A stretch of DNA of 63,348 nt, the filler included, from Pelomyxa schiedti (taxonomy: Eukaryota > Protista > Evosea): NCBI GenBank assembly GCA_020536535.1. It is 15 parts of 15 records of this genome, joined end to end, with 100 filler letters (N's around TTAATTAATTAA, not from the genome) between each part and the next. Parts side by side here need not be neighbours in the genome. Positions count along the whole stretch, not along the records: positions 8,847 to 16,710 come from JAHLWZ010001338.1; 14 more parts are not named here. One strand, written 5' to 3'. The notes under the pieces were generated by a model. That model had not been told where the DNA came from. It did not search any database and saw only the letters and a program-made list of their open reading frames with translations. A program made the position numbers and the translations under genes. This document shows, in pieces, positions 1 to 63,348 of this stretch. How positions within the stretch are numbered: the first letter of the stretch is position 1; every line of letters begins with the position of its first letter.

Positions 1-519
1 CTTGTGTTTGTATTCGGGCTTCTTTCTCCCTTACTACACAAGTAAAACAACAACCATCAACACCCCAGCACACCTCACAGTGTGGTGGTCACTATCCAAA
101 CCCAATCTACCTCGGCACACTAGCAGAAGATTCAAAAAAATTTGCTGGCCTTCCGTTGCGGGTTCAAATCGGTGTAGTCAAAAAATGCGCGGTCAGTGGT
201 GCGTAGCCGATGACGCGGATTGGATCGCGGCGGTAGTCCGGTGAAGTAGAAATGGTCGGGATCATGATGCCGTAGTTTGTGAGCATGTATGAACTCGGCC
301 GGGTTCGTGGCCGATCGCTCTTGGTGAGAAAAGTAAAGTAGGAGCAGTAAGAGCTCGGCGAGGCTGCGTTTTTGTTGCTGCATGTGCGTTGATCCCACCA
401 GTGAAGCGGCGATCCAGTGGTGCATTTTTTTTTCCCCAAAGTCTTTTCCGTGAGTTTTAATTTGACTCAAGTATCCCTGGCCTTCATGTATAGCCACAGA
501 GAAGAGTCTTGATTCCATT

Positions 520-1340
520 TACTGGGTTGCTTCCTTGCCTTTCTCATTGTGGTTTGTACTCATAATTTTTCCTGTTCCAACTCTGAATTCAGAGATATTT
601 GCAAGGCTTCGTAGTAACAATTTATCAATGCTTGCAATGCCATTGGTTCTCATCCCACCTCTGTCTTGGTATCCGTGGCAATGTCAGTGACACATTTCCC
701 TCCAACACCGCTAACACCACACAAAGGTTCCCTCATATCTGTCCTGGCTCTGCAGGACCATTAGTGTTGAATGCTGTTGCAAAAACTGTGTCCAGTGTGA
801 ATAGAATACTGCATCCTTCATGCTGCTTTGTGTATCTCCAGGTGTGTCTGCCACTTCTCCTAAGTCTCTTAGATTCCTTCTAGCGCAGTAGTTGTGGCAT
901 CCATATACAGGATTCTGTTTGAATTGTAGGAAATTTGCGTTTTCTGCTTGCACTCCTAGGTGTGTGTATTGCCAATGATTGCCAACCATTGTAAAGTACT
1001 CCTTCTTGCTAATAATTGCTGTTGATGGTACCTTTCATGCCAAATTCGTTTTCAGTGCTCCAGTAGTCCAATATCCATACAGTTGACAACTGCCTGCTCA
1101 CTTCCGATCCCTCCAATTGAAGGTATTTCCATGTTTTGCTGACTCTCAACACAAATTAGAATTGTACAAAGCAGTTCCTGGATTGGTTTGCAGTTGTGGC
1201 TACCAGATTAGGGCTCTCCCTATTGTGAGGAGTCATCATTACCATTGTTGCGACGCCCCTATCTGTAAATCCCAAATTTCGAGATGTATTTGCTGCATGT
1301 TCCAAATAATTCAGGTTTGTTTCTCACAATATTGAAATTC
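520..1340 (-). mobile_element. Possible highly decayed LTR-retrotransposon pol remnant
   Basis: Minus strand ~1080-1040 reads VWILD-(1-nt frameshift)-TGALKT, like a retropepsin DTGA motif. ~815-760 reads GCSILFTLD..ATAFNTNG, loosely like RT 'FSKLD...KTAF.T..G'. Many stops and frameshifts; no YxDD found. Confidence 0.3.
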
Positions 1341-1806
1341 TGATTCTGGTTTAGGCTTGTAAGAGAGTCCTTTGAGGATCGTTGTCTGCATTGCAGCTTT
1401 GGATAGTACCACTCAGTGTTAGGCTCCAAGCTTGACGAACTCCCTGAATGAATATCTATGATGTACTGTACCTTACGGATTACACTATCACCACTATGAC
1501 TGCAGCTTTGACTTCTTACAGTAAGTATGCTGAATTGATTTATTATTAATCAATTAATAATTTCTACGCTGATTACAGGTGTTGAGAGCAAGGCTTCCAC
1601 TTCTGCAATTCTACTTGCGTGCTGCTAATTCTGCCTTAATTAATTGAACAGTGTCTGCGTTGCAGCATTACTGTTGAGCTGTGCATTTGCTTTTCCCTTT
1701 TGAAAAGGAGTGTATATTAGTCTCACTTGCACATCGCAAAGTCTTGAGCTTTGTTCCAGTGATCACTGTGATACCTTGTCCCACTATTCTTGCTTATGGC
1801 GGTCCT

Positions 1807-1906
1807 NNNNNNNNNNNNNNNNNNNNNNNNNNNNNNNNNNNNNNNNNNNNTTAATTAATTAANNNNNNNNNNNNNNNNNNNNNNNNNNNNNNNNNNNNNN
1901 NNNNNN
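1807..1906. other. Artificial scaffold spacer N44-TTAATTAATTAA-N44 (stops in all six frames); first of 14
   Basis: Identical 100-nt spacer at 1807-1906, 6520-6619, 8747-8846, 16711-16810, 25548-25647, 28479-28578, 32296-32395, 34208-34307, 47728-47827, 49604-49703, 52099-52198, 53366-53465, 55224-55323 and 62173-62272. Confidence 0.97.
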
Positions 1907-2388
1907 GTTCTTCAACCCTAAAAAGAGTAAAAATTCGGAAGTCACGGTAATGTCACAAACGTATTCGCTTTGGGAAACAGCAGTATCCTCCCACAGAGCA
2001 ATATTTTGTCTTGCAAACTAAGATTTCTTATGTCTGACCTGGCCCGGGCTTTCTTTTGTACGTTCTTTTTTAGGTTCTCTCGAACTTATGTGCAACATAA
2101 GTTAAACATACAAAAAGGGGGAATAAAAATTTCTATTGCAAATCCAACCACCTGCATTTTGAGGCCGTTGGCGCAACATTTAACTAACAACTGACTGAAT
2201 TGATCGGAACAAACTACCGTCGCGGGCACAACCCGCAATTACCACGCGCCACCACCGCGTCCTCCCCTCTTTTTTGTTCCTTGCACGCCACCGGTGGGAA
2301 TTGGCTGAATAAAATAATCAACAGACAGGAACGCTGTACTTTTCGTTATCGTATGGTGTTTTTTTTATTAATAATTGTTAAAGCACTC

Positions 2389-4020
2389 TTAAAGCAGCGT
2401 TCGGGAATTGTAAAGGAACTCCTTGGTCCAGCAGAATTCCAGCATTGCTTGTTGGAATCCTGGAATATCTGACAGTGCCTCAGCAGTGAACATCAGGGTG
2501 CACAGTATCTCTGACGGCACTGGTGGACAGCCACTGTTTTTATGGTGAACCGCTTTTTTCAGTATGTTGGCAAGGCCACGCTGGGCTCCAGATAACACAC
2601 GTAGTGTTACTATGGCTGATGTGTGCACACTCACCAGCAGTGATGTGGTTCGTGTGTCACTGGAGAACAGTTCTATTGGTTGTTCCATTGAACCTTGGGA
2701 GCAGAGCATGGACGTGAATTGTTGTGGTAGGAACATCAATGCACCACAAAGGTACATGGCTTGCTTTGAGGTTGGCCTTACAAAGTAATCACGCTCAAGG
2801 AGCCATTGAATAAGAACCTGGGGAGGGTCCTGTGAACGATGATGACTTTCTGTGTAGATGTGGTGACCACGTTGGGCCTCAAGGAGAACACGACCAACAG
2901 CCCATACATCAGCCTTGCCAGTACGATACTGCTCTGGGAGAAAGAACTCTGGAGGGAAATTCAGAGAGTGGATGGGGAGTTGATGGTGGATATATTGGAT
3001 TTCATGAGGTTGGTAGCAGACAGCCCAGGTGTTTCCAATTATGTTGGGCCGCTTGATACGATAAATGTTACTGGTGGTGATGTCCAGGCAGAATGAGCCG
3101 GAAGAGTTCTTCTGGTCACATAACAAGAGTAGGTAGAATGCAAGTTCAAGGAGGCTATTGTCAGCTGGGAGTGATGTCACTGTGAGAATTTGCTGCTGTG
3201 ACTGTTGCTTGAACCTGAAAGAGTGTTAAATAAAGATAGGGAAGACATAGCTGACCTCTCTTCTGCCTTTTTGACAGACAGTAATGCCTTTTTGATTGTT
3301 AAGTGTTGATCAACACCTCCAATTTCGTTGTGCACATGTCGTGTGATGTTGTTTACACCTGTGAAAGGTGATGTGGGTGCTTTCACATTTTTTGCTTGCT
3401 TTGCTCGAACGGCCCTCTTCCGAGGTCTTACAAATTGTTGGACGTCGTCAATCCACAACGGTTTGGTGGCTGTTGTTGTTGCAATAGCCGGGCGACGAAA
3501 ATGCCTTGCACGAAATTGAAAGGAGGGAGCCCATTCCTCAGTTTCCTCGTTGTTTAGGTCGGCCTTCATCGCCGCCTTGATAAAAGGAGTAAAATATCAA
3601 GTACTACATAACAACCAAACCTCAGTCTGCCACAAGTCCGGCGGTTGTCCTGTAGTAGTCTCGCGTTTCTAAGAGGGTTCAGTCTAAGGAAATGCTATGG
3701 CGCCACACTTTACCGCAAGTGCATATTCCTGTGCGAAGTGCTCATGGTTCTCCCACTCCTCCTCCCAGTCATCTAAAAACCAGTCAGAGGTGAATACACA
3801 AATCCCAACAAAAAAGAAGAACCAGTCGCGAGAGAAAAAAAAAGCAAGAAGGTAGCCGCACTCAATACATCACACCGCCCAGCAGCAGCCGCCACCACAT
3901 CATCCGCAACTCCTTGGCGTCCCGTAGTACTACACGCGGGAAGTATCTGCACGTGGGCTCAAAAATTACTCGCTGCTACCAGGCACAATCACCAACCAAC
4001 TACTATATTCCCACGCACAT
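2389..4020 (-). CDS. Multi-exon protein with a degenerate protein-kinase C-lobe (probable pseudokinase)
   Basis: A 41-nt GT-AG intron at 3215-3255 joins ORFs 3177-3569 and 2389-3180 in frame (AEER|FKQQ). Motifs CLDITTSNIY (for HRDxKxxN), NFPPEF (APE), KADVWAVGRVLLE (subdomain IX) and LLERDYFVRPT (XI). No GxGxxG or DFG seen. 5' exons and start are approximate. Confidence 0.6.
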
Positions 4021-4225
4021 CGTCAGTGTTCAACAAATGAAACGAACTGTCGCTTCGTTCGACCATGTGTGATCGCCAAAAAAAACAGGTTGGATGAAAA
4101 AAGCAGCCGTCCATGCCCGCTTGGGATAGATCTACCCGCCCCCCAAAGATCCTAATTCCTAATCTTTTGTGTGGGCCAGAGTTTGCCCATGAAGGATTAT
4201 GGGAAAGCAGTTTTTTTTATTTTTT

Positions 4226-6246
4226 TTACCTTTTGCGGCACAGGGCACAGGTGCATGTCCTCTTACATATTGGGCAACCTTCCCTGAAGTCCTCAGACCT
4301 ATGGTGCCGCATGATACAGGACAGGCAGAACCTACACCGGTGGTTTGTTTGGATCAGTTTGCGGTGTATTAACTTGGAAAAGTAATAACCTGTGGATTGG
4401 CAGAATCGGGCAAGTGTAACACCTTTGCTTCCTCATCTTGCAGCGGTGGCAGCTCATGTTCTCCACCGTATCCAGTTGATTCAGCATCTCCTCCTCACTC
4501 TCAGATAGGTTCTGTACGGCATCACCAGCCGGCCGCCTCTTCTTGCCTGGTTCTGACCTTCCCCTTGCTGCTGCTGGTGCTGAGGGTCTCCGCTTCCTGC
4601 CTGCTCCTCCTCGGCTTGTGGAATTCCTTGGGGATGTAACGCGTTCATCTTGATCGCTTCCGGAGGAGTAGGATTCACTATTTTCACTGGATTCGGAAGC
4701 ACTCCTACGGCTTCTGGGCACTGATGCCGGGGCACGTTGGCGTTGGTGTTGCTGGTGTTTCTGTGGAGGTGCTTGGTGGGATTGGAGTTGCCGCTGTTGT
4801 TGCTGCCTTCTGTGCTCTTCTTCTATTTCTTGGAGCTTCTTCCAACTGAACCGGGTCTGGTTTTCATTGGTATCAGGGCGGTTATTGACAAGGTATCTTG
4901 TAAGCCCTGAATTTTTGTTTAATTGTTGTTATTACTTCATTCAAGAGGGAAGACAAAATGGGCACCTGTTTGAGGATCAACCGAAGGGGAAAATTGGCTC
5001 TCTGATACACATAGAGCGTCAACGACATCCTGTATGAGTTCTGGTGTGCCTTGAGAGTGATCCATTCCCTCTGTAGTAGGGAATGTCCAGGCACTCGTGG
5101 GAATGGAAACCACCTCGGATTTGTCTAGCTGCATTGTGTTGAACTCTTCCTCCGTTATCACCACGAACTTCATGTCAGGTGGAAGCTCACTGAGATTTGT
5201 GTTTAGGATTTTGTTGGCAGACAAAGAGCTAGCTGCAGCAGTGGAAGGCTGAAGTAGCGAGGGAGGCGATGTAGAGATGTAGGATATGCGAGGGAGCATT
5301 GACTGAACACCGGACTTAGGCCGGCCTCTGCCCTTTTGAATTGGCTGCTTCTCTTCTTGTTCCTTGGCTTTTATGAGCCGGGTTTGCACTGCCGCCACTA
5401 TATCTCGCACTCTGACAGATTGTAGAACTGGAATCCCGTAAGTTCAAAGAAAAAAAAGAGTAACAAACCCGAATTGGAGTTAGGTTGCTGGTTTTCTTCT
5501 TCAGTTGCACCCATTCCCTGGGAAAGAGCTCCCGAAGTAATAACATAGTCCACAGCGCCCAAAGTTTCAGAGAAAGTAACACTGAACTTTGCCTGCGATC
5601 CAACCTTCTCGACGTCACCCTGCTCCCCGCTGACACCACCACCAGGAATCCCACCTTGTTCCTGTGCAAGGGGCGATGATGCCGATGCCGAGGCACCACC
5701 ACCTGCCATGGATTCCGCCTCAGGCAGCGGTTGTTGATTCTGCTGCTGCTGTTGCTCTTGCTGATTCAGAATCAGATGATCGGACTCGTGGTGGCTCCCA
5801 GTCTCCGTTGGTTGCTCATTCCCTTCCCCGCTCGTCGTTGTTGTGCTCGCGGTAGGGTCGTGGGATTCCATGAGCTCCGCGGGGCCCTCGGGAGCCGCCG
5901 CCGTGTTCTGGTCGCGGTCGTCTGCGGCGGCCTTGGTGCCCTCCCGCGGCTGCTGCTCCGGCCCGCCCTCGCGTGTCTCGGTGGCCGCGGCGTCTACGAC
6001 CGCCGGCTCCTCGGTCCCTCCGCGGTTCGCGTGCGCGTTCCCGTCAGTTTCGGCTCGGGTGGGAGCCTCCTCGGGCGGCTCCGCAGGGGGAGCGGGGGCC
6101 TCGGCCGCGGCGTGGCCCTGCGGGGCGGTGGGTTCGCGGACATCGCCGGCGGGGGTGTTGCTGGGGTGCCCGGCCGCTGCGTCGTCGGGCGCCGGGGCCC
6201 CCTCCGCGTTGGACGTGGTGGGTTGGTTGGTCTGCGATGCGGACAT
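4226..6246 (-). CDS. Low-complexity nuclear protein with an AT-hook and a C-terminal zf-4CXXC_R1-like zinc finger
   Basis: AT-hook KGRGRPK at ~5315-5335. Spliced C-terminus SCHRCKMRKQRCYTCPILPIHR|FCLSCIMRHHRSEDFREGCPICKRTCTCALCRKR* matches the CHxC...FCxxC...CPxCxxxCxCxxCR pattern of the CDCA7/JMJ-type 4CXXC finger. Confidence 0.75.
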
Positions 6247-6619
6247 TCAGATGGATGTTGGTGGCGTGGAACTGGGTGCGGTGCGTGTTCCTGTCGGGCG
6301 TCCGGAAATTCCTTTTTTGTTTCTTTTTAAAAAAAACGAAACCCGGGTTACTTTTAGCGAGATATTTTTCTCTTTGGGTAGCGGGGGCAGAAAGTGAAGG
6401 TGATTGATGAAGAGGGTGGGAGATTGGGGTTGTGGGTTATGAGGAATACTTCTTCTTGAGCTGAGTGAGGGCCTCGGCAAAGTTGGCGTCAATTACTGCA
6501 CGCTGGGATGCCAGCTCCGNNNNNNNNNNNNNNNNNNNNNNNNNNNNNNNNNNNNNNNNNNNNTTAATTAATTAANNNNNNNNNNNNNNNNNNNNNNNNN
6601 NNNNNNNNNNNNNNNNNNN

Positions 6620-7171
6620 GAGATTCACTAGCTTTTTATGGCTTAGAGGTATAAATTTATTAGCAGTTAAATATGACTTATAAGACTTGTAGCCTACTTT
6701 AGACATAGCATTTGGTAGACTTGTTAAATGGCAAGCACAAACTGAAAGGTCCTCAAGCTTGCCTAATTTACCCTATTTTTTGTTCAATTTTCTGTTGGTA
6801 AATAGGAAGACCATAGCATCACACACAATGCACTCTGGTAAGCTCTCCAACGGATTAGCATCCAATAGCAATTTCTTACACCTAGTGTTCGATACCAAAA
6901 AAAAACAAAAAAAACCTTAAAAACCCTGACCCCCGAAACACTTATGCACAACTAAAAGCACAACGAAAGGAGAGGGAAAAAGGGTAAAAAGGGTAAAAAA
7001 AAAAACAAAAAAAAAAACCCAGCGACAATGTAACCTTGGGTTGTCGTCCACCAAATCAGGAGGGAAGGAGGACAAGTGCTTGAATGACATGTCGACCTCC
7101 TCTTCGCCCTCTGATGCACCCCCCTCCCCTTCGTCATCTGACGCCACGTCTTGGCTCCTCGTGTTTCCCAT
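6620..7171 (-). CDS. Leucine-rich repeat protein with a possible N-myristoylation site; 3' truncated by scaffold end
   Basis: Spliced translation MGNTRSQ...EVDMSFKHLSSFPPDL...|CKKLLLDANPLESLPECI|GKLGKLEDLSVCACHLTSLPNAMSK shows LxxLxLxxNxLxxLP repeats and an MG start. Confidence 0.75.
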
Positions 7172-8846
7172 TATTGCTCAGAACGGACGTCGCCGTAACA
7201 ACCACGTCGTAGTGACTTCGGATCGGGAATCCAACCGTCTCGTTTGGTTGTTGTAGCGAGTTTGATTCGGTCAATCAAGGGTAATTTCGTGGATGCAAGG
7301 AGCTTCATTGTGTCATGGGAAAGGAAACGAGAAGAAGGTGGGAGGTTTGTTGTAGAGGTAAATATTCTTAAACCAAACCAAAGTCACAGATAGGTCTGTT
7401 GGGGGATTCACCTGCTTTGCTGGGCATAACCTGGCGTTTGACGATTTGGCTACAAATCCCTTCTTAATGGTGGCAACACCTCGCTTGAGCATGATCCACA
7501 TACAACAAATGACAGCCTAATTTCCTTCTGGTTGTGTCCAGCTTATTGATGGCCCAACATGGACATACTCCCCTATTCCCGAGTTGCTTCGATTTTTCCA
7601 GAGTGAAGGCATGTTCCAATGTATTTTCTGATAAGGCTTCATCTGGAACCTTACACGGGTGAGCAGAGAACAGACATACCCAGCTCAGCAAAATAGACTG
7701 TTAAGTATGGTCTGGGTGCGGTGCATTCTATATAGCACTAATTCCAATTGAACGGCTGCAAGGAAACATTTGGCGGCCTTCTTTGTGCTTGTCTTGCACA
7801 CTTGTGGTGGACTCCGAGTCTATGAAAGAAGTTTATCTTGAACTCAGGATTGTTTGACTATTTTATGGGATGGGCACACAGCCGTTAGTATTTCAATAAC
7901 TATTCTATGTACGTACTCGTAAACCTCTCTCACATTAAAAGGATTCAACAACAGAATAAGGGCACTGTGCAAAAATGTTGTTTGCCATAATGAATAAAAT
8001 TGCTGTTTGTGGCGCATGAAATCTTGAACAATGGAAATCAAAGCCGAAAGATAAAGGAAGGAGTGTGAGATATTGTATGCAATCAATTTCCTGCTTTCCA
8101 GGTTGCTATTTAACGTGACAAAATACGAAGTACGCTTGTTTGATGAATCCACTCATCTCAGAAAGAAATAAATTCGGCTGGTTCCTTCGTGTGTGCCTTC
8201 AAATAACACCGCCACGCTCGTTTTCTATCCAGCACTACGTCGACAGCCCCAGTTATGGGAGGCTAATGGCGGTGGCAGGGGAAAGCCTTTTCAGCTATAC
8301 GGAGAGCAATTCATCGCACGGCCGAACCCGCGGGTCCAACGGCCAGTCACCCAACTTGGTTTCGGATTGGCAAAAAGGAAATGTTTTCGTTTTCCCTGGG
8401 GGAAATGGTGGCTCAAATTACGGTTGGATCTTGTTCATAAAAAACAAAGTAAACGAGGAGAGTGCTAGTAATTGAGTGTGGTAGTAACTACGACACGGTA
8501 AACGAGACACGCGATACTGTTGTTGTGTTGGTAGGGTTTTTCTCCTTTTTCCCCCCTTTTTTATGGTGTCTATTTAACTTGGTGCACGCATGTTTTGCTA
8601 AACAATTCCATTCTCCACGCAGTACTTCTTTTGGTTGTGCAGTGTGCACTTGCTCACAAATGGGTACACTTAGTGGTGGTAGGTACTTTTATTCTACATC
8701 CTGCACCCATTGATATCTTTTCACTATTTATTAACTATGTGCATCTNNNNNNNNNNNNNNNNNNNNNNNNNNNNNNNNNNNNNNNNNNNNTTAATTAATT
8801 AANNNNNNNNNNNNNNNNNNNNNNNNNNNNNNNNNNNNNNNNNNNN

Positions 8847-9752
8847 TTATTGTAATTCTCCACCCTTCATCGTTTGTGTTCTCTGTTTGTGGGCTTGCCT
8901 TGTTTTAGATGAATGGCAGTTACGGGAAAGATGGGAAGTTTTCTCACTGAACAAGATGTGGCATCAGTGCAACTCATACTGCATTCATTACATGAGCACT
9001 CTGGGAGCAATAAATAGCCAAAAAAAAAAAACTGATTTAATGGAGACTAACCAAGTATTCCACTACACGAAGACGAGCTCCGGAAGGGACTCTTTACATG
9101 CCGAAGTAGAGAAGGTCTATTGTGCGCAAGAACCCAACATTCGTCACACAAATGTACATCACACATGGAACAAAAGGCCGTGGCACTTCTAGTGCTGCAG
9201 TCCACACACATGACAACTGATTTTCCAGGAATGAATTATTCCATTGGGTGAGGGGCAAATTAAAAAGAAAGGTACACAAGAGAATACAAGCCACACCTGG
9301 CGAAATTTCCGAGCCACGAGAGTCACCCCCACTGCTAGCAGAAACAGAAACAGCAGAGGTGATTTTTCCATCATAATCGAGAGTGACCTTTGTCAGGTAA
9401 TGGCACGTGGGGCACTCGAGGTCCCAAGGCCGTAGCACAAACATGTGACAGTGATCGCGAGGCTGCGAGATAGTACGAAGGGCATCAACCAGGCCCCGAG
9501 ACGCACACAGAGCCGCGCACGATCCACTGCAGAGGCAGTGCCCGCACTACTCAATTGCGGGAATGAACGACGTTTTGAGTCAAGGTTAAAAAAAAAAGAA
9601 TAAAAATACGAACGAAGCGATGTAAGACACACCTCCAAACAAAGAGGTTTTTGATCACCACCATTGCACACACAACAGGAACTAGGTGAGGAGCTTTCTA
9701 CACCAGGCGCCGTAGAAGAGGCCTCTTCGGTTGAAGGGTGGTTGCAGCTCAT
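8847..9752 (-). CDS. RING finger plus B-box (TRIM-like) protein; 3' truncated
   Basis: RING-like CCVC...LCLE|..CGHCLCSGSC...LECPTC, followed by B-box VMCVDCSTRSATAFCSMCDVHLCDECWVLAHNRPSLLRH. Confidence 0.75.
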
Positions 9753-9836
9753 AGTTCTATCTGGATCAAATATCAACACTTTCTGATACACGTTTCTCTC
9801 AGAGGCGCCGAAAGCTTCCACCGAAAAAAAAATCGG

Positions 9837-12800
9837 ATGTCGATTACCGCCTCCCTTGGTAGTACCGAGAGCTCTTACGGCGATGGCGCCGAAAACAGCG
9901 AGGGAGGGGTCGTGGGTGTGATGGAATGTACAACCACTGCGATGGCCGTGGCGTGTGTCACGGTTTATCTGTCAATTTGGCTTCCTGAGGCTCTCAAATC
10001 TCCTGCCGTTGTTATGTTTGTTCTGGGTGTGTCCTGTTTTCCCCCTTCTTTCTAGAACATTATTCTTCGGTTGCTTTTCTGTGCCAAAGACATCATTGTA
10101 ATACTACAATACTATCTAGCTTTGATTTTGGGGACAATTCCATCTGTTTGGGAGGCAGTCGATGCTCTGGACCCAAATGTGATTTTGTTGGTGTTTCTTC
10201 CTCCAGTGCTTTTCCAAAGTGGGTTGGAGATAGACTTTCACGTGTTCAAAAAAGTGGCATTACAGTCAATACTACTCGCAGGTCCTGGTATGATCCCCAA
10301 TCGATTACAACTTCATTAACGTGAATGTTAAGGAGTACTTGTAAGTGCCACTGTAAGCACAATAGCTGCATATTACTTGTTTGTAGATTATAACTGGAGT
10401 TGGACAGAGTGCTTATTGCTGGTTTGCAACTGCATTATGCAGTAGAACCCTCCAACAAAAACAAACAAACAAATCAAAAAAAAAAAAAGGGTGCAGCACT
10501 ATCAGCAACGGATCCAGTTGCTACAATAGCAACTATAAAAAAGTTAGGGGCATCCCCAAGAATAAGTGTCCTAATTGAAGGTACTTAGTTCCTTTGGGGT
10601 AATTAGACTTCCTTTCACCTTGGCAGGTGAGGCTTTGCTCAACGATGGTTCGGCCTATGTTTTATTTGTTGTAGTCTACAATATTATTGTTACAAACAAA
10701 TTTTCAGCTGCGGTTGTATTCCGTCAATTTTGTCAAGTGAGTGCACATATGATCTCGCAAGTTCACTTATTCTTATTGTAAAATAGCTGACTCTGGGAGG
10801 TCCTCTTTTTGGACTTGCATGTGCATATGTAACTTATCTTTGGCTGCGGTCTATTAGTAGGTTTCCTGTTCTAGAAATATCGATAACCACTTTGGCTATC
10901 TTTGGAGCCATGCTCATTTCAGGTATATCCATTCAGAGGGAGCAAGTTAATTGTTATCAGAACTCGTCAATGTATCTGGAGTACTAGCTATAGTCACCTT
11001 CGGTTTATTCATGGCTTACAAGGGAAAATATGGATACAGTCCTGGAACAAGTGAGGTATTTTTTTAAACAAAAAATTACCTCTTCACACACTACCCACTA
11101 GCCGAATTCTATTTTTTGGAATCAACTGGAATTTGGCATTAATGCCCTTATATTTTTTTTTGCTGGCCTTATTGTAATGGAGGAATTGATGTCTTCATAC
11201 AAACCCGAATTTCTTAATATCTTTACTACTTATGTGGCTCTTCAAGTTTGTTGGGCTCACTCATCTCGTTCCTCTAACTTCCTCAGGTTGGAAGAGGTCT
11301 TGCCTTACTGTTACTCCTTCCTGTTCTTGTCCATACTGGCTACGGCTTTAGTTGGAAAATGTTTCTCCTTGTTTGGAGCGCAGGGTTGCGTGGTGGGGTT
11401 TCCCTGTCCTTAGGTCTGATTGCATCTCGATCACATGATTTGACAGAGCCATTCAAGGGCCAATTTGCAACCCAAGTGAATACATACAACTGGTTCGTCT
11501 GTTAATTTTCTAAGGTTGCAGGAGCGGTTTTGTGCACATCAATTATCAATGGCTTGCTATCCAAAGTTATATACCCTCTACTTCACTTCGAGAGGAAATC
11601 AGAAATCTTACTGGGGCTATTTGAACATGCCGTCTCTTTTGTTGAGCTGTATGCAACTCTAAATGGAGGGAAACTCACGCAAGGCAGGAAAACTGCCGAA
11701 TTTATCGATGAATTGCATAAGGATACTTTTATTTGCAACTGTGATTGGGAGATGATTGGATCTGCATTACCTATTCTCGCTAAGCACACAGAATCAGCTC
11801 AAATATCCTTAAGTACGGCAGGGGGATGGCCCAGGATATGGTTACACCACTTGAGAGATATCACATCCACCCCTTTGCGTGATCCCACTCAGCCCTCCAC
11901 CTCGACGCCTCCGTCTGGTACAACAACTGATTCAGCTCCATCTCCATCCACAGCATTTCAACCGACACAAGAAGAACAGAGTTCTCTTGAAGTGACTACA
12001 CAAGAAGTCAACTCTATCTCACTCCCTTAGTAGGCACTGCACATGTTTATCAATACAGTCAAAGCAAACTATCTGGAACAATTTGAAGGCTCCTCCCACC
12101 TTGACCCATCCAGTGTGGCCTCACTTGTTGCTATAACAGATCAGGCAGCAGAGAAGAGCCTCATGTTCTTTGAGCTTTCACACACAATCTTTGCGCATGA
12201 ACTACTTGCAACAAATAAAGCTTGTTTGTGTAAACCACTTCTATCACTCTAACTCCTCATTAGATTGTCACAGCCTTACTGAAGGTGCCTATACTAAAGT
12301 ACCTTGGGATGTACCTTCTGTACAAACAGATATACCAAGCAATCAGATGCTCTCATAGCCTCTGTGCTTGTTACTCCCAAGCAACAAAAACTGTTTTGGA
12401 AACCACCTCTGTATCTCTATATCCTTCCAGTGGTTGTCTGATTTGTGTCCCAGGTGTCCTTTGCCAAAGATGTTGCCGCTGTGGAGAACAACATAACGAG
12501 CGCACTCTCTGAACTTAGGAAAGCGTGGCCTACGACATATGCCCTGGCACAACACTCTCTTGCACTTAAGATGATCATGTACCACAAGGGAACCCTCATC
12601 AGGCATGTCTACCGTGAGGGATTCATCGATTCCAAGACCAAGGACCACCTATTATCCAAGCTCAGCACAATGATACACTGTAGGGTTTCTATGGACCTCC
12701 TGCCACTCTTAACCTTACTTATTCTGCAGGTTTTGGTGCCCTGAAGATGGTGTGGATGTGTAGAGAATTACTGCTGATTGTCTCCTTGTGCAGCCCAGTT

Positions 12801-12863
12801 GAACCCACCCAAGTAGATATCCCCGATAACCAAGTCCCTTTACTTGAAATAGATGGGGTCTAA
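9837..12863 (+). CDS. CPA1 Na+/H+ exchanger, SOS1/NHX7-like, multi-exon
   Basis: Motifs DPNVILLVFLPPVLFQSG, SILLAGPG, ALSATDPVA, LIEGEALLNDGSA, VSGVLA, FFWNQLE, WSAGLRGGVSL across ~14 short GT-AG introns. Cytosolic tail ends ...PLLEIDGV* at 12863. Confidence 0.92.
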
Positions 12864-12937
12864 CTGCCCATAATTATAAAAGAGAAAAATTGAGGGCTTT
12901 GTAGTGTTTGGTGAGTTTAAGTGTATGAAAACAGACA

Positions 12938-13470
12938 TTAGGGATACCTAAGAGAAACAAGAAAAGGGAAACCAGGTCCAGAGACCTTGCAGCTTGTTAT
13001 TACATCGGAAAGGGAAGGATTTTTTTTACTTGAGAAAAAGTCTGGTTGAGGGGGCCTTTTGGACATTATGAATTGCCACAATGAGTGAGTCTCTATACTA
13101 CGTGTTTGGTAGGAGTATTCGGGTAGAGTTTCTTCAGGACAACCAGGAGCAATGAACACGACCACTGACAGTAACCGTTAAGGAAGGTGGAAAAGAGCAA
13201 ACACAAACCACGGGTGTTGAGGCCACACAACTCTTCAATTTCTTCACGGGAATATTGTCCGCCCCTTCCCATGACACTTACGAGCTGCTGAGGTGCCACG
13301 TCCTCTGGAACAGGGCGCACAATGACCTCGGCCTCTTCTTTGGTTTTTACCATTGCAAAGCCCATAGACGACAGATTGTTTTGTACCTGCGTCAACCAGC
13401 TGGAGGAACTGAGGCCGTACGTGTCCACATACACCCGCAGTGGGGGTTCGGTGGTACCGTAGGACATCAT
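12938..13470 (-). CDS. Small flavodoxin-like alpha/beta protein (TIR-like or UPF0004/MTTase-N-like), copy 1, intact
   Basis: A 44-nt intron at 13165-13208 gives MMSYGTTEPPLRVYVDTYG...NNLSSMGFAMVKTKEEAEVIVRPVPEDVAPQQLV...GGQYSREEIEELCGLNTR|VVVFIAPGCPEETLPEYSYQTR. Two paralogues nearby share the intron position, which supports coding status. The fold call is by eye. Confidence 0.7.
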
Positions 13471-13584
13471 TTCTGTTAGTTTGATTGTTCCACCAATCTT
13501 CCAAAAAAGAAAGCAACTCTTGACACCAACTTGAAAAACCTCAAAACAAAAAGAAGAAAACTCTTGAGAAGTCACCAAGAAACC

Positions 13585-14852
13585 ATGGCCGCGACCCGCG
13601 TCACACCAGAACTCATTAAAATACTGTTGCTGGGGCGTGCAGGATGTGGAAAAAGCAGCACGGCCAACACTATGTGCCACTTGCTCTCCGGGGAACCAAC
13701 AATGCAGTTCACAGTTGGTGACGGTGGACTGCAACACACTACGGCTTATGTGCAACCAGCCAACGTCTTAGTTGAACGCTGTGGAAGAGTTACCCAATAT
13801 TCATTCATTGATACGCCAGGTAGTAGTCAGCACTGTGTCTTTGTAGCTTCTAACTGTGGTACAGGACTAGTGTCAACAACTTCTGAATCTCAAGTGCACA
13901 AATGGTGGCTCAAATTGAAAGATACTCTTGAGCAATATGTATTGCCTTCTTGTGCACCTTTCACCTGGATATCACCCGTTCGTTAGAACCCAGATTTCCT
14001 GATACTGGTTACGGCCGCACAAGATTTTAACGATGCCAACAGTCCTGATGCTACTTATGCACGCAAGCTCGCGCATAACCTCAGAACTGTTCAGAGTTTC
14101 AATTTCTGTTGTATGTTTTGTCATCCATCAGGACCTCATTGTTGGACTGTTAACATTCCTCAGCAAAACCAGTACCTATTGTAGTCACCCATGTACCGGA
14201 ACTGGCTGAAAGCCTTAGTGCAGGAGATGCTGCCAAGGAGAAGGCAATGACCGCTTTACAGGTTTCCACAAACGTTTACCCAGGTAATATTGGGCCTTCC
14301 AAACAAATTAATTCCAAATCATTTGTAGTGGAAAATTATGGAAAGGAATTAGGTCCTTCTATAGTGGAGGCAACAAATACCTCTCTTGCAAGGCTATTCC
14401 ATGACATGGATGTATGGAAATCTAGAGCAACCACTGTGCGTCCTTTCCCTGTCCTTTTTAGAATGAGTAACGACTCTGAAGGCTGTTCCGTTTAACTCGT
14501 TTCCCTGTCTCCTTTCAATTGAAAAAGCTTGGTGGGGTTGGGACCAGACCGACCCTGACAATGGTATGGATGTAACAGCAGTCATACGCAGGAGGGTTCA
14601 ACGATTTTGTACTTTACCCCCACTAAGACCGACGAACCGTATCTTTGGAAGAGGTACTTCTTTTTCGTGGAGCTAGCTGGTTACTGTGTAACAGATCCCT
14701 GCTTCTTCTGGGCAAAGAAACTTTGGATTACCTATAGTTACAACAACCAAGCACCTATCACCCTGGTGTGTGTGCAGAAAGAAGAGTGTAGTATTCAAGA
14801 AACCCTGGGCAACTGGCCAATCTGGGAAGACAACCCTCGAAACAGAGTTTAG
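13585..14852 (+). CDS. IFI44/AIG1-like P-loop GTPase with a C-terminal DUF3395 (DnaJC11-C)/SUEL-lectin-like domain
   Basis: G1 ILLLGRAGCGKSS, G2 HTT, G3 FIDTPG|L, G4 PIVVTHVP, G5-like VYP|VENY (IFI44 has RILLLGPIGAGKSS, LLTHVD, VSNY). C-terminus LSIEKAWWG...MDVTAVIRRRV...IFGR|DPCFFWAKKLWITYSY. Six short introns. Confidence 0.8.
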
Positions 14853-15212
14853 CAGATGAACAGGTGGACCCAAACAAACAAAAAAAAATGAAGTCGTTGT
14901 TGCCCACCACTCAAGTAAACCCGTATCCTTCACACCGTTCTTCCTCCCCGTTTGGCCTGAATGCATTGTCTGTGAAGTGTCAAAGCACCAAGAGAAACAC
15001 TGTTTTGTTGCCGTGCATCCGGAACGCTCAGGTGACATGTAACAAGTGACAATCTGGAGAACCAAAAGAAAATGCATTCCGGTGTCTCTTAGTGAAAATA
15101 TCTCGACGGCATAAAAATGTCCACAAACTCAGTCACGGGACCAATAAATGGCGCCAGGGTACGTGATCTGGCAGAATAAGGAAGCTGCAAGTAACACCAT
15201 GGTGCCAATATC

Positions 15213-15697
15213 TTATACATTATACATTTCAAGGCAGTCACTGTCTAGGATTTTACCTGGTCTTTCTGATGGAGCAGGTCTTTTGGACATTAAGAAGTTA
15301 CCCAAGGACTCTTTCCCAACGTCACGTGTTTGAAAGGAATTGTGTGGTAGATTTTCTTCAGGACAGCCAGGAGCAATGAACACAACAACTGGTGGATGTT
15401 CGGAGAATTACAGAGGAAAGGAAAAGGGCCAGCACGAACCACGAGTGTTGAGGCTACACAAGTCATCTGTCCGCGAATATTGTCCGCCCATTTCTCTGAG
15501 AGTTACGAGCTGCTGAGGTGCCACGTCCTCTGGAACAGGGCGCACAATGATCTCAGCGTCGTATTTGTTTTCAACGATGTGAACGCTCGGGATTTCTCTC
15601 AGTGTGCCTTGCAACTTGCGGAGCCAGTCAGAGTTGCGTACATGTACGTGTCTACACACACCCTAAGCGGTGGAGGGTCCTGGCTTCTGGGTTGCAT
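15213..15697 (-). pseudogene. Copy 2 of the small alpha/beta protein, with a 1-nt frameshift
   Basis: MQPRSQDPPPLRVCVDTY-(frameshift ~15643)-HVRNSDWLRKLQGTL...DAEIIVRPVPEDVAPQQLV...GGQYSRTDDLCSLNTR|VVVFIAPGCPEENLP; same intron position as copy 1. Confidence 0.75.
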
Positions 15698-15711
15698 AAG
15701 CAGGCCGTTGA

Positions 15712-15801
15712 TGGACGGTATTAGCATTTCCGAGTCTAACTGAAGACCACCAACACTTCCACTTTTTTTTAGCAGCAACTTGGAAATGCTAATACCGTCC
15801 A
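15712..15801. repeat. 24-bp inverted repeat (1 mismatch) bounding a 90-bp MITE-like remnant
   Basis: TGGACGGTATTAGCATTTCCGAGT (15712-15735) versus ACTTGGAAATGCTAATACCGTCCA (15778-15801). No target-site duplication evident. Confidence 0.7.
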
Positions 15802-16034
15802 AGGATGCACGAGGGTCAGGACCGAAGAACAGCTTCGGTCTCGAAGGATGGCTCGAATCACAGCTTCGATTCGAATTCTAAAGCTTAGAATAGAACGCTA
15901 CCAACATTAAAAGTTGGAAAATCAAGTTCTTTTTATGGTGCTTCTTTGTCTTGTACCGTTGTGCCAAATGGCATTACATGTCCATCTGGTGGAAACCACG
16001 ACCACCCAAGGAGAGGCCAGTAGTGATGTTAGAA

Positions 16035-16365
16035 CTACAGTGAGCAGCATGAAAATCCACAAGAGAAGAGAAAATGGCAGTAATGTATTCCAGTGTCTCT
16101 TGGTAAATATATAAATGCTGCAATAGGGGGAGGGGGCCTCTTCTTCATTAAGAAGTGGGCCAAAGAGTCTTTGTCAAACTCACGGGTCTGAAAGGAATTG
16201 TGTGGTAGTGCGTGGCTATTTCTGGTTGTTGGGCAACCAGGAGCAACGAAAACAACAACTAGTGGGTAGGTTGAGACTGAATACTTGCTGGGGAAACTAG
16301 CACAAACCACGGTTGTTCAGACCACAAAGATCGTCGATATGAGTGCGGGAGTATTGTCCACCCAT
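16035..16365 (-). pseudogene. Copy 3 of the small alpha/beta protein, N-terminal half deleted
   Basis: MGGQYSRTHIDDLCGLNNR|VVVFVAPGCP...LPHNSFQTREFDKDSLAHFLMKKRPP; begins mid-domain at the junction with a GTPase fragment. Confidence 0.75.
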
Positions 16366-16710
16366 ATGCCAATTCCTTTCTCGCGACACCCACACGAACC
16401 AGTTCACAGTTGGTGATGGTGGGAATTGTCATACTACAATACGGATAGAGAGAGCAAGGGTTGACGATGTACGAAAGGAACGAGTAAACAAATTCATGAT
16501 CATCGATAGTCCCGGTTTTAGACCTGCAACCAATTTGACTGTTGGCGTTGGTTCTAACTGTCAGTAGGTCTAGTCGTCACCTCCCCCAGCGTCCCACCCA
16601 ACAACGCACTTGTCACCACACTTGGAGGCACCAATAACGACGTTCCTGTGTCTACCTCAGTTGTTGCTCTCGTTGGTTTATTGCGTCCCATCACTATGCA
16701 ACAACCAATT
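16364..16710 (+). pseudogene. Second IFI44-like GTPase, start and P-loop deleted; runs to scaffold end
   Basis: ICQFLSRDTHTNQFTVGDGGNCHTT...FMIIDSPG|LV aligns to MCHLLSGEPTMQFTVGDGGLQHTT...SFIDTPG|LV of the 13585 gene, with the same intron phase and position. Confidence 0.8.
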
Positions 16711-16810
16711 NNNNNNNNNNNNNNNNNNNNNNNNNNNNNNNNNNNNNNNNNNNNTTAATTAATTAANNNNNNNNNNNNNNNNNNNNNNNNNNNNNNNNNN
16801 NNNNNNNNNN

Positions 16811-18022
16811 ATCTTTTGCGCCAAATGAATTATAAATTACCTTGACCTGGATTCCGCACAGGGTGCAAATTTCCGATGCTTTAACGTTCTTACTCAGGCC
16901 TTTGATTTTCGCCGTTACGGAAAAGTACATGTTGACTTGCTCATAACTGATTTGCGGAAATGAATTGAGAAAGATTGCCTGTAGTAGAATTGAATTTACC
17001 CACTCTCAACGCAAGCTGTAAGTAACGGCACGGATTTGATTTGTACAACCATCATGGCCACTTGTTCATCATTTACCTTTTGCGGTAGTGTCAGGATAAG
17101 AAGAACCCGAGTGAGATATTGGTAGGGAATATAACTGGTGCACCCCCAGAGAAGTGCTTTTGTATCTTATGCCTGAGTTTGTTTTTTTGCTCCTCCAGTT
17201 CCCCTTGAGTTAGTCTGGCTTTAATTGTCATTAGGTGTCAATGAAGCAACCATAATTGCGGTTTGCAAACCGTCTATCGTTTCATATGCAGTCCGTACAT
17301 TATTCTCAACAAAGCGAGAAACGCACGACATCGACTCTTCGAAGCTGTTCCTGTCACATTCGAGAGTAATTTGGCTACAAGTCTCAGATCCGCATGGCAC
17401 CCTCACGATCTGAAAAACAATGGTCAAACACAGAACAGCAACTTCAAAACTACTTGTATTGGAACGCGGTCTACGGCACTACTAGCCATTCGTGGTTCTC
17501 AAAAGTTGATGATGGGTGTCCCCGAAAACAAGAGACCCTTTGAGAACAAGTAGCTGTGGCAACATTTCCCTGCGTGACAACCTAAGCTGTCAAACTCATT
17601 CTTGGCAATGTTACGGAACGTGGAGAGATCTAGATGACACCGAGATCTTGTTTGCATTCATTTCTTCAAAAAAAAAAAACCTTTGTACGGTACTATGGCT
17701 TCGTTACCAACACCAGCGACTTCGGGAGATCCGGTACCAACGAAGCAGTCCAGCGGCTTGGGGTCACTGTTGAAGACGTCTTCAACCTCTTCGCTGTTGT
17801 CTACGGCCACTCAGACGACACCCAGATCTGGGGGTGACGGGAGTGCCGTTGCGGCCACTACAACGACACCGCCGGGCACTTGCGACGTGTGTTCTTCCGG
17901 CGGTGCGCCGTTTGCGGAGATGCCGAGCGTGGAGAGGTGCAAGCGAATTTTGGACGAAAACTCTGTTAAGATCAATGTCAAGGAGCACTCAATGACGGTG
18001 AGTATACTCACAAAACTTTAGC
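16811..18022. repeat. Near-identical duplicate of 18123-19342 across a 100-N gap (haplotype or assembly duplicate)
   Basis: Both copies begin ATCTTTTGCGCCAAATG and match through CAAAACTTTAGC, with scattered SNPs and indels. Confidence 0.9.
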
Positions 18023-18122
18023 NNNNNNNNNNNNNNNNNNNNNNNNNNNNNNNNNNNNNNNNNNNNNNNNNNNNNNNNNNNNNNNNNNNNNNNNNNNNNN
18101 NNNNNNNNNNNNNNNNNNNNNN

Positions 18123-18816
18123 ATCTTTTGCGCCAAATGAATTATAAATTACCTTGACCTGGATTCCGCACAGGGTGCAAATTTCCGATGCTTTAACGTT
18201 CTTACTCAGGCCTTTGATTTTCGCCGTTACGGAAAAGTACATGCTGACTTGCTCATAACTGATTTGCGGAAATGAATTGAGAAAGATTGCCTATAGTAGA
18301 ATTGAATTTACCCACTCTCAACGCAAGCTGTAAGTAACGGCACGGATTTGATTTGTACAACCATCATGGCCACTTGTTCATCATTTACCTTTTGCGGTAG
18401 TGTCAGGATACAGAAGAACCCGAGTGAGATATATTATATATAATGGTAGGGAATATAACTGGTGCACCCCCAGAGAAGTGCTTTTGTATCTTATGCCTGA
18501 GTTTGGTTTTTTGCTCCTCCAGTTCCCCTTGAGTTAGTCTGGCTTTAATTGTCATTAGGTCAATGAAACAACCATAATTGCGGTTTGCAAACCGTCTATC
18601 GTGTCATATGCAGTCCGTACATTATTCTCAACAAAGCGAGAAACGCACGACATCGACTCTTCGAAGCTGTTCCTGTCACATTCGAGAGTAATTTGGCTAC
18701 AACTCTCAGATCCACATGGCACCCTCACGATCTGAAAACAATTGTCAAACACAAAACAGCAACTTCAAAACTACTTGTATTGGAACGCGGTCTACGGCAC
18801 TAGCAGTAGCCGCCAT
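18123..18816 (-). CDS. Multi-exon hypothetical protein, possibly DUF3846-like; 3' truncated (duplicate at 16811-17489)
   Basis: Spliced MAATASAVDRVPIQ|IVRVPCG...|VPLLTACVESG|YEQVSMYFSVTAKIKGLSKNVKASEICTLCG resembles the 'MY.D..G..K.LP.N.RAS' motif. Head-to-head with the HD gene. Confidence 0.45.
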
Positions 18817-19011
18817 AGGTGTTTCTCAAAAGGTGATGGGTTGTCCTCCGAAGAGACGCCATTTGAGAACAAGGAGCTGTTGCAACATTTCCCTGCGTGA
18901 CAACCTAAGCTGTCAAACTCATTCTGGGCAATGACTGAACCTGGAAGGGCAGATCTAGATGACACCCCTGCCTTTCTTCATTTCTTCAAAAAAAACCTTT
19001 TACGCGGTACT

Positions 19012-20179
19012 ATGGCTTCGTCGTTACCAACACCAGTGACTTCGGGAGATCCGGTACCAACGAAGCAGTCCAGCGGCTTGGGGTCACTGTTGAAGACGTC
19101 TTCAACCTCTTCGCTGCTGTCTACGGCCACTCAGACGACACCTAGATCTGGGGGCGACGGGAGTGCCGTTGCGACCACTACAACGACGCCGCCGGGCACT
19201 TGCGACGTGTGTTCTTCCGGTGGTGCGCCGTTTGCGGAGATGCCGAGCGTGGAGAGGTGCAAGCGAATTTTGGACGAAAACTCTGTTAAGATCAATGTCA
19301 AGGAGCACTCAATGACGGTGAGTATACTCACAAAACTTTAGCGATATCACCCGCAAACCAAAAAAAACCTGACACTTTGTGTTACCCTTTGGCAAGGTAA
19401 TGCGAGTAGCCATGCGGATTGCTACTAATCTCGCTCCCGCTGCCCAACATATAAATACACAGCTGGTTACTGCTGGCTCTGTTCTGCATGATATAACCAA
19501 AAGCCGTTCTTTGCAAACTGGTGAAAGGCATGAAGTTACGGGCGGAGCTTTGGTGAGATCACTGGGGTACCCTTCTGTTGCTTGTTGCGTGGAACAGCAC
19601 CTCTTCATCAACAACTTCCTTGAAAATTCACCTCTACGCGAAGAGGAGATTGTATGCTACGCAGATAAGCGGGTTCTCCACACACAAGTGGTCTCCCTCA
19701 GTGCAAGGATGATTGATGCAGTGAAGAGAGCATATCAGCAACCGCTACTTAATTCAGGTGGATTTACAGCCCCTGATACAATAGGCGATCCAAGTGCAAC
19801 CCGCTGCAATATTCTTGATGCGAAGGCAATCGCACGAGCGGCTTCCGTTGTTGATACTTTTCAGAATCTATATGAGCCTCTGCAAAGGAAAATTCAAGCT
19901 AATATTACCGGGTCTCTAGAGGAGCTTATCGGCGGTGGCAGCAACACCCGCGAAGCTCTATTTCCATGGAAATATGGTGGCACAGAGATTCTTGTTGCCG
20001 GGGACTTCAGTGACTGGTACCCCATTCCCTGCAGGAAAGGGAACTCCCTGCGTTTGTTCCTACCACCCGGTGTCTACTCCTACAAATTCGTAGTTGACGG
20101 CAAGTGGGTGTTCGACATGGAGAAACCCACAACAACTGACCCCCTTGGTAACACCAACAACATTTTGACTTTGCGATAG
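19012..20179 (+). CDS. HD-domain (HDIG-type) metal-dependent phosphohydrolase fused to a C-terminal AMPK-beta-like glycogen-binding module (CBM48)
   Basis: One intron at 19318-19396. HD motifs KEHSMT|V, VLHDITK, HEVTG, VEQH and YADKRV are intact. C-terminus FPWKYGGTEILVAGDFSDW...LPPGVYSYKFVVDGKW...DPLGNTNNIL is the canonical AMPK-beta CBM pattern. Confidence 0.9.
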
Positions 20180-20414
20180 ATTGATTCCCTAACAACACCA
20201 AAAATCACCCTGAACCCAAACCACCTTTTCCTTGTTACTGTCAAATACCTTGTACTTTGGGGAAATTGTTTTGTTTTTTTGGAATTGAAAAAGAGAGAGT
20301 TTTTTTTTGGCCACTTTGTTGTACTGTTGTTATTTATGTTGGTAGTATTGAAACGTGAACTTGTGTTAAAAAAAAAAAAAGGGAGATGAAAGTGAAAACA
20401 GTTAGTGTTGTTAC

Positions 20415-23115
20415 TTAGCTGGAAGAGTATGGAGGTGGTGGGAGTGAGGAGGTTGAGGATGATAACGATGGTGACGCTGTTGTGGGAATGGAGGAGGCAC
20501 TGTGATAGGGATTTGGGTTTGTGCACGGTGTGAATAGGCGTTGTAGGCAGGACGGTGCTTGTTCCTTGGGTACAAGTTCGCCGTAGTTGAGTGTGACAAA
20601 CCCGGTAACAATCACACAAATTCCAATGATGCCGATAAGAGGTACGAGGTATCTGGAGTTGGAGTCAATGAATAAGCGGTGGTTTATTGTTGTGCAAACC
20701 CGTAGAGAATCAGATCGAAGAACATGGCAGCGGGAATGGTGAGTAATAGTCCGACACTTACAAACAGAGGGGATGAATTGATGATCGCCAAAAGAATTAG
20801 AAGCTGCCTCCAGTGAATATCAGTCCCTTACTTGATAGAGAGCATAACCAATTGTGGATAAAGAAACAAACATGAACCCCGCCGCAGAGCTAAGTTGTGC
20901 AACACTTTCTCCAGTGCTGGTGCTTANNNNNNNNNNNNNNNNNNNNNNNNNNNNNNNNNNNNNNNNNNNNNNNNNNNNNNNNNNNNNNNNNNNNNNNNNN
21001 NNNNNNNNNNNNNNNNNNNNNNNNNNTTGTTGTGCAAACCCGTAGAGAATCAGATCGAAGAACATGGCAGCGGGAATGGTGAGTAATAGTCCGACACTTA
21101 CAAACAGAGGGGATGAATTGATGATCGCCAAAAGAATTAGAAGCTGCGGAGTTTGTTAATAGGTGGAAAACATTGTTTTGTATTTGTACATTTTGAGTGG
21201 CATCGAGGCAGCCTAAAAGAACAAGGTAAAGTAACGTAGTCCCGGTTGGAGATTCATAACTAGAAAGTAGTTAATTTTCATGTGGAAAAAAGGTACTATA
21301 CCTTTCAATCCCGAAAATATTCCACACAGCAAAGAATACCCACAGAAGTAAAAAGTTGAAGAACCCAACTAGTCCAAGGAACAGAAGAGTGTCTCTCACA
21401 TTGTGTGGTCTGAGAGGGTCAACACTGTATTTGCGGTAGAGGACCTGTTGGCAACATCAATTTTATGGCCTCCAGTGAATATCAGTCCCTTACTTGATAG
21501 AGAGCATAACCAATTGTGGATAAAGAAACAAACATGAACCCCGCCGCAGAGCTAAGTTGTGCAACACTTTCTCCAGTGCTGGTGCTTANNNNNNNNNNNN
21601 NNNNNNNNNNNNNNNNNNNNNNNNNNNNNNNNNNNNNNNNNNNNNNNNNNNNNNNNNNNNNNNNNNNNNNNNNNNNNNNNNNNNNNNNGCCTCCAGTGAA
21701 TATCAGTCCCTTACTTGATAGAGAGCATAACCAATTGTGGATAAAGAAACAAACATGAACCCCGCCGCAGAGCTAAGTTGTGCAACACTTTCTCCAGTGC
21801 TGGTGCTTACGGCAGAGCCACGGAAAGGTGCACCTTTGTAAAAGTAACCATAAAATGTATCCTGGGATACAGGAATACCTCCTGAGAAAGCAACAACAAA
21901 TACCCCGAGGAGGCTTGTACTAACTGCAATGAGTTTGATTGGTGTAACAATCTCCCCAAGCATTAAAATGCTGAAAAGGAATACAAAAGCAGCGCAGGAG
22001 TTATTCACTGCTGTGTTGCTTGTGACACTAATCCGAGGAAGTGACAAGTACCTGGTTTTCGTCAAAGATAATTGTGCACAACAGCAGCCATACCAAAAGT
22101 ACTCAACAAAGAAGATGAGAATACTCAACCCCAGTGCAGAGAGCAGCATCTGTTTAAGTGGCACCCCTGTTATAAGTTTGGCCGGGTTTGGCATAGAAGT
22201 AATTGGTTGGGGTAGTGTAGCAGCCAATTTACTCCCCCCATTCTGAGTGCGGCTGCGTTTTCTCCAAAAAAGGTATGCCCATGGGATGAACCACAGCAAG
22301 CCGCTGTTGTGGATGAACCAGGTCATGTAACATGGCTGGATCATTTAGAAATAGGATTATGCAGTAGAGTTCTATACCTTATAGTATATTTTGTGCTCCA
22401 CGGCTTGCAACACTTCAGCCATGAAAACCCAATTCAGTACCATGAGACCAAGTAACGTCCAGGCAATCCATATTCTAGGTACTTGGTCTCCATCACAAAG
22501 TAACAGTTGGGGTTACACACCTTTTCCTATCAATGTGAGGAATTGGTAATCTTTCAGAAATCATCCCTATTTGGGGTTATCAACACACAATGNNNNNNNN
22601 NNNNNNNNNNNNNNNNNNNNNNNNNNNNNNNNNNNNNNNNNNNNNNNNNNNNNNNNNNNNNNNNNNNNNNNNNNNNNNNNNNNNNNNNNNNNATTCTAGG
22701 TACTTGGTCTCCATCACAAAGTAACAGTTGGGGTTACACACCTTTTCCTATCAATGTGAGGAATTGGTAATCTTTCAGAAATCATCCCTATTTGGGGTTA
22801 TCAACACACAATGTGTAACCGTAAAAAACTACGCCGCGCGTGTATTGTAGAAAGCAAATTATATTGGTTGTGTGGTTAAGTAATTATATAGTTCAAATAC
22901 AACCAAAATAGGAATAGGAATAGAAAAAAAGAAAAGAAATATGGCGGCGTACCAGGTACGACTGCGATTGCTCCGGCTACCTTGCCTACTCGTCCCATAA
23001 TTGCGCCGCCGGCGGCCGACGCGGCCCTCGAGGCGGCGCCCCCGGTCAACATGTCGTCCATCTCGCGAATGTGTTGCCGGTTGGCCTCGCTGGCACTGCT
23101 ACTACTACTAGCCAT
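20415..23115 (-). CDS. DMT/EamA-family transporter, SLC35F-like; fragmented by three gaps with duplicated flanks
   Basis: Hydrophobic exons QPCYMTWFIHN, YFW|YLSLPRISVTSNTAVNNSCAAFVFLFSILMLGE, STIGYALYQ, AIINSSPLFVSVGLLLTIPAAMFFD and GICVIVTGFV. Confidence 0.85.
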
Positions 23116-23875
23116 CGTCACGCAGTACTAGCCAAGAAGAGACCAAGATTTGATTTGAAATTGATGTGTTGGTTCGAGGAACTTCGCTGCTTCGATTTGA
23201 GATTGGCCCAATGTATTCACACAAAGAAGTGTTGTTGCCCCAGTGGAAAAAGATTACTCTGTCAAAGGTGGCAATTCTCCCAGTGGTGTGGTGGTTTTTC
23301 ACCAAATACGGTACCCAAATTGTCTGAGTTTGCCAGTAAAATGTGGGCCTTGAAAAATTGTGTGCATACAGTTCTGTGCGTCTCTGTGTGAGGATTACAG
23401 CTCACAGCATTTCAGGGCAGAAATCGGCACTGTCCAGGAGTTATAATAACGGAAAGGAAACAAAAAAGGAAATTTGCACCATTCTCCCCAGTGCCACTTC
23501 ATCACAACCGAGCATGGAAGTGGGCTTCCTGCATGGACCATTCAGATTAATTGCAATAGACACTTTGTATTCCCCCCAGGGGGATTCCTATTTTCTACAA
23601 TGCAGACCAAAATGCGAATGATGATGCAGAGTCATCTGCCCACGTTGGCAACCAAGCCAGGGCAGGATGACTGGAACAAACACAGGGATGAGTCTCTGTT
23701 ATGGGATGACGGTGGGATCATGTGAGGTCAAAAAGAAGATCACAATACCAGCTTGGCAGTTTAGCTGCTGAAGGGTGTTGTTGGACAGGGAGACATACAA
23801 GAAGTAATCAGCTTCCACATACCTAACAATAAATCCTGGATTTGTCTTGAACACAAAATTGAGATCACTGATTTT

Positions 23876-24877
23876 TTAGGTTTTTTTGCAGTGTGGAAAG
23901 AAAGGGGGAGTAGGTGGGTGCCTGATAAAATGGTAGTGTACAGATGGTGAGGTTGTGTTGATTGCTGGGAACAGTGGTTTGGAGGTGTTCACATGCCTGA
24001 ATGTTGCAAATGAACGTAGGTTCTTGAAAACTTCCACTTTCCCAAACTTGTGGTCAGGCTGCAATGTGAGAAGGAATGAAATGTGGTTGCTGCCATGAAA
24101 CTTCTCCCATTGACAGTCTGGCCTCTTTGAGCAAATTGCCCCATTCACTCTGGGTGTTGCATCACACAAACTCACTCCAAATGATATGACCTGCTTCACG
24201 ATATTCAATGTTGTATATGTGAATGGGAAGCATGCTCCTCTCCCGATAGCATCAAAGTCAGTTCCATCCAGGGAAGATATTGCACCCACAGCTTCCTGGA
24301 ATTACATTAGAACAAGCTACAAAAAGAAAAGCGGACAATTCAACCTGACCCCCAGGGGAAATTCCATCGACATCGAAAGCCCAATAGACTCTTCCGCATG
24401 AACCAGCAACTTCCTGCAGTGATGGTTGAACCCACGCCATTTTACTGCCGTATCCCAGTGCCAATTGCCAATTGACCCTGTCATCCTCCACCCTCACACC
24501 ACTGCCCCATGTCTCCCACCCACCTTCTCCATAATACAGCATAATAGGATCACCTATTTTCATAATTCAGTTCGCAACCAAACATTGTTAAAACAATTGA
24601 GAGATATTTCATCGAAATTGGGTTTTGGCATCCCTCCCCTGCCCCCACACCCCTCACACGCGCACGCACAAATAAGGAAATCCAGAATGACCCTTCCAAT
24701 CTCAACCGGCACGGCGTGGACCGTCATCAGGCTGCCGGCACCACATCGAGGGTGCCACCCACAAAGAAGCGCGACCTCACGCTGCCCTTTCCTGGTTCGT
24801 CTCTTCTGATCACTATCGTCCGCCTCCTTCCTCTCTATCGCTGTCTTCGTAGTCGTTTTCCCCGTCCGGCGTATCAT
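23876..24877 (-). CDS. 'HPRCG' header (F-box-like) plus SPRY/B30.2-like beta-sandwich protein
   Basis: REVALLCGWHPRCGAGSLMTVHAVPVEIGRVILDFLI|CDP..., then GRVYWAFDVD..Q|EAVG...HISFLLTL...KVEVFKN...KPLFPAIN (SPRY-like). Two introns restore the frame. Confidence 0.65.
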
Positions 24878-25084
24878 CGACCCATCAAAAATTGTAGTGA
24901 TCTCTTCTGAGATTGAGAGGCCCCTTGAACTAAGACTCTGAGATCCTATCTCCTCAAACATCCCACAAGAGATTAAGTATTGTGCATGATGTGGCCACCC
25001 TTGGAGACCTGAGTGACCCCTGAATGGCACTTCGAAGAAAGCCACCTATTTTGAGAAAACTACTAAACAAAACCAAGAGAGGTG

Positions 25085-25547
25085 ATGGCAGCGACATCCA
25101 CGATCAAGACTGTACTTCTGAACGCTTTTCCGGCTGGTAACTTTGCCGTTATTGTGACACTCAATATCGACCTACACACGCATATTTTTTTTGTCCTCTC
25201 GTTTCGTTTTATTTTGGTTTTTTTTTTTCCCCGTAGCAAGAAAAATTAACAACACTCTACTCTGGAACGTAGGAGGGAAATCGGAAATAAGGAAGTTCTT
25301 TAAGTTCCTGGGAGCTGAGAAGTGTGTCACAAACTTCAGACTTGGTGAGTTTGTGCAACTCGATGACTATCCTTACGTGGATATTATGAGGAGGGTCGAT
25401 GAGGCTCTCAACAGGTGTTTCCCTCGATTTCTTGATAAAGCAATCGTGTATTAACTTAATGGGATCCTTTGATAGTAAATATTTATTTTTTTTAGTACTC
25501 ACAAAGTGCCATAGATTGGGTCAACAAAGGATGTTCTTTGACTTGCC
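25085..25547 (+). CDS. P-loop (kinase-like) protein of apparently bacterial type; 3' truncated
   Basis: Spliced MAATSTIKTVLLNAFPA|GGKSEIRKFFKFLGAEKCVTNFRLGEFVQLDDYPYVDIMRRVDEALNR|LGQQRMFF, with a Walker A variant AxPAGGKS. Confidence 0.6.
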
Positions 25548-26312
25548 NNNNNNNNNNNNNNNNNNNNNNNNNNNNNNNNNNNNNNNNNNNNTTAATTAAT
25601 TAANNNNNNNNNNNNNNNNNNNNNNNNNNNNNNNNNNNNNNNNNNNNTTCTCTTGGAGCCAGGCACATAGGCGTACAGCACATCGGGAAACAGGCTATGC
25701 ACATTTACAGCACAGACAACCTCAACACCCCATGCCGAGTCACTCACCCTTCTTTGATCGACCACCAGGAGAGTCTTGCAACAACCACCACAACAAAACT
25801 AGAGTGTGTTTATCCCAGCTGTGGCATTGTGGCATGGAGAGTTGAGCAACCGCAATCACATCAACCAACACAAGTTGTGTACACAAAAACATTTCTTCTG
25901 TGGGACTTAGAGATCAGATGTCTCACCAGAGGAAAGAAGAGGTTTGACAGAGTTTCTTAATCTCCCATCCCACGAACTCAAATGACACAGCCAGCAGCCC
26001 TGATGAACCCTCCAGCACCTGCAAGTACCTGTCATTTCCTTCGACCAGGACTATGAATCCACCACCTGTGATGGCACGCCCACGAGCTTGTGGGATTGAC
26101 CTGACCACTTGGCGCCTCCTCTTCGTAGCCACGTTTTTCCAATCCCAGATGTCGAGCCTGTTGTTTGCTCCCGTGTTGAGGACTGAGAACAGAGATCCAC
26201 CCACTTGTGAGANNNNNNNNNNNNNNNNNNNNNNNNNNNNNNNNNNNNNNNNNNNNNNNNNNNNNNNNNNNNNNNNNNNNNNNNNNNNNNNNNNNNNNNN
26301 NNNNNNNNNNNN

Positions 26313-26625
26313 TTCTCTTGGAGCCAGGCACATAGGCGTACAGCACATCGGGAAACAGGCTATGCACATTTACAGCACAGACAACCTCAACACCCCATGC
26401 CGAGTCACTCACCCTTCTTTGATCGACCACCAGTACCACACAAACCAGGAGAGTCTTGCAACAACCACCACAACAAAACTAGAGTGTGTTTATCCCAGCT
26501 GTGGCATTGTGGCATGGAGAGTTGAGCAACCGCAATCACATCAACCAACAGAAGTTGTGTACACAAAAACATTTCTTCTGTGTGATGGTGACACAGACCT
26601 GCCCCTTGCCACTTTGTCTGTGTGA
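26313..26625 (+). CDS. 3' part of an expanded-family (beta-propeller-like) protein; duplicate at 25648-25905
   Basis: AMHIYSTDNLNTPCRV...VYPSCGIVA...FLLCDGDTDLPLATLSV* matches the C-termini of the other family members. Confidence 0.5.
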
Positions 26626-26779
26626 TAAGAAGACTCCAACAAATTCCAACGTGTGAGCTCACCAATCACATAACTCACACTCCCTTTTTCCCTTTACAAC
26701 GAAACAAGAAGAACACTTTTTTTTCTCATTCGTTTTCCCCACCGCTAACATGATGAATGAGGCTGAGAGATCAGATGTC

Positions 26780-28063
26780 TCACCAGAGGAAAGAAGAGGT
26801 TTGACAGAGTTTCTTTATCTCCCATCCCTCGAACTCAAATGACACAGCCAGCAGCCCTGATGAACCCTCCAGCACCTGCAAGTACCTGTCATTTCCTTCA
26901 ACCAGGACTATGAATCCACCACCTGTGATGGCACGCCCACGAGCTTGCGGGATTGACCTGACCACTTGGCGCCTCCTCTTCGTAGCCACGTTTTTCCAAT
27001 CCCAGATGTCGAGCCTGTTGTTTGCTCCCGTGTTGAGGACTGAGAACAGAGATCCACCCACTTGTGAGATGGAGCGCCTGCATTTCCTGCCTGAATAGAT
27101 CTCGATTGCTGGTGCACCATTCGATTGCACACAGAACAAGGCCGACTTGTTCCTCTCATTTTCTTGGGCATCAACAATGAACACCCTTTGACCGCCAATC
27201 CCCAGATCATCGTTGTTTTGGTCATGAATCACAAGGAGGTTGTTGATGTGCATTGATGGTGGGAAATCACCCAAGGGAATTGTGCTGAGGATGTGAAGGG
27301 TCTCGGTGGAGTAAGTTTGAGAAATGTCACATACCATGATCATACAGTGGCCTCCCTCTTCACTCACCACAACCATAACTGCTTCAGAGAGATTCACCTT
27401 GTTCAGCACGAACACCTGGCAGCTGGAATAGGGGCCAGGAATCTCGACGACTACAACAGTAGGGCTGTCATTCTCCAGAGTGCACACGGCAAGCCTCCTT
27501 TCACGCCGTTTTATCTGCACCAACCACTTCCCGTTGGCCTCAATCCAAAGCTTTTCTGGGGTCTTCCCACCAGTCCTGAAAACTGTCTTTATTCCACTCC
27601 TCCTGGTGTCCCTTATGTGCACACTGCGGTTACGTTGGACATGCAGCCACTTGTTTCCATCAATCCACTGTAATGATGGGACACCAGAGTAAGCACTCTC
27701 ACGCCTCACCACAACCACATCCCTTGTGATTCCCATAAGCAGGGGTGAGATGCCAAACCTGAAACTAACACGCTCAGCTCCCCATTCCAGACTATTATCG
27801 TACGCAACATCTGATGACGATTTCCTCCTCATCACGGCAACCACGACCATCACCCTCTGGCACCCAACAACCCACTCGTCCCACAATTGCTTCACGAGGT
27901 GCGCACCCAAAAGGCTCACGGCGGAGTGGTGCTGGTCCCCATGAGCCCGTGCCGATTGCGTTGAAAAAACTAACGGCAGGAATTGGTTGTGGGCCCTCAG
28001 TCCCTCGCCCTTGCCACGCAAAACATCAACGCACATTGGCTTTGTTGTTGTCGTGCTGCTCAT
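26780..28063 (-). CDS. Expanded lineage-specific family protein (header plus beta-propeller-like domain), intronless, 427 aa
   Basis: Long ORF with RAHNQFL...LVKQLWDEWVV...FGISPLLMGI, ANGKWLV, IWDW and a terminal LQVLEGSSGLLAVSF. Confidence 0.8.
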   Translation of the reverse strand: MSSTTTTKPMCVDVLRGKGEGLRAHNQFLPLVFSTQSARAHGDQHHSAVSLLGAHLVKQLWDEWVVGCQRVMVVVAVMRRKSSSDVAYDNSLEWGAERVSFRFGISPLLMGITRDVVVVRRESAYSGVPSLQWIDGNKWLHVQRNRSVHIRDTRRSGIKTVFRTGGKTPEKLWIEANGKWLVQIKRRERRLAVCTLENDSPTVVVVEIPGPYSSCQVFVLNKVNLSEAVMVVVSEEGGHCMIMVCDISQTYSTETLHILSTIPLGDFPPSMHINNLLVIHDQNNDDLGIGGQRVFIVDAQENERNKSALFCVQSNGAPAIEIYSGRKCRRSISQVGGSLFSVLNTGANNRLDIWDWKNVATKRRRQVVRSIPQARGRAITGGGFIVLVEGNDRYLQVLEGSSGLLAVSFEFEGWEIKKLCQTSSFLW

Positions 28064-28105
28064 TTCTTTTTGCTCTCAATCACGTTTTGATTTCGTCGAG
28101 GAGGG

Positions 28106-28478
28106 ATGGAGGGGGTAAGGTGGAGTGGAGTGCCAGCACAGACCGCACGAGAGCAGATCCACGGGCTCATGATGGCATCCCACAATCGGTGCGGTGCGTC
28201 CAGCCCCGCGCGCCACTTTGTCTCTCTGCCTACCCTCGCCACGTCGCCATTGTGGGACTGGTGCCTCCGCGACACAGAAGTTGTCTTCGGCATTATTGTC
28301 GTGTTGCCCCAGAAGAGCACTATGTGCTACTTCACGTTTGGGGTGTCATGTGCACTTATGGGAGTCACGAGGGAAATTAAGCTGCACAACTGCTGGCCCT
28401 GGGATAAGTTCCCCCGCGGACCAATTCCCATAAGCCCGTCACACGTTGTACTCACCGAGTCGATAACAGCCGACTTGG
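28106..28478 (+). CDS. Expanded-family protein with HxRCG header; 3' truncated
   Basis: AREQIHGLMMASHNRCGASSPARHFVSLPTLATSPLWDWC...FGVSCALMGV; ATG only 42 bp from the divergent paralogue's ATG. Confidence 0.75.
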
Positions 28479-28674
28479 NNNNNNNNNNNNNNNNNNNNNN
28501 NNNNNNNNNNNNNNNNNNNNNNTTAATTAATTAANNNNNNNNNNNNNNNNNNNNNNNNNNNNNNNNNNNNNNNNNNNNCTGTACCTCTTCTGTGCAACAG
28601 TCACAGAAGTGCTTTGTCTATGTGTGTTGGCTATGATTGTTTTCAGTGTTGGTGGAATAGGTCTTCCAAACAGT

Positions 28675-30970
28675 TTATTGGTCAGACCACCATATGCGAG
28701 AAAGTATCTGGGGAATGTTCCACTGACATTGTTGAATGAAAGCAAGTAGATCTTCTTTCGGTAACGCTTCATACAACCGTTGGAACAGAAAGTCCGTCAG
28801 GTATTCAGAATCCTGAGCCTTCAACATAATGTCAGAGCTGAATTCGAACGCGATTAGAAAGATACACTCGGTTGGTGGACAGGTGGTTGGCTCTCCTCCC
28901 AGTCCATTGGATAACCTTTCATATACTTCTGCAGACTCCGAAGAACTTCGCGGACCTTTAAAGGATCATCAGTCTTATAAAGTATACGTAGAGGAGGAAC
29001 CTTCTTTTCTGTGTGATACATTGAAAGCAGAATTGGGATAACCGGTACAAAATCGGTGAATTCGGTTTGGATGGTTCCATCTTGTGGGGTGTTGGTTTGT
29101 GTAGGTGTTGTTGAGTTGTTTGCTTCTGAAACATTGTTGGTTGGGGGACCGGCTATTAATAAGTTCTTCACTTCTTCCTTAAGTGCAGAAATTACTAGGT
29201 CTTTCTCTGCCTCCCTCTCAGCAGCTGCTTTTTTCGCCTTGTCAATTTCGGCTGCAGTTTTTCTTTTTGCTTTTTTCTTCTGGTTTTCTGCTTTTCTATG
29301 TTGTTGACGTGCACTCTGCTGTAATTCTTCTATCTCGTGAATACATTTGTTTCTTTCACTCCTCTCTTTGGCCATCTTGGCTTTGTACTTTCCCCTCAAG
29401 TCTTGTAGTTCCTTTTTGTGGTTGTTCTCTATTTCTTCAATATGAGACTTATATTTTTCAATCAGAGCTTGGGCCGCTGCTTGGGTAAGCTCTTTCTCTC
29501 TTAGTAACTCTTGAACTGTTTGCCGCTCTGTTGACAACCACAAGCGCGCTTCTGATTCTTTCTCTAGAGCTTCACTGAGACGTGCTGCACCCTCCCCTGT
29601 GCTAAGTGCTAGAGCCATGTCACCAATGTTATTTGAAGGGCTCCAGACCCCATAAGTTGAGACACTGCTCCAAAATTGAAAAACGGGGTCCTATTGAGAC
29701 AAGATAAGAAACAAGCACAAAGTACTGATGATTACATGTTCAGTGAAAAACTTTGTTGGGGTGAAGTCTTCCTGCGGTTCTGTCCCATTATACAACAGCA
29801 CAACAATCACGTTCCTACGTAGCTTTAGAAATAATCAGTCACAAACACTACATACTTCACTTTTTTCATCTCACACCAAGTTTTAAAACAGAATCCTTTT
29901 TTCTGCCAAAATTGATTGATGTAGGATCTAAATGAAGATAGATTAGTTACAAAGTAATGGGCAACGAGGTACCTTGGACTTGTGAACTTAGTCTCAATAA
30001 TCACACATGTTGGTCCGTCAATATTGGTGGGTGGTGGGGGATTTCTTGTGGTTTCACCTCCAATGTAAGACCAAGTCACATACTTAAGGGAGGGGAAAAG
30101 GCTGTCCCATTGAACACTTTTTCCCTCTGGAATTCTAAGGACGGAGTCTATGTCCCCCAAGACCCTCCCCTGAATGCACACAGAGGGAATCGAGTTTGGG
30201 GGGCAAGGCAGTTTCCCATATTGCCAAGCAGTAAGTAGACCCATAAAATAAGAGTGTTCCAAGAGTGACCCCTCCAACCTGGCATCTGATCCAGTTGATG
30301 TCTTGCTAGGCACAAATTCAGGGGGGATGAAAACTGCATTTTGGAGGACGAAATCCGTGGTGTTCAGTAGTGTCGCGGCATCCTATTCAGGATAGTAGAA
30401 CCAGAGTCAGACTGATAAAGCAGTGCAGAACCACACAAGTAGTAGACTTACAAAGGGGGTTGGCTCCCAGAACTCAGCCAAGTTGCCACCCACGTCCGTG
30501 TCCAATGCGTCCTCCTCCTCCTCCTCCTCCCCTACATCGCTTGCATTATCACCAACCACAACACCATCAACATCATCAACATCGTAATCAACCACAGCAA
30601 CTTGCAGGTTGTTGGCAGCCGATGTCAAAGTGCACGTTGCGATCCCAGACTGAGACGGCGGGCAGGGTGGAGACACCACCGAGTCAGTGCTGGTGGTGGT
30701 GGACGACGACGGAGCCGCGGAACCGGCATCGGCTTTGTAGTTGGCGCTTGCCTTCGTTGTTGCCGCAGCAGCGGCGGCGGCGGCGTCGCGCAGGCGTGGC
30801 GGCGGCACAACTCGTGACTCCGCTTGCGATGCCGCCGTGGCCCCCTGTGCAGGAGGAGGAGGAGGACGAGGTCGAGGGCGACGGGGGGGCGAAGGCGTTG
30901 TCGTAGCAGATCTGCTAGGCGCGGCAGGCGGTTGCTGTCGTACGCCACGCTTGCGCCGTCGACGTGGCAT
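28675..30970 (-). CDS. Multi-exon protein: low-complexity N-terminus, PD-(D/E)xK-like nuclease domain, coiled coil, possible CUE/UBA-like C-terminus
   Basis: Joins ORFs 30407-30970, 29825-30313 and 28854-29618. Motif LLEHS...LGDIDSVL...VIIETKFTS; K/E-rich coiled coil; ends FQRLYEALPKEDLLAFIQQCQWNIPQILSRIWWSDQ*. Not every splice junction was verified. Confidence 0.5.
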
Positions 30971-31024
30971 CGCCACGGCTACGTGCCCAGGTGAAAAAAA
31001 AAAAAGAAAAGACTTTTTGGGTTC

Positions 31025-31640
31025 ATGAAAGCCGACAACAAGGGGACCACGACACCGGTCTGCAGCTCGGCGGGCGGGAGTGGGATGGATGCCAAGAGGG
31101 TTGCAGAAATACAGCAGAAGATCAACCACATCAAGCAGCAGGAGCAGCTGTGCAGCGACGCCATCGCCCACACCGTGCGTGCCCCGTGCGTGCCCCGGGT
31201 GGGGTGGCTTGTTGGATTGTGGTGGTGCTCCGTGGTGGTCGCACTTATGTTTCTCCTGTTGCCTGTTGTGACAACTCAACTCTATATTTCTAATAAAAAA
31301 CAAACTCGCGTATTTGGGTGTTGCTTTGTCAACATAAGCGTTGGGTTTTTGTTCGTTAGTTTGTTTGCTGCTGCGTTTATTTTCCTCTGTTTATTTTACT
31401 CTAATGTATGTTTGTTGTGTAGGAGGAATTACTGGCACAGATGAGAGCTGAGAGAAATGAAGTACGTGCTAATAATTTATTATCCCATACAACAAAAACA
31501 AAATCAACAAAGGGTGGGTCTGTGTAATTGTGAAGTGAGGTTGAGGTCATACACACAGGTTTCTGAAACTGTGATACGGCTACAGACTCTGAGGCGCAAG
31601 CCGGCATCAACACGGAATCAACCAATGGGAATGGGCAGGA
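31025..31640 (+). CDS. Small coiled-coil hypothetical protein (multi-exon; end uncertain)
   Basis: MKADNK...KRVAEIQQKINHIKQQEQLCSDAIAHT|EELLAQMRAERNE. Confidence 0.35.
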
Positions 31641-32466
31641 ACACAGTCACGCCAGCCCGCGCTGCTACTAATTTGTCAAATGGTTCTCAACCAACTCACA
31701 CCAAAGTAAAACACAGGTATCTCTGATATTTCAGAGTGAGGAATCCTAAATTGGTCATAGGCAAGATTGACTCTGAGCTTTTTTTTTATGCCCATGTACT
31801 TAGCTTTTGTTGTAAATTTGGTTACATCAATCTATGTTCATAGTTTCTCTAGACTTCTTTTTCCCTTTTGTTACAACGTTATTCTGAACAGAATCGCATC
31901 TTACAGGACGCATCATAGTTTTGAGTAAAGGGTATCCCTGATTAGAGCCGGTTCAGTACTTTTGTATGATTTCTGCACTCGTCCAATAACAATTGTGTAG
32001 TCCTCAACTGAGTACAATTAAATTGGTGCCTTGATGTTACATGTTACAGTAATTATAAAAAAGCACCATCTATAGTTTTGTACAGAATGCATTCAAAACA
32101 AGATGATGACTTAAGAAAAAGGGGCACGCCCAGCTTTCCCCGGAATACTATGGCATAGACGTCACATAAGAGTTGACAGGGGAAGAGTCTCACCTTTAGC
32201 TTCCGGCGATTTGAACTTATCTTCAGTCTTTCCGGAAGCATGCCCAAAGTAAACAGCAAGTTTCTTCTGTGATGGCGAAAGGTAACACACTCCTTNNNNN
32301 NNNNNNNNNNNNNNNNNNNNNNNNNNNNNNNNNNNNNNNTTAATTAATTAANNNNNNNNNNNNNNNNNNNNNNNNNNNNNNNNNNNNNNNNNNNNGGCGC
32401 TGGGGTGGGTGCGGGAAGTGCGGGAGGGCGTGGGGGGAGGGGACCATCGGCAGGTGGAGGGACGAG

Positions 32467-33498
32467 ATGCGAAGCAATGTGGTGCACACTGGCCCCCAAT
32501 TCGGCGGCGGCGGCGGCGGCGGGGGCAGCAGCAACAGCAGCAGCAGCATCAACAACAACAAAGGGTGGCCGCGGTGCAACGCGATGGATGGCAGGTGGTG
32601 GCTGTGGTGCAGCGGCTACGTGATCGCTGTGAAGAACCTCTCGTTGTGCCAAAGGTGTGCGGGTTCTGATTCTGCTGCCTCTTCTGCTTCCGCTTCTGTT
32701 TCTTCTGATTATGGGGATGTATGGTGGAGGGGTGGGACTGCGTTCAAATATGACGCGCAGGGAAATCCACAGAGGGATGAAGTCAGGGGTGGGTGGGTTT
32801 TCGCACCGCTTGTATATCCTCTTAAGTTGGACGTGGGCCAGAGGCGTGTAATTGTGGCCTCTTCTGCGGATATGGTGGATATTGTGTTCAGGAGCCCGGA
32901 GGAGGCGTTCCTCGTGTTCAGGACATGGAATGTCACTGTACTTGCTACCATCAACCTGCCTCAGGTATACCAGAACAGGCAAGTGGAGTTCACAAGCTAC
33001 ATCTGCGTTCCCCTGTTGTACCACTCTGCCGTCGTTGTGAACAAGAGGACCGGGAAAGAGTGCCTCCTTTTCCTTGGCAGGAATAACCGAGATACAAACG
33101 GGACACGGGATACAGCAATGATGGACGTATACAAGGTGGACATTACCACAGGCACCCCAAAGAAGCACATAACCACAGGCATATCTTGCAGCAGGATTAC
33201 AGAGAGCCTGTTCTGTGTGCTAACACAGCGGGAAGAGGCACAAGTGTGGGACTGCAATGACCTCAGCGCGCCGCTGAGGACTGCTTCCAACTGCCCCGGA
33301 AGCGGTGTGATTATGGGATGCTGCGGTATGATGTTCAGCGTGGACCCGGCGAGCCTGGTGGTGACTGTGACTGAGGCCAGGACAGGGATACTCATCATGA
33401 CAATCAGGCCGTTTGATGGAGGCGTGACTGAACGCTCCCCTAAGTCCGACTCTGGCGTATTCTTCGCGGCCCACGTGGCCCCAGCTTCTGATCTCTGA
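32467..33498 (+). CDS. Expanded-family beta-propeller-like protein (probably 5' truncated)
   Basis: 343-aa intronless ORF with RITESLFCV, VWDCNDLSAPLR and a terminal VTVTEARTGILIMTI shared with other members. Confidence 0.75.
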   Translation: MRSNVVHTGPQFGGGGGGGGSSNSSSSINNNKGWPRCNAMDGRWWLWCSGYVIAVKNLSLCQRCAGSDSAASSASASVSSDYGDVWWRGGTAFKYDAQGNPQRDEVRGGWVFAPLVYPLKLDVGQRRVIVASSADMVDIVFRSPEEAFLVFRTWNVTVLATINLPQVYQNRQVEFTSYICVPLLYHSAVVVNKRTGKECLLFLGRNNRDTNGTRDTAMMDVYKVDITTGTPKKHITTGISCSRITESLFCVLTQREEAQVWDCNDLSAPLRTASNCPGSGVIMGCCGMMFSVDPASLVVTVTEARTGILIMTIRPFDGGVTERSPKSDSGVFFAAHVAPASDL

Positions 33499-33662
33499 GG
33501 TGCCTCAGTGACTCACGGCACCAAGAGTAATAATAAATAAATTTCCAACTTGTCTGTCAGACAACATTTGATGATTCCGAAGAAAATACAATTAAAAAAA
33601 ATCAGGATCTTTCGGTTGTTAGTGGTGTCGCTGTTACGGGCGTTGAGACTGTACATTGACAA

Positions 33663-34207
33663 ATGGCAGGGTATTATGGCGGTGCGGCGTGGAATTGGGT
33701 GTGTTCGTGGTGGTGGCAGACTTACGACTCGGCTCGTTGGTGCGATGCCTTTTGTTTTTCCCTTGCTTTCATTAAAGAAATTTACTGGTTGTTTTTATTT
33801 GTTGATTGTGGAAATGCAGTAAGGGAATTGTTGAAATGGGAGTGATACGGCTGCGGATGAGGTACAATAAACTGGAGGAAGAGAACAGACATGCCAAACA
33901 ACTGGCAAGGGACACTCTGGCGCAGTATCTATCTGCTTCGTCAGCTGCCAAAGGAAACCTGCATCTTGTGGAAACAAAGGTTTCTTTCTCATTTTTCCCC
34001 CTTTCTGATCACCTACGTGTGTCTAATGATTAATTAATTCCTTATGTCAGGCAGAGAATTACCTTAAAGGCGAAAACAGACTTGCAGCTCTTAAGATTGT
34101 TGAACAGCAATTTAAGATTATACAGTCCAACTTCTCACTGCTGGACCAATTGTCGTGTGTACCTGCCGTTTTTTCCCTTGTTTTAACTCAGCCATTCACA
34201 TAGAAAC
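33663..34207 (+). CDS. IST1-like (Vps4 regulator, ESCRT-III-associated) protein, divergent; 3' truncated
   Basis: Spliced YDSAR|CKGIVEMGVIRLRMRYNK...ARDTLAQYL...K|AENYLKGENRLAALKIVEQQFKIIQSNFSLL parallels IST1 'KCK..LKLA..R.KL..NK...R.DIA.LL...RVE..I.E.N...A.EI.E.YC'. Confidence 0.6.
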
Positions 34208-34307
34208 NNNNNNNNNNNNNNNNNNNNNNNNNNNNNNNNNNNNNNNNNNNNTTAATTAATTAANNNNNNNNNNNNNNNNNNNNNNNNNNNNNNNNNNNNN
34301 NNNNNNN

Positions 34308-35041
34308 CCTGCAGAAGTAAAGAAGAAGTGGCCGTTCGCCCACGACGAAAGGTGTGCGGATGTCACCCAGCAGGAGCCATTGACCACAATTAAGACCCTC
34401 GCTGACCTGCCCGCTCTTCTCTTTGCCAGGAAAGTAGTCGGTACGCTTGTCGTTGTGTTTTTGGGCTTGCGTGTGGGTTGGGGAAGGGATTTGTGGTTTA
34501 ACAAACAAGTAGGGGAAGCGGTTGAAGTTAAGGCACCAAATGGGGATTTTTCTGCCACTCTCTTCAAGCAGTGGCCCAACTGTACCAAATTTTATGCTGT
34601 CTCTCCGTCATATCCAATAAGCTCCAATAGCGGTCCAGTTGTGGTGTTTGACAAATCATCAAAGGAGGTTCAAGCCTCAGCACAGCAATTGTGACCTTTC
34701 TAATTCATTTTTCAGGCTGCCGAACAAATTCCTGATAAATCCTTGGCACTTGTGTTCCTAAATAACTACGCAACGGTACTTGAAGATTTGGCAATATGGT
34801 ACCCAAAACTCAAACTAGGGGGAATTATGTCTGGTCGTTTCAAGGATTTGGTATTTCTCATTCCCACTCTTTACTAAGTCTCTTTGATGTACTTAAAAAA
34901 TAACAGAATAACCGCGATAACGCCGCGCTCTTTGAGGAGTCACTCAATACACCCGTCCTTCAATTTTCAAGAGCTGTCTGTAGGCAAGTATCAATGACCT
35001 ACCGCACAGGGAAATCGCCCTCATTTTACTTTGCCAAGTAA
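34308..35041 (+). CDS. Degenerate Methyltransf_24 paralogue (probable pseudoenzyme); 5' truncated; second copy at 35757-36071
   Basis: Aligns to the 37544 gene (CTKFYAV, IPDKSL, VLEDLAIWYPKLKLGG, SFYFAK*) but has EVKAPNG for EIGVQSG, AVSPS for AVDPW and FLNNY for YIDARHDY. The frame is open after splicing. Confidence 0.7.
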
Positions 35042-35172
35042 AACAGTTTTTTTTTTGGGAACAAGATATTCTGTAGTAAACAGTTCTGTAGGAAAGAGTT
35101 CGCTAAGGATAAATTAACATTGTGTAGATCATTTAGGCTAAGAGGCTTTTGATCTCCAATTGCTTCTCGATC

Positions 35173-35656
35173 ATGAAGTTCACCCAGGGGGTAGTTGCTG
35201 CTGTATCGGTGGTGGCGATTATCGTTGTGTGCATTTACGCCCCCGTCGAGGGTAAACCCCGACAGAACGCTGTGGCCACGAGTGCCCCAACACCAAAGAA
35301 AGAAGTGGCAACCATCCCGGAGGTGTCACTGGCGTACAGTCGGTACTGTGCAAACTTCGCACCACAGGAGCCGTTGCCGTGTGTGAATCACAGGAACAAC
35401 ATCCCTCTGCTGTTGGAGCGGCTGAATATAACAGGTTCGATGATCTGTGACCCTCCTTTTTTTTTGTTTTTTTCCCCCGTTCGAAGTATTTCCTGCATTA
35501 TCTCATTCCATTCCACAAAGGGGAAGGAGCAGAAATAGGAGTGCAAAGTGGAGTCTACTCCAAGGTAATTCTTGAGGCATGGAAGAAGTGCACAAAGTTT
35601 TATGCAGTTGATCCCTGGATGTGGCAGGAAACATATGATGACGCAGCCAACGTGGC
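35173..35656 (+). CDS. Methyltransf_24 class I SAM-dependent methyltransferase with N-terminal signal anchor; truncated by gap
   Basis: MKFTQGVVAAVSVVAIIVVCIY...|GEGAEIGVQSGVYS...FYAVDPW. Confidence 0.85.
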
Positions 35657-36091
35657 NNNNNNNNNNNNNNNNNNNNNNNNNNNNNNNNNNNNNNNNNNNN
35701 NNNNNNNNNNNNNNNNNNNNNNNNNNNNNNNNNNNNNNNNNNNNNNNNNNNNNNNNAATCCTTGGCACTTGTATACCTAAATAACTACGCAACGGTACTT
35801 GAAGATTTGGCAATATGGTACCCAAAACTCAAACTAGGGGGAATTATGTCTGGTGGTTTCAAGGATTTGGTATTTCTTATTCCCACTCTTTACTCTCGAC
35901 TTAGTAATGAGTGCAATCTCTGATGCACTTAAAAAATAACAGAAGAACGGCGATAACGCCGCGCTCTTTGAGGAGTCACTCAATACACCCGTCCTTCAAT
36001 TTTCAAGAGCTGTCTGTAGACAAGTGTCATTGACCTACCGCACAGGGAAATCACCCTCATTTGCAAAGTAAAACAGTTTTTGTTTTTTGAA

Positions 36092-37488
36092 ACGGATATT
36101 CTCTCAGCAGTTCATGTGAGGTGACTTCGCGTCCCTGTAGTTCTAAGTACGGTTCTAATCACTGATGGATTTCTGGGAAAACTACCAAGTTGTTTTTCGC
36201 ATAAAACAGCGGAAAACGCTCGGGAGAAAACGATCGGGAGTCACCGCAACCTATTGCTCCCGAAGGTGGTGCAAGTTTTTTCACTTGTGGTGTTGTTTTC
36301 TAAGATTGTGCGGTTTTTTTTTTACTGTGGGCACACAATGACTCGACTTGTGACAAACTGTTGCAAGCAAGGTGCTTTCACTGTCAACCTATGTGAGTGC
36401 CAGAAAGAAGAAGAATTTCCTTGCCATTTCTCATGTATGATGACCTAATATCAATGTTGCCCTGGCTGAATTGGATTTCCAGCACCTTGCAGCCAATTTG
36501 AAAGGGGTTACTACCTATCATTTACTTATGGATGAGTACAAGAGACGCTGTCAGAGCTTCACTCCTGTGTTCATTGCATACCTCTGCACACTGTAGTATT
36601 CTCCACAACAGAGTGCTGAGTTTCTCTTTCACTCCACGCTGCTCAGCTGAATAACAACATGTTGTCTCCACATTACACAGAGTTGGTTTGGCCTCTGTAC
36701 CTCTCTCAATTTCTGCGTTGGTGTTACAACAATAAGTTAGATCCCCCTGATGAAACCACCATTCCCCTTCCTCTGGCCACTCATTGGTTGACTGTGCTAA
36801 ATGCTGTTGTATGGGTTGAGCAAAGGATTCCCCAAATCCAAGGATTTCTAAAGTATATTAATGACCACTGTGCAAGCAACTGGGAGCAAAAGTGGACAAG
36901 CTTTCCCCAAGCTGTAACTGCATTAGGAGATGACCACCACTGTGGCTCCTGCTCCTAAAAAATCAAAAAGAGGTTCCACAAGGTGCTTAACTGAACCCTC
37001 TCAACCCACACAAAGACACTCCCAACAATTTCACAAAACACCACCCCCTAAACAGCATCACACACGTTCCTGGCACAGAAACCACCCAGAAGCACACCAC
37101 CACTGGAAAAGCACTGGTTCGACTAAACACCCCGTTTTTTGCCCCAAGTTTGCCGCACCCCAACTTATTGCGGACTCCCGAAACTAAGTTGGTTCCGAAG
37201 AGTAAACTCCGAAAAGCATTGGCCGTCCCAGGCAGCCACTGGTTGTTGCCGTTGCTCTTGTTGTCAGACACTGGAAGTGGGTTGCAATCAAATGTCATCA
37301 AAGGAAGGGATCAGCACCTCAAAGTAGGAAGGGAATTTTGATATGATTTTCAGCACTACTTAGTTTGACCCCAGAATTTCGTGATGAAAGCCAAGTCAGT
37401 ACTGATAGAACTGTTACAAGTTATTGAAATTTTTTGTGTCCAAAAAAAATCCTTTCTCCCTTCCAGGCATAGGGACTGCTGGACCAAG
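36092..37488. mobile_element. ~1.4-kb decayed insertion with a SWIM-like motif (possible MULE remnant)
   Basis: Absent from the equivalent intergenic of the first methyltransferase pair (35042-35172), whose flanks (GATATTCT... and ...CATTTAGGCTAAG) match on either side. Encodes AFTVNLCECQKEEEFPCHF, like SWIM 'V.L...CxC......PCxH'. No clear TIR. Confidence 0.35.
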
Positions 37489-37543
37489 CATTTAGGCTAA
37501 GTGCTGTAGACTTTTGATCAATTGACCAATTGCTTCCACCAGG

Positions 37544-38660
37544 ATGAAGTTCAACAAGGGGGTAGTTGCTGCTGCATCGGTGGTGGCGATTACCGTTGTG
37601 TGCATTTACTTGGCCAGTAATCGTACGCCCGACGCCCCCGTCGATGGTAAAACCCAACAGAACGCTGTGGCCACGAGTGCCCCAACACCAAATAAAGAAG
37701 TGGCAACCATCCAGGAGGTGTCCCTGGCGTACAGCCGGTACTGTGCAAATTTCGCACCACAGGAGCCGTTGCCGTGTGTGAATCAGAGGAACAATATCCC
37801 TCCGCTGTTGGACCGGCTGAATATAACAGGTTTGATGATCTGTGACCTCCTTTTTTTTTTCCCGTTCGAAGTATTTCCTGCATTATCTCATTCCATTCCA
37901 CAAAGGGGAAGGAGCAGAAATAGGAGTGCAAAGTGGAGTCTTCTCCAAGGTAATTCTTGAGGGATGGAAGAAGTGTACAAAGTTTTATGCAGTTGATCCC
38001 TGGATGTGGCAGGAAACATATGATGACGCAGCCAACGTGGCTCAGGTAATTGTGCATTTTTCACTCCCAGAATAAAAGTATTTTTTTTTTTCACACAGAC
38101 TGCCCAAGATGCACTTTACCAAAAGACAGTTGGCGATCTTCGACCATTCAAGCATGCAACTGTACTGAGGTTGACTTCGGAGCAGGTTCACCAAATGCCC
38201 CCAACTCAATGTAATAAACGCCTTAACATACCTGAATCAGGCAGCCAAATTGATACCAGATGATTCCCTTTCTTTTGTATACATTGATGCCAGACATGAT
38301 TACTCAAGTGTCCTTCAAGACTTGTCACTGTGGTATCCCAAACTCAAGAGGGGAGGAGTACTCGCTGGCCATGACTTCATTGACATTGTATGTCTATCTA
38401 CTCTTTAACATTTAATTCACTCGTTTATTTCTTGTTTTTGTGTTTATGGAATGTGTTGTTTTTATTTTTTTTTAAACCTATTCTGCACCTCAATGCCAAA
38501 AAAGGATGAGATGCCAGAATGGAGAGTGCAACCAGATGGTTCTGTTGAAACTCTGCGGGCAGTCAAATCTGCAGTACTGAATTTTACCACTCGTATTTGT
38601 AGGCAACTCTGTGTGTGCTGGGATGAATACAAGTGGTCCTCCTTTTATTTTGCCAAGTAG
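37544..38660 (+). CDS. Methyltransf_24 SAM-dependent methyltransferase, type II membrane (Golgi-like), complete
   Basis: Signal anchor; GEGAEIGVQSG, AVDPW, IPDDSLSFVYIDARHDYSSVLQDLSLWYPKLKRGGVLAGHDF; four introns; stop at 38660. Partial duplicate at ~41575-42105. Confidence 0.9.
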
Positions 38661-38869
38661 AACAAAAAGAACCAACTCGAAAACAAACTCTAAAAGTGTC
38701 CTGAAAAAACATAAACTTGCTTTAGGGAAGCTTTTGGCAAACCTTAGTGTTAGCCTCCGAAATCACCTTTTATAGGAAAACGATTTTTGTGCCCCATGGA
38801 TTGTAGCGATTGGGCCACCCAGAACCACAGCAACCAATAAAACGGGTTGATTTTTGTGCCCCATGGCAA

Positions 38870-40860
38870 AGAATGGGGGATTCCAGCAATAAAGCTTCCA
38901 GCTGCTGATATTGCAGAAGCAATCTCTGATGTTTGTTGGGGCATATTATCTACTGTTAGCGCCTAAGGAAAAGTGAGTAAACATCGTGGAGGATGTTGAA
39001 GTTACCAGGATGTGGGGATAACAAGGTAACACATGATTATAAAACCGAACTTTCTCTTCCTTTTCCAGTGGGTCTTTCAAAGAAAAAAAGGCAGTTGGTG
39101 TAGTAAAAGTTACTTACTGGGATTAAAGTTCTGTGAGAAGGACCTGTGTAATTTTTCAGCAGCCTCGTTTCCTTCATTGTGGTATAACTTCCACAGAGAA
39201 AGGGCATAACTGTGGGACAAGTCCCACCGCTCCTCCAGCTCTTTGTAGCAAGCACCTTCTTGCAACAAGTTCAAAGAGTCAGACAAACCGGAATTGCCTG
39301 CCAACACGTTTCAGGAATGCCTGTGCCAATGTGTGAAAGTTGTGTTGACCATGTAATGCAACATTGTCGCTGGCTGCGACGATCGCGGCATGTGGATTTG
39401 ATTTTGGTATCACAACCATCGGCATTCGCAGCACTAAAGGCTCGAAAACAAGAACAGGTTGTTTTAGTGAAGCCAATCTAACCCAACACCATGCAATGAA
39501 TGGCGTGACATCCGTGTTTCCAAGCAGAATATTAGATCGTCAACATCCGCACATCGCCGCACTCCATACTTACCTGTCCCCGGCAAAGTTAGATCATGAA
39601 TGAAGTAGAACCAAGTAAAACCTGTCAGTAATGCCAAGTGCAACTGTGTGATTCGACTTGAAACCACATCCCAGAACTTCTCAATTAAATTTAGGTCTGG
39701 GGACTGGGGGGGATTCCATGCAATAAAGCTTCCAGCTGCCGATATTGCAGAAGCAATCTCTGGTGTTTATTGTCTGTGCTGGGGCATATAATCTAATACC
39801 ACAACACTGTTAGCGCCTAAGGAAAAGTGAGTAGACATCATGGAGGATGTTGAACAGATGACAAGGTAACACATGATTATAAAACTGGACTTTCTCTTCC
39901 TTTTCCAGCCGGCCTTTTGAAAGAAAAAAAGCTATGGCTCCAGTATCTCCCACGCTTCCGTCTAGCATAGGCCCAGGCTGCACAACTCCTATGGCTGCAA
40001 TGACTTAGATCTAAATCGGTATGAATACAAGAAGATAATAGATGATTGGCAGTACCTGGCCATATTTTGGAACAGGGAGATACACAAGCCGGGCTGTTGT
40101 GGGAAGTCGCTTTTATTGGAGAGTAGCCATAATTTCCCATTCTGTTTTTTAAGTAACAAATAAATAATAATAATTCATTCCTCCAACCTCTTGGTAATAT
40201 CACCAGAATCAAATGTTTTCTCATCTGTAAAAACAATTTGCTCTGCCCTCCAGACAACAGATTTCAGCTCTAGGTGGTATTGATAAACCTGGGGTTGCAC
40301 TTTTAACCTTCTTGGACAACTTAAGCAAGAAAATTCCCTACGAGGCTGTTAGGGGGTAATAAATGCAAAATGTTCTACAAAATTACACAAGCAATACTTT
40401 GGAGATATCTCTAGGTGTTATAACCTCGTTAAGGTTGTCAGAGGCCAAGTACGATAACGCCTTTGGTCCCCCTAGAACTTTCCACAGTAGTGCTGTAGAA
40501 AAGTGCACACCCTAAAGTTCTTTGAACTGCAAGAGTGAAAAAAAAGGCAGTGTTGGGGCAGTTAGAGTTACTTACTTGGGTTTAAAGTGCTGTGAGAAGG
40601 ACCTGTGTAATTTTTTGGTAGCAGCCTCTTTTCCTTCGTTGTTGGATAACTCCCACAGAGAAAGGGCATAACTGTGGGACAAATCACACCGCTCCTCCAG
40701 TTCTTTGTAGCCAGCACCTTCTTGCAACAAGTTCAAAGGATCAAACTGGAATTGCCGACACGTTTCAAGGAATGCCTGTGCCAATGTGTGAGTTGTGTAA
40801 CATTGTCGCTGGCTGTGACGATCGCGGCATGTGGACTTGATTTTGATATCACAGGGTGCA
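38870..40860 (-). mobile_element. Decayed Tc1/mariner (IS630-like) transposase, two tandem partial copies
   Basis: QIVFTDEKTF (~40240-40210), VVLDYMPQH (DNMP in the other copy) and QSPDLNLIEKFW (~39708-39672) form the DDE_3 triad. Segments 38870-39420 and 39710-40850 are mutually similar; stops and frameshifts throughout. Confidence 0.8.
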
Positions 40861-40870
40861 GTGTGTGATA

Positions 40871-41356
40871 GAGGTTTATATTTCCGGGTAACCCGGAATT
40901 ATGATTACTGTAATAATAATAGCGGCGTGAATAGTAGTGGTAGTAGTAATATATGTTGGTGATATTATTATATTAGGAGTAGAAGTAGTAGCCGGCGAAT
41001 AGTAAGTAGTAGTAGTCCTCTAATAATGTGCTGCCCTAGCACAGCGCCATTGTGGGACAGCAGCAGGTTGTTGCTGTAGAGGCAATATAGCTTGCTGGTG
41101 TGTCAATTCTGGTTTTCTTTGTCCGCTCATTGTAAAATCGGGACAACAGCCCAAAGTACCCATCAACTTCGGACTTTCCATGCTTTGCTGCCCACAAATG
41201 CCAGGAAAGGTGGCAGTTCAACTTCTGAGGGAGACGGCAAAGGAATAGGTGTGCCACCTCATAGTTGTCAAAGTGTGGGCCTTTGTCTGTGAAGAGCTTG
41301 ATGTCAGAGATCCCCTGAAACTCGTCAAGGTGGTCTGTGGTGAACTCTTCAAGTGC
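40871..41356 (-). mobile_element. Sola-like DNA transposase fragment plus probable element terminus
   Basis: IKLFTDKGPHFDNYE...SWHLWAAKHGKSEVDGYFG matches the 'SD.g..F.N...HGK...DG' DDD transposases. The putative end GAGGTTT at 40871 is followed by the palindrome TTCCGGGTAACCCGGAA. Confidence 0.65.
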
Positions 41357-42571
41357 NNNNNNNNNNNNNNNNNNNNNNNNNNNNNNNNNNNNNNNNNNNN
41401 NNNNNNNNNNNNNNNNNNNNNNNNNNNNNNNNNNNNNNNNNNNNNNNNNNNNNNNNAACAAACACAAGGCAAACAATAGAACCCTTTATTCCAATCGAAT
41501 TCATCTCTTTCTGTCTTCCGTTATTGAGTGAGTATCCCCACATTAGTTCAAGCACAACATACACAGAAGCATACAGATCTTGCACCATTCAAGCATGCAA
41601 CTGTACTGAGGTTGACTTCAGAGCAGGTTCACCAAATGCCCCCCAACTCAATGTAATAAACGCCTTAACATACCTGAATCAGGCAGCCAAATTGATACCA
41701 GATGATTCCCTTTCTTTTGTATACATTGATGCCAGACATGATTACTCAAGTGTCCTTCAAGACTTGTCACTGTGGTATCCCAAACTCAAGAGGGGAGGAG
41801 TACTCGCTGGCCATGACTTCATTGACATTGTATGTCTATCTACTCCCTAACATTTAATTCACTCGTTTATTTTCTTGTTTTTGTGTTTATGGAATGTGTT
41901 GTTTTTATTTTTTTTTTTCAACCTATTCGGCACCTCAATGGCCAAAAAGGATGAGATGCCAGAATGGAGAGTGCAACCAGATGGTTCTGTTGAAACTCTA
42001 CGGGCAGTCAAATCTGCAGTACTGAATTTTACCACTGGTATTTGTAGGCAACTCTGTGTGTGCTGGGATGAAAACAAGTGGTGCTCCTTTAATTTTGCCA
42101 AGTAGAACAAAAAGAACCCACAGTCAATTCCTCTTCCTTTTACCTACACTGGAGTGCTTTTGAGGACAGCCTTGACATCTCAATTGTGTCAAGGCATGAC
42201 CACAGCAGCATACTCTCCTTGAGCTGAGGGTAGCAGGAACTGCTGAACCAGGCCCCTCCTTTCTTCACTCCCACACCAAACTGGAATGGAAGGAAGAAGT
42301 GCAGAATCCTTCCTCGAGAGGATCCATTCCTCTCGAACTACACTGCGTGGTACCAGATCAACAGAACCCACGATTATTTATTATTATCTCTTTCTTTGTT
42401 CTTCACAAACTTAGTGGTTCCAACGGCGGCATTCAATGAAACGGAATGTTGTGAAATAGCCGTCCGCGAAATCGCCGTGGTTGTCACTCAGATCCGGCGA
42501 GCCCTACGTCTGCAGAAGTCTAGCTGGAGATGAGTTTCGAGTTTGATCTACTATTTCATTTAATTTAAAAA

Positions 42572-45500
42572 ATGCGACCAAGGGCAGCCAGCAACAGCAA
42601 CAACAACAAACCGACAGTGGCCGCCACCACCACGCGTGCCTCGGCCCCTGCTCCCTCCCCCACCCGCCCACGACCCCCACCGCAGCCACAGCCACCGCCG
42701 CGAGGCAGGGGGGCCACCCCCACCTCCCCCTCGTCTCCCCCCAAGCCCCTTCACCAACCCCAACCGCAACCACAACCGCGGGCACAAGCACAAACACAGG
42801 CACAGGCAACGGTGGGGCAAGGGAGGGGGGCGCCGCTCACACGCCACCCCACACCCATCAGTAATATCCCCGCACAACAACAACAACAACACCCGCAAAA
42901 CAGTGATTATGGGGCAAGCAGCACGCACAGGGGGGGTGGGGGTGGGGAGGGGGACGCGGACGGAGATGCCGATGACGATGACGATGACGATGACGAGGGA
43001 ATGAACATCGTGCCTGAGGGGTCTAATGACGGCGATGACTTCGATGAAGTGTCTGACGACGGCAGGGGATTGGCAATTATGGGCAACCCCGTCCAATTGG
43101 ATCCAACCACTGTGGTTGTTGAGGAAAAGTTGGTACTATCACATCATAACATACTACTACTTAGGGAAATAAGAATAGAGAAGCTAACCACCAACAACAA
43201 TTACTACTACTTACTATGCTGTTAAATCATCTTCTTACTCTGGGTCACCACCAAGGTGCAATCGGAGGAGCTTGTAAATTCTGTACATAAGACAAGGACT
43301 TTGTCTCCAACGAGAGTATACTCTATGTCTAGTTATCTCTGTTTGTAACTGTGCACTACAGAAGGATCCTGCACAAGTTGTAGATATTAACGCAATCACA
43401 CAAGCAATGGAACGAGAGAACAGCAGAGCGGATATTCAATCAGCTACTGTACGTACATTTCTGTGCCAATTGTGCTCTAATATTATTTCTTAGCTGGACC
43501 CTCCGGCGTACAGCAGTAACGTTGTCAAACCCCAACCTGGACGTGCTTCTGTTGCACGGGTTCGTTTTAGTTGTGTAACCTGTTTTTAATTCCTCGCCAG
43601 AGATGCCTTCAACGTGCAAATGACCTTTCCGAATTAATTCAATTAGAGGTTGTAGATATACCACTATTTGAGCTCCCTGAGTTGACAGAGTACGAGTCCT
43701 TTTTCCGGGCAACCAACAGAGCAAATGTGACTTTCGTTATATAATCGACATATTCATTTATTATCATTAAGGCAGCTGTTCAAGTTCCCGTGATGGCGGA
43801 AATATCTACCAATACAGACCCCATTGAATTTCAAACAAAGGTTCACCGATTTGTTTAGAAGTTGAAAATCGACTTACTTTAGGCTTGTCAATGGCCGGAA
43901 AGAAATTCTGCGGCACTCGTATCTTTTGCCGATCTAGCTGCCGCCACTGACAACGGGATTCGGAGTGACTTGCTGGTGGAGGAGGGAATCAAGACCCTTC
44001 TTCGAGACATTTCTTACTCAATGGATAGTTCCAGGTTGACAAGGTATTTACGACCTCTTAAATCCTTTCAAACAAATCCTACTCATTACAACAGATTCCT
44101 CAAAACTGCTGGTGGCGTAATGGAAAAGCTTTTGAATGAAAACGTTGCAAGATCGTTCAGCAAAAAGTTTAAGAAAAGTACTGACTCTGGTGGTCCCAAG
44201 TGGTCTGCCGGATCGTTTCATTTTATTCCTCCTCCTTTCTTGAGAAGGTTCTCGTTCCCTGTTCCTACATCAACTAGCATGCATCTAACAATGAACAGTC
44301 ATAAGGCATGTTGCATTGCTGTTTCTGATCCTACAATTGTTGTGGGCTTTGAGCCCTCTACTGAGCTGTCAAGTGGTAAATACCCTTACTCCTCTTTCTT
44401 AAGTACTAACCACTTCAGGATTTTTCCCAAACAATAGTTTGTGTGTTGTATGGAATATCTACAGCCACACTTCCGCTCGCTCCTTGCAACATACTCCGCC
44501 ACAGTGCATCTTGTTATGCGAAGGAAGTTTGACTTGTTGCGTGATTTCTGGATCTGTTGTAGTTGGCGGGACTGACGCGGGGTCCCTTTGTTTGTGGGAC
44601 TTAACTGAATCCATAAACTTTCACCAGGTATTTCCCTTTTCATTGTTCTCACTAAAAGCGGGTTGTAGGAAGTGACACCCACTCCCGGGAAGGAATCCGT
44701 AATGCTGAGACATGCGACCTTCTCAACAGATGGAATTTTCTTGTCCCAGACGGCAGTCATTGGTATGGGTTCTCCCCTTGGGCACTGTTCCCGGTATGCT
44801 TCCATCATCTCATCATGTCTGTTGACTGTGGTGTTGTATTTAGTGTAATTTCCATTTCAATCATCTCAGAGGAATCTCCACTGGGCTTTGCCACGAGAAG
44901 GTAATTCACACAAAGAAGTGTCTTAATTTGATTCTACTGCAGTGATAACTTGAAACTAGCAAGTATGGATGTAACTGGTGCTATTGTAATTTGGAATGTC
45001 TTGAAGCTATCGCAAGCGGATCTGGCTGTATTCTTTATCTCAGTCTGTTCAAACTAATTGCGCACAGGGGAGCGAAATAAACCCTGGATTGAGACCCGGT
45101 GGCTCATTGATTCTTTTCCGGACAGAGGCAATACCGATTTCGCCGAAGGAGGGCGATGATCCCTCACAGAATGCCGAGGGTGACGAACCCGATTTAACTC
45201 CGCCGGAGAATGCCATAACCTTCGCGTTCCACCCTACAGACCCAAACCAACTGTTCATAGCAGTAGGTAAAAGCCATCTCCTACTATTCCCGCCGGCCGG
45301 CATTCTAACCACCGCAACACACACAACACACCAGGTACCTCCATCCTACACAAAGGCAGGTTCTCGTCCGACACATACCCGCAGAAGTACTACCGCGTGC
45401 CCACTGCGCCCTACACCCTCGGCAGCAACAGCAACAACCTCGCCCGCATCCCCGAGTGCCAGGCGCGCGCGACCACCCTCAAGTTCTCCGCGTCGGTCCC

Positions 45501-46035
45501 GAGCCACTTCCTCAGCGGGTGGAGCGACGGCGCCGTGTGCGTGTTCGACACGTCGTGCCCGACGCCGCTGTCTACGTGGTTCATCATCGGGGGATCGGGG
45601 AGCGGCGGGACGTGCGCGGTCAAGCAGCTCGTGTGGCCGGCGGCCAGGCCTTGCCTGTTCTTCGCGCTGGACTCTGGGGACGTGCTGCACGTGTTTGACC
45701 TTGTGCTGGACGGCATCGCCGGCGTCGTGGCGGTGGACACACTCAAGAACAGGACGCTGGACGGCGCAGGCGGGATAGTTGGCCTCCAGGTGGCTCAGCT
45801 CGGAACGGGTTCAGCTTCTCACATCGGCAACACTTCCAATCCAGCATCATCACCATCGTCATCGTCGTCATCAACACAATCACCACAACAGCAACAGCAA
45901 CAATCCAGTAACAGTGTTGTGATGTGTGCTGCGACCGAGGCGGGGCTTGTTGATGTACACATGGTACTGGACCGTGTGTGGCAGCCTGACCCAAACGAAC
46001 TCTCAATCTTCCTTGACACCACCACTTCTCCCTAG
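42572..46035 (+). CDS. WDR60: Cytoplasmic dynein-2 intermediate chain 1 (WDR60/DYNC2I1/FAP163), multi-exon
   Basis: Family-specific motifs DSSRLT|RFLKTAGGVMEKLLNE, GSLCLWDLTE, LRHATFSTDG, LA|GSEINPGLRPGGSL, FHPTDPNQLFI, HFLSGWSDGAV and WPAARPCLFFALD. Confidence 0.85.
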
Positions 46036-46253
46036 AGACACCGAAGAGGAAAAAAAACCCTCGATCTGGATTTTTAAGACTACTTATTCGAGGAAACACC
46101 CCTTGGAGGGGGTGATGGTCGTTAGCGTACTCGGGAAATGACAACGTGGTGGATTGTAATTATGCGATGCCATCCCATTCGATTGTAGTAAAACAACAAA
46201 AAGAAAAACCCAAAACACAAAACAAAACAAAACACAAGACAAGCAGAGGAGAG

Positions 46254-47480
46254 ATGAAGAGAACCGACGCCACTGACGAATCTGGGGAGACAACGATGGT
46301 ACAAAGGGCAAGGGAATACTACGCAATGGCAACAAAGAAGCTGGTTTGTCTGGCTTCCTACTAACTTTCTGGTTTTAACTTTTCGATTACAACATTACAA
46401 CAGCAATGCTGGTGTTCCGGGACTGGAAGGCTTGAAGACGCTGCAGATTTGTTCACAAAGGCTGGAAACTTGTTCAAAGTGTCCAAATACTGTGTGGGAG
46501 CTATCAACCCTTTGTCAGTAAAATGCCCACCTCACGCTGTTACCAGGGAATGAAGCCGGTGATTCTTTTGAGAAGTCGGCAGATTGCTACCTTAGGGCGC
46601 ACAACAGGTCTGATGCAGTCAGTGATTTGGCCAATGCTGCTGGATGTTACAGAAAGGGCGACAGTCCAGGTACCTCCTATTTTTACAAAAAAAAACCTGC
46701 CAGCTTACTCATACACAGCAGAATCAACCAGAGTTCTCACTGCCGCCATTGAATTATTTATGGAACTGGGAAGATTTTCCTGCGCCGCACGCCACAAACA
46801 GGTTGATCCTGCTGTGATTAACACCTCCCTGTTAATGAAGAAATTTAAGGAGTTAGCGGAAACCTTTGAAAGTCAAGACGACCTTGAAAATGCAGCTGCA
46901 ACCTATGAAGAAGCTGCAGACCTTTTTGAAGCTGATGACTCCCCCAGGTTTGAACTGTTTGAAGAAGAAAAATGCGACTTACCAACACAAGCCGTAAGGC
47001 ATCTTGCCTGGCCAAGGTAGCCACGTTGTGCTCACTGCTGGAACGGTATGACAGAGCCATTGAGCTCTTTGAGAAGGTTGGAACTGGTTTCTTGGAGACC
47101 AATTTGTTGAAATGGTCCGCAAAGAGCCACTTCACCATGGCTGTGATATGCCAAATGGCAAAAGGAGTAAGCGGATTTTCTACCTTCTGCAACTCATGTC
47201 ACTTAGGACACAGTGGCTGCCCGGCGAGCACTGGAAAAGTACACGCAACTTGATGCCATGTTCTCCTCGTCACGTGAATGCAAGCTTCTCACAGTGTGTA
47301 ACACGAAGCTTCATGTTACCGAATCATTAATATCACGAACAGTCACTCATAGAAGCATGTGAAAACCATGACGTCGACAGCTTTACAACAGCCACAGCCG
47401 AGTATGACACAATAACAAAGCTCACTCCTTGTCAAACAACACTCCTCCTTCGTATCAAGAAAACACTTGAATCCCCGTGA
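46254..47480 (+). CDS. NAPA: Alpha-soluble NSF attachment protein (alpha-SNAP/Sec17), 8 exons
   Basis: LEDAADLFTKAGNLFK, MELGRFSCAARH, LLKWSAKSHF, DAMFSSSRECKLL and EYDTITKLTPCQTTLLLRIKK; seven GT-AG introns give a complete frame. Confidence 0.95.
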
Positions 47481-47961
47481 TAAAGGCGTGGTCTTTGTGG
47501 CCGCGTTTTATGATTGTGATGGGATGTGACTGGGAACCGAAAATTCTTCCAGGAACCCACAATTTCGAGGAAAGGAGTACTCCAACAAAAAGCGATTCAC
47601 ATCGGAGAAGGAAGGATCACCTTGCGCTTGGGGTATTTCTACAGCTGATGACCGTAAGGGATGGCGTAGATTTTTTGCTGATTGCAAACTAACTCCAGTG
47701 CCTCGTGGATGTTTGGCCACACTCTGGNNNNNNNNNNNNNNNNNNNNNNNNNNNNNNNNNNNNNNNNNNNNTTAATTAATTAANNNNNNNNNNNNNNNNN
47801 NNNNNNNNNNNNNNNNNNNNNNNNNNNGCCGCGCTGCCCCGCCGCGGCGCCGCGCCAACCGCCCCGCCGCACAAAACATCAACAAATCCCGGCAAAAATC
47901 GGGCCGCTTCACCCTGCCTTGCTCACTAAAAAATTCTGTTTTTCTCATGTTACTTACAATT

Positions 47962-48174
47962 GGTTATTTACCCGAAAAAAACCACTCCCCCACTCCACAA
48001 AAGAAATCCCAAAATGATGATCCAAATGAACAGTGTCAGGGAGTCAGGGGAGAGGTGGGAAGGGAACCACAGCACACCCAACAAGTGGGTGGTTGTCAGG
48101 GTTATTGACCCGAAAAAAACCACTCCCCCACTCCACAAAAGAAATCCCAAAATGATGATCCAAATGAACAGTGT
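47962..48174 (+). repeat. 75-bp direct repeat, two copies (1 mismatch), 63-bp spacer
   Basis: GGTTATT[T/G]ACCCGAAAAAAACC...GAACAGTGT at 47962-48036 and 48100-48174. Confidence 0.9.
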
Positions 48175-48660
48175 AAACAGACATCCCAGCTAGAGATTAT
48201 CCAAAAAGTGAAAGTAACATGATGTTGCTTGCTCAGTTTGTAACCTTCGTCGTACCCCAAAACGCCCACCAACGTTGTTGTTTGACCACGAGCAGTAGTA
48301 CACCAATTGAGCATGCGCAGCACAGACTTCAGCTCCGCGCACTTGTCGCCCCGGCATAGCGCAGCACCACTTGTTTTTTTTTTATGTACTCTTTTTTCCA
48401 AGACAGAAATGAAAGAAAAATTGTGGGAAACTTTTCACAACAAAAAAAAAGTATCGACCAACTTGAAGCCACCGGCGCCTTCCACACAATTTTACTCAGA
48501 CCATTGTGGCGTGGATTTGACTCTGCGCTCTTATCCAGCCACTTTGCAGGGCAATGATGCCTAAGGTGGTGGTTATGTGGCCCTGCCTTTCTCATTCTAC
48601 TGGGAGGGTAGTTCACAAAGAAAGGGTCTTCCGCTGGTGTGATTGTGAGAGGTGGTTTTT

Positions 48661-49603
48661 TTATACTTTGTTTTTGTTGAAGGTGGTTGTGTCAGAGTAG
48701 ATAGACGAGAAGTGGCTGTGGAACTTGGCTCGTATGTCACTGGGCAGAGGGAGGTTCACCAGAGTGGACAGAATCGAGACCGCCTCTTGCCGGCTCGGTC
48801 TCCCGCCACTGACACCTTCCACGTTGCTGGAAAAGCGGCCGCGGAGGAGCTGCTTTATCGTGCGGGTCATCATAATGGTAACGCAGAGTCTGGCCTGTGA
48901 CAGGTTGCCTTCAAGCGGCGGTGTGCAGTGCAGGCTGAAATTCACGTTAGGAATTCACTATAGGATAAGTTGGGGAGTGCTTACCGGAGCTCGCGCCCTT
49001 CGCGGATGCACGCGGTCTTCCCAGAGCTTAAGCTTAGACAATAGGGTGCTCGGCAGCTCCGCGGGGTCCATCCGGTTGGTTAAATCCATGAACTCCATGA
49101 CAACACTGCCACCTGATCCCCACTGGTCGATTTCATGTCTGTGTTCCGAGAGTGCTTGGAGTGCGTCATCCAATTTTGCCAATAGATGGGTCTCAGCTTT
49201 GAAGTCACCATAGCTCTTTGTTCCACGTACAACTACAATGGGAACTACTTGGGCTATGAGAAGTTCATGGGCTTAGATAAAATCTTCTGCTTGTATGAGG
49301 TAGTTCACTTTCTGCAAAAGTGCATCTTGGTCATTTGTACAGATAGAATTTGCCTCGGCGCGGAGTAGCCATTGTGACGGGATACAATTGAGCCAGTGAA
49401 GGAAGCTAAGTTTTTCTGTCAATGTTTTTGGGGCGAGAAGTTTTTCACTGTAGGGGAAGTTGTCGGCCCAACTGCTTTCACTGGCAAGACTTTCGGGTAG
49501 ATTCACGCCCTGAGCAACGTGGAGATCCAGTATTTTTTGTATTGCCTTTTGAAGGTACCACTCAGTTTCACGACTCACCTAAAAAGACCTTTGTAAGTAA
49601 ACA
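48661..49603 (-). CDS. Multi-exon hypothetical protein, 5' truncated
   Basis: Three consecutive minus-strand ORFs separated by intron-like segments. Contains VPIVVVRGTKS (weakly like a Ras G4 motif). Confidence 0.35.
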
Positions 49604-50032
49604 NNNNNNNNNNNNNNNNNNNNNNNNNNNNNNNNNNNNNNNNNNNNTTAATTAATTAANNNNNNNNNNNNNNNNNNNNNNNNNNNNNNNNNNNNNNNNN
49701 NNNTTCTTATTGCTGTATTTGTGCGCCCAGCTGCGCTGTGCGCTGATCATTACCTTCGCTGTCTCATTCTGGTAATAGTCCAGATTCAGCTCAGTCCTCA
49801 GTCTCTCCAATCCCGCTAAAGTGCACCAGACTTCAGAGCCTCGCGAGCAAGGCCGAGTTCGTGTACTTTGTGGAAGTACACATGTGTGCTTCTGTGGGAT
49901 GTAGTTTGTTGTGTGATGGTGAAGCAGAGAACAAGAACGAGATCAAGAAAAGATTCTATTATTTGTTCTGTTTGTTTGTTGTTTGTTTAGGTTTGTGAGG
50001 TTTAACACTTCCACAAATGACACAAGTATTCA

Positions 50033-50938
50033 TCATAGTAATTGCAACGTGAAAATAGCAAGACCAGAAGCAGGATCAACAAGATGAACTTTGGAGCAGC
50101 TTTCCTCCACAATAACGAAATCACCAGCAGCGGTCAGACCTCTGCACACACATGGGATGGCAAACACCTTCACCTCCTGGGAATTGCCACTGAAATCCCA
50201 CATGCAGCACTCATTACTCCCGACTTCTCTCTCAGCAATAAAAAGGGTATCTGTGACGGTACGACGACACGTTGAAGTGCAGAGTTCCCTGGGAGTTCCT
50301 CCTCCCATGTCATACATGTAAGAGATAGTATTTGCCAACACCCTCCTGGATCCCCAGAAGCACTGGTAAACAGATACACCCAGTACACCCCATTCCACAG
50401 GTTTCACCATGTCCACAGTATCCACAGGAACAATCTCACCAGTTTCCCATGCCCTTGCTGAATCAATCAAGTGTATGAAATGGTGATGGTGTGCGTAGCA
50501 ACACACCCAAAAGAAACTGCCATCACCCACAAAGGACTTGAAAAACGTGTGGTGGGCACTCTCACATTCCTTGCAGGTGGCCAGCTTCCTTGGACCCAGC
50601 ACGCACAACAATCCCTTTTTTGAATCCGCCTCACAATCACTTGTTCTCCCACCACACTGCACAACAGGAGGACTAACCACCACCCTCCACATGTTCCACT
50701 GTGAACTCACAGAGTCAATTATCCACTGGCCTCTGCCTTTCACTGTGCATAAATTGCCTGATTCCGGAATTGGCACCTCGCACCCATTCACGATGTCACA
50801 CACAGCAGCAGGCACTGGGCGTTGAACTGGGCGCAGGCAGAGGCTTCTGTTGTCGGTCATCCACACCACGTTGTCCCCGAGGTCCATTTGTTTGATTATG
50901 GCATCCCTGGTCGTCACTCCCAGTGTGTGCTTTGACAT
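50033..50938 (-). CDS. Expanded-family beta-propeller-like protein lacking its header (possibly a truncated pseudogene)
   Basis: Starts at SKHTLGVT (equivalent to internal SPLLMGI/SCALMGV of paralogues); VTDTLF, MWDF and a terminal VHLVDPASGLAIFTL. Confidence 0.65.
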   Translation of the reverse strand: MSKHTLGVTTRDAIIKQMDLGDNVVWMTDNRSLCLRPVQRPVPAAVCDIVNGCEVPIPESGNLCTVKGRGQWIIDSVSSQWNMWRVVVSPPVVQCGGRTSDCEADSKKGLLCVLGPRKLATCKECESAHHTFFKSFVGDGSFFWVCCYAHHHHFIHLIDSARAWETGEIVPVDTVDMVKPVEWGVLGVSVYQCFWGSRRVLANTISYMYDMGGGTPRELCTSTCRRTVTDTLFIAEREVGSNECCMWDFSGNSQEVKVFAIPCVCRGLTAAGDFVIVEESCSKVHLVDPASGLAIFTLQLL

Positions 50939-53465
50939 TTGTTAACTCGCTAAAGAACGTATGATAGTGTCCTTAAGGGGGTTCTGTTATTCTCCTAACT
51001 TTACATTATTCCTTGGTTCCTGAGCCTGGGTGATGGTGACGTAACATCTACTGTGGCTTGGTAGATATCCTCCCCAGGATCCCTCTCACAGCTCTTGAGG
51101 GATATAACACACTCCCGCCTCATCTTACATGCTTGGTGGTATGCTCTCCCAGGCACTTGCATTCAATCAGGATGATATTCCCATTGGGGCCATGTGTTTT
51201 GTGCCTCATCCCTTCTCCTCCACCTCTTTCCCAGTGGGGCCTGGTCCAGTTGGTCTTTGTACTCCACCCTTTCACCCTTTCACCCTTTCCCTTCCACTCA
51301 GCTGGCGAACGTAACCCCATAGAGGCCCAGTGTTGGTCGCGCTATCACCTCGTGCAGGGCCCTTGTGCCCGTCGGTGAGACATCTGACCCTTAGGCGTTG
51401 TCATTGTGCTTTCCACTTCCCCCACCAGTTTACAGGTCCCTGATCCTCCACTTCCCAGCACTGGCCCCCACTCCCAATTCAGAAATGTATTTCACCATAG
51501 CTACACTTCATTCTGTCTGCCACTGCAGGTGGCCTTCTACACCTCGCAGTCTCTGCCTGGTTGGAATCTTGCTGGATCCTCAAATTAGGCCTTCCTCCCC
51601 TTTGGAGCTCCTCATGATGCACCCTGATCCCCCCCACTGCCCTTTGTTGCACTTGTGATCCCACAGCAACCTTCCCCTTCAGGATCTTCAAGCCCATCGG
51701 CCAGAGTCAGTACAACCGGGACGGAGCGGAACGGGCTGGCATGGATCGGCATAGCGGAGTGGTGTACTGGTGCTGGTCGGCCTCGGGGGTGAATCGGAAC
51801 AGAGTGGTGCAAGTCCGGTGTGGATCGGTGGTGAATCGGCATGAGCGGAATCGGTGTGTTGCATGATTTTCGGTATCAGCCAAGTCAAGGGTGCCTGCCC
51901 GTTCTTTTCAGGTCTGCCCGATTATCCTTGTGTTGGTGGGCATCTTCCTCACTGCTGTGCATATTTTTGCCCCTGTAGTAGTTCACTGTCTGCTGCATGC
52001 TGTCGTCCTGCAGTGCCTCCCCTTTCTGTTACGGCAATTTCCTGCCTCCTGCTATTGAGGCACTTTTCCTTCTGCCTCCTCCTTCTATCGAGGGGCAGNN
52101 NNNNNNNNNNNNNNNNNNNNNNNNNNNNNNNNNNNNNNNNNNTTAATTAATTAANNNNNNNNNNNNNNNNNNNNNNNNNNNNNNNNNNNNNNNNNNNNTT
52201 AGGCCTTTGGAACACACCGCTTCAATACCCCTCTGCAGAGTACAACACCATTACACCTCCAGCACAACCTGTCTATCAACCACTCCAATACAACGAAAAG
52301 TTGTGGATGCCCCCGCAAGCACTCACAAGTCCCCCAGTGATTCATTACAACCACCAAACACACAGTGAAGAACCCAAGCCTTACACATGTGAACCCACAG
52401 CTCCAGTAACGCAGGCTGTTGTACCAACGCCATCTAATAATGCGCGCTCCATTGGGACCATCGTCAAGGAACTCGTAGAGTGGTGGAAACCGGTTATGTG
52501 GTCTATGGTGACCGGATTGTTTAGCTGGCAGCAGCAACCACAAGCAACACCACCGCAACGCCAACCGGAGCCGCTGCCACTTCCCCCGCCACCCCAACCA
52601 CCTCTGCATAGTACCCCAATTACCCCCCCCCAGCAGACTAGGCAGTATAAAATGCCAAACAGACACCCGTTCGCACGTCCAACCGGACCTTACGCCCGAA
52701 CCACCTCCGCGCAACAAACATTCAGACCACACCAACAAGAACCTTTCTCAACCACGCTGTCCAACTTCGAGTGAGTCTTCCTTCTTCAGGCCAGCTGAAT
52801 TCACTCTGCACAAACCAATGACCATCATCCGATCCTCTTGGTTTGGTTTCCGATGCTGGTGGAAAGGCTGCCCTAGTGTCACAGATAACTGGACCCTGTG
52901 TTATTCTTATTCAAAGTAATAGGGCTACTCTTAACGAGTAGAACTTTTCTTGTTTCAAAGATTTTTACTCGGGGAATCCCCTTCCACGCAGTCACGGCAA
53001 CAACCACGTTTTCCCAAACTAGGGGAGCAAAATGATGAACACTGTGTGAACAGACACAGAGAGGGAAGGTTGTAGTTGTGTGCTGTGCATTGTGGCTTTG
53101 AATATGTGGTACACTTCATAGGAATGCCCCTGGGTGTGCATTTCAGCGGCACCATCAACGCAGCACACTGGGCTGTCGGGATGGTCAGGATGGTGGATGA
53201 CGGCCACGAAACAAACGTGGACTTGATGCACGGTTTCGCTGAGTTTGTTGGGAACGATGGAGATTCTAATGTGGAGGTCCAGGTCATTGTGAAGGTCTGT
53301 GTTGGGTAAGGCAACAGTGATCTCTTCCAGTGTGCTGATGGTTGAGGGATGTTGCCCTTGGGAGANNNNNNNNNNNNNNNNNNNNNNNNNNNNNNNNNNN
53401 NNNNNNNNNTTAATTAATTAANNNNNNNNNNNNNNNNNNNNNNNNNNNNNNNNNNNNNNNNNNNN

Positions 53466-54900
53466 CATCATCATCTGTCTGCAATAACCAGAGCATTGTG
53501 GCCTCGACGACCTCCCGGCATGTTGTGCTGTTTCCTGTTGTATTCGATGGCAGTTTTGTGCTCTGTAAAGCATCGTGAGTGTAAATGATGCAAATACACA
53601 CACATACCTGCGTACCACCACTGAAGCCCACGTCCATCAGTTTCAGTTGGGGAACGTAGCTGCTGGATCTCTCTTTGGCGTTGTGATTGCGGGTGTCCCA
53701 GAGTCTGACTTTGATTCAGATTCAGATTCAGATGCAGATTTCTCCCTGTCATTATGTTGTGCCTTGGGTCCCAACGTTGTTGCTCCTGGGCTTTTCACCG
53801 TTGCCTCCAAGTTTTCTTCTTCGTCAGCGCTGGAATCAGAGTTGTTAGAACTACACACTGACTCGTCGGAGCTCTCCGATTGGAGCTGGAATGGCTGAAT
53901 GAGACGACTATGCCTTTCAGTTTCAGAGTGTACATTCATGAAGTGGTGGAAACAGCTGGTGATGGCAGTAGAACTGGGAGAGACTGGTACATCAAGCACT
54001 CCCAACTTAAGATTCATTAAGAATGTGGCCTAGCAGCGCCCTGGTTGGGTGTGAGTTTATAGAAAGAGCAATGTGGTATCAACCTTTCTGAATCAATTTT
54101 GCCGTCACGTGTTTCAAATTGTTGTCAGAAGGCCTCAACACCTTCACTTGACGCCTCTTTATAACACACGGCCATGAACATATCCTTAATCAAATTCATC
54201 TGCTTCAACAGCAAAAATACACCACCAGCTCAAGTGACAACGTATGTTGTGGCATCAACACCAGAGTCACCAACAGCCATGACACTGACGTCAATATGAG
54301 GAGGTTGAGGCAATCAGTGGAATATCTCTTACCCAATTTTGATATTTGGTACATCAGCAATAAGTGCAGCCACCATTTTCGATAAATCAGCTCGGAGTGG
54401 TACAAAAACAGAGTACATGAAGCCTGCGGAAAAAATGCCTGCAACCAAGTGGAAAAAAAAGAAGAAACCAAGGCAAACACGACCTCAATGTCCTTTGAGG
54501 AAGTAGCGAAGGAGGAGACCAACTGGGCCTTGATGAACTCAGCATCCAGCTCAGGTGTGTGTCGCCGCGCAACTTGTAGTTGTGGTGGAACTGGATGCAG
54601 AAGAAGTAGGTGCAGGCTTTCCTCCCTGTCCCCCCCTTTCCACCCTTCTTTTTCCCCTTGCCTTTCCTTCCCCCTGGCATAACTTCCTCAGCGACAAGGG
54701 CTTCGTGCGTAGCAGACTTCGAATACGAAGTAGTAGAAGTTGAGGTAGATGGAGTTGTTGTTGTTGACGACGGAGGAGGAAGGGAAGCACAGTGTTTCGC
54801 AGCCGGCGTCGCTGTGACGGAAGTGGGAGATGTGGCCAGCGGTACGATGAGAACGAGGGTTGATTCTTTGACTAGACCACACTGGCGTCATATGACAAGG
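53466..54900 (-). pseudogene. Probable pseudogene with a degenerate Rho/Ras-like domain
   Basis: DVSVMAVGDSGVDATTYVVT*AGGVF (broken G1, in-frame stop) and KLGVLDVP (broken G3). Confidence 0.3.
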
Positions 54901-55432
54901 TCTTGCCGTAAATGAGCACCGATTTTGTCCAAGGTCTTCTGTTCCAGGCTGGCCACCGTGTCAGAAGGATCTACCTCTGTGGGTCACGTGGTACCCATCA
55001 CGATTTTTTTTTGTGTTTCAACAACCATTCACCTTTGCCAAACTTTTCGTTTTGTCGCTGTGATGGTGGCCTCAGAGTTGACGAATGTGAGGAGGGCGTG
55101 GCATTTCGGATTTCACGGTGGCGTTGATAGTGGTTGGTGTCGGCAGATCAGTGCCGGGTATGGGTGCGGTTATTGTTTCTGGGCTATTGTCGGCCAGCTC
55201 CTCTGATTCTTCTACGGATACGGNNNNNNNNNNNNNNNNNNNNNNNNNNNNNNNNNNNNNNNNNNNNTTAATTAATTAANNNNNNNNNNNNNNNNNNNNN
55301 NNNNNNNNNNNNNNNNNNNNNNNGTCTCCGCCGTTGTTGTGTTTGGTGAGAATGTGCCGGTCTCATCGGGTGCAGGTGATTTATGAAGACGCCCAAACGA
55401 TCTTCCTGAACCCTTCCGTCCCCCATGAGAAA

Positions 55433-55522
55433 AGGACCAAATGTGTACCAGAAAATTGAATTATTTACTCATCCTCAGGATCAAATGTGTACCAGAAAAT
55501 TGAATTATTTACTCATCCTCAG
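55433..55522 (+). repeat. 44-bp tandem duplication spanning a whole 36-nt GT-AG intron-like unit
   Basis: AGGA[C/T]CAAAT-GTGTACCAGAAAATTGAATTATTTACTCATCCTC twice, followed by AG. Confidence 0.85.
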
Positions 55523-57820
55523 TACTGCTTTCGGAAGACCACTTTTTCTTCCAGTCGACGGAGAAGCGCCATGAGCTCTCTGATTTTCCCATGATCTCAA
55601 GAGGGCCTGGCCCCCATTTTCTCCTGCCAGTCCAAAACCACATTTTCAGTTCTCCCTGAATCAGAAACGCTAGTCCTCCTTCGATGAAACAACCGTCATC
55701 GGAGCCGGGAACCACACTCACCCAAGTGACAACTCACTGCCAGCAACCAACGGCCACGACCACGGCCGCGGCTACCACCACCAACGACCGCAGTGACCGA
55801 GTATTGGCCGATCACATAAACATCCCATAAATGATTCACAAGTACAATGGTTTTTGCTTTTTTTCCCTCCCCAGCCACTCTCCTTACTTTGTAAGTTAAG
55901 GTTAAATTTGTTGTTGTGGACCCTATCTCTGAGGAGACATTCGAGGGCTCTCTTGAACTTGGCCCTCTTGACCCTACCATAAATATCAATATCGTTTTAA
56001 TCCTTTCCATAAAGAATGCATCCATTCGGCGGGAAGCTGAAACCTTTCTCCTTTCTCCAAAGGATATACCCCTAAGGGGTCCCGTTGTTCTTGTCAAGGT
56101 TATTAGTCTGATAATTTTTTATCCTTTTATTCAGATTTTGGCAAAGGTGAAAGGAAGCCTGAACCANNNNNNNNNNNNNNNNNNNNNNNNNNNNNNNNNN
56201 NNNNNNNNNNNNNNNNNNNNNNNNNNNNNNNNNNNNNNNNNNNNNNNNNNNNNNNNNNNNNNNNNNAATTTGATTCTTGCACCCTTCCAAGATGCCGTCC
56301 TTTCAAGAGCAAAAATCACCCCTGAGGGTTGGCCAACTTGATCATCGGAAATTCCAAACCGCGATTTATAAGTGACACAATTTACCTCCCCAGCCACTCT
56401 TAACTTACTTTGTAAGTTAAGGTTAAATTTGTTGTTGTGGACACTATCTCTGAGGAGACATTCGAGGGCTCTCTTGAACTTGGCCCTCTTGACCCTGCAC
56501 CGATAGTAGCGGGAATCAAGGTAACCATTCAACAAATGGCCAACTCCTCCTTCTAATCATTTTTTTTAATTTTTTTTTCCTTCCCAATTTATTTACTAAT
56601 ATAACCATAAATTTCAATATCGTTTTAATCCTTTCCATAAAGAATGCATCCATTCGGCGGGAAGCTGAAACCATTCTCCTTTCTCCAAAGGATATACCCC
56701 TAAGGGGTCCCGTTGTTCTTGTCAAGGTTATTAGTCTGATAATTTTTTATCCTTTTATTCAGATTTTGGCAAAGGTGAAAGGAAGCCTGAACCAAACAGT
56801 TATAACTTGTCTGAGACACCAACTACTTGAGGTAAATTAATTTCTTAATCAATTAATTTTTTTTCATCTGTTCAAAGACACAAAATGAACTCAGAGCCGT
56901 GAAAGACCAAGTTTTAGTTTTACAAAAGCAACTGGAGGCACATGCCACCATGTCTAAGCCTTCCGGGTGTATGTTTCCCTCATATTTTTGTACAAATAAA
57001 ATTCATAAAAGCTAAAGATCCCACTCGCACATTTGTTGTTCTTGAACTGGAAGGCCATTTTAATTCCAACTGTGCAGTAATAACAGAAGCGCGACTGCAC
57101 AGTTCTCATGGCGACGATATACCTTATTGTGTCTCTGGTATAATTCCTCTTGCGGGGGTAATAAACTAACTAAAGCTAACCTCCCTCCAAGGTGTGTACG
57201 ACTCTCGGAACCAAATGGTATCCCTCAGTATTTTCACCGAGAATGCTGGTCTCCCAAAAATCTCAACAACGGAAATACCCTTTACCACGATAATTCGCAA
57301 GGAATGAGCAGTTCCGTCGCACTGATGGTCGGAAATCAACAAGAATCATGCTGGTCAAGATTGTTGCTGACATTCCCAAGTGTGCCAAACTCCCCCTTTT
57401 TTTCTTCCCATTCTCATCCTTCACACAAGGTTCTGAGCTCAGCAAGATGTACATATGGCTTGGATCACCAGAGCTGAGAGTTCCTCGTTGCGTGAGAGTG
57501 TATATTAGTTCCGGTAACACCGAGACCCCACCCACAGCAGCTCTCAGTTCACAACGCAGCACTGATGGGTTGTCATTGGTTCAGGGACTGCCACTTATTC
57601 CTGGCTTGCACACAGTACAATGCTTCACCATCAATTTCAAGAATTGAGAATCCTGTTGTGGCACTGACTCTCTGGCCCGCGAACATTAAAAACCCGCACG
57701 CAGCTTCAGCCATTATGGGGCAGAGCAGGTGATTGGGATTGGCGGTCTGGTGTTTTTTTATGTGACTTCGTTGTCTGCTAATACTGGCAATCACAATCAA
57801 AACAAAAATCACCCACAATA

Positions 57821-60030
57821 ATGTTTGACGATGGAAGGGGCACAGCTGGGAACGTCACGCCGGGTGCAACTGTTGAGGATGTCGAACTGAGGAGAAACCG
57901 CGTCGCCGTCGAGCATGTGTTGTCGTGGTCTCATTTGATTCTGCAATCCGTGATACCGAGGCACTTTGTACTTGTGGGGGTTGAATCAGAATCGTATGTC
58001 ACTCCTTTTTTGATTACAATTGCATCAACATTTTTGATTGGGGTAATGGGGAATCACAATAAAACTTGTTTATTTATTAATTCTTTATTATTCTTGTGAA
58101 GGGAGAAAGACCCTCAACCCGTGAGGGACATGATTACAATTGCATCGACATTTTTCCCCTTGCTGTATTGCATACGCAGAATCGTGGTCAGGGATGTCAG
58201 ACCATACTTTGTTATTGGTGTTTGTTCACACCTCTCGTATGCACTTCCCTTTGCCAAAGCAGTGGAGAAGGTGAGAAGTCTTTTTTTTAGTCCCCCTACT
58301 CAATGCTTTGTGAACTCACAGTGTGCTATTTCGTTTTTAACAAAGAAATGTGGCTGCTCTGGGCTCTATTTCCAGAACCATATTGACGAAGCTATAAACT
58401 CGGGCAATGTTCCCTTTGTGAGATATGCTCTTGAAAAGGAACTTGTTCACGGTTCACACTTTTCTCCTGCACACCTACTTATTCCTTGGCAGAAGTACTG
58501 TATTCTCTTCGGCAATATTGCCTTGCCACTTGCAGAACCGGGTGCCTTGAGATCACTCAAATTTTGTTTCAGAAGTTCCCTTCACTTGTTACTGACAACA
58601 GCCATTGTGTAGTCATGTTCATGGAAGCCTGCCTAAACGGACACACAGAAGTTGCATCTTGGCTGAGAGATACCGCTTGTATTTCTGTTGCGTCACTACA
58701 CTCAAGAGACCCTGACGATACTCTCCTCTCAAGGGTATGTGCAAAGGGCCATGTCCAGACTGCGAAGTGGCTGGTTGGTGAAATTGGGCTGACTATCCCT
58801 GACTCCCAGCTTTCTTCAACCAGGAGAGAGGCTCTCTATCTAGGAAACCTTGAGTTAGTCAAATGGCTGATTGACACCTTCCCCTCTACTGATGTTTGTT
58901 GGGCTACACAGTATTTGGGATGCTGTTGTTACACTTCAGATGTTGATTCCTTTGACTGGTTGCTGAAAAAAATGCCCAAACTTGCTGATTCATATATCAA
59001 CGTTACAGATCTCCTAGATACACTGGCCATACACAACTCTTTTGCCATGGCCCAACACGTTTTCAAAAGCCTAAAGAATTGGCAGCCCCCTGAGCCTGTG
59101 TTATCATCATCTAGTTTTGGGCACCTGTGTGAGAAGGGCAACATTGAGTTTGCAGAATGGTTCCACTCCAAGTTTCCACAGAATGAGCCTCAGCACCACT
59201 TGAACTGCCTTCACCGGTGCCTCCACAGTGGTAGCGTTGCAGCTTGTAAATGGATTCTCAAGACCTTCAACATCCCAGAGCCCTTTGAGGTGCTGAGCAC
59301 CGAGATTGTGAGGGCATGCTCCAAGCACCACGTTGAACTTGTTCACTGGTTTTCAACCTTCACCTCGTTCCAGGAACTGGCTCCAAGTGAAAAGTGCAGT
59401 GCCTTCGTTGCAGCAGCCTCAACATGGGACCTGGAGTTTACAAAATGGATGGTGGGGCAGTTATGTAATGACTCGCTCGCATTGTCATCATCCCTCTTCC
59501 GGAATGAACTCAACATCCTGATCGTTTCTTGTTGCATGGCTGGAAAACTCTCATTCCTTCAGTGGCTGTATGAGGACTACCACTTTGACGAAGCAACCAT
59601 CCAGCTGTCTGCCATCACTGCCTTCTCTGAGGGAAAGGCAGAACTTCTTGATTGGATTCTGCAGCACTTTCCAAACGAAACATCCCCCCAATTCTCACTG
59701 CACCCCACAACACCAGAAGGGAATGCCCTTGTACAGAAGATACTGCTGCAGTGCTGCAAGCAGTGTGACCTGGAGCGTGCCAAGTCATTGGCCAAGCTGT
59801 TCAGCCTCACACCTGGTGATATGAGGTTCAACGGCAACTTGCCATTGGCGACGTGCTGCACAAGTGGCTTTGTGGGTGGGGCCCAGTGGCTGCTGGATGA
59901 CTACCTTCAATTGAGTGACCTTGATTCCGTGCAGCTTTATGTGAAACAAGTGTGTTCAGCTGCAGCAGGCAAAATGTCAGGTTATCTGTGGCTTCAATCC
60001 CAACTTCAAGGCAGCAAGAACCATTCATAG
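57821..60030 (+). CDS. Ankyrin-like repeat protein, three 5' introns
   Basis: Repeats of the form ACxxGxLExAxWL (ACLNGHTEVASWL, CAKGHVQTAKWL, CEKGNIEFAEWF, CMAGKLSFLQWL). Introns at 57994-58101, ~58271-58321 and ~58452-58491 give an open frame. Confidence 0.85.
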
Positions 60031-60730
60031 TTCAACTATTGGTTGGTTCACTGATGAGTGTGTGGTGCCTGAATCAAAAACATTAGAAGGAGCAGATTCA
60101 ATCAAAAAAACCACCTTTTCTGCGATTGATCTATGTCTGAAAAAGCCGAACCAGATCAATCAGATCAAGCCGATGGACGACGGCGACCACGACGTGTCGG
60201 CCAAAAAAAACACCGTGAACTGTTATGTCATCTCTCTCGTGCAAAAACCCGCAGACATGTTGTTCCAAGCGCTCGTTAACCACAGACTGGCGTCACCACA
60301 ACAACAAAGTCGGGCTGTCGCCCCCACGTCCACCACCACCACCACATCAGCATTAACAACAACACCAACACCAACATCAACAACTACGACGCTCACTGTG
60401 ACTGACCCACGATTCATTCACCGCCGTTCTCCTCCTCCTCCTCCTCCTCCTCCTCCTTCATTGCCATCCCCTTCCCCTTCCTCTTCCTCGGTGGAATCAT
60501 CTGCTTCATCAACAACAACAACAACGCCATCGTCATCATCAGAAACATTATTATCTTCAGAAGAAACGAAACGCAGTTCAGGGAGTGACTGTGTTGGCAG
60601 CGTTGTGTTTCACAGGCAGGGCGGAAGTGGNNNNNNNNNNNNNNNNNNNNNNNNNNNNNNNNNNNNNNNNNNNNNNNNNNNNNNNNNNNNNNNNNNNNNN
60701 NNNNNNNNNNNNNNNNNNNNNNNNNNNNNN

Positions 60731-62172
60731 ATGCTGGTCTCCCAAAAATCTCAACAACGGAAATACCCTTTACCACGATAATTCGCAAGGAATGAGCAGT
60801 TCCGTCGCACTGATGGTCGGAAATCAACAAGAATCATGCTGGTCAAGATTGCTGCTGACATTCCCAAGTGTGCCAAACTCCCTGGAGGAGTTTTTTTCTG
60901 CCCATTCTCATCCTTCACACAAGGTTCTGAGCTCAGCAAGATGTACATATGGCTTGGATCACCAGAGCTGAGAGTTCCTCGTTGCGTAAGAGTGTATATT
61001 AGTTCCGGTAACACCGTTCACAACGCAGCACTGATGGGTTGTCATTGGTTCAGGGCCTGCCACTTATCCCTGGCTTGCACACAGTACAATGCTTCACCAT
61101 CAATTTCAAGAATTGAGAATCCTGTTGTGGAGTCCCGCACGCAGCTTCAGCCATTATGGGGCACAGCAGGTGATTGCAACCACCTCAAAAACGAACTGTG
61201 ACTCCGCAAAAGTCTCCATCATCACTCGAGTTTTCTGCTCATACCGTTGCAATCGCAATCAAAACAAAAATCACCCACAATAATGTTTGACTATGGAAGG
61301 GGCACAGCTGGGAACGTCACGCCGGGTGCAACTGTTGAGGATGTCGAATTGAGGAGAAACCGCGTCGCCGTCGAGCATGTGTTGTCGTGGTCTCATTTGA
61401 TTCTGCAATCCGTGATACCGAGGCACTTTGTACTTGTGGGTGTTGAATCGTATGTCACTCCTTTTTTGATTACAATTGCATCAACATTTTTGATTGGGTA
61501 ATGGGGAATCACAATAAAACTTGTTTATTTATTATTCTTTATTATTCTTGTGAAGGGAGAAAGACCCTCAACCCGTGAGGGACATGATTACAATTGCATC
61601 AACATTTTTCCCCTTGCTGTATTGCATACGCAGAATCGTGGTCAGGGATGTCAGACCATACTTTGTTATTGGTGTTTGTTCACACCTCTCGTATGCACTT
61701 CCATTTGCCAAAGCAGTGGAGAAGGTGAGAAGTCTTTTTTTTAGTCCCCCTATTCAATGCTTTGTGAACTCACAGTGTGTTATTTCGTTTTTAACAAGAA
61801 ATGTGGCTGCTCTGGGCTCTATTTCCAGAACCATATTGGCGAAGCTATAAACTCGGGCAATGTTACCTTTGTGAGATATGCTCTTGAAAAGGAACTTGTT
61901 CACGGTTCACACTTTTCTCCTGCACACCTACTTATTCCTTGGCAGAAGTACTGTATTCTCTTCGGCAATATTGCCTGGCCACTTGCAGAACCGGGTGCCT
62001 TGAGATCACTCAAATTTTGTTTCAGAAGTTCCCTTCACTTGTTACTGACAGCAGCCATTGTGTAGTCATGTTCATGGAAGCCTGCCTAAACGGACACACA
62101 GAAGTTGCATCTTGGCTGAGAGATACCGCTTGTATTTCTGTTGCGTCACTACACTCAAGAGACCCTGACGAT
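60731..62172 (+). repeat. Near-identical duplicate of 57243-58719, including the 5' part of the ankyrin gene with a 1-nt frameshift at ~61796
   Basis: Colinear match with indels; TTAACAAGAAATG here versus TTAACAAAGAAATG in the first copy. Confidence 0.85.
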
Positions 62173-62278
62173 NNNNNNNNNNNNNNNNNNNNNNNNNNNN
62201 NNNNNNNNNNNNNNNNTTAATTAATTAANNNNNNNNNNNNNNNNNNNNNNNNNNNNNNNNNNNNNNNNNNNNGACCCT

Positions 62279-62587
62279 GTGAATGACTCTGTGTTCCTCA
62301 TCAGGGCTCCTCTTGCAGAACACAACTGCCTGTTGATTTGTGATTGCAATGACCCAACCAACCCCTCAAAAGTGGTTGTCTCCTCCATCATGTCAGATGA
62401 GGAGGAAGCACTCCACAGCCACGGCCGTGACATCTTTGAGGTGCATGCACAGTCAGGGTTCGTTGTGTGCACAGCAGGGCCACACTTGAGGGTGATTGAT
62501 CCATTCACTGGGTTCTGTGTTGTGACTCTCACATTTCCACTGTTCAAGGAAATCAACTTTGATCTCATGTCCACGCAAGCTTTGTGA
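62279..62587 (+). CDS. 3' part of an expanded-family beta-propeller-like protein
   Basis: VNDSVFLI...ICDCNDPTNP...AQSGFVV...LRVIDPFTGFCVVTL. Confidence 0.65.
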   Translation: MNDSVFLIRAPLAEHNCLLICDCNDPTNPSKVVVSSIMSDEEEALHSHGRDIFEVHAQSGFVVCTAGPHLRVIDPFTGFCVVTLTFPLFKEINFDLMSTQAL

Positions 62588-62860
62588 CAGTGGCAGACAA
62601 ACAACCATCTTTGTTCCAAGCCTACAAACCAAAACATTTGAGACTCGCACTGCGTGCTTCTGTGGGATGTGTAGTTCGTTGTGTGACAGCAAAGCAGAGA
62701 ACAAGAACGAGATCAAAGTTGACAACTCCAATAGTACCAGTCAGTTACCCCAAAAAAAAGTGGAAGTGTCCAACTGTGGGCTTTTGTGCCTTAATCTGTT
62801 TGAAGAAATCAATCTCCAGAGCTATCGCAGTTCACAGAACAACCGAAAAAGAAAAAGACG

Positions 62861-63151
62861 ATGATGGGGTTCGAGCTGGGGCGCAGCACCCTGCGTGCCC
62901 GTGACCAACTTGGTGTGTTGGCGTCGGCATCCACCATCACTCGTTTTTGCTGTTTCGTTGCTGGAGGCGGTGGCGATGACGTCACGGTGACGACGGCCAA
63001 GGCGACTGCAACTGCGCAGACTGGAGCCGCACCAAGAACCGCCACCACGACGCTCGTTACGTGGGGCCACGCTTTGGCCAAGCTGGTGTGGGACCTGGTG
63101 GTGTCCACGGCCAGGGTGTTTGTGATCGACGTGAACGCGAGAATCAAGGAA

Positions 63152-63184
<33 letters not shown>

Positions 63185-63348
63185 GAGAGGTGCTTGTGCG
63201 TGAGGGTGTCGCCGCTGCTGCTCAGCATCGTGGGCGAGATACAGGACAGGGCGCCGGGGTGTGGTGACATGTGGGTGGATGACACGCGGTACTTGGGGAG
63301 CACACTGCACAAGAAGGCGGTGGAGTGCGGCGATGGCGGGGATGGAGA
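62861..63348 (+). CDS. Expanded-family protein with ARDQ header; runs off the window (absent from the ORF track)
   Basis: MMGFELGRSTLRARDQLGVLASAS...ALAKLVWDLVVSTARVFVI...VRVSPLLLSIV, open to the window end. Confidence 0.75.

Follow-up and report, generated by a model that had tools for sequence, protein, structure and literature searches.

Pelomyxa schiedti possesses a cassette of two genes, to date recorded in no other species, in which a divergent AIG1/GIMAP-type GTPase with a C-terminal β-rich DUF3395 domain is transcribed divergently from a ~145-residue α/β protein that has no relatives in the databases searched. The GTPase is cytosolic. The cassette forms a small tandem or segmental family, with at least three pairs and solo copies on two contigs, and this family turns over: some copies are under purifying selection, and others are frameshifted or have been killed by a deletion of the shared 5' region. 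We favour the reading in which the two products cooperate within a birth-and-death family, and give it about an even chance. We infer the functional coupling of the GTPase and the small protein, as we do any immune role.

The pair lies in the window (the whole stretch of DNA analysed, 63,348 nucleotides) on a 7,864-bp contig of this archamoeba (Archamoebae), together with decayed copies. The amoebal host named in the original prediction is correct, the proteins being annotated in P. schiedti GCA_020536535.1, and all structural statements of that prediction hold. Neither Rfam nor tRNA scanning of this piece gave a match. Its features are the following:

8847..12866, no strand: conserved flank, sharing 89% identity with contig JAHLWZ010000628.1 across 4 kb
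ATG about 9444, minus strand: 5' part of a B-box gene, within the conserved flank
about 9940-12860, plus strand: Na+/H+ exchanger gene, within the conserved flank
12948..13470, minus strand: small gene copy 1 (Pelo_17415, 144 aa), from spliced cDNA, exact mapping and identity to P0001
13471..13584, no strand: 114-bp spacer between the divergent start codons of the copy-1 pair
13585..14852, plus strand: GTPase copy 1 (Pelo_17416, 329 aa, 7 exons), from cDNA joints and Pfam; the RNA-based model equals P0006
15132..15727, minus strand: small gene copy 2, annotated as Pelo_17417, from comparison with copy 1 and cDNA contigs
15712..15801, no strand: inverted repeat I1, with 24-nt arms of 96% complementarity around a 42-nt loop, bordering small copy 2 on its 5' side
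16125..16365, minus strand: relic of small gene copy 3, with residues ~69-128 left (16309-16365 and 16125-16259)
16364..16585, plus strand: relic of GTPase copy 2, residues ~30-85 (16364-16534) followed by an intron-1 remnant; repeat family D11
16586..16710, no strand: high-copy repeat at the contig end, cutting GTPase copy 2

The start codons of the intact pair are 114 bp apart, as originally described, that of the small gene at 13470 (minus strand) and that of the GTPase at 13585 (plus strand). Pelo_17415 has coding exons at 13209-13470, 13030-13164, and 12951-12985 and a stop codon at 12948-12950; its two introns (13165-13208 and 12986-13029) measure 44 nt each, and another of 51 nt (12897-12947) lies immediately past the stop codon. 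The exons of Pelo_17416 are located at 13585-13819, 13865-13938, 13987-14110, 14164-14283, 14329-14435, 14482-14653, and 14695-14852. Both genes are transcribed and spliced: in cDNA-type contigs, the GTPase has six GT..AG introns removed and the small gene three; intron sizes in the pair range from 41 to 53 nt. Contigs of run X3 cover both genes and those of run X4 the GTPase but not the small gene, whose absence such contigs cannot show. The RNA-based gene models match the annotated proteins exactly. Exons were joined for translation, exact mapping, and dN/dS, and search queries were exons or ORFs, or database proteins identical to the spliced models. The spacer, a presumed bidirectional promoter, is A-rich ahead of the GTPase ATG.

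Downstream of this pair, the predicted copy number (three small genes and two GTPases) is borne out, the copies being linked by the DNA repeat families D1-D6, D9, and D11. In tblastn, the small protein matches copy 2 with an E-value of 1e-33 and copy 3 with one of 4e-14, and the GTPase matches its own copy 2 at 1e-8. Three of the five copies are indeed broken: small copy 2 is frameshifted, and small copy 3 and GTPase copy 2 are truncated at their 5' ends. The frame of small copy 2 changes between 15644 and 15641, with two codons lost; the annotated 47-nt "intron" (15615-15661) that bridges this frameshift in Pelo_17417 has no RNA support in the cDNA contigs. Its 3' intron (15212-15256) is RNA-supported and leads into a hydrophobic C-terminal exon (15132-15211). 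This copy is solo, with no partner GTPase upstream. The inverted repeat I1 sits where such a partner would be expected. Small copy 3 (16365-16125, minus strand) abuts GTPase copy 2 (16364-16534, plus strand) head to head, as had been stated. The former has lost its N-terminal ~68 codons and the latter its P-loop; beyond about residue 85, GTPase copy 2 enters the high-copy repeat, which reaches a depth of 500-590 in runs X1 and X2 and shows several loose ends. Since both 5' ends and the spacer are missing from this dead pair, a single deletion removed all three.

Two further copies of this head-to-head pair are found on another contig, of 43 kb:

L001 pair: GTPase Pelo_8000 at 8599-9862, minus strand; small gene from 10001, plus strand; 138 bp apart
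L002 pair: 345-aa AIG1-like GTPase at 844-2155, minus strand; small-gene copy at 2343-2546, plus strand, cut by an assembly gap

Start-codon distances across the pairs range from 114 to 240 bp, and two GTPase paralogues have all six intron positions in common. Four annotated genes and two relics make up the known small family. Copying of the two genes as a unit, with turnover of the birth-and-death type, is supported. The dN/dS check proposed earlier has now been run, and both families are under purifying selection (ω 0.24-0.32). Between contigs, the GTPases show a dS of about 1.7 and an ω of 0.24 (pN 0.31 vs pS 0.67; Fisher p 5e-21), and the small genes a dS of about 1 and an ω of about 0.32 (Fisher p about 1e-5); the flanking genes have a dS of 0.18-0.30 and a DNA identity of 89%.

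The GTPase falls in the AIG1/GIMAP-type clade. Pelo_17416 scores 30.0 bits against Pfam AIG1 (PF04548, cut-off 27; E 4e-7), its residues 12-120 aligning with profile positions 2-99 of 212, and its ESM Atlas neighbours, all AIG1/MMR_HSR1 clusters, agree. The paralogue Pelo_8000 reaches 19.3 bits, below the cut-off, and Pelo_17416 is, judged by sequence, a borderline, divergent AIG1/GIMAP member. A word-based search returned no significant full-length relative outside Pelomyxa; the best weak matches are the Toc86/159 G domain, GIMAP5, and GIMAP7, and the best in the PDB are GIMAP5, GIMAP7, and a septin. The protein comprises an AIG1-like G domain (residues ~10-215) and a DUF3395/DnaJ-like_C11_C-type domain (~230-312). 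The G1 P-loop (GxxxxGK[ST]) is present as GRAGCGKS, starting at residue 17, and the G3 DxxG as DTPG in Pelo_17416, DSQG in Pelo_8000, and DSPG in the relic. Between their G3 and G4, GIMAPs display a conserved hydrophobic box (...GPHA-LLLV...); a candidate for it in the Pelomyxa proteins, NPDFLILV/NPHFVILV, stands at the expected place after G3, inside the Pfam match. At the strand where G4 is expected, the sequence reads VTHVPE/VTHVTE instead of the canonical NKxD, in a region that the Pfam match does not reach. IFI44 possesses a TLDc-like region before its GTPase domain. No such N-terminal region is matched by Pfam in the Pelomyxa GTPase, which has no room for one because its P-loop starts so early; it shares with IFI44/IFI44L the broad TRAFAC/paraseptin-like class of P-loop GTPases, with immune-associated relatives.

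The C-terminal domain had been described as SUEL/DUF3395-like, of which the DUF3395 part stands. Matches to DnaJ-like_C11_C (PF11875, cut-off 27.1) reach 27.1-30.7 bits, with Pelo_8000 at 30.7 bits (E 3e-7), Pelo_17416, 50% identical to it, at 14.6 bits (E 0.03), and exon 7 of the L002 GTPase at E 0.002. In the paralogue Pelo_8000, the last ~85 residues thus match the DNAJC11 C-terminal domain at or above threshold; as the Pelomyxa GTPase has no J domain, it is not a DNAJC11 orthologue. The SUEL part reduces to a weak motif, the terminal FG-x-DPC...KKL-x-[IV]-x-Y shared with SUEL domains, and stays far below threshold (PF02140, 15-18 bits vs a cut-off of 31.4, the last 25 profile positions being covered). 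In contrast to SUEL lectins, the GTPase harbors no signal peptide, because its P-loop lies at the N-terminus, and no SUEL cysteine framework; together with the low score, this renders a lectin role doubtful, and carbohydrate binding by the C-terminal domain is unsupported. AlphaFold2 modelled the GTPase with a pLDDT of 42, residues ~230-312 alone being near 70.

The small protein has no significant relative, Pelomyxa copies aside, among 1.84 billion representative proteins, Pfam, the PDB, PADLOC, and JGI metagenomes; the JGI scan with its alignment returned 599 pattern matches, of which 0 were confirmed. A large profile search with this alignment retrieved the four Pelomyxa proteins and three weak matches (E 1.5e-5 to 7.7e-4). 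The latter (one protein with HEAT-like repeats, one cadherin/LRR giant, and one double HMA protein) are all internally repetitive, and were therefore rejected as repeat-boosted chance matches. Residues 10-72 may be HMA-like (β-α-β-β-α-β), which is a lead only. The core, residues ~47-97, is nearly invariant across copies. The C-terminal tails of Pelo_8009 and Pelo_17417 are hydrophobic (2.9 and 2.0, respectively, on the Kyte-Doolittle scale over 15 residues).

The TIR-like character predicted for this protein finds no backing: TIR, TIR_2, and ThsB-type profiles of Pfam and PADLOC match none of four small paralogues at E<=10, and no TIR family is matched in the PDB. The Glu of the QYSR-x-E stretch, claimed to be kept only in the intact copy, is shared by three of the five copies in which the stretch survives, E77 being present also in Pelo_7999 and Pelo_8009. 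The proposed UPF0004/MTTase resemblance is present but weak, with 12.8 bits vs 27 and in one paralogue only (PF00919, E 0.13, residues 12-51; TIGR01578, E 0.013 over these 40 residues), and the UPF0004 Fe-S cysteines are absent from the sequence. AlphaFold2, run from an 8-row alignment of Pelomyxa copies only, gave a model with an alternating β/α order of secondary structures, its pLDDT of 45 being too low for a fold assignment. Foldseek/PDB and Atlas shape searches with this model yielded no match at E<=0.001 or TM>0.43, MiaB appearing among the Foldseek matches at E about 1; on the poor models of both proteins, the Foldseek/PDB, VIA-wide, and Atlas shape searches gave noise. The ESM Atlas feature search with the small protein returned no usable match. 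A radical-SAM gene near the L001 pair was considered as an MTTase whose N-domain had been lost to the small gene, and was rejected given its PflA-like CxxxCxxC layout.

If the two products cooperate, the small protein would most likely be an adaptor or regulator of the GTPase, and the hydrophobic tail of two of its paralogues might serve as a membrane anchor. By analogy with GIMAP/AIG1 proteins, the GTPase would oligomerise upon GTP binding, and its DUF3395 domain may bind a partner or a ligand. The turnover pattern could reflect a conflict-related role, such as the handling of prey bacteria or of prokaryotic endosymbionts. Against this cooperation reading, intact copy 1 (Pelo_17415) is without a hydrophobic tail, and the G4 region of the GTPase deviates from NKxD.

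Alternatively, the two genes may be neighbours by descent, with unrelated functions and a shared compact intergenic region, co-copied by tandem or segmental duplication; we regard this as a serious possibility, if a minority one. All pairs stem from one ancestral pair, so their repeated adjacency is expected by unit duplication and carries no independent weight for a functional link. Intergenic distances at L001 (38-500 bp) reveal a compact genome, in which a 114-bp head-to-head spacer is not unusual, and the Na+/H+ exchanger and B-box genes are also head-to-head, 499 bp apart. The spacers of the three pairs compared have no conserved sequence or motif, and a solo small copy without a GTPase exists. 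Furthermore, local homogenisation between L001 and L002 affected exon 1 of the small gene (97% over 166 bp) and not the adjacent GTPases. However, every known small-family member adjoins a GTPase of the same subfamily or sits at a contig end, and both partners of at least two pairs are under purifying selection at dS>1. The case for coupling is drawn from one species.

We consider unlikely a two-component immune or symbiont-control module of protists, in which the GTPase would recognise a ligand by its DUF3395/SUEL-like domain (e.g., some constituent of prey bacteria or endosymbionts of the amoeba) and act via the co-encoded small protein of unrecognised family, membrane-anchored in some paralogues, the whole diversifying by birth and death.

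It is improbable that the two contigs represent one locus in divergent haplotypes, with a hypervariable, structurally polymorphic array of the allorecognition or immune-haplotype type between conserved flanks. The flank identity of 88-98% does collapse over some 100 bp at the edge of the array (at about 12,800 in the comparison with JAHLWZ010000628.1), and the window array beside the Na+/H+ exchanger is closer to the far-end array of the other contig than to its positional counterpart. The sequence of both contigs is also found in runs of the same sample, a loose end of X3 at 13609 corresponding to the L002 GTPase start. Nevertheless, the dS of the flanks is very high for alleles, and the assembly pooled several whole-genome-amplified single cells, with 8.6% duplicated BUSCOs (PMC8887013), so that paralogous segments or the co-assembly of different cells fit equally well. 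Very improbable, finally, is the innate-immunity module of the original prediction, in which an IFI44-like GTPase-lectin would be the sensor and a TIR-like (NAD-cleaving) or flavodoxin-fold protein the effector: the β/α order of the model, the faint UPF0004/MiaB likeness, the retained Glu, the AIG1-type GTPase, and a turnover pattern fitting conflict genes are in its favour, but the profile searches, the noise of the structure searches, and the doubtful lectin speak against it.

Returning to a cassette of cooperating products, its GTPase has in common with the AIG1/GIMAP/IAN family (PF04548) the P-loop GxxxxGKS and the DxxG, with a candidate for the hydrophobic box after G3. It is, however, very divergent and matches only the profile's N-terminal half. 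A DUF3395-type domain at its C-terminus and a small partner gene, dedicated and divergently oriented, set it further apart; we know of no description of either for AIG1/GIMAP proteins. In plants and animals, AIG1/GIMAP GTPases are tied to immunity, and in Entamoeba to virulence, yet their partners and mechanism are poorly known. Plant paired NLRs (such as RRS1/RPS4) and Dictyostelium tgrB1/tgrC1 likewise show divergent genes with a short shared spacer, unit duplication, strong divergence, and decay; the analogy is one of arrangement, the protein families being unrelated. The closest known system is the expanded AIG1 family of Entamoeba histolytica, also an archamoeba, with, as in Pelomyxa, lineage-specific tandem copies gained and lost by recombination; Entamoeba AIG1 genes form tandem arrays with presence/absence polymorphism arising by recombination (PMC5884625). 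Mastigamoeba balamuthi lacks the family, and the last common archamoebal ancestor has been inferred to lack it too (PMC8136499), an inference on which the at least three AIG1-like genes of Pelomyxa bear. If the adjacency is only historical, the cassette would be a lineage-specific gene family of the ordinary sort, next to an orphan gene. If the coupling is true, this free-living archamoeba would offer a simple system for what AIG1/GIMAP GTPases bind and regulate.

The pair at positions 13470 and 13585 of the window is an expressed cassette in which a GTPase gene of AIG1 type and a small orphan gene diverge from each other, an arrangement so far observed in P. schiedti alone. It lies on a complete 7,864-bp contig (8847-16710) of this anaerobic amoeba (Archamoebae; GCA_020536535.1). 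The runs containing the locus come from one single-cell protist study, described in PMC8887013. For the gene models, contigs of four runs (X1-X4) were aligned to 12700-16710. The X1 and X2 contigs run colinear with the DNA; those of X3 (same sample) and X4 (single-cell RNA-seq) skip short GT..AG segments and are therefore cDNA-derived. Database searches were queried by exons or ORFs, or by database protein ids, and exons were joined in a local script only. The intact pair (copy 1 of each gene) reads as follows.

13470, minus strand: start codon of the small gene, 114 bp from that of the GTPase
13165-13208 and 12986-13029, minus strand: small-gene introns (cDNA-type contigs)
12897-12947, minus strand: spliced 51-nt intron of the small-gene 3' UTR, directly after the stop codon
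13585, plus strand: start codon of the GTPase gene
13820-13864, 13939-13986, 14111-14163, 14284-14328, 14436-14481 and 14654-14694, plus strand: six GTPase introns of 41-53 nt (X3 and X4 cDNA-type contigs)

The originally noted spacing of the two starts is exact. The joined GTPase exons encode a 329-residue protein identical to database entry Pelo_17416, and the small-gene exons match Pelo_17415 (144 residues) exactly. The annotation was built with the same transcriptomes, so this agreement and the RNA data are not two independent lines of evidence. Verified introns of the whole locus are all GT..AG and 41-53 nt long; the genome has 7.4 introns per gene (PMC8887013). The small-gene stop codon (12948-12950) is the final triplet of its exon, the 3' UTR intron beginning at once.

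A second contig, JAHLWZ010000628.1, holds the pair twice, in stretches termed L001 and L002 (own coordinates).

L001 8599-9862, minus strand: GTPase Pelo_8000, 331 residues, facing the small gene
L001 from 10001, plus strand: small gene (Pelo_7999), 138 bp from Pelo_8000
L002 844-2155, minus strand: AIG1-like GTPase, 345 residues, facing a small-gene copy
L002 2343-2546, plus strand: small-gene copy, interrupted by an assembly gap

All six intron positions are common to Pelo_17416 and Pelo_8000. A further small copy, Pelo_8009, lies at the contig end and converges on the L002 GTPase, just as copy 2 lies behind GTPase copy 1 in the window; the contig end cuts off the N terminus of Pelo_8009. 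The known members of the small family all adjoin a GTPase of this subfamily or sit at a contig end. The Pelo_7999 annotation is probably in error (L001 10001-10572): it fails to splice out intron 1 and omits exon 2, which lies at 10405-10572. After the assembly gap, L002 2546-3260 differs from the adjoining DNA: it is very GC-rich, and both strands carry long ORFs rich in Gly, Arg and Ala. The stretch may be a scaffolding artefact. One X3 cDNA-type contig, with a loose end at 13609, opens with the first 30 bases of the coding sequence of the L002 GTPase paralogue and passes into sequence common with GTPase copy 1; this suggests that the same sample contains that paralogue and perhaps expresses it.

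The window also holds decayed copies, located by tblastn.

15147-15673, minus strand: small copy 2, 50-55% identical to copy 1
16365-16125, minus strand: small copy 3, only residues ~69-128 retained
From 16364, plus strand: GTPase copy 2, residues ~30-85, on the strand opposite small copy 3

DNA repeat families, which connect 13041-13446 with 15265-15673 and 16129-16363, and 13705-13727 with 16400-16422, agree with these matches on three small copies and two GTPases, the third small copy abutting the second GTPase as first proposed. Small copy 2 is two codons short and shifts frame between 15644 and 15641. Its annotation, Pelo_17417, crosses the frameshift, and so hides it, by a 47-nt intron (15615-15661) for which no RNA support was seen, probably another annotation error; the 3' intron at 15212-15256 is RNA-supported. 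No GTPase remnant lies upstream of it. Where it should face a GTPase, a 24-nt inverted repeat (15712-15801; 96% complementary, 42-nt loop) may mark the breakpoint of GTPase loss. The remnants of small copy 3 and GTPase copy 2 meet without their 5' ends, and therefore one deletion of roughly 400 bp took both 5' ends and the spacer. GTPase copy 2 then enters a repeat of about 500x depth at the contig end. This high-copy repeat (16586-16710; 500-590x, translation Ser/Thr/Val/Pro-rich) ends the contig, beyond which the DNA runs continue in several different ways. The window thus contains one intact expressed pair, one frameshifted solo small copy and one dead pair, so that three of the five copies are broken, as first noted.

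The left flank in the window comprises the beginning of a B-box gene together with an entire Na+/H+ exchanger gene, duplicated or allelic between window 8847-12866 and L001 10795-14790 (dS about 0.2). Identity to L001 is 89% across 4,072 bp, with most 200-bp blocks at 88-98%, and drops abruptly at about 12,800, the 3' end of the exchanger gene. Divergence of flank and pair was compared.

Five exchanger exon segments: dS 0.18-0.30, omega 0.12-0.32
Small genes: dS about 1.0, omega about 0.32
GTPases: dS about 1.7, omega 0.24, 50% amino-acid identity

The pairs greatly predate the event, a duplication or haplotype split, that separated their flanks. The same flank is now adjoined by different old paralogues, the pattern produced by birth-and-death with rearrangement. 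Non-synonymous differences are significantly depleted relative to synonymous ones (Fisher p 5e-21 for the GTPases and about 1e-5 for the small genes). It follows that both genes truly encode proteins and are constrained. Small-gene exon 1 is 97% identical over 166 bp between L001 and L002, the adjacent GTPases being less alike, which indicates local gene conversion. The cassette has been duplicated as a unit and is partly decaying, otherwise under purifying selection.

In Pfam, Pelo_17416 matches AIG1 (30.0 bits, cut-off 27) and MMR_HSR1 (23.4 bits, cut-off 21.9). The DnaJ-like_C11_C profile (former DUF3395, cut-off 27.1) gives whole Pelo_8000 27.1 bits and its isolated C-terminal domain 30.7; the corresponding domain scores 14.6 bits in Pelo_17416, and L002 exon 7 matches with E 0.002. 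SUEL_Lectin reaches only 15-18 bits, over its final 25 profile positions. The DUF3395 half of the original domain prediction holds; a lectin is not demonstrated. Weak supporting matches are the Toc86/159 G domain, GIMAP5, GIMAP7, septin-9 and a dynamin-like GTPase in the PDB, and AIG1/MMR_HSR1 clusters, which make up all ten nearest ESM Atlas neighbours. The motifs read GRAGCGKS (G1), DTPG/DSQG (G3) and NPDFLILV/NPHFVILV (hydrophobic box), with VTHVPE/VTHVTE at the expected G4 site. Neither a signal peptide nor an N-terminal extension was found, and a word-based search with Pelo_8000 returned no significant relatives outside Pelomyxa. The protein is not filed as IFI44, as once suggested, but appears to be a divergent, borderline AIG1/GIMAP member with an added DUF3395-type domain.

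A word-based search with small-gene exon 1 returned four proteins, all "hypothetical protein Pelo_..." of P. schiedti, half of them on the 7,864-bp contig and half on one of 43,356 bp. Residues ~47-97 are nearly invariant among the copies, with the core AE-[IV]-IVRPVP-x-DVAPQQLV ... GGQYSR ... LC-x-L-x-TRVVVF-[IV]-APGCP. No significant match was obtained in Pfam, PDB, PADLOC, ESM Atlas or JGI metagenomes. Among 1.84 billion representative proteins, a profile search recovered the four Pelomyxa proteins and three repeat-rich sub-threshold matches, the latter regarded as chance. The TIR likeness first proposed is unsupported, TIR-type models giving no match at any threshold displayed. The UPF0004 resemblance first noted exists, weakly and in one paralogue only: the sole NCBIfam match, TIGR01578 (E 0.013, residues 12-51), is not significant. 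The AlphaFold model, at pLDDT 45, alternates strands and helices, and fold searches with it returned noise; an alpha/beta protein is plausible. A hydrophobic C-terminal stretch in two paralogues (Kyte-Doolittle 2.9 and 2.0 over 15 residues), absent from small copy 1, could be a tail anchor.

The main rival reading is that the adjacency is purely historical, and it is favoured by the compact genome and by the single ancestor shared by all pairs. In the preferred, functional reading, the two proteins would act together, the small protein serving as an adaptor for, or a regulator of, a GTPase that may oligomerise, and the process would be related to conflict. P. schiedti feeds by engulfing bacteria and is host to endosymbiotic bacteria and archaea (PMC10579272), which would be no more than a plausible arena for such a role.

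The closest system on record is found in Entamoeba histolytica, whose AIG1 family has 28 or more members in tandem arrays; its genes are lost via recombination between neighbours and affect adhesion and virulence (PMC5884625). New here are the combination of AIG1-like and DUF3395 domains and the co-duplicated orphan partner. Mastigamoeba balamuthi is reported to be without AIG1 GTPases, an absence that was inferred for the archamoebal ancestor as well (PMC8136499); the Pelomyxa AIG1-like genes, though very divergent, bear on that inference.
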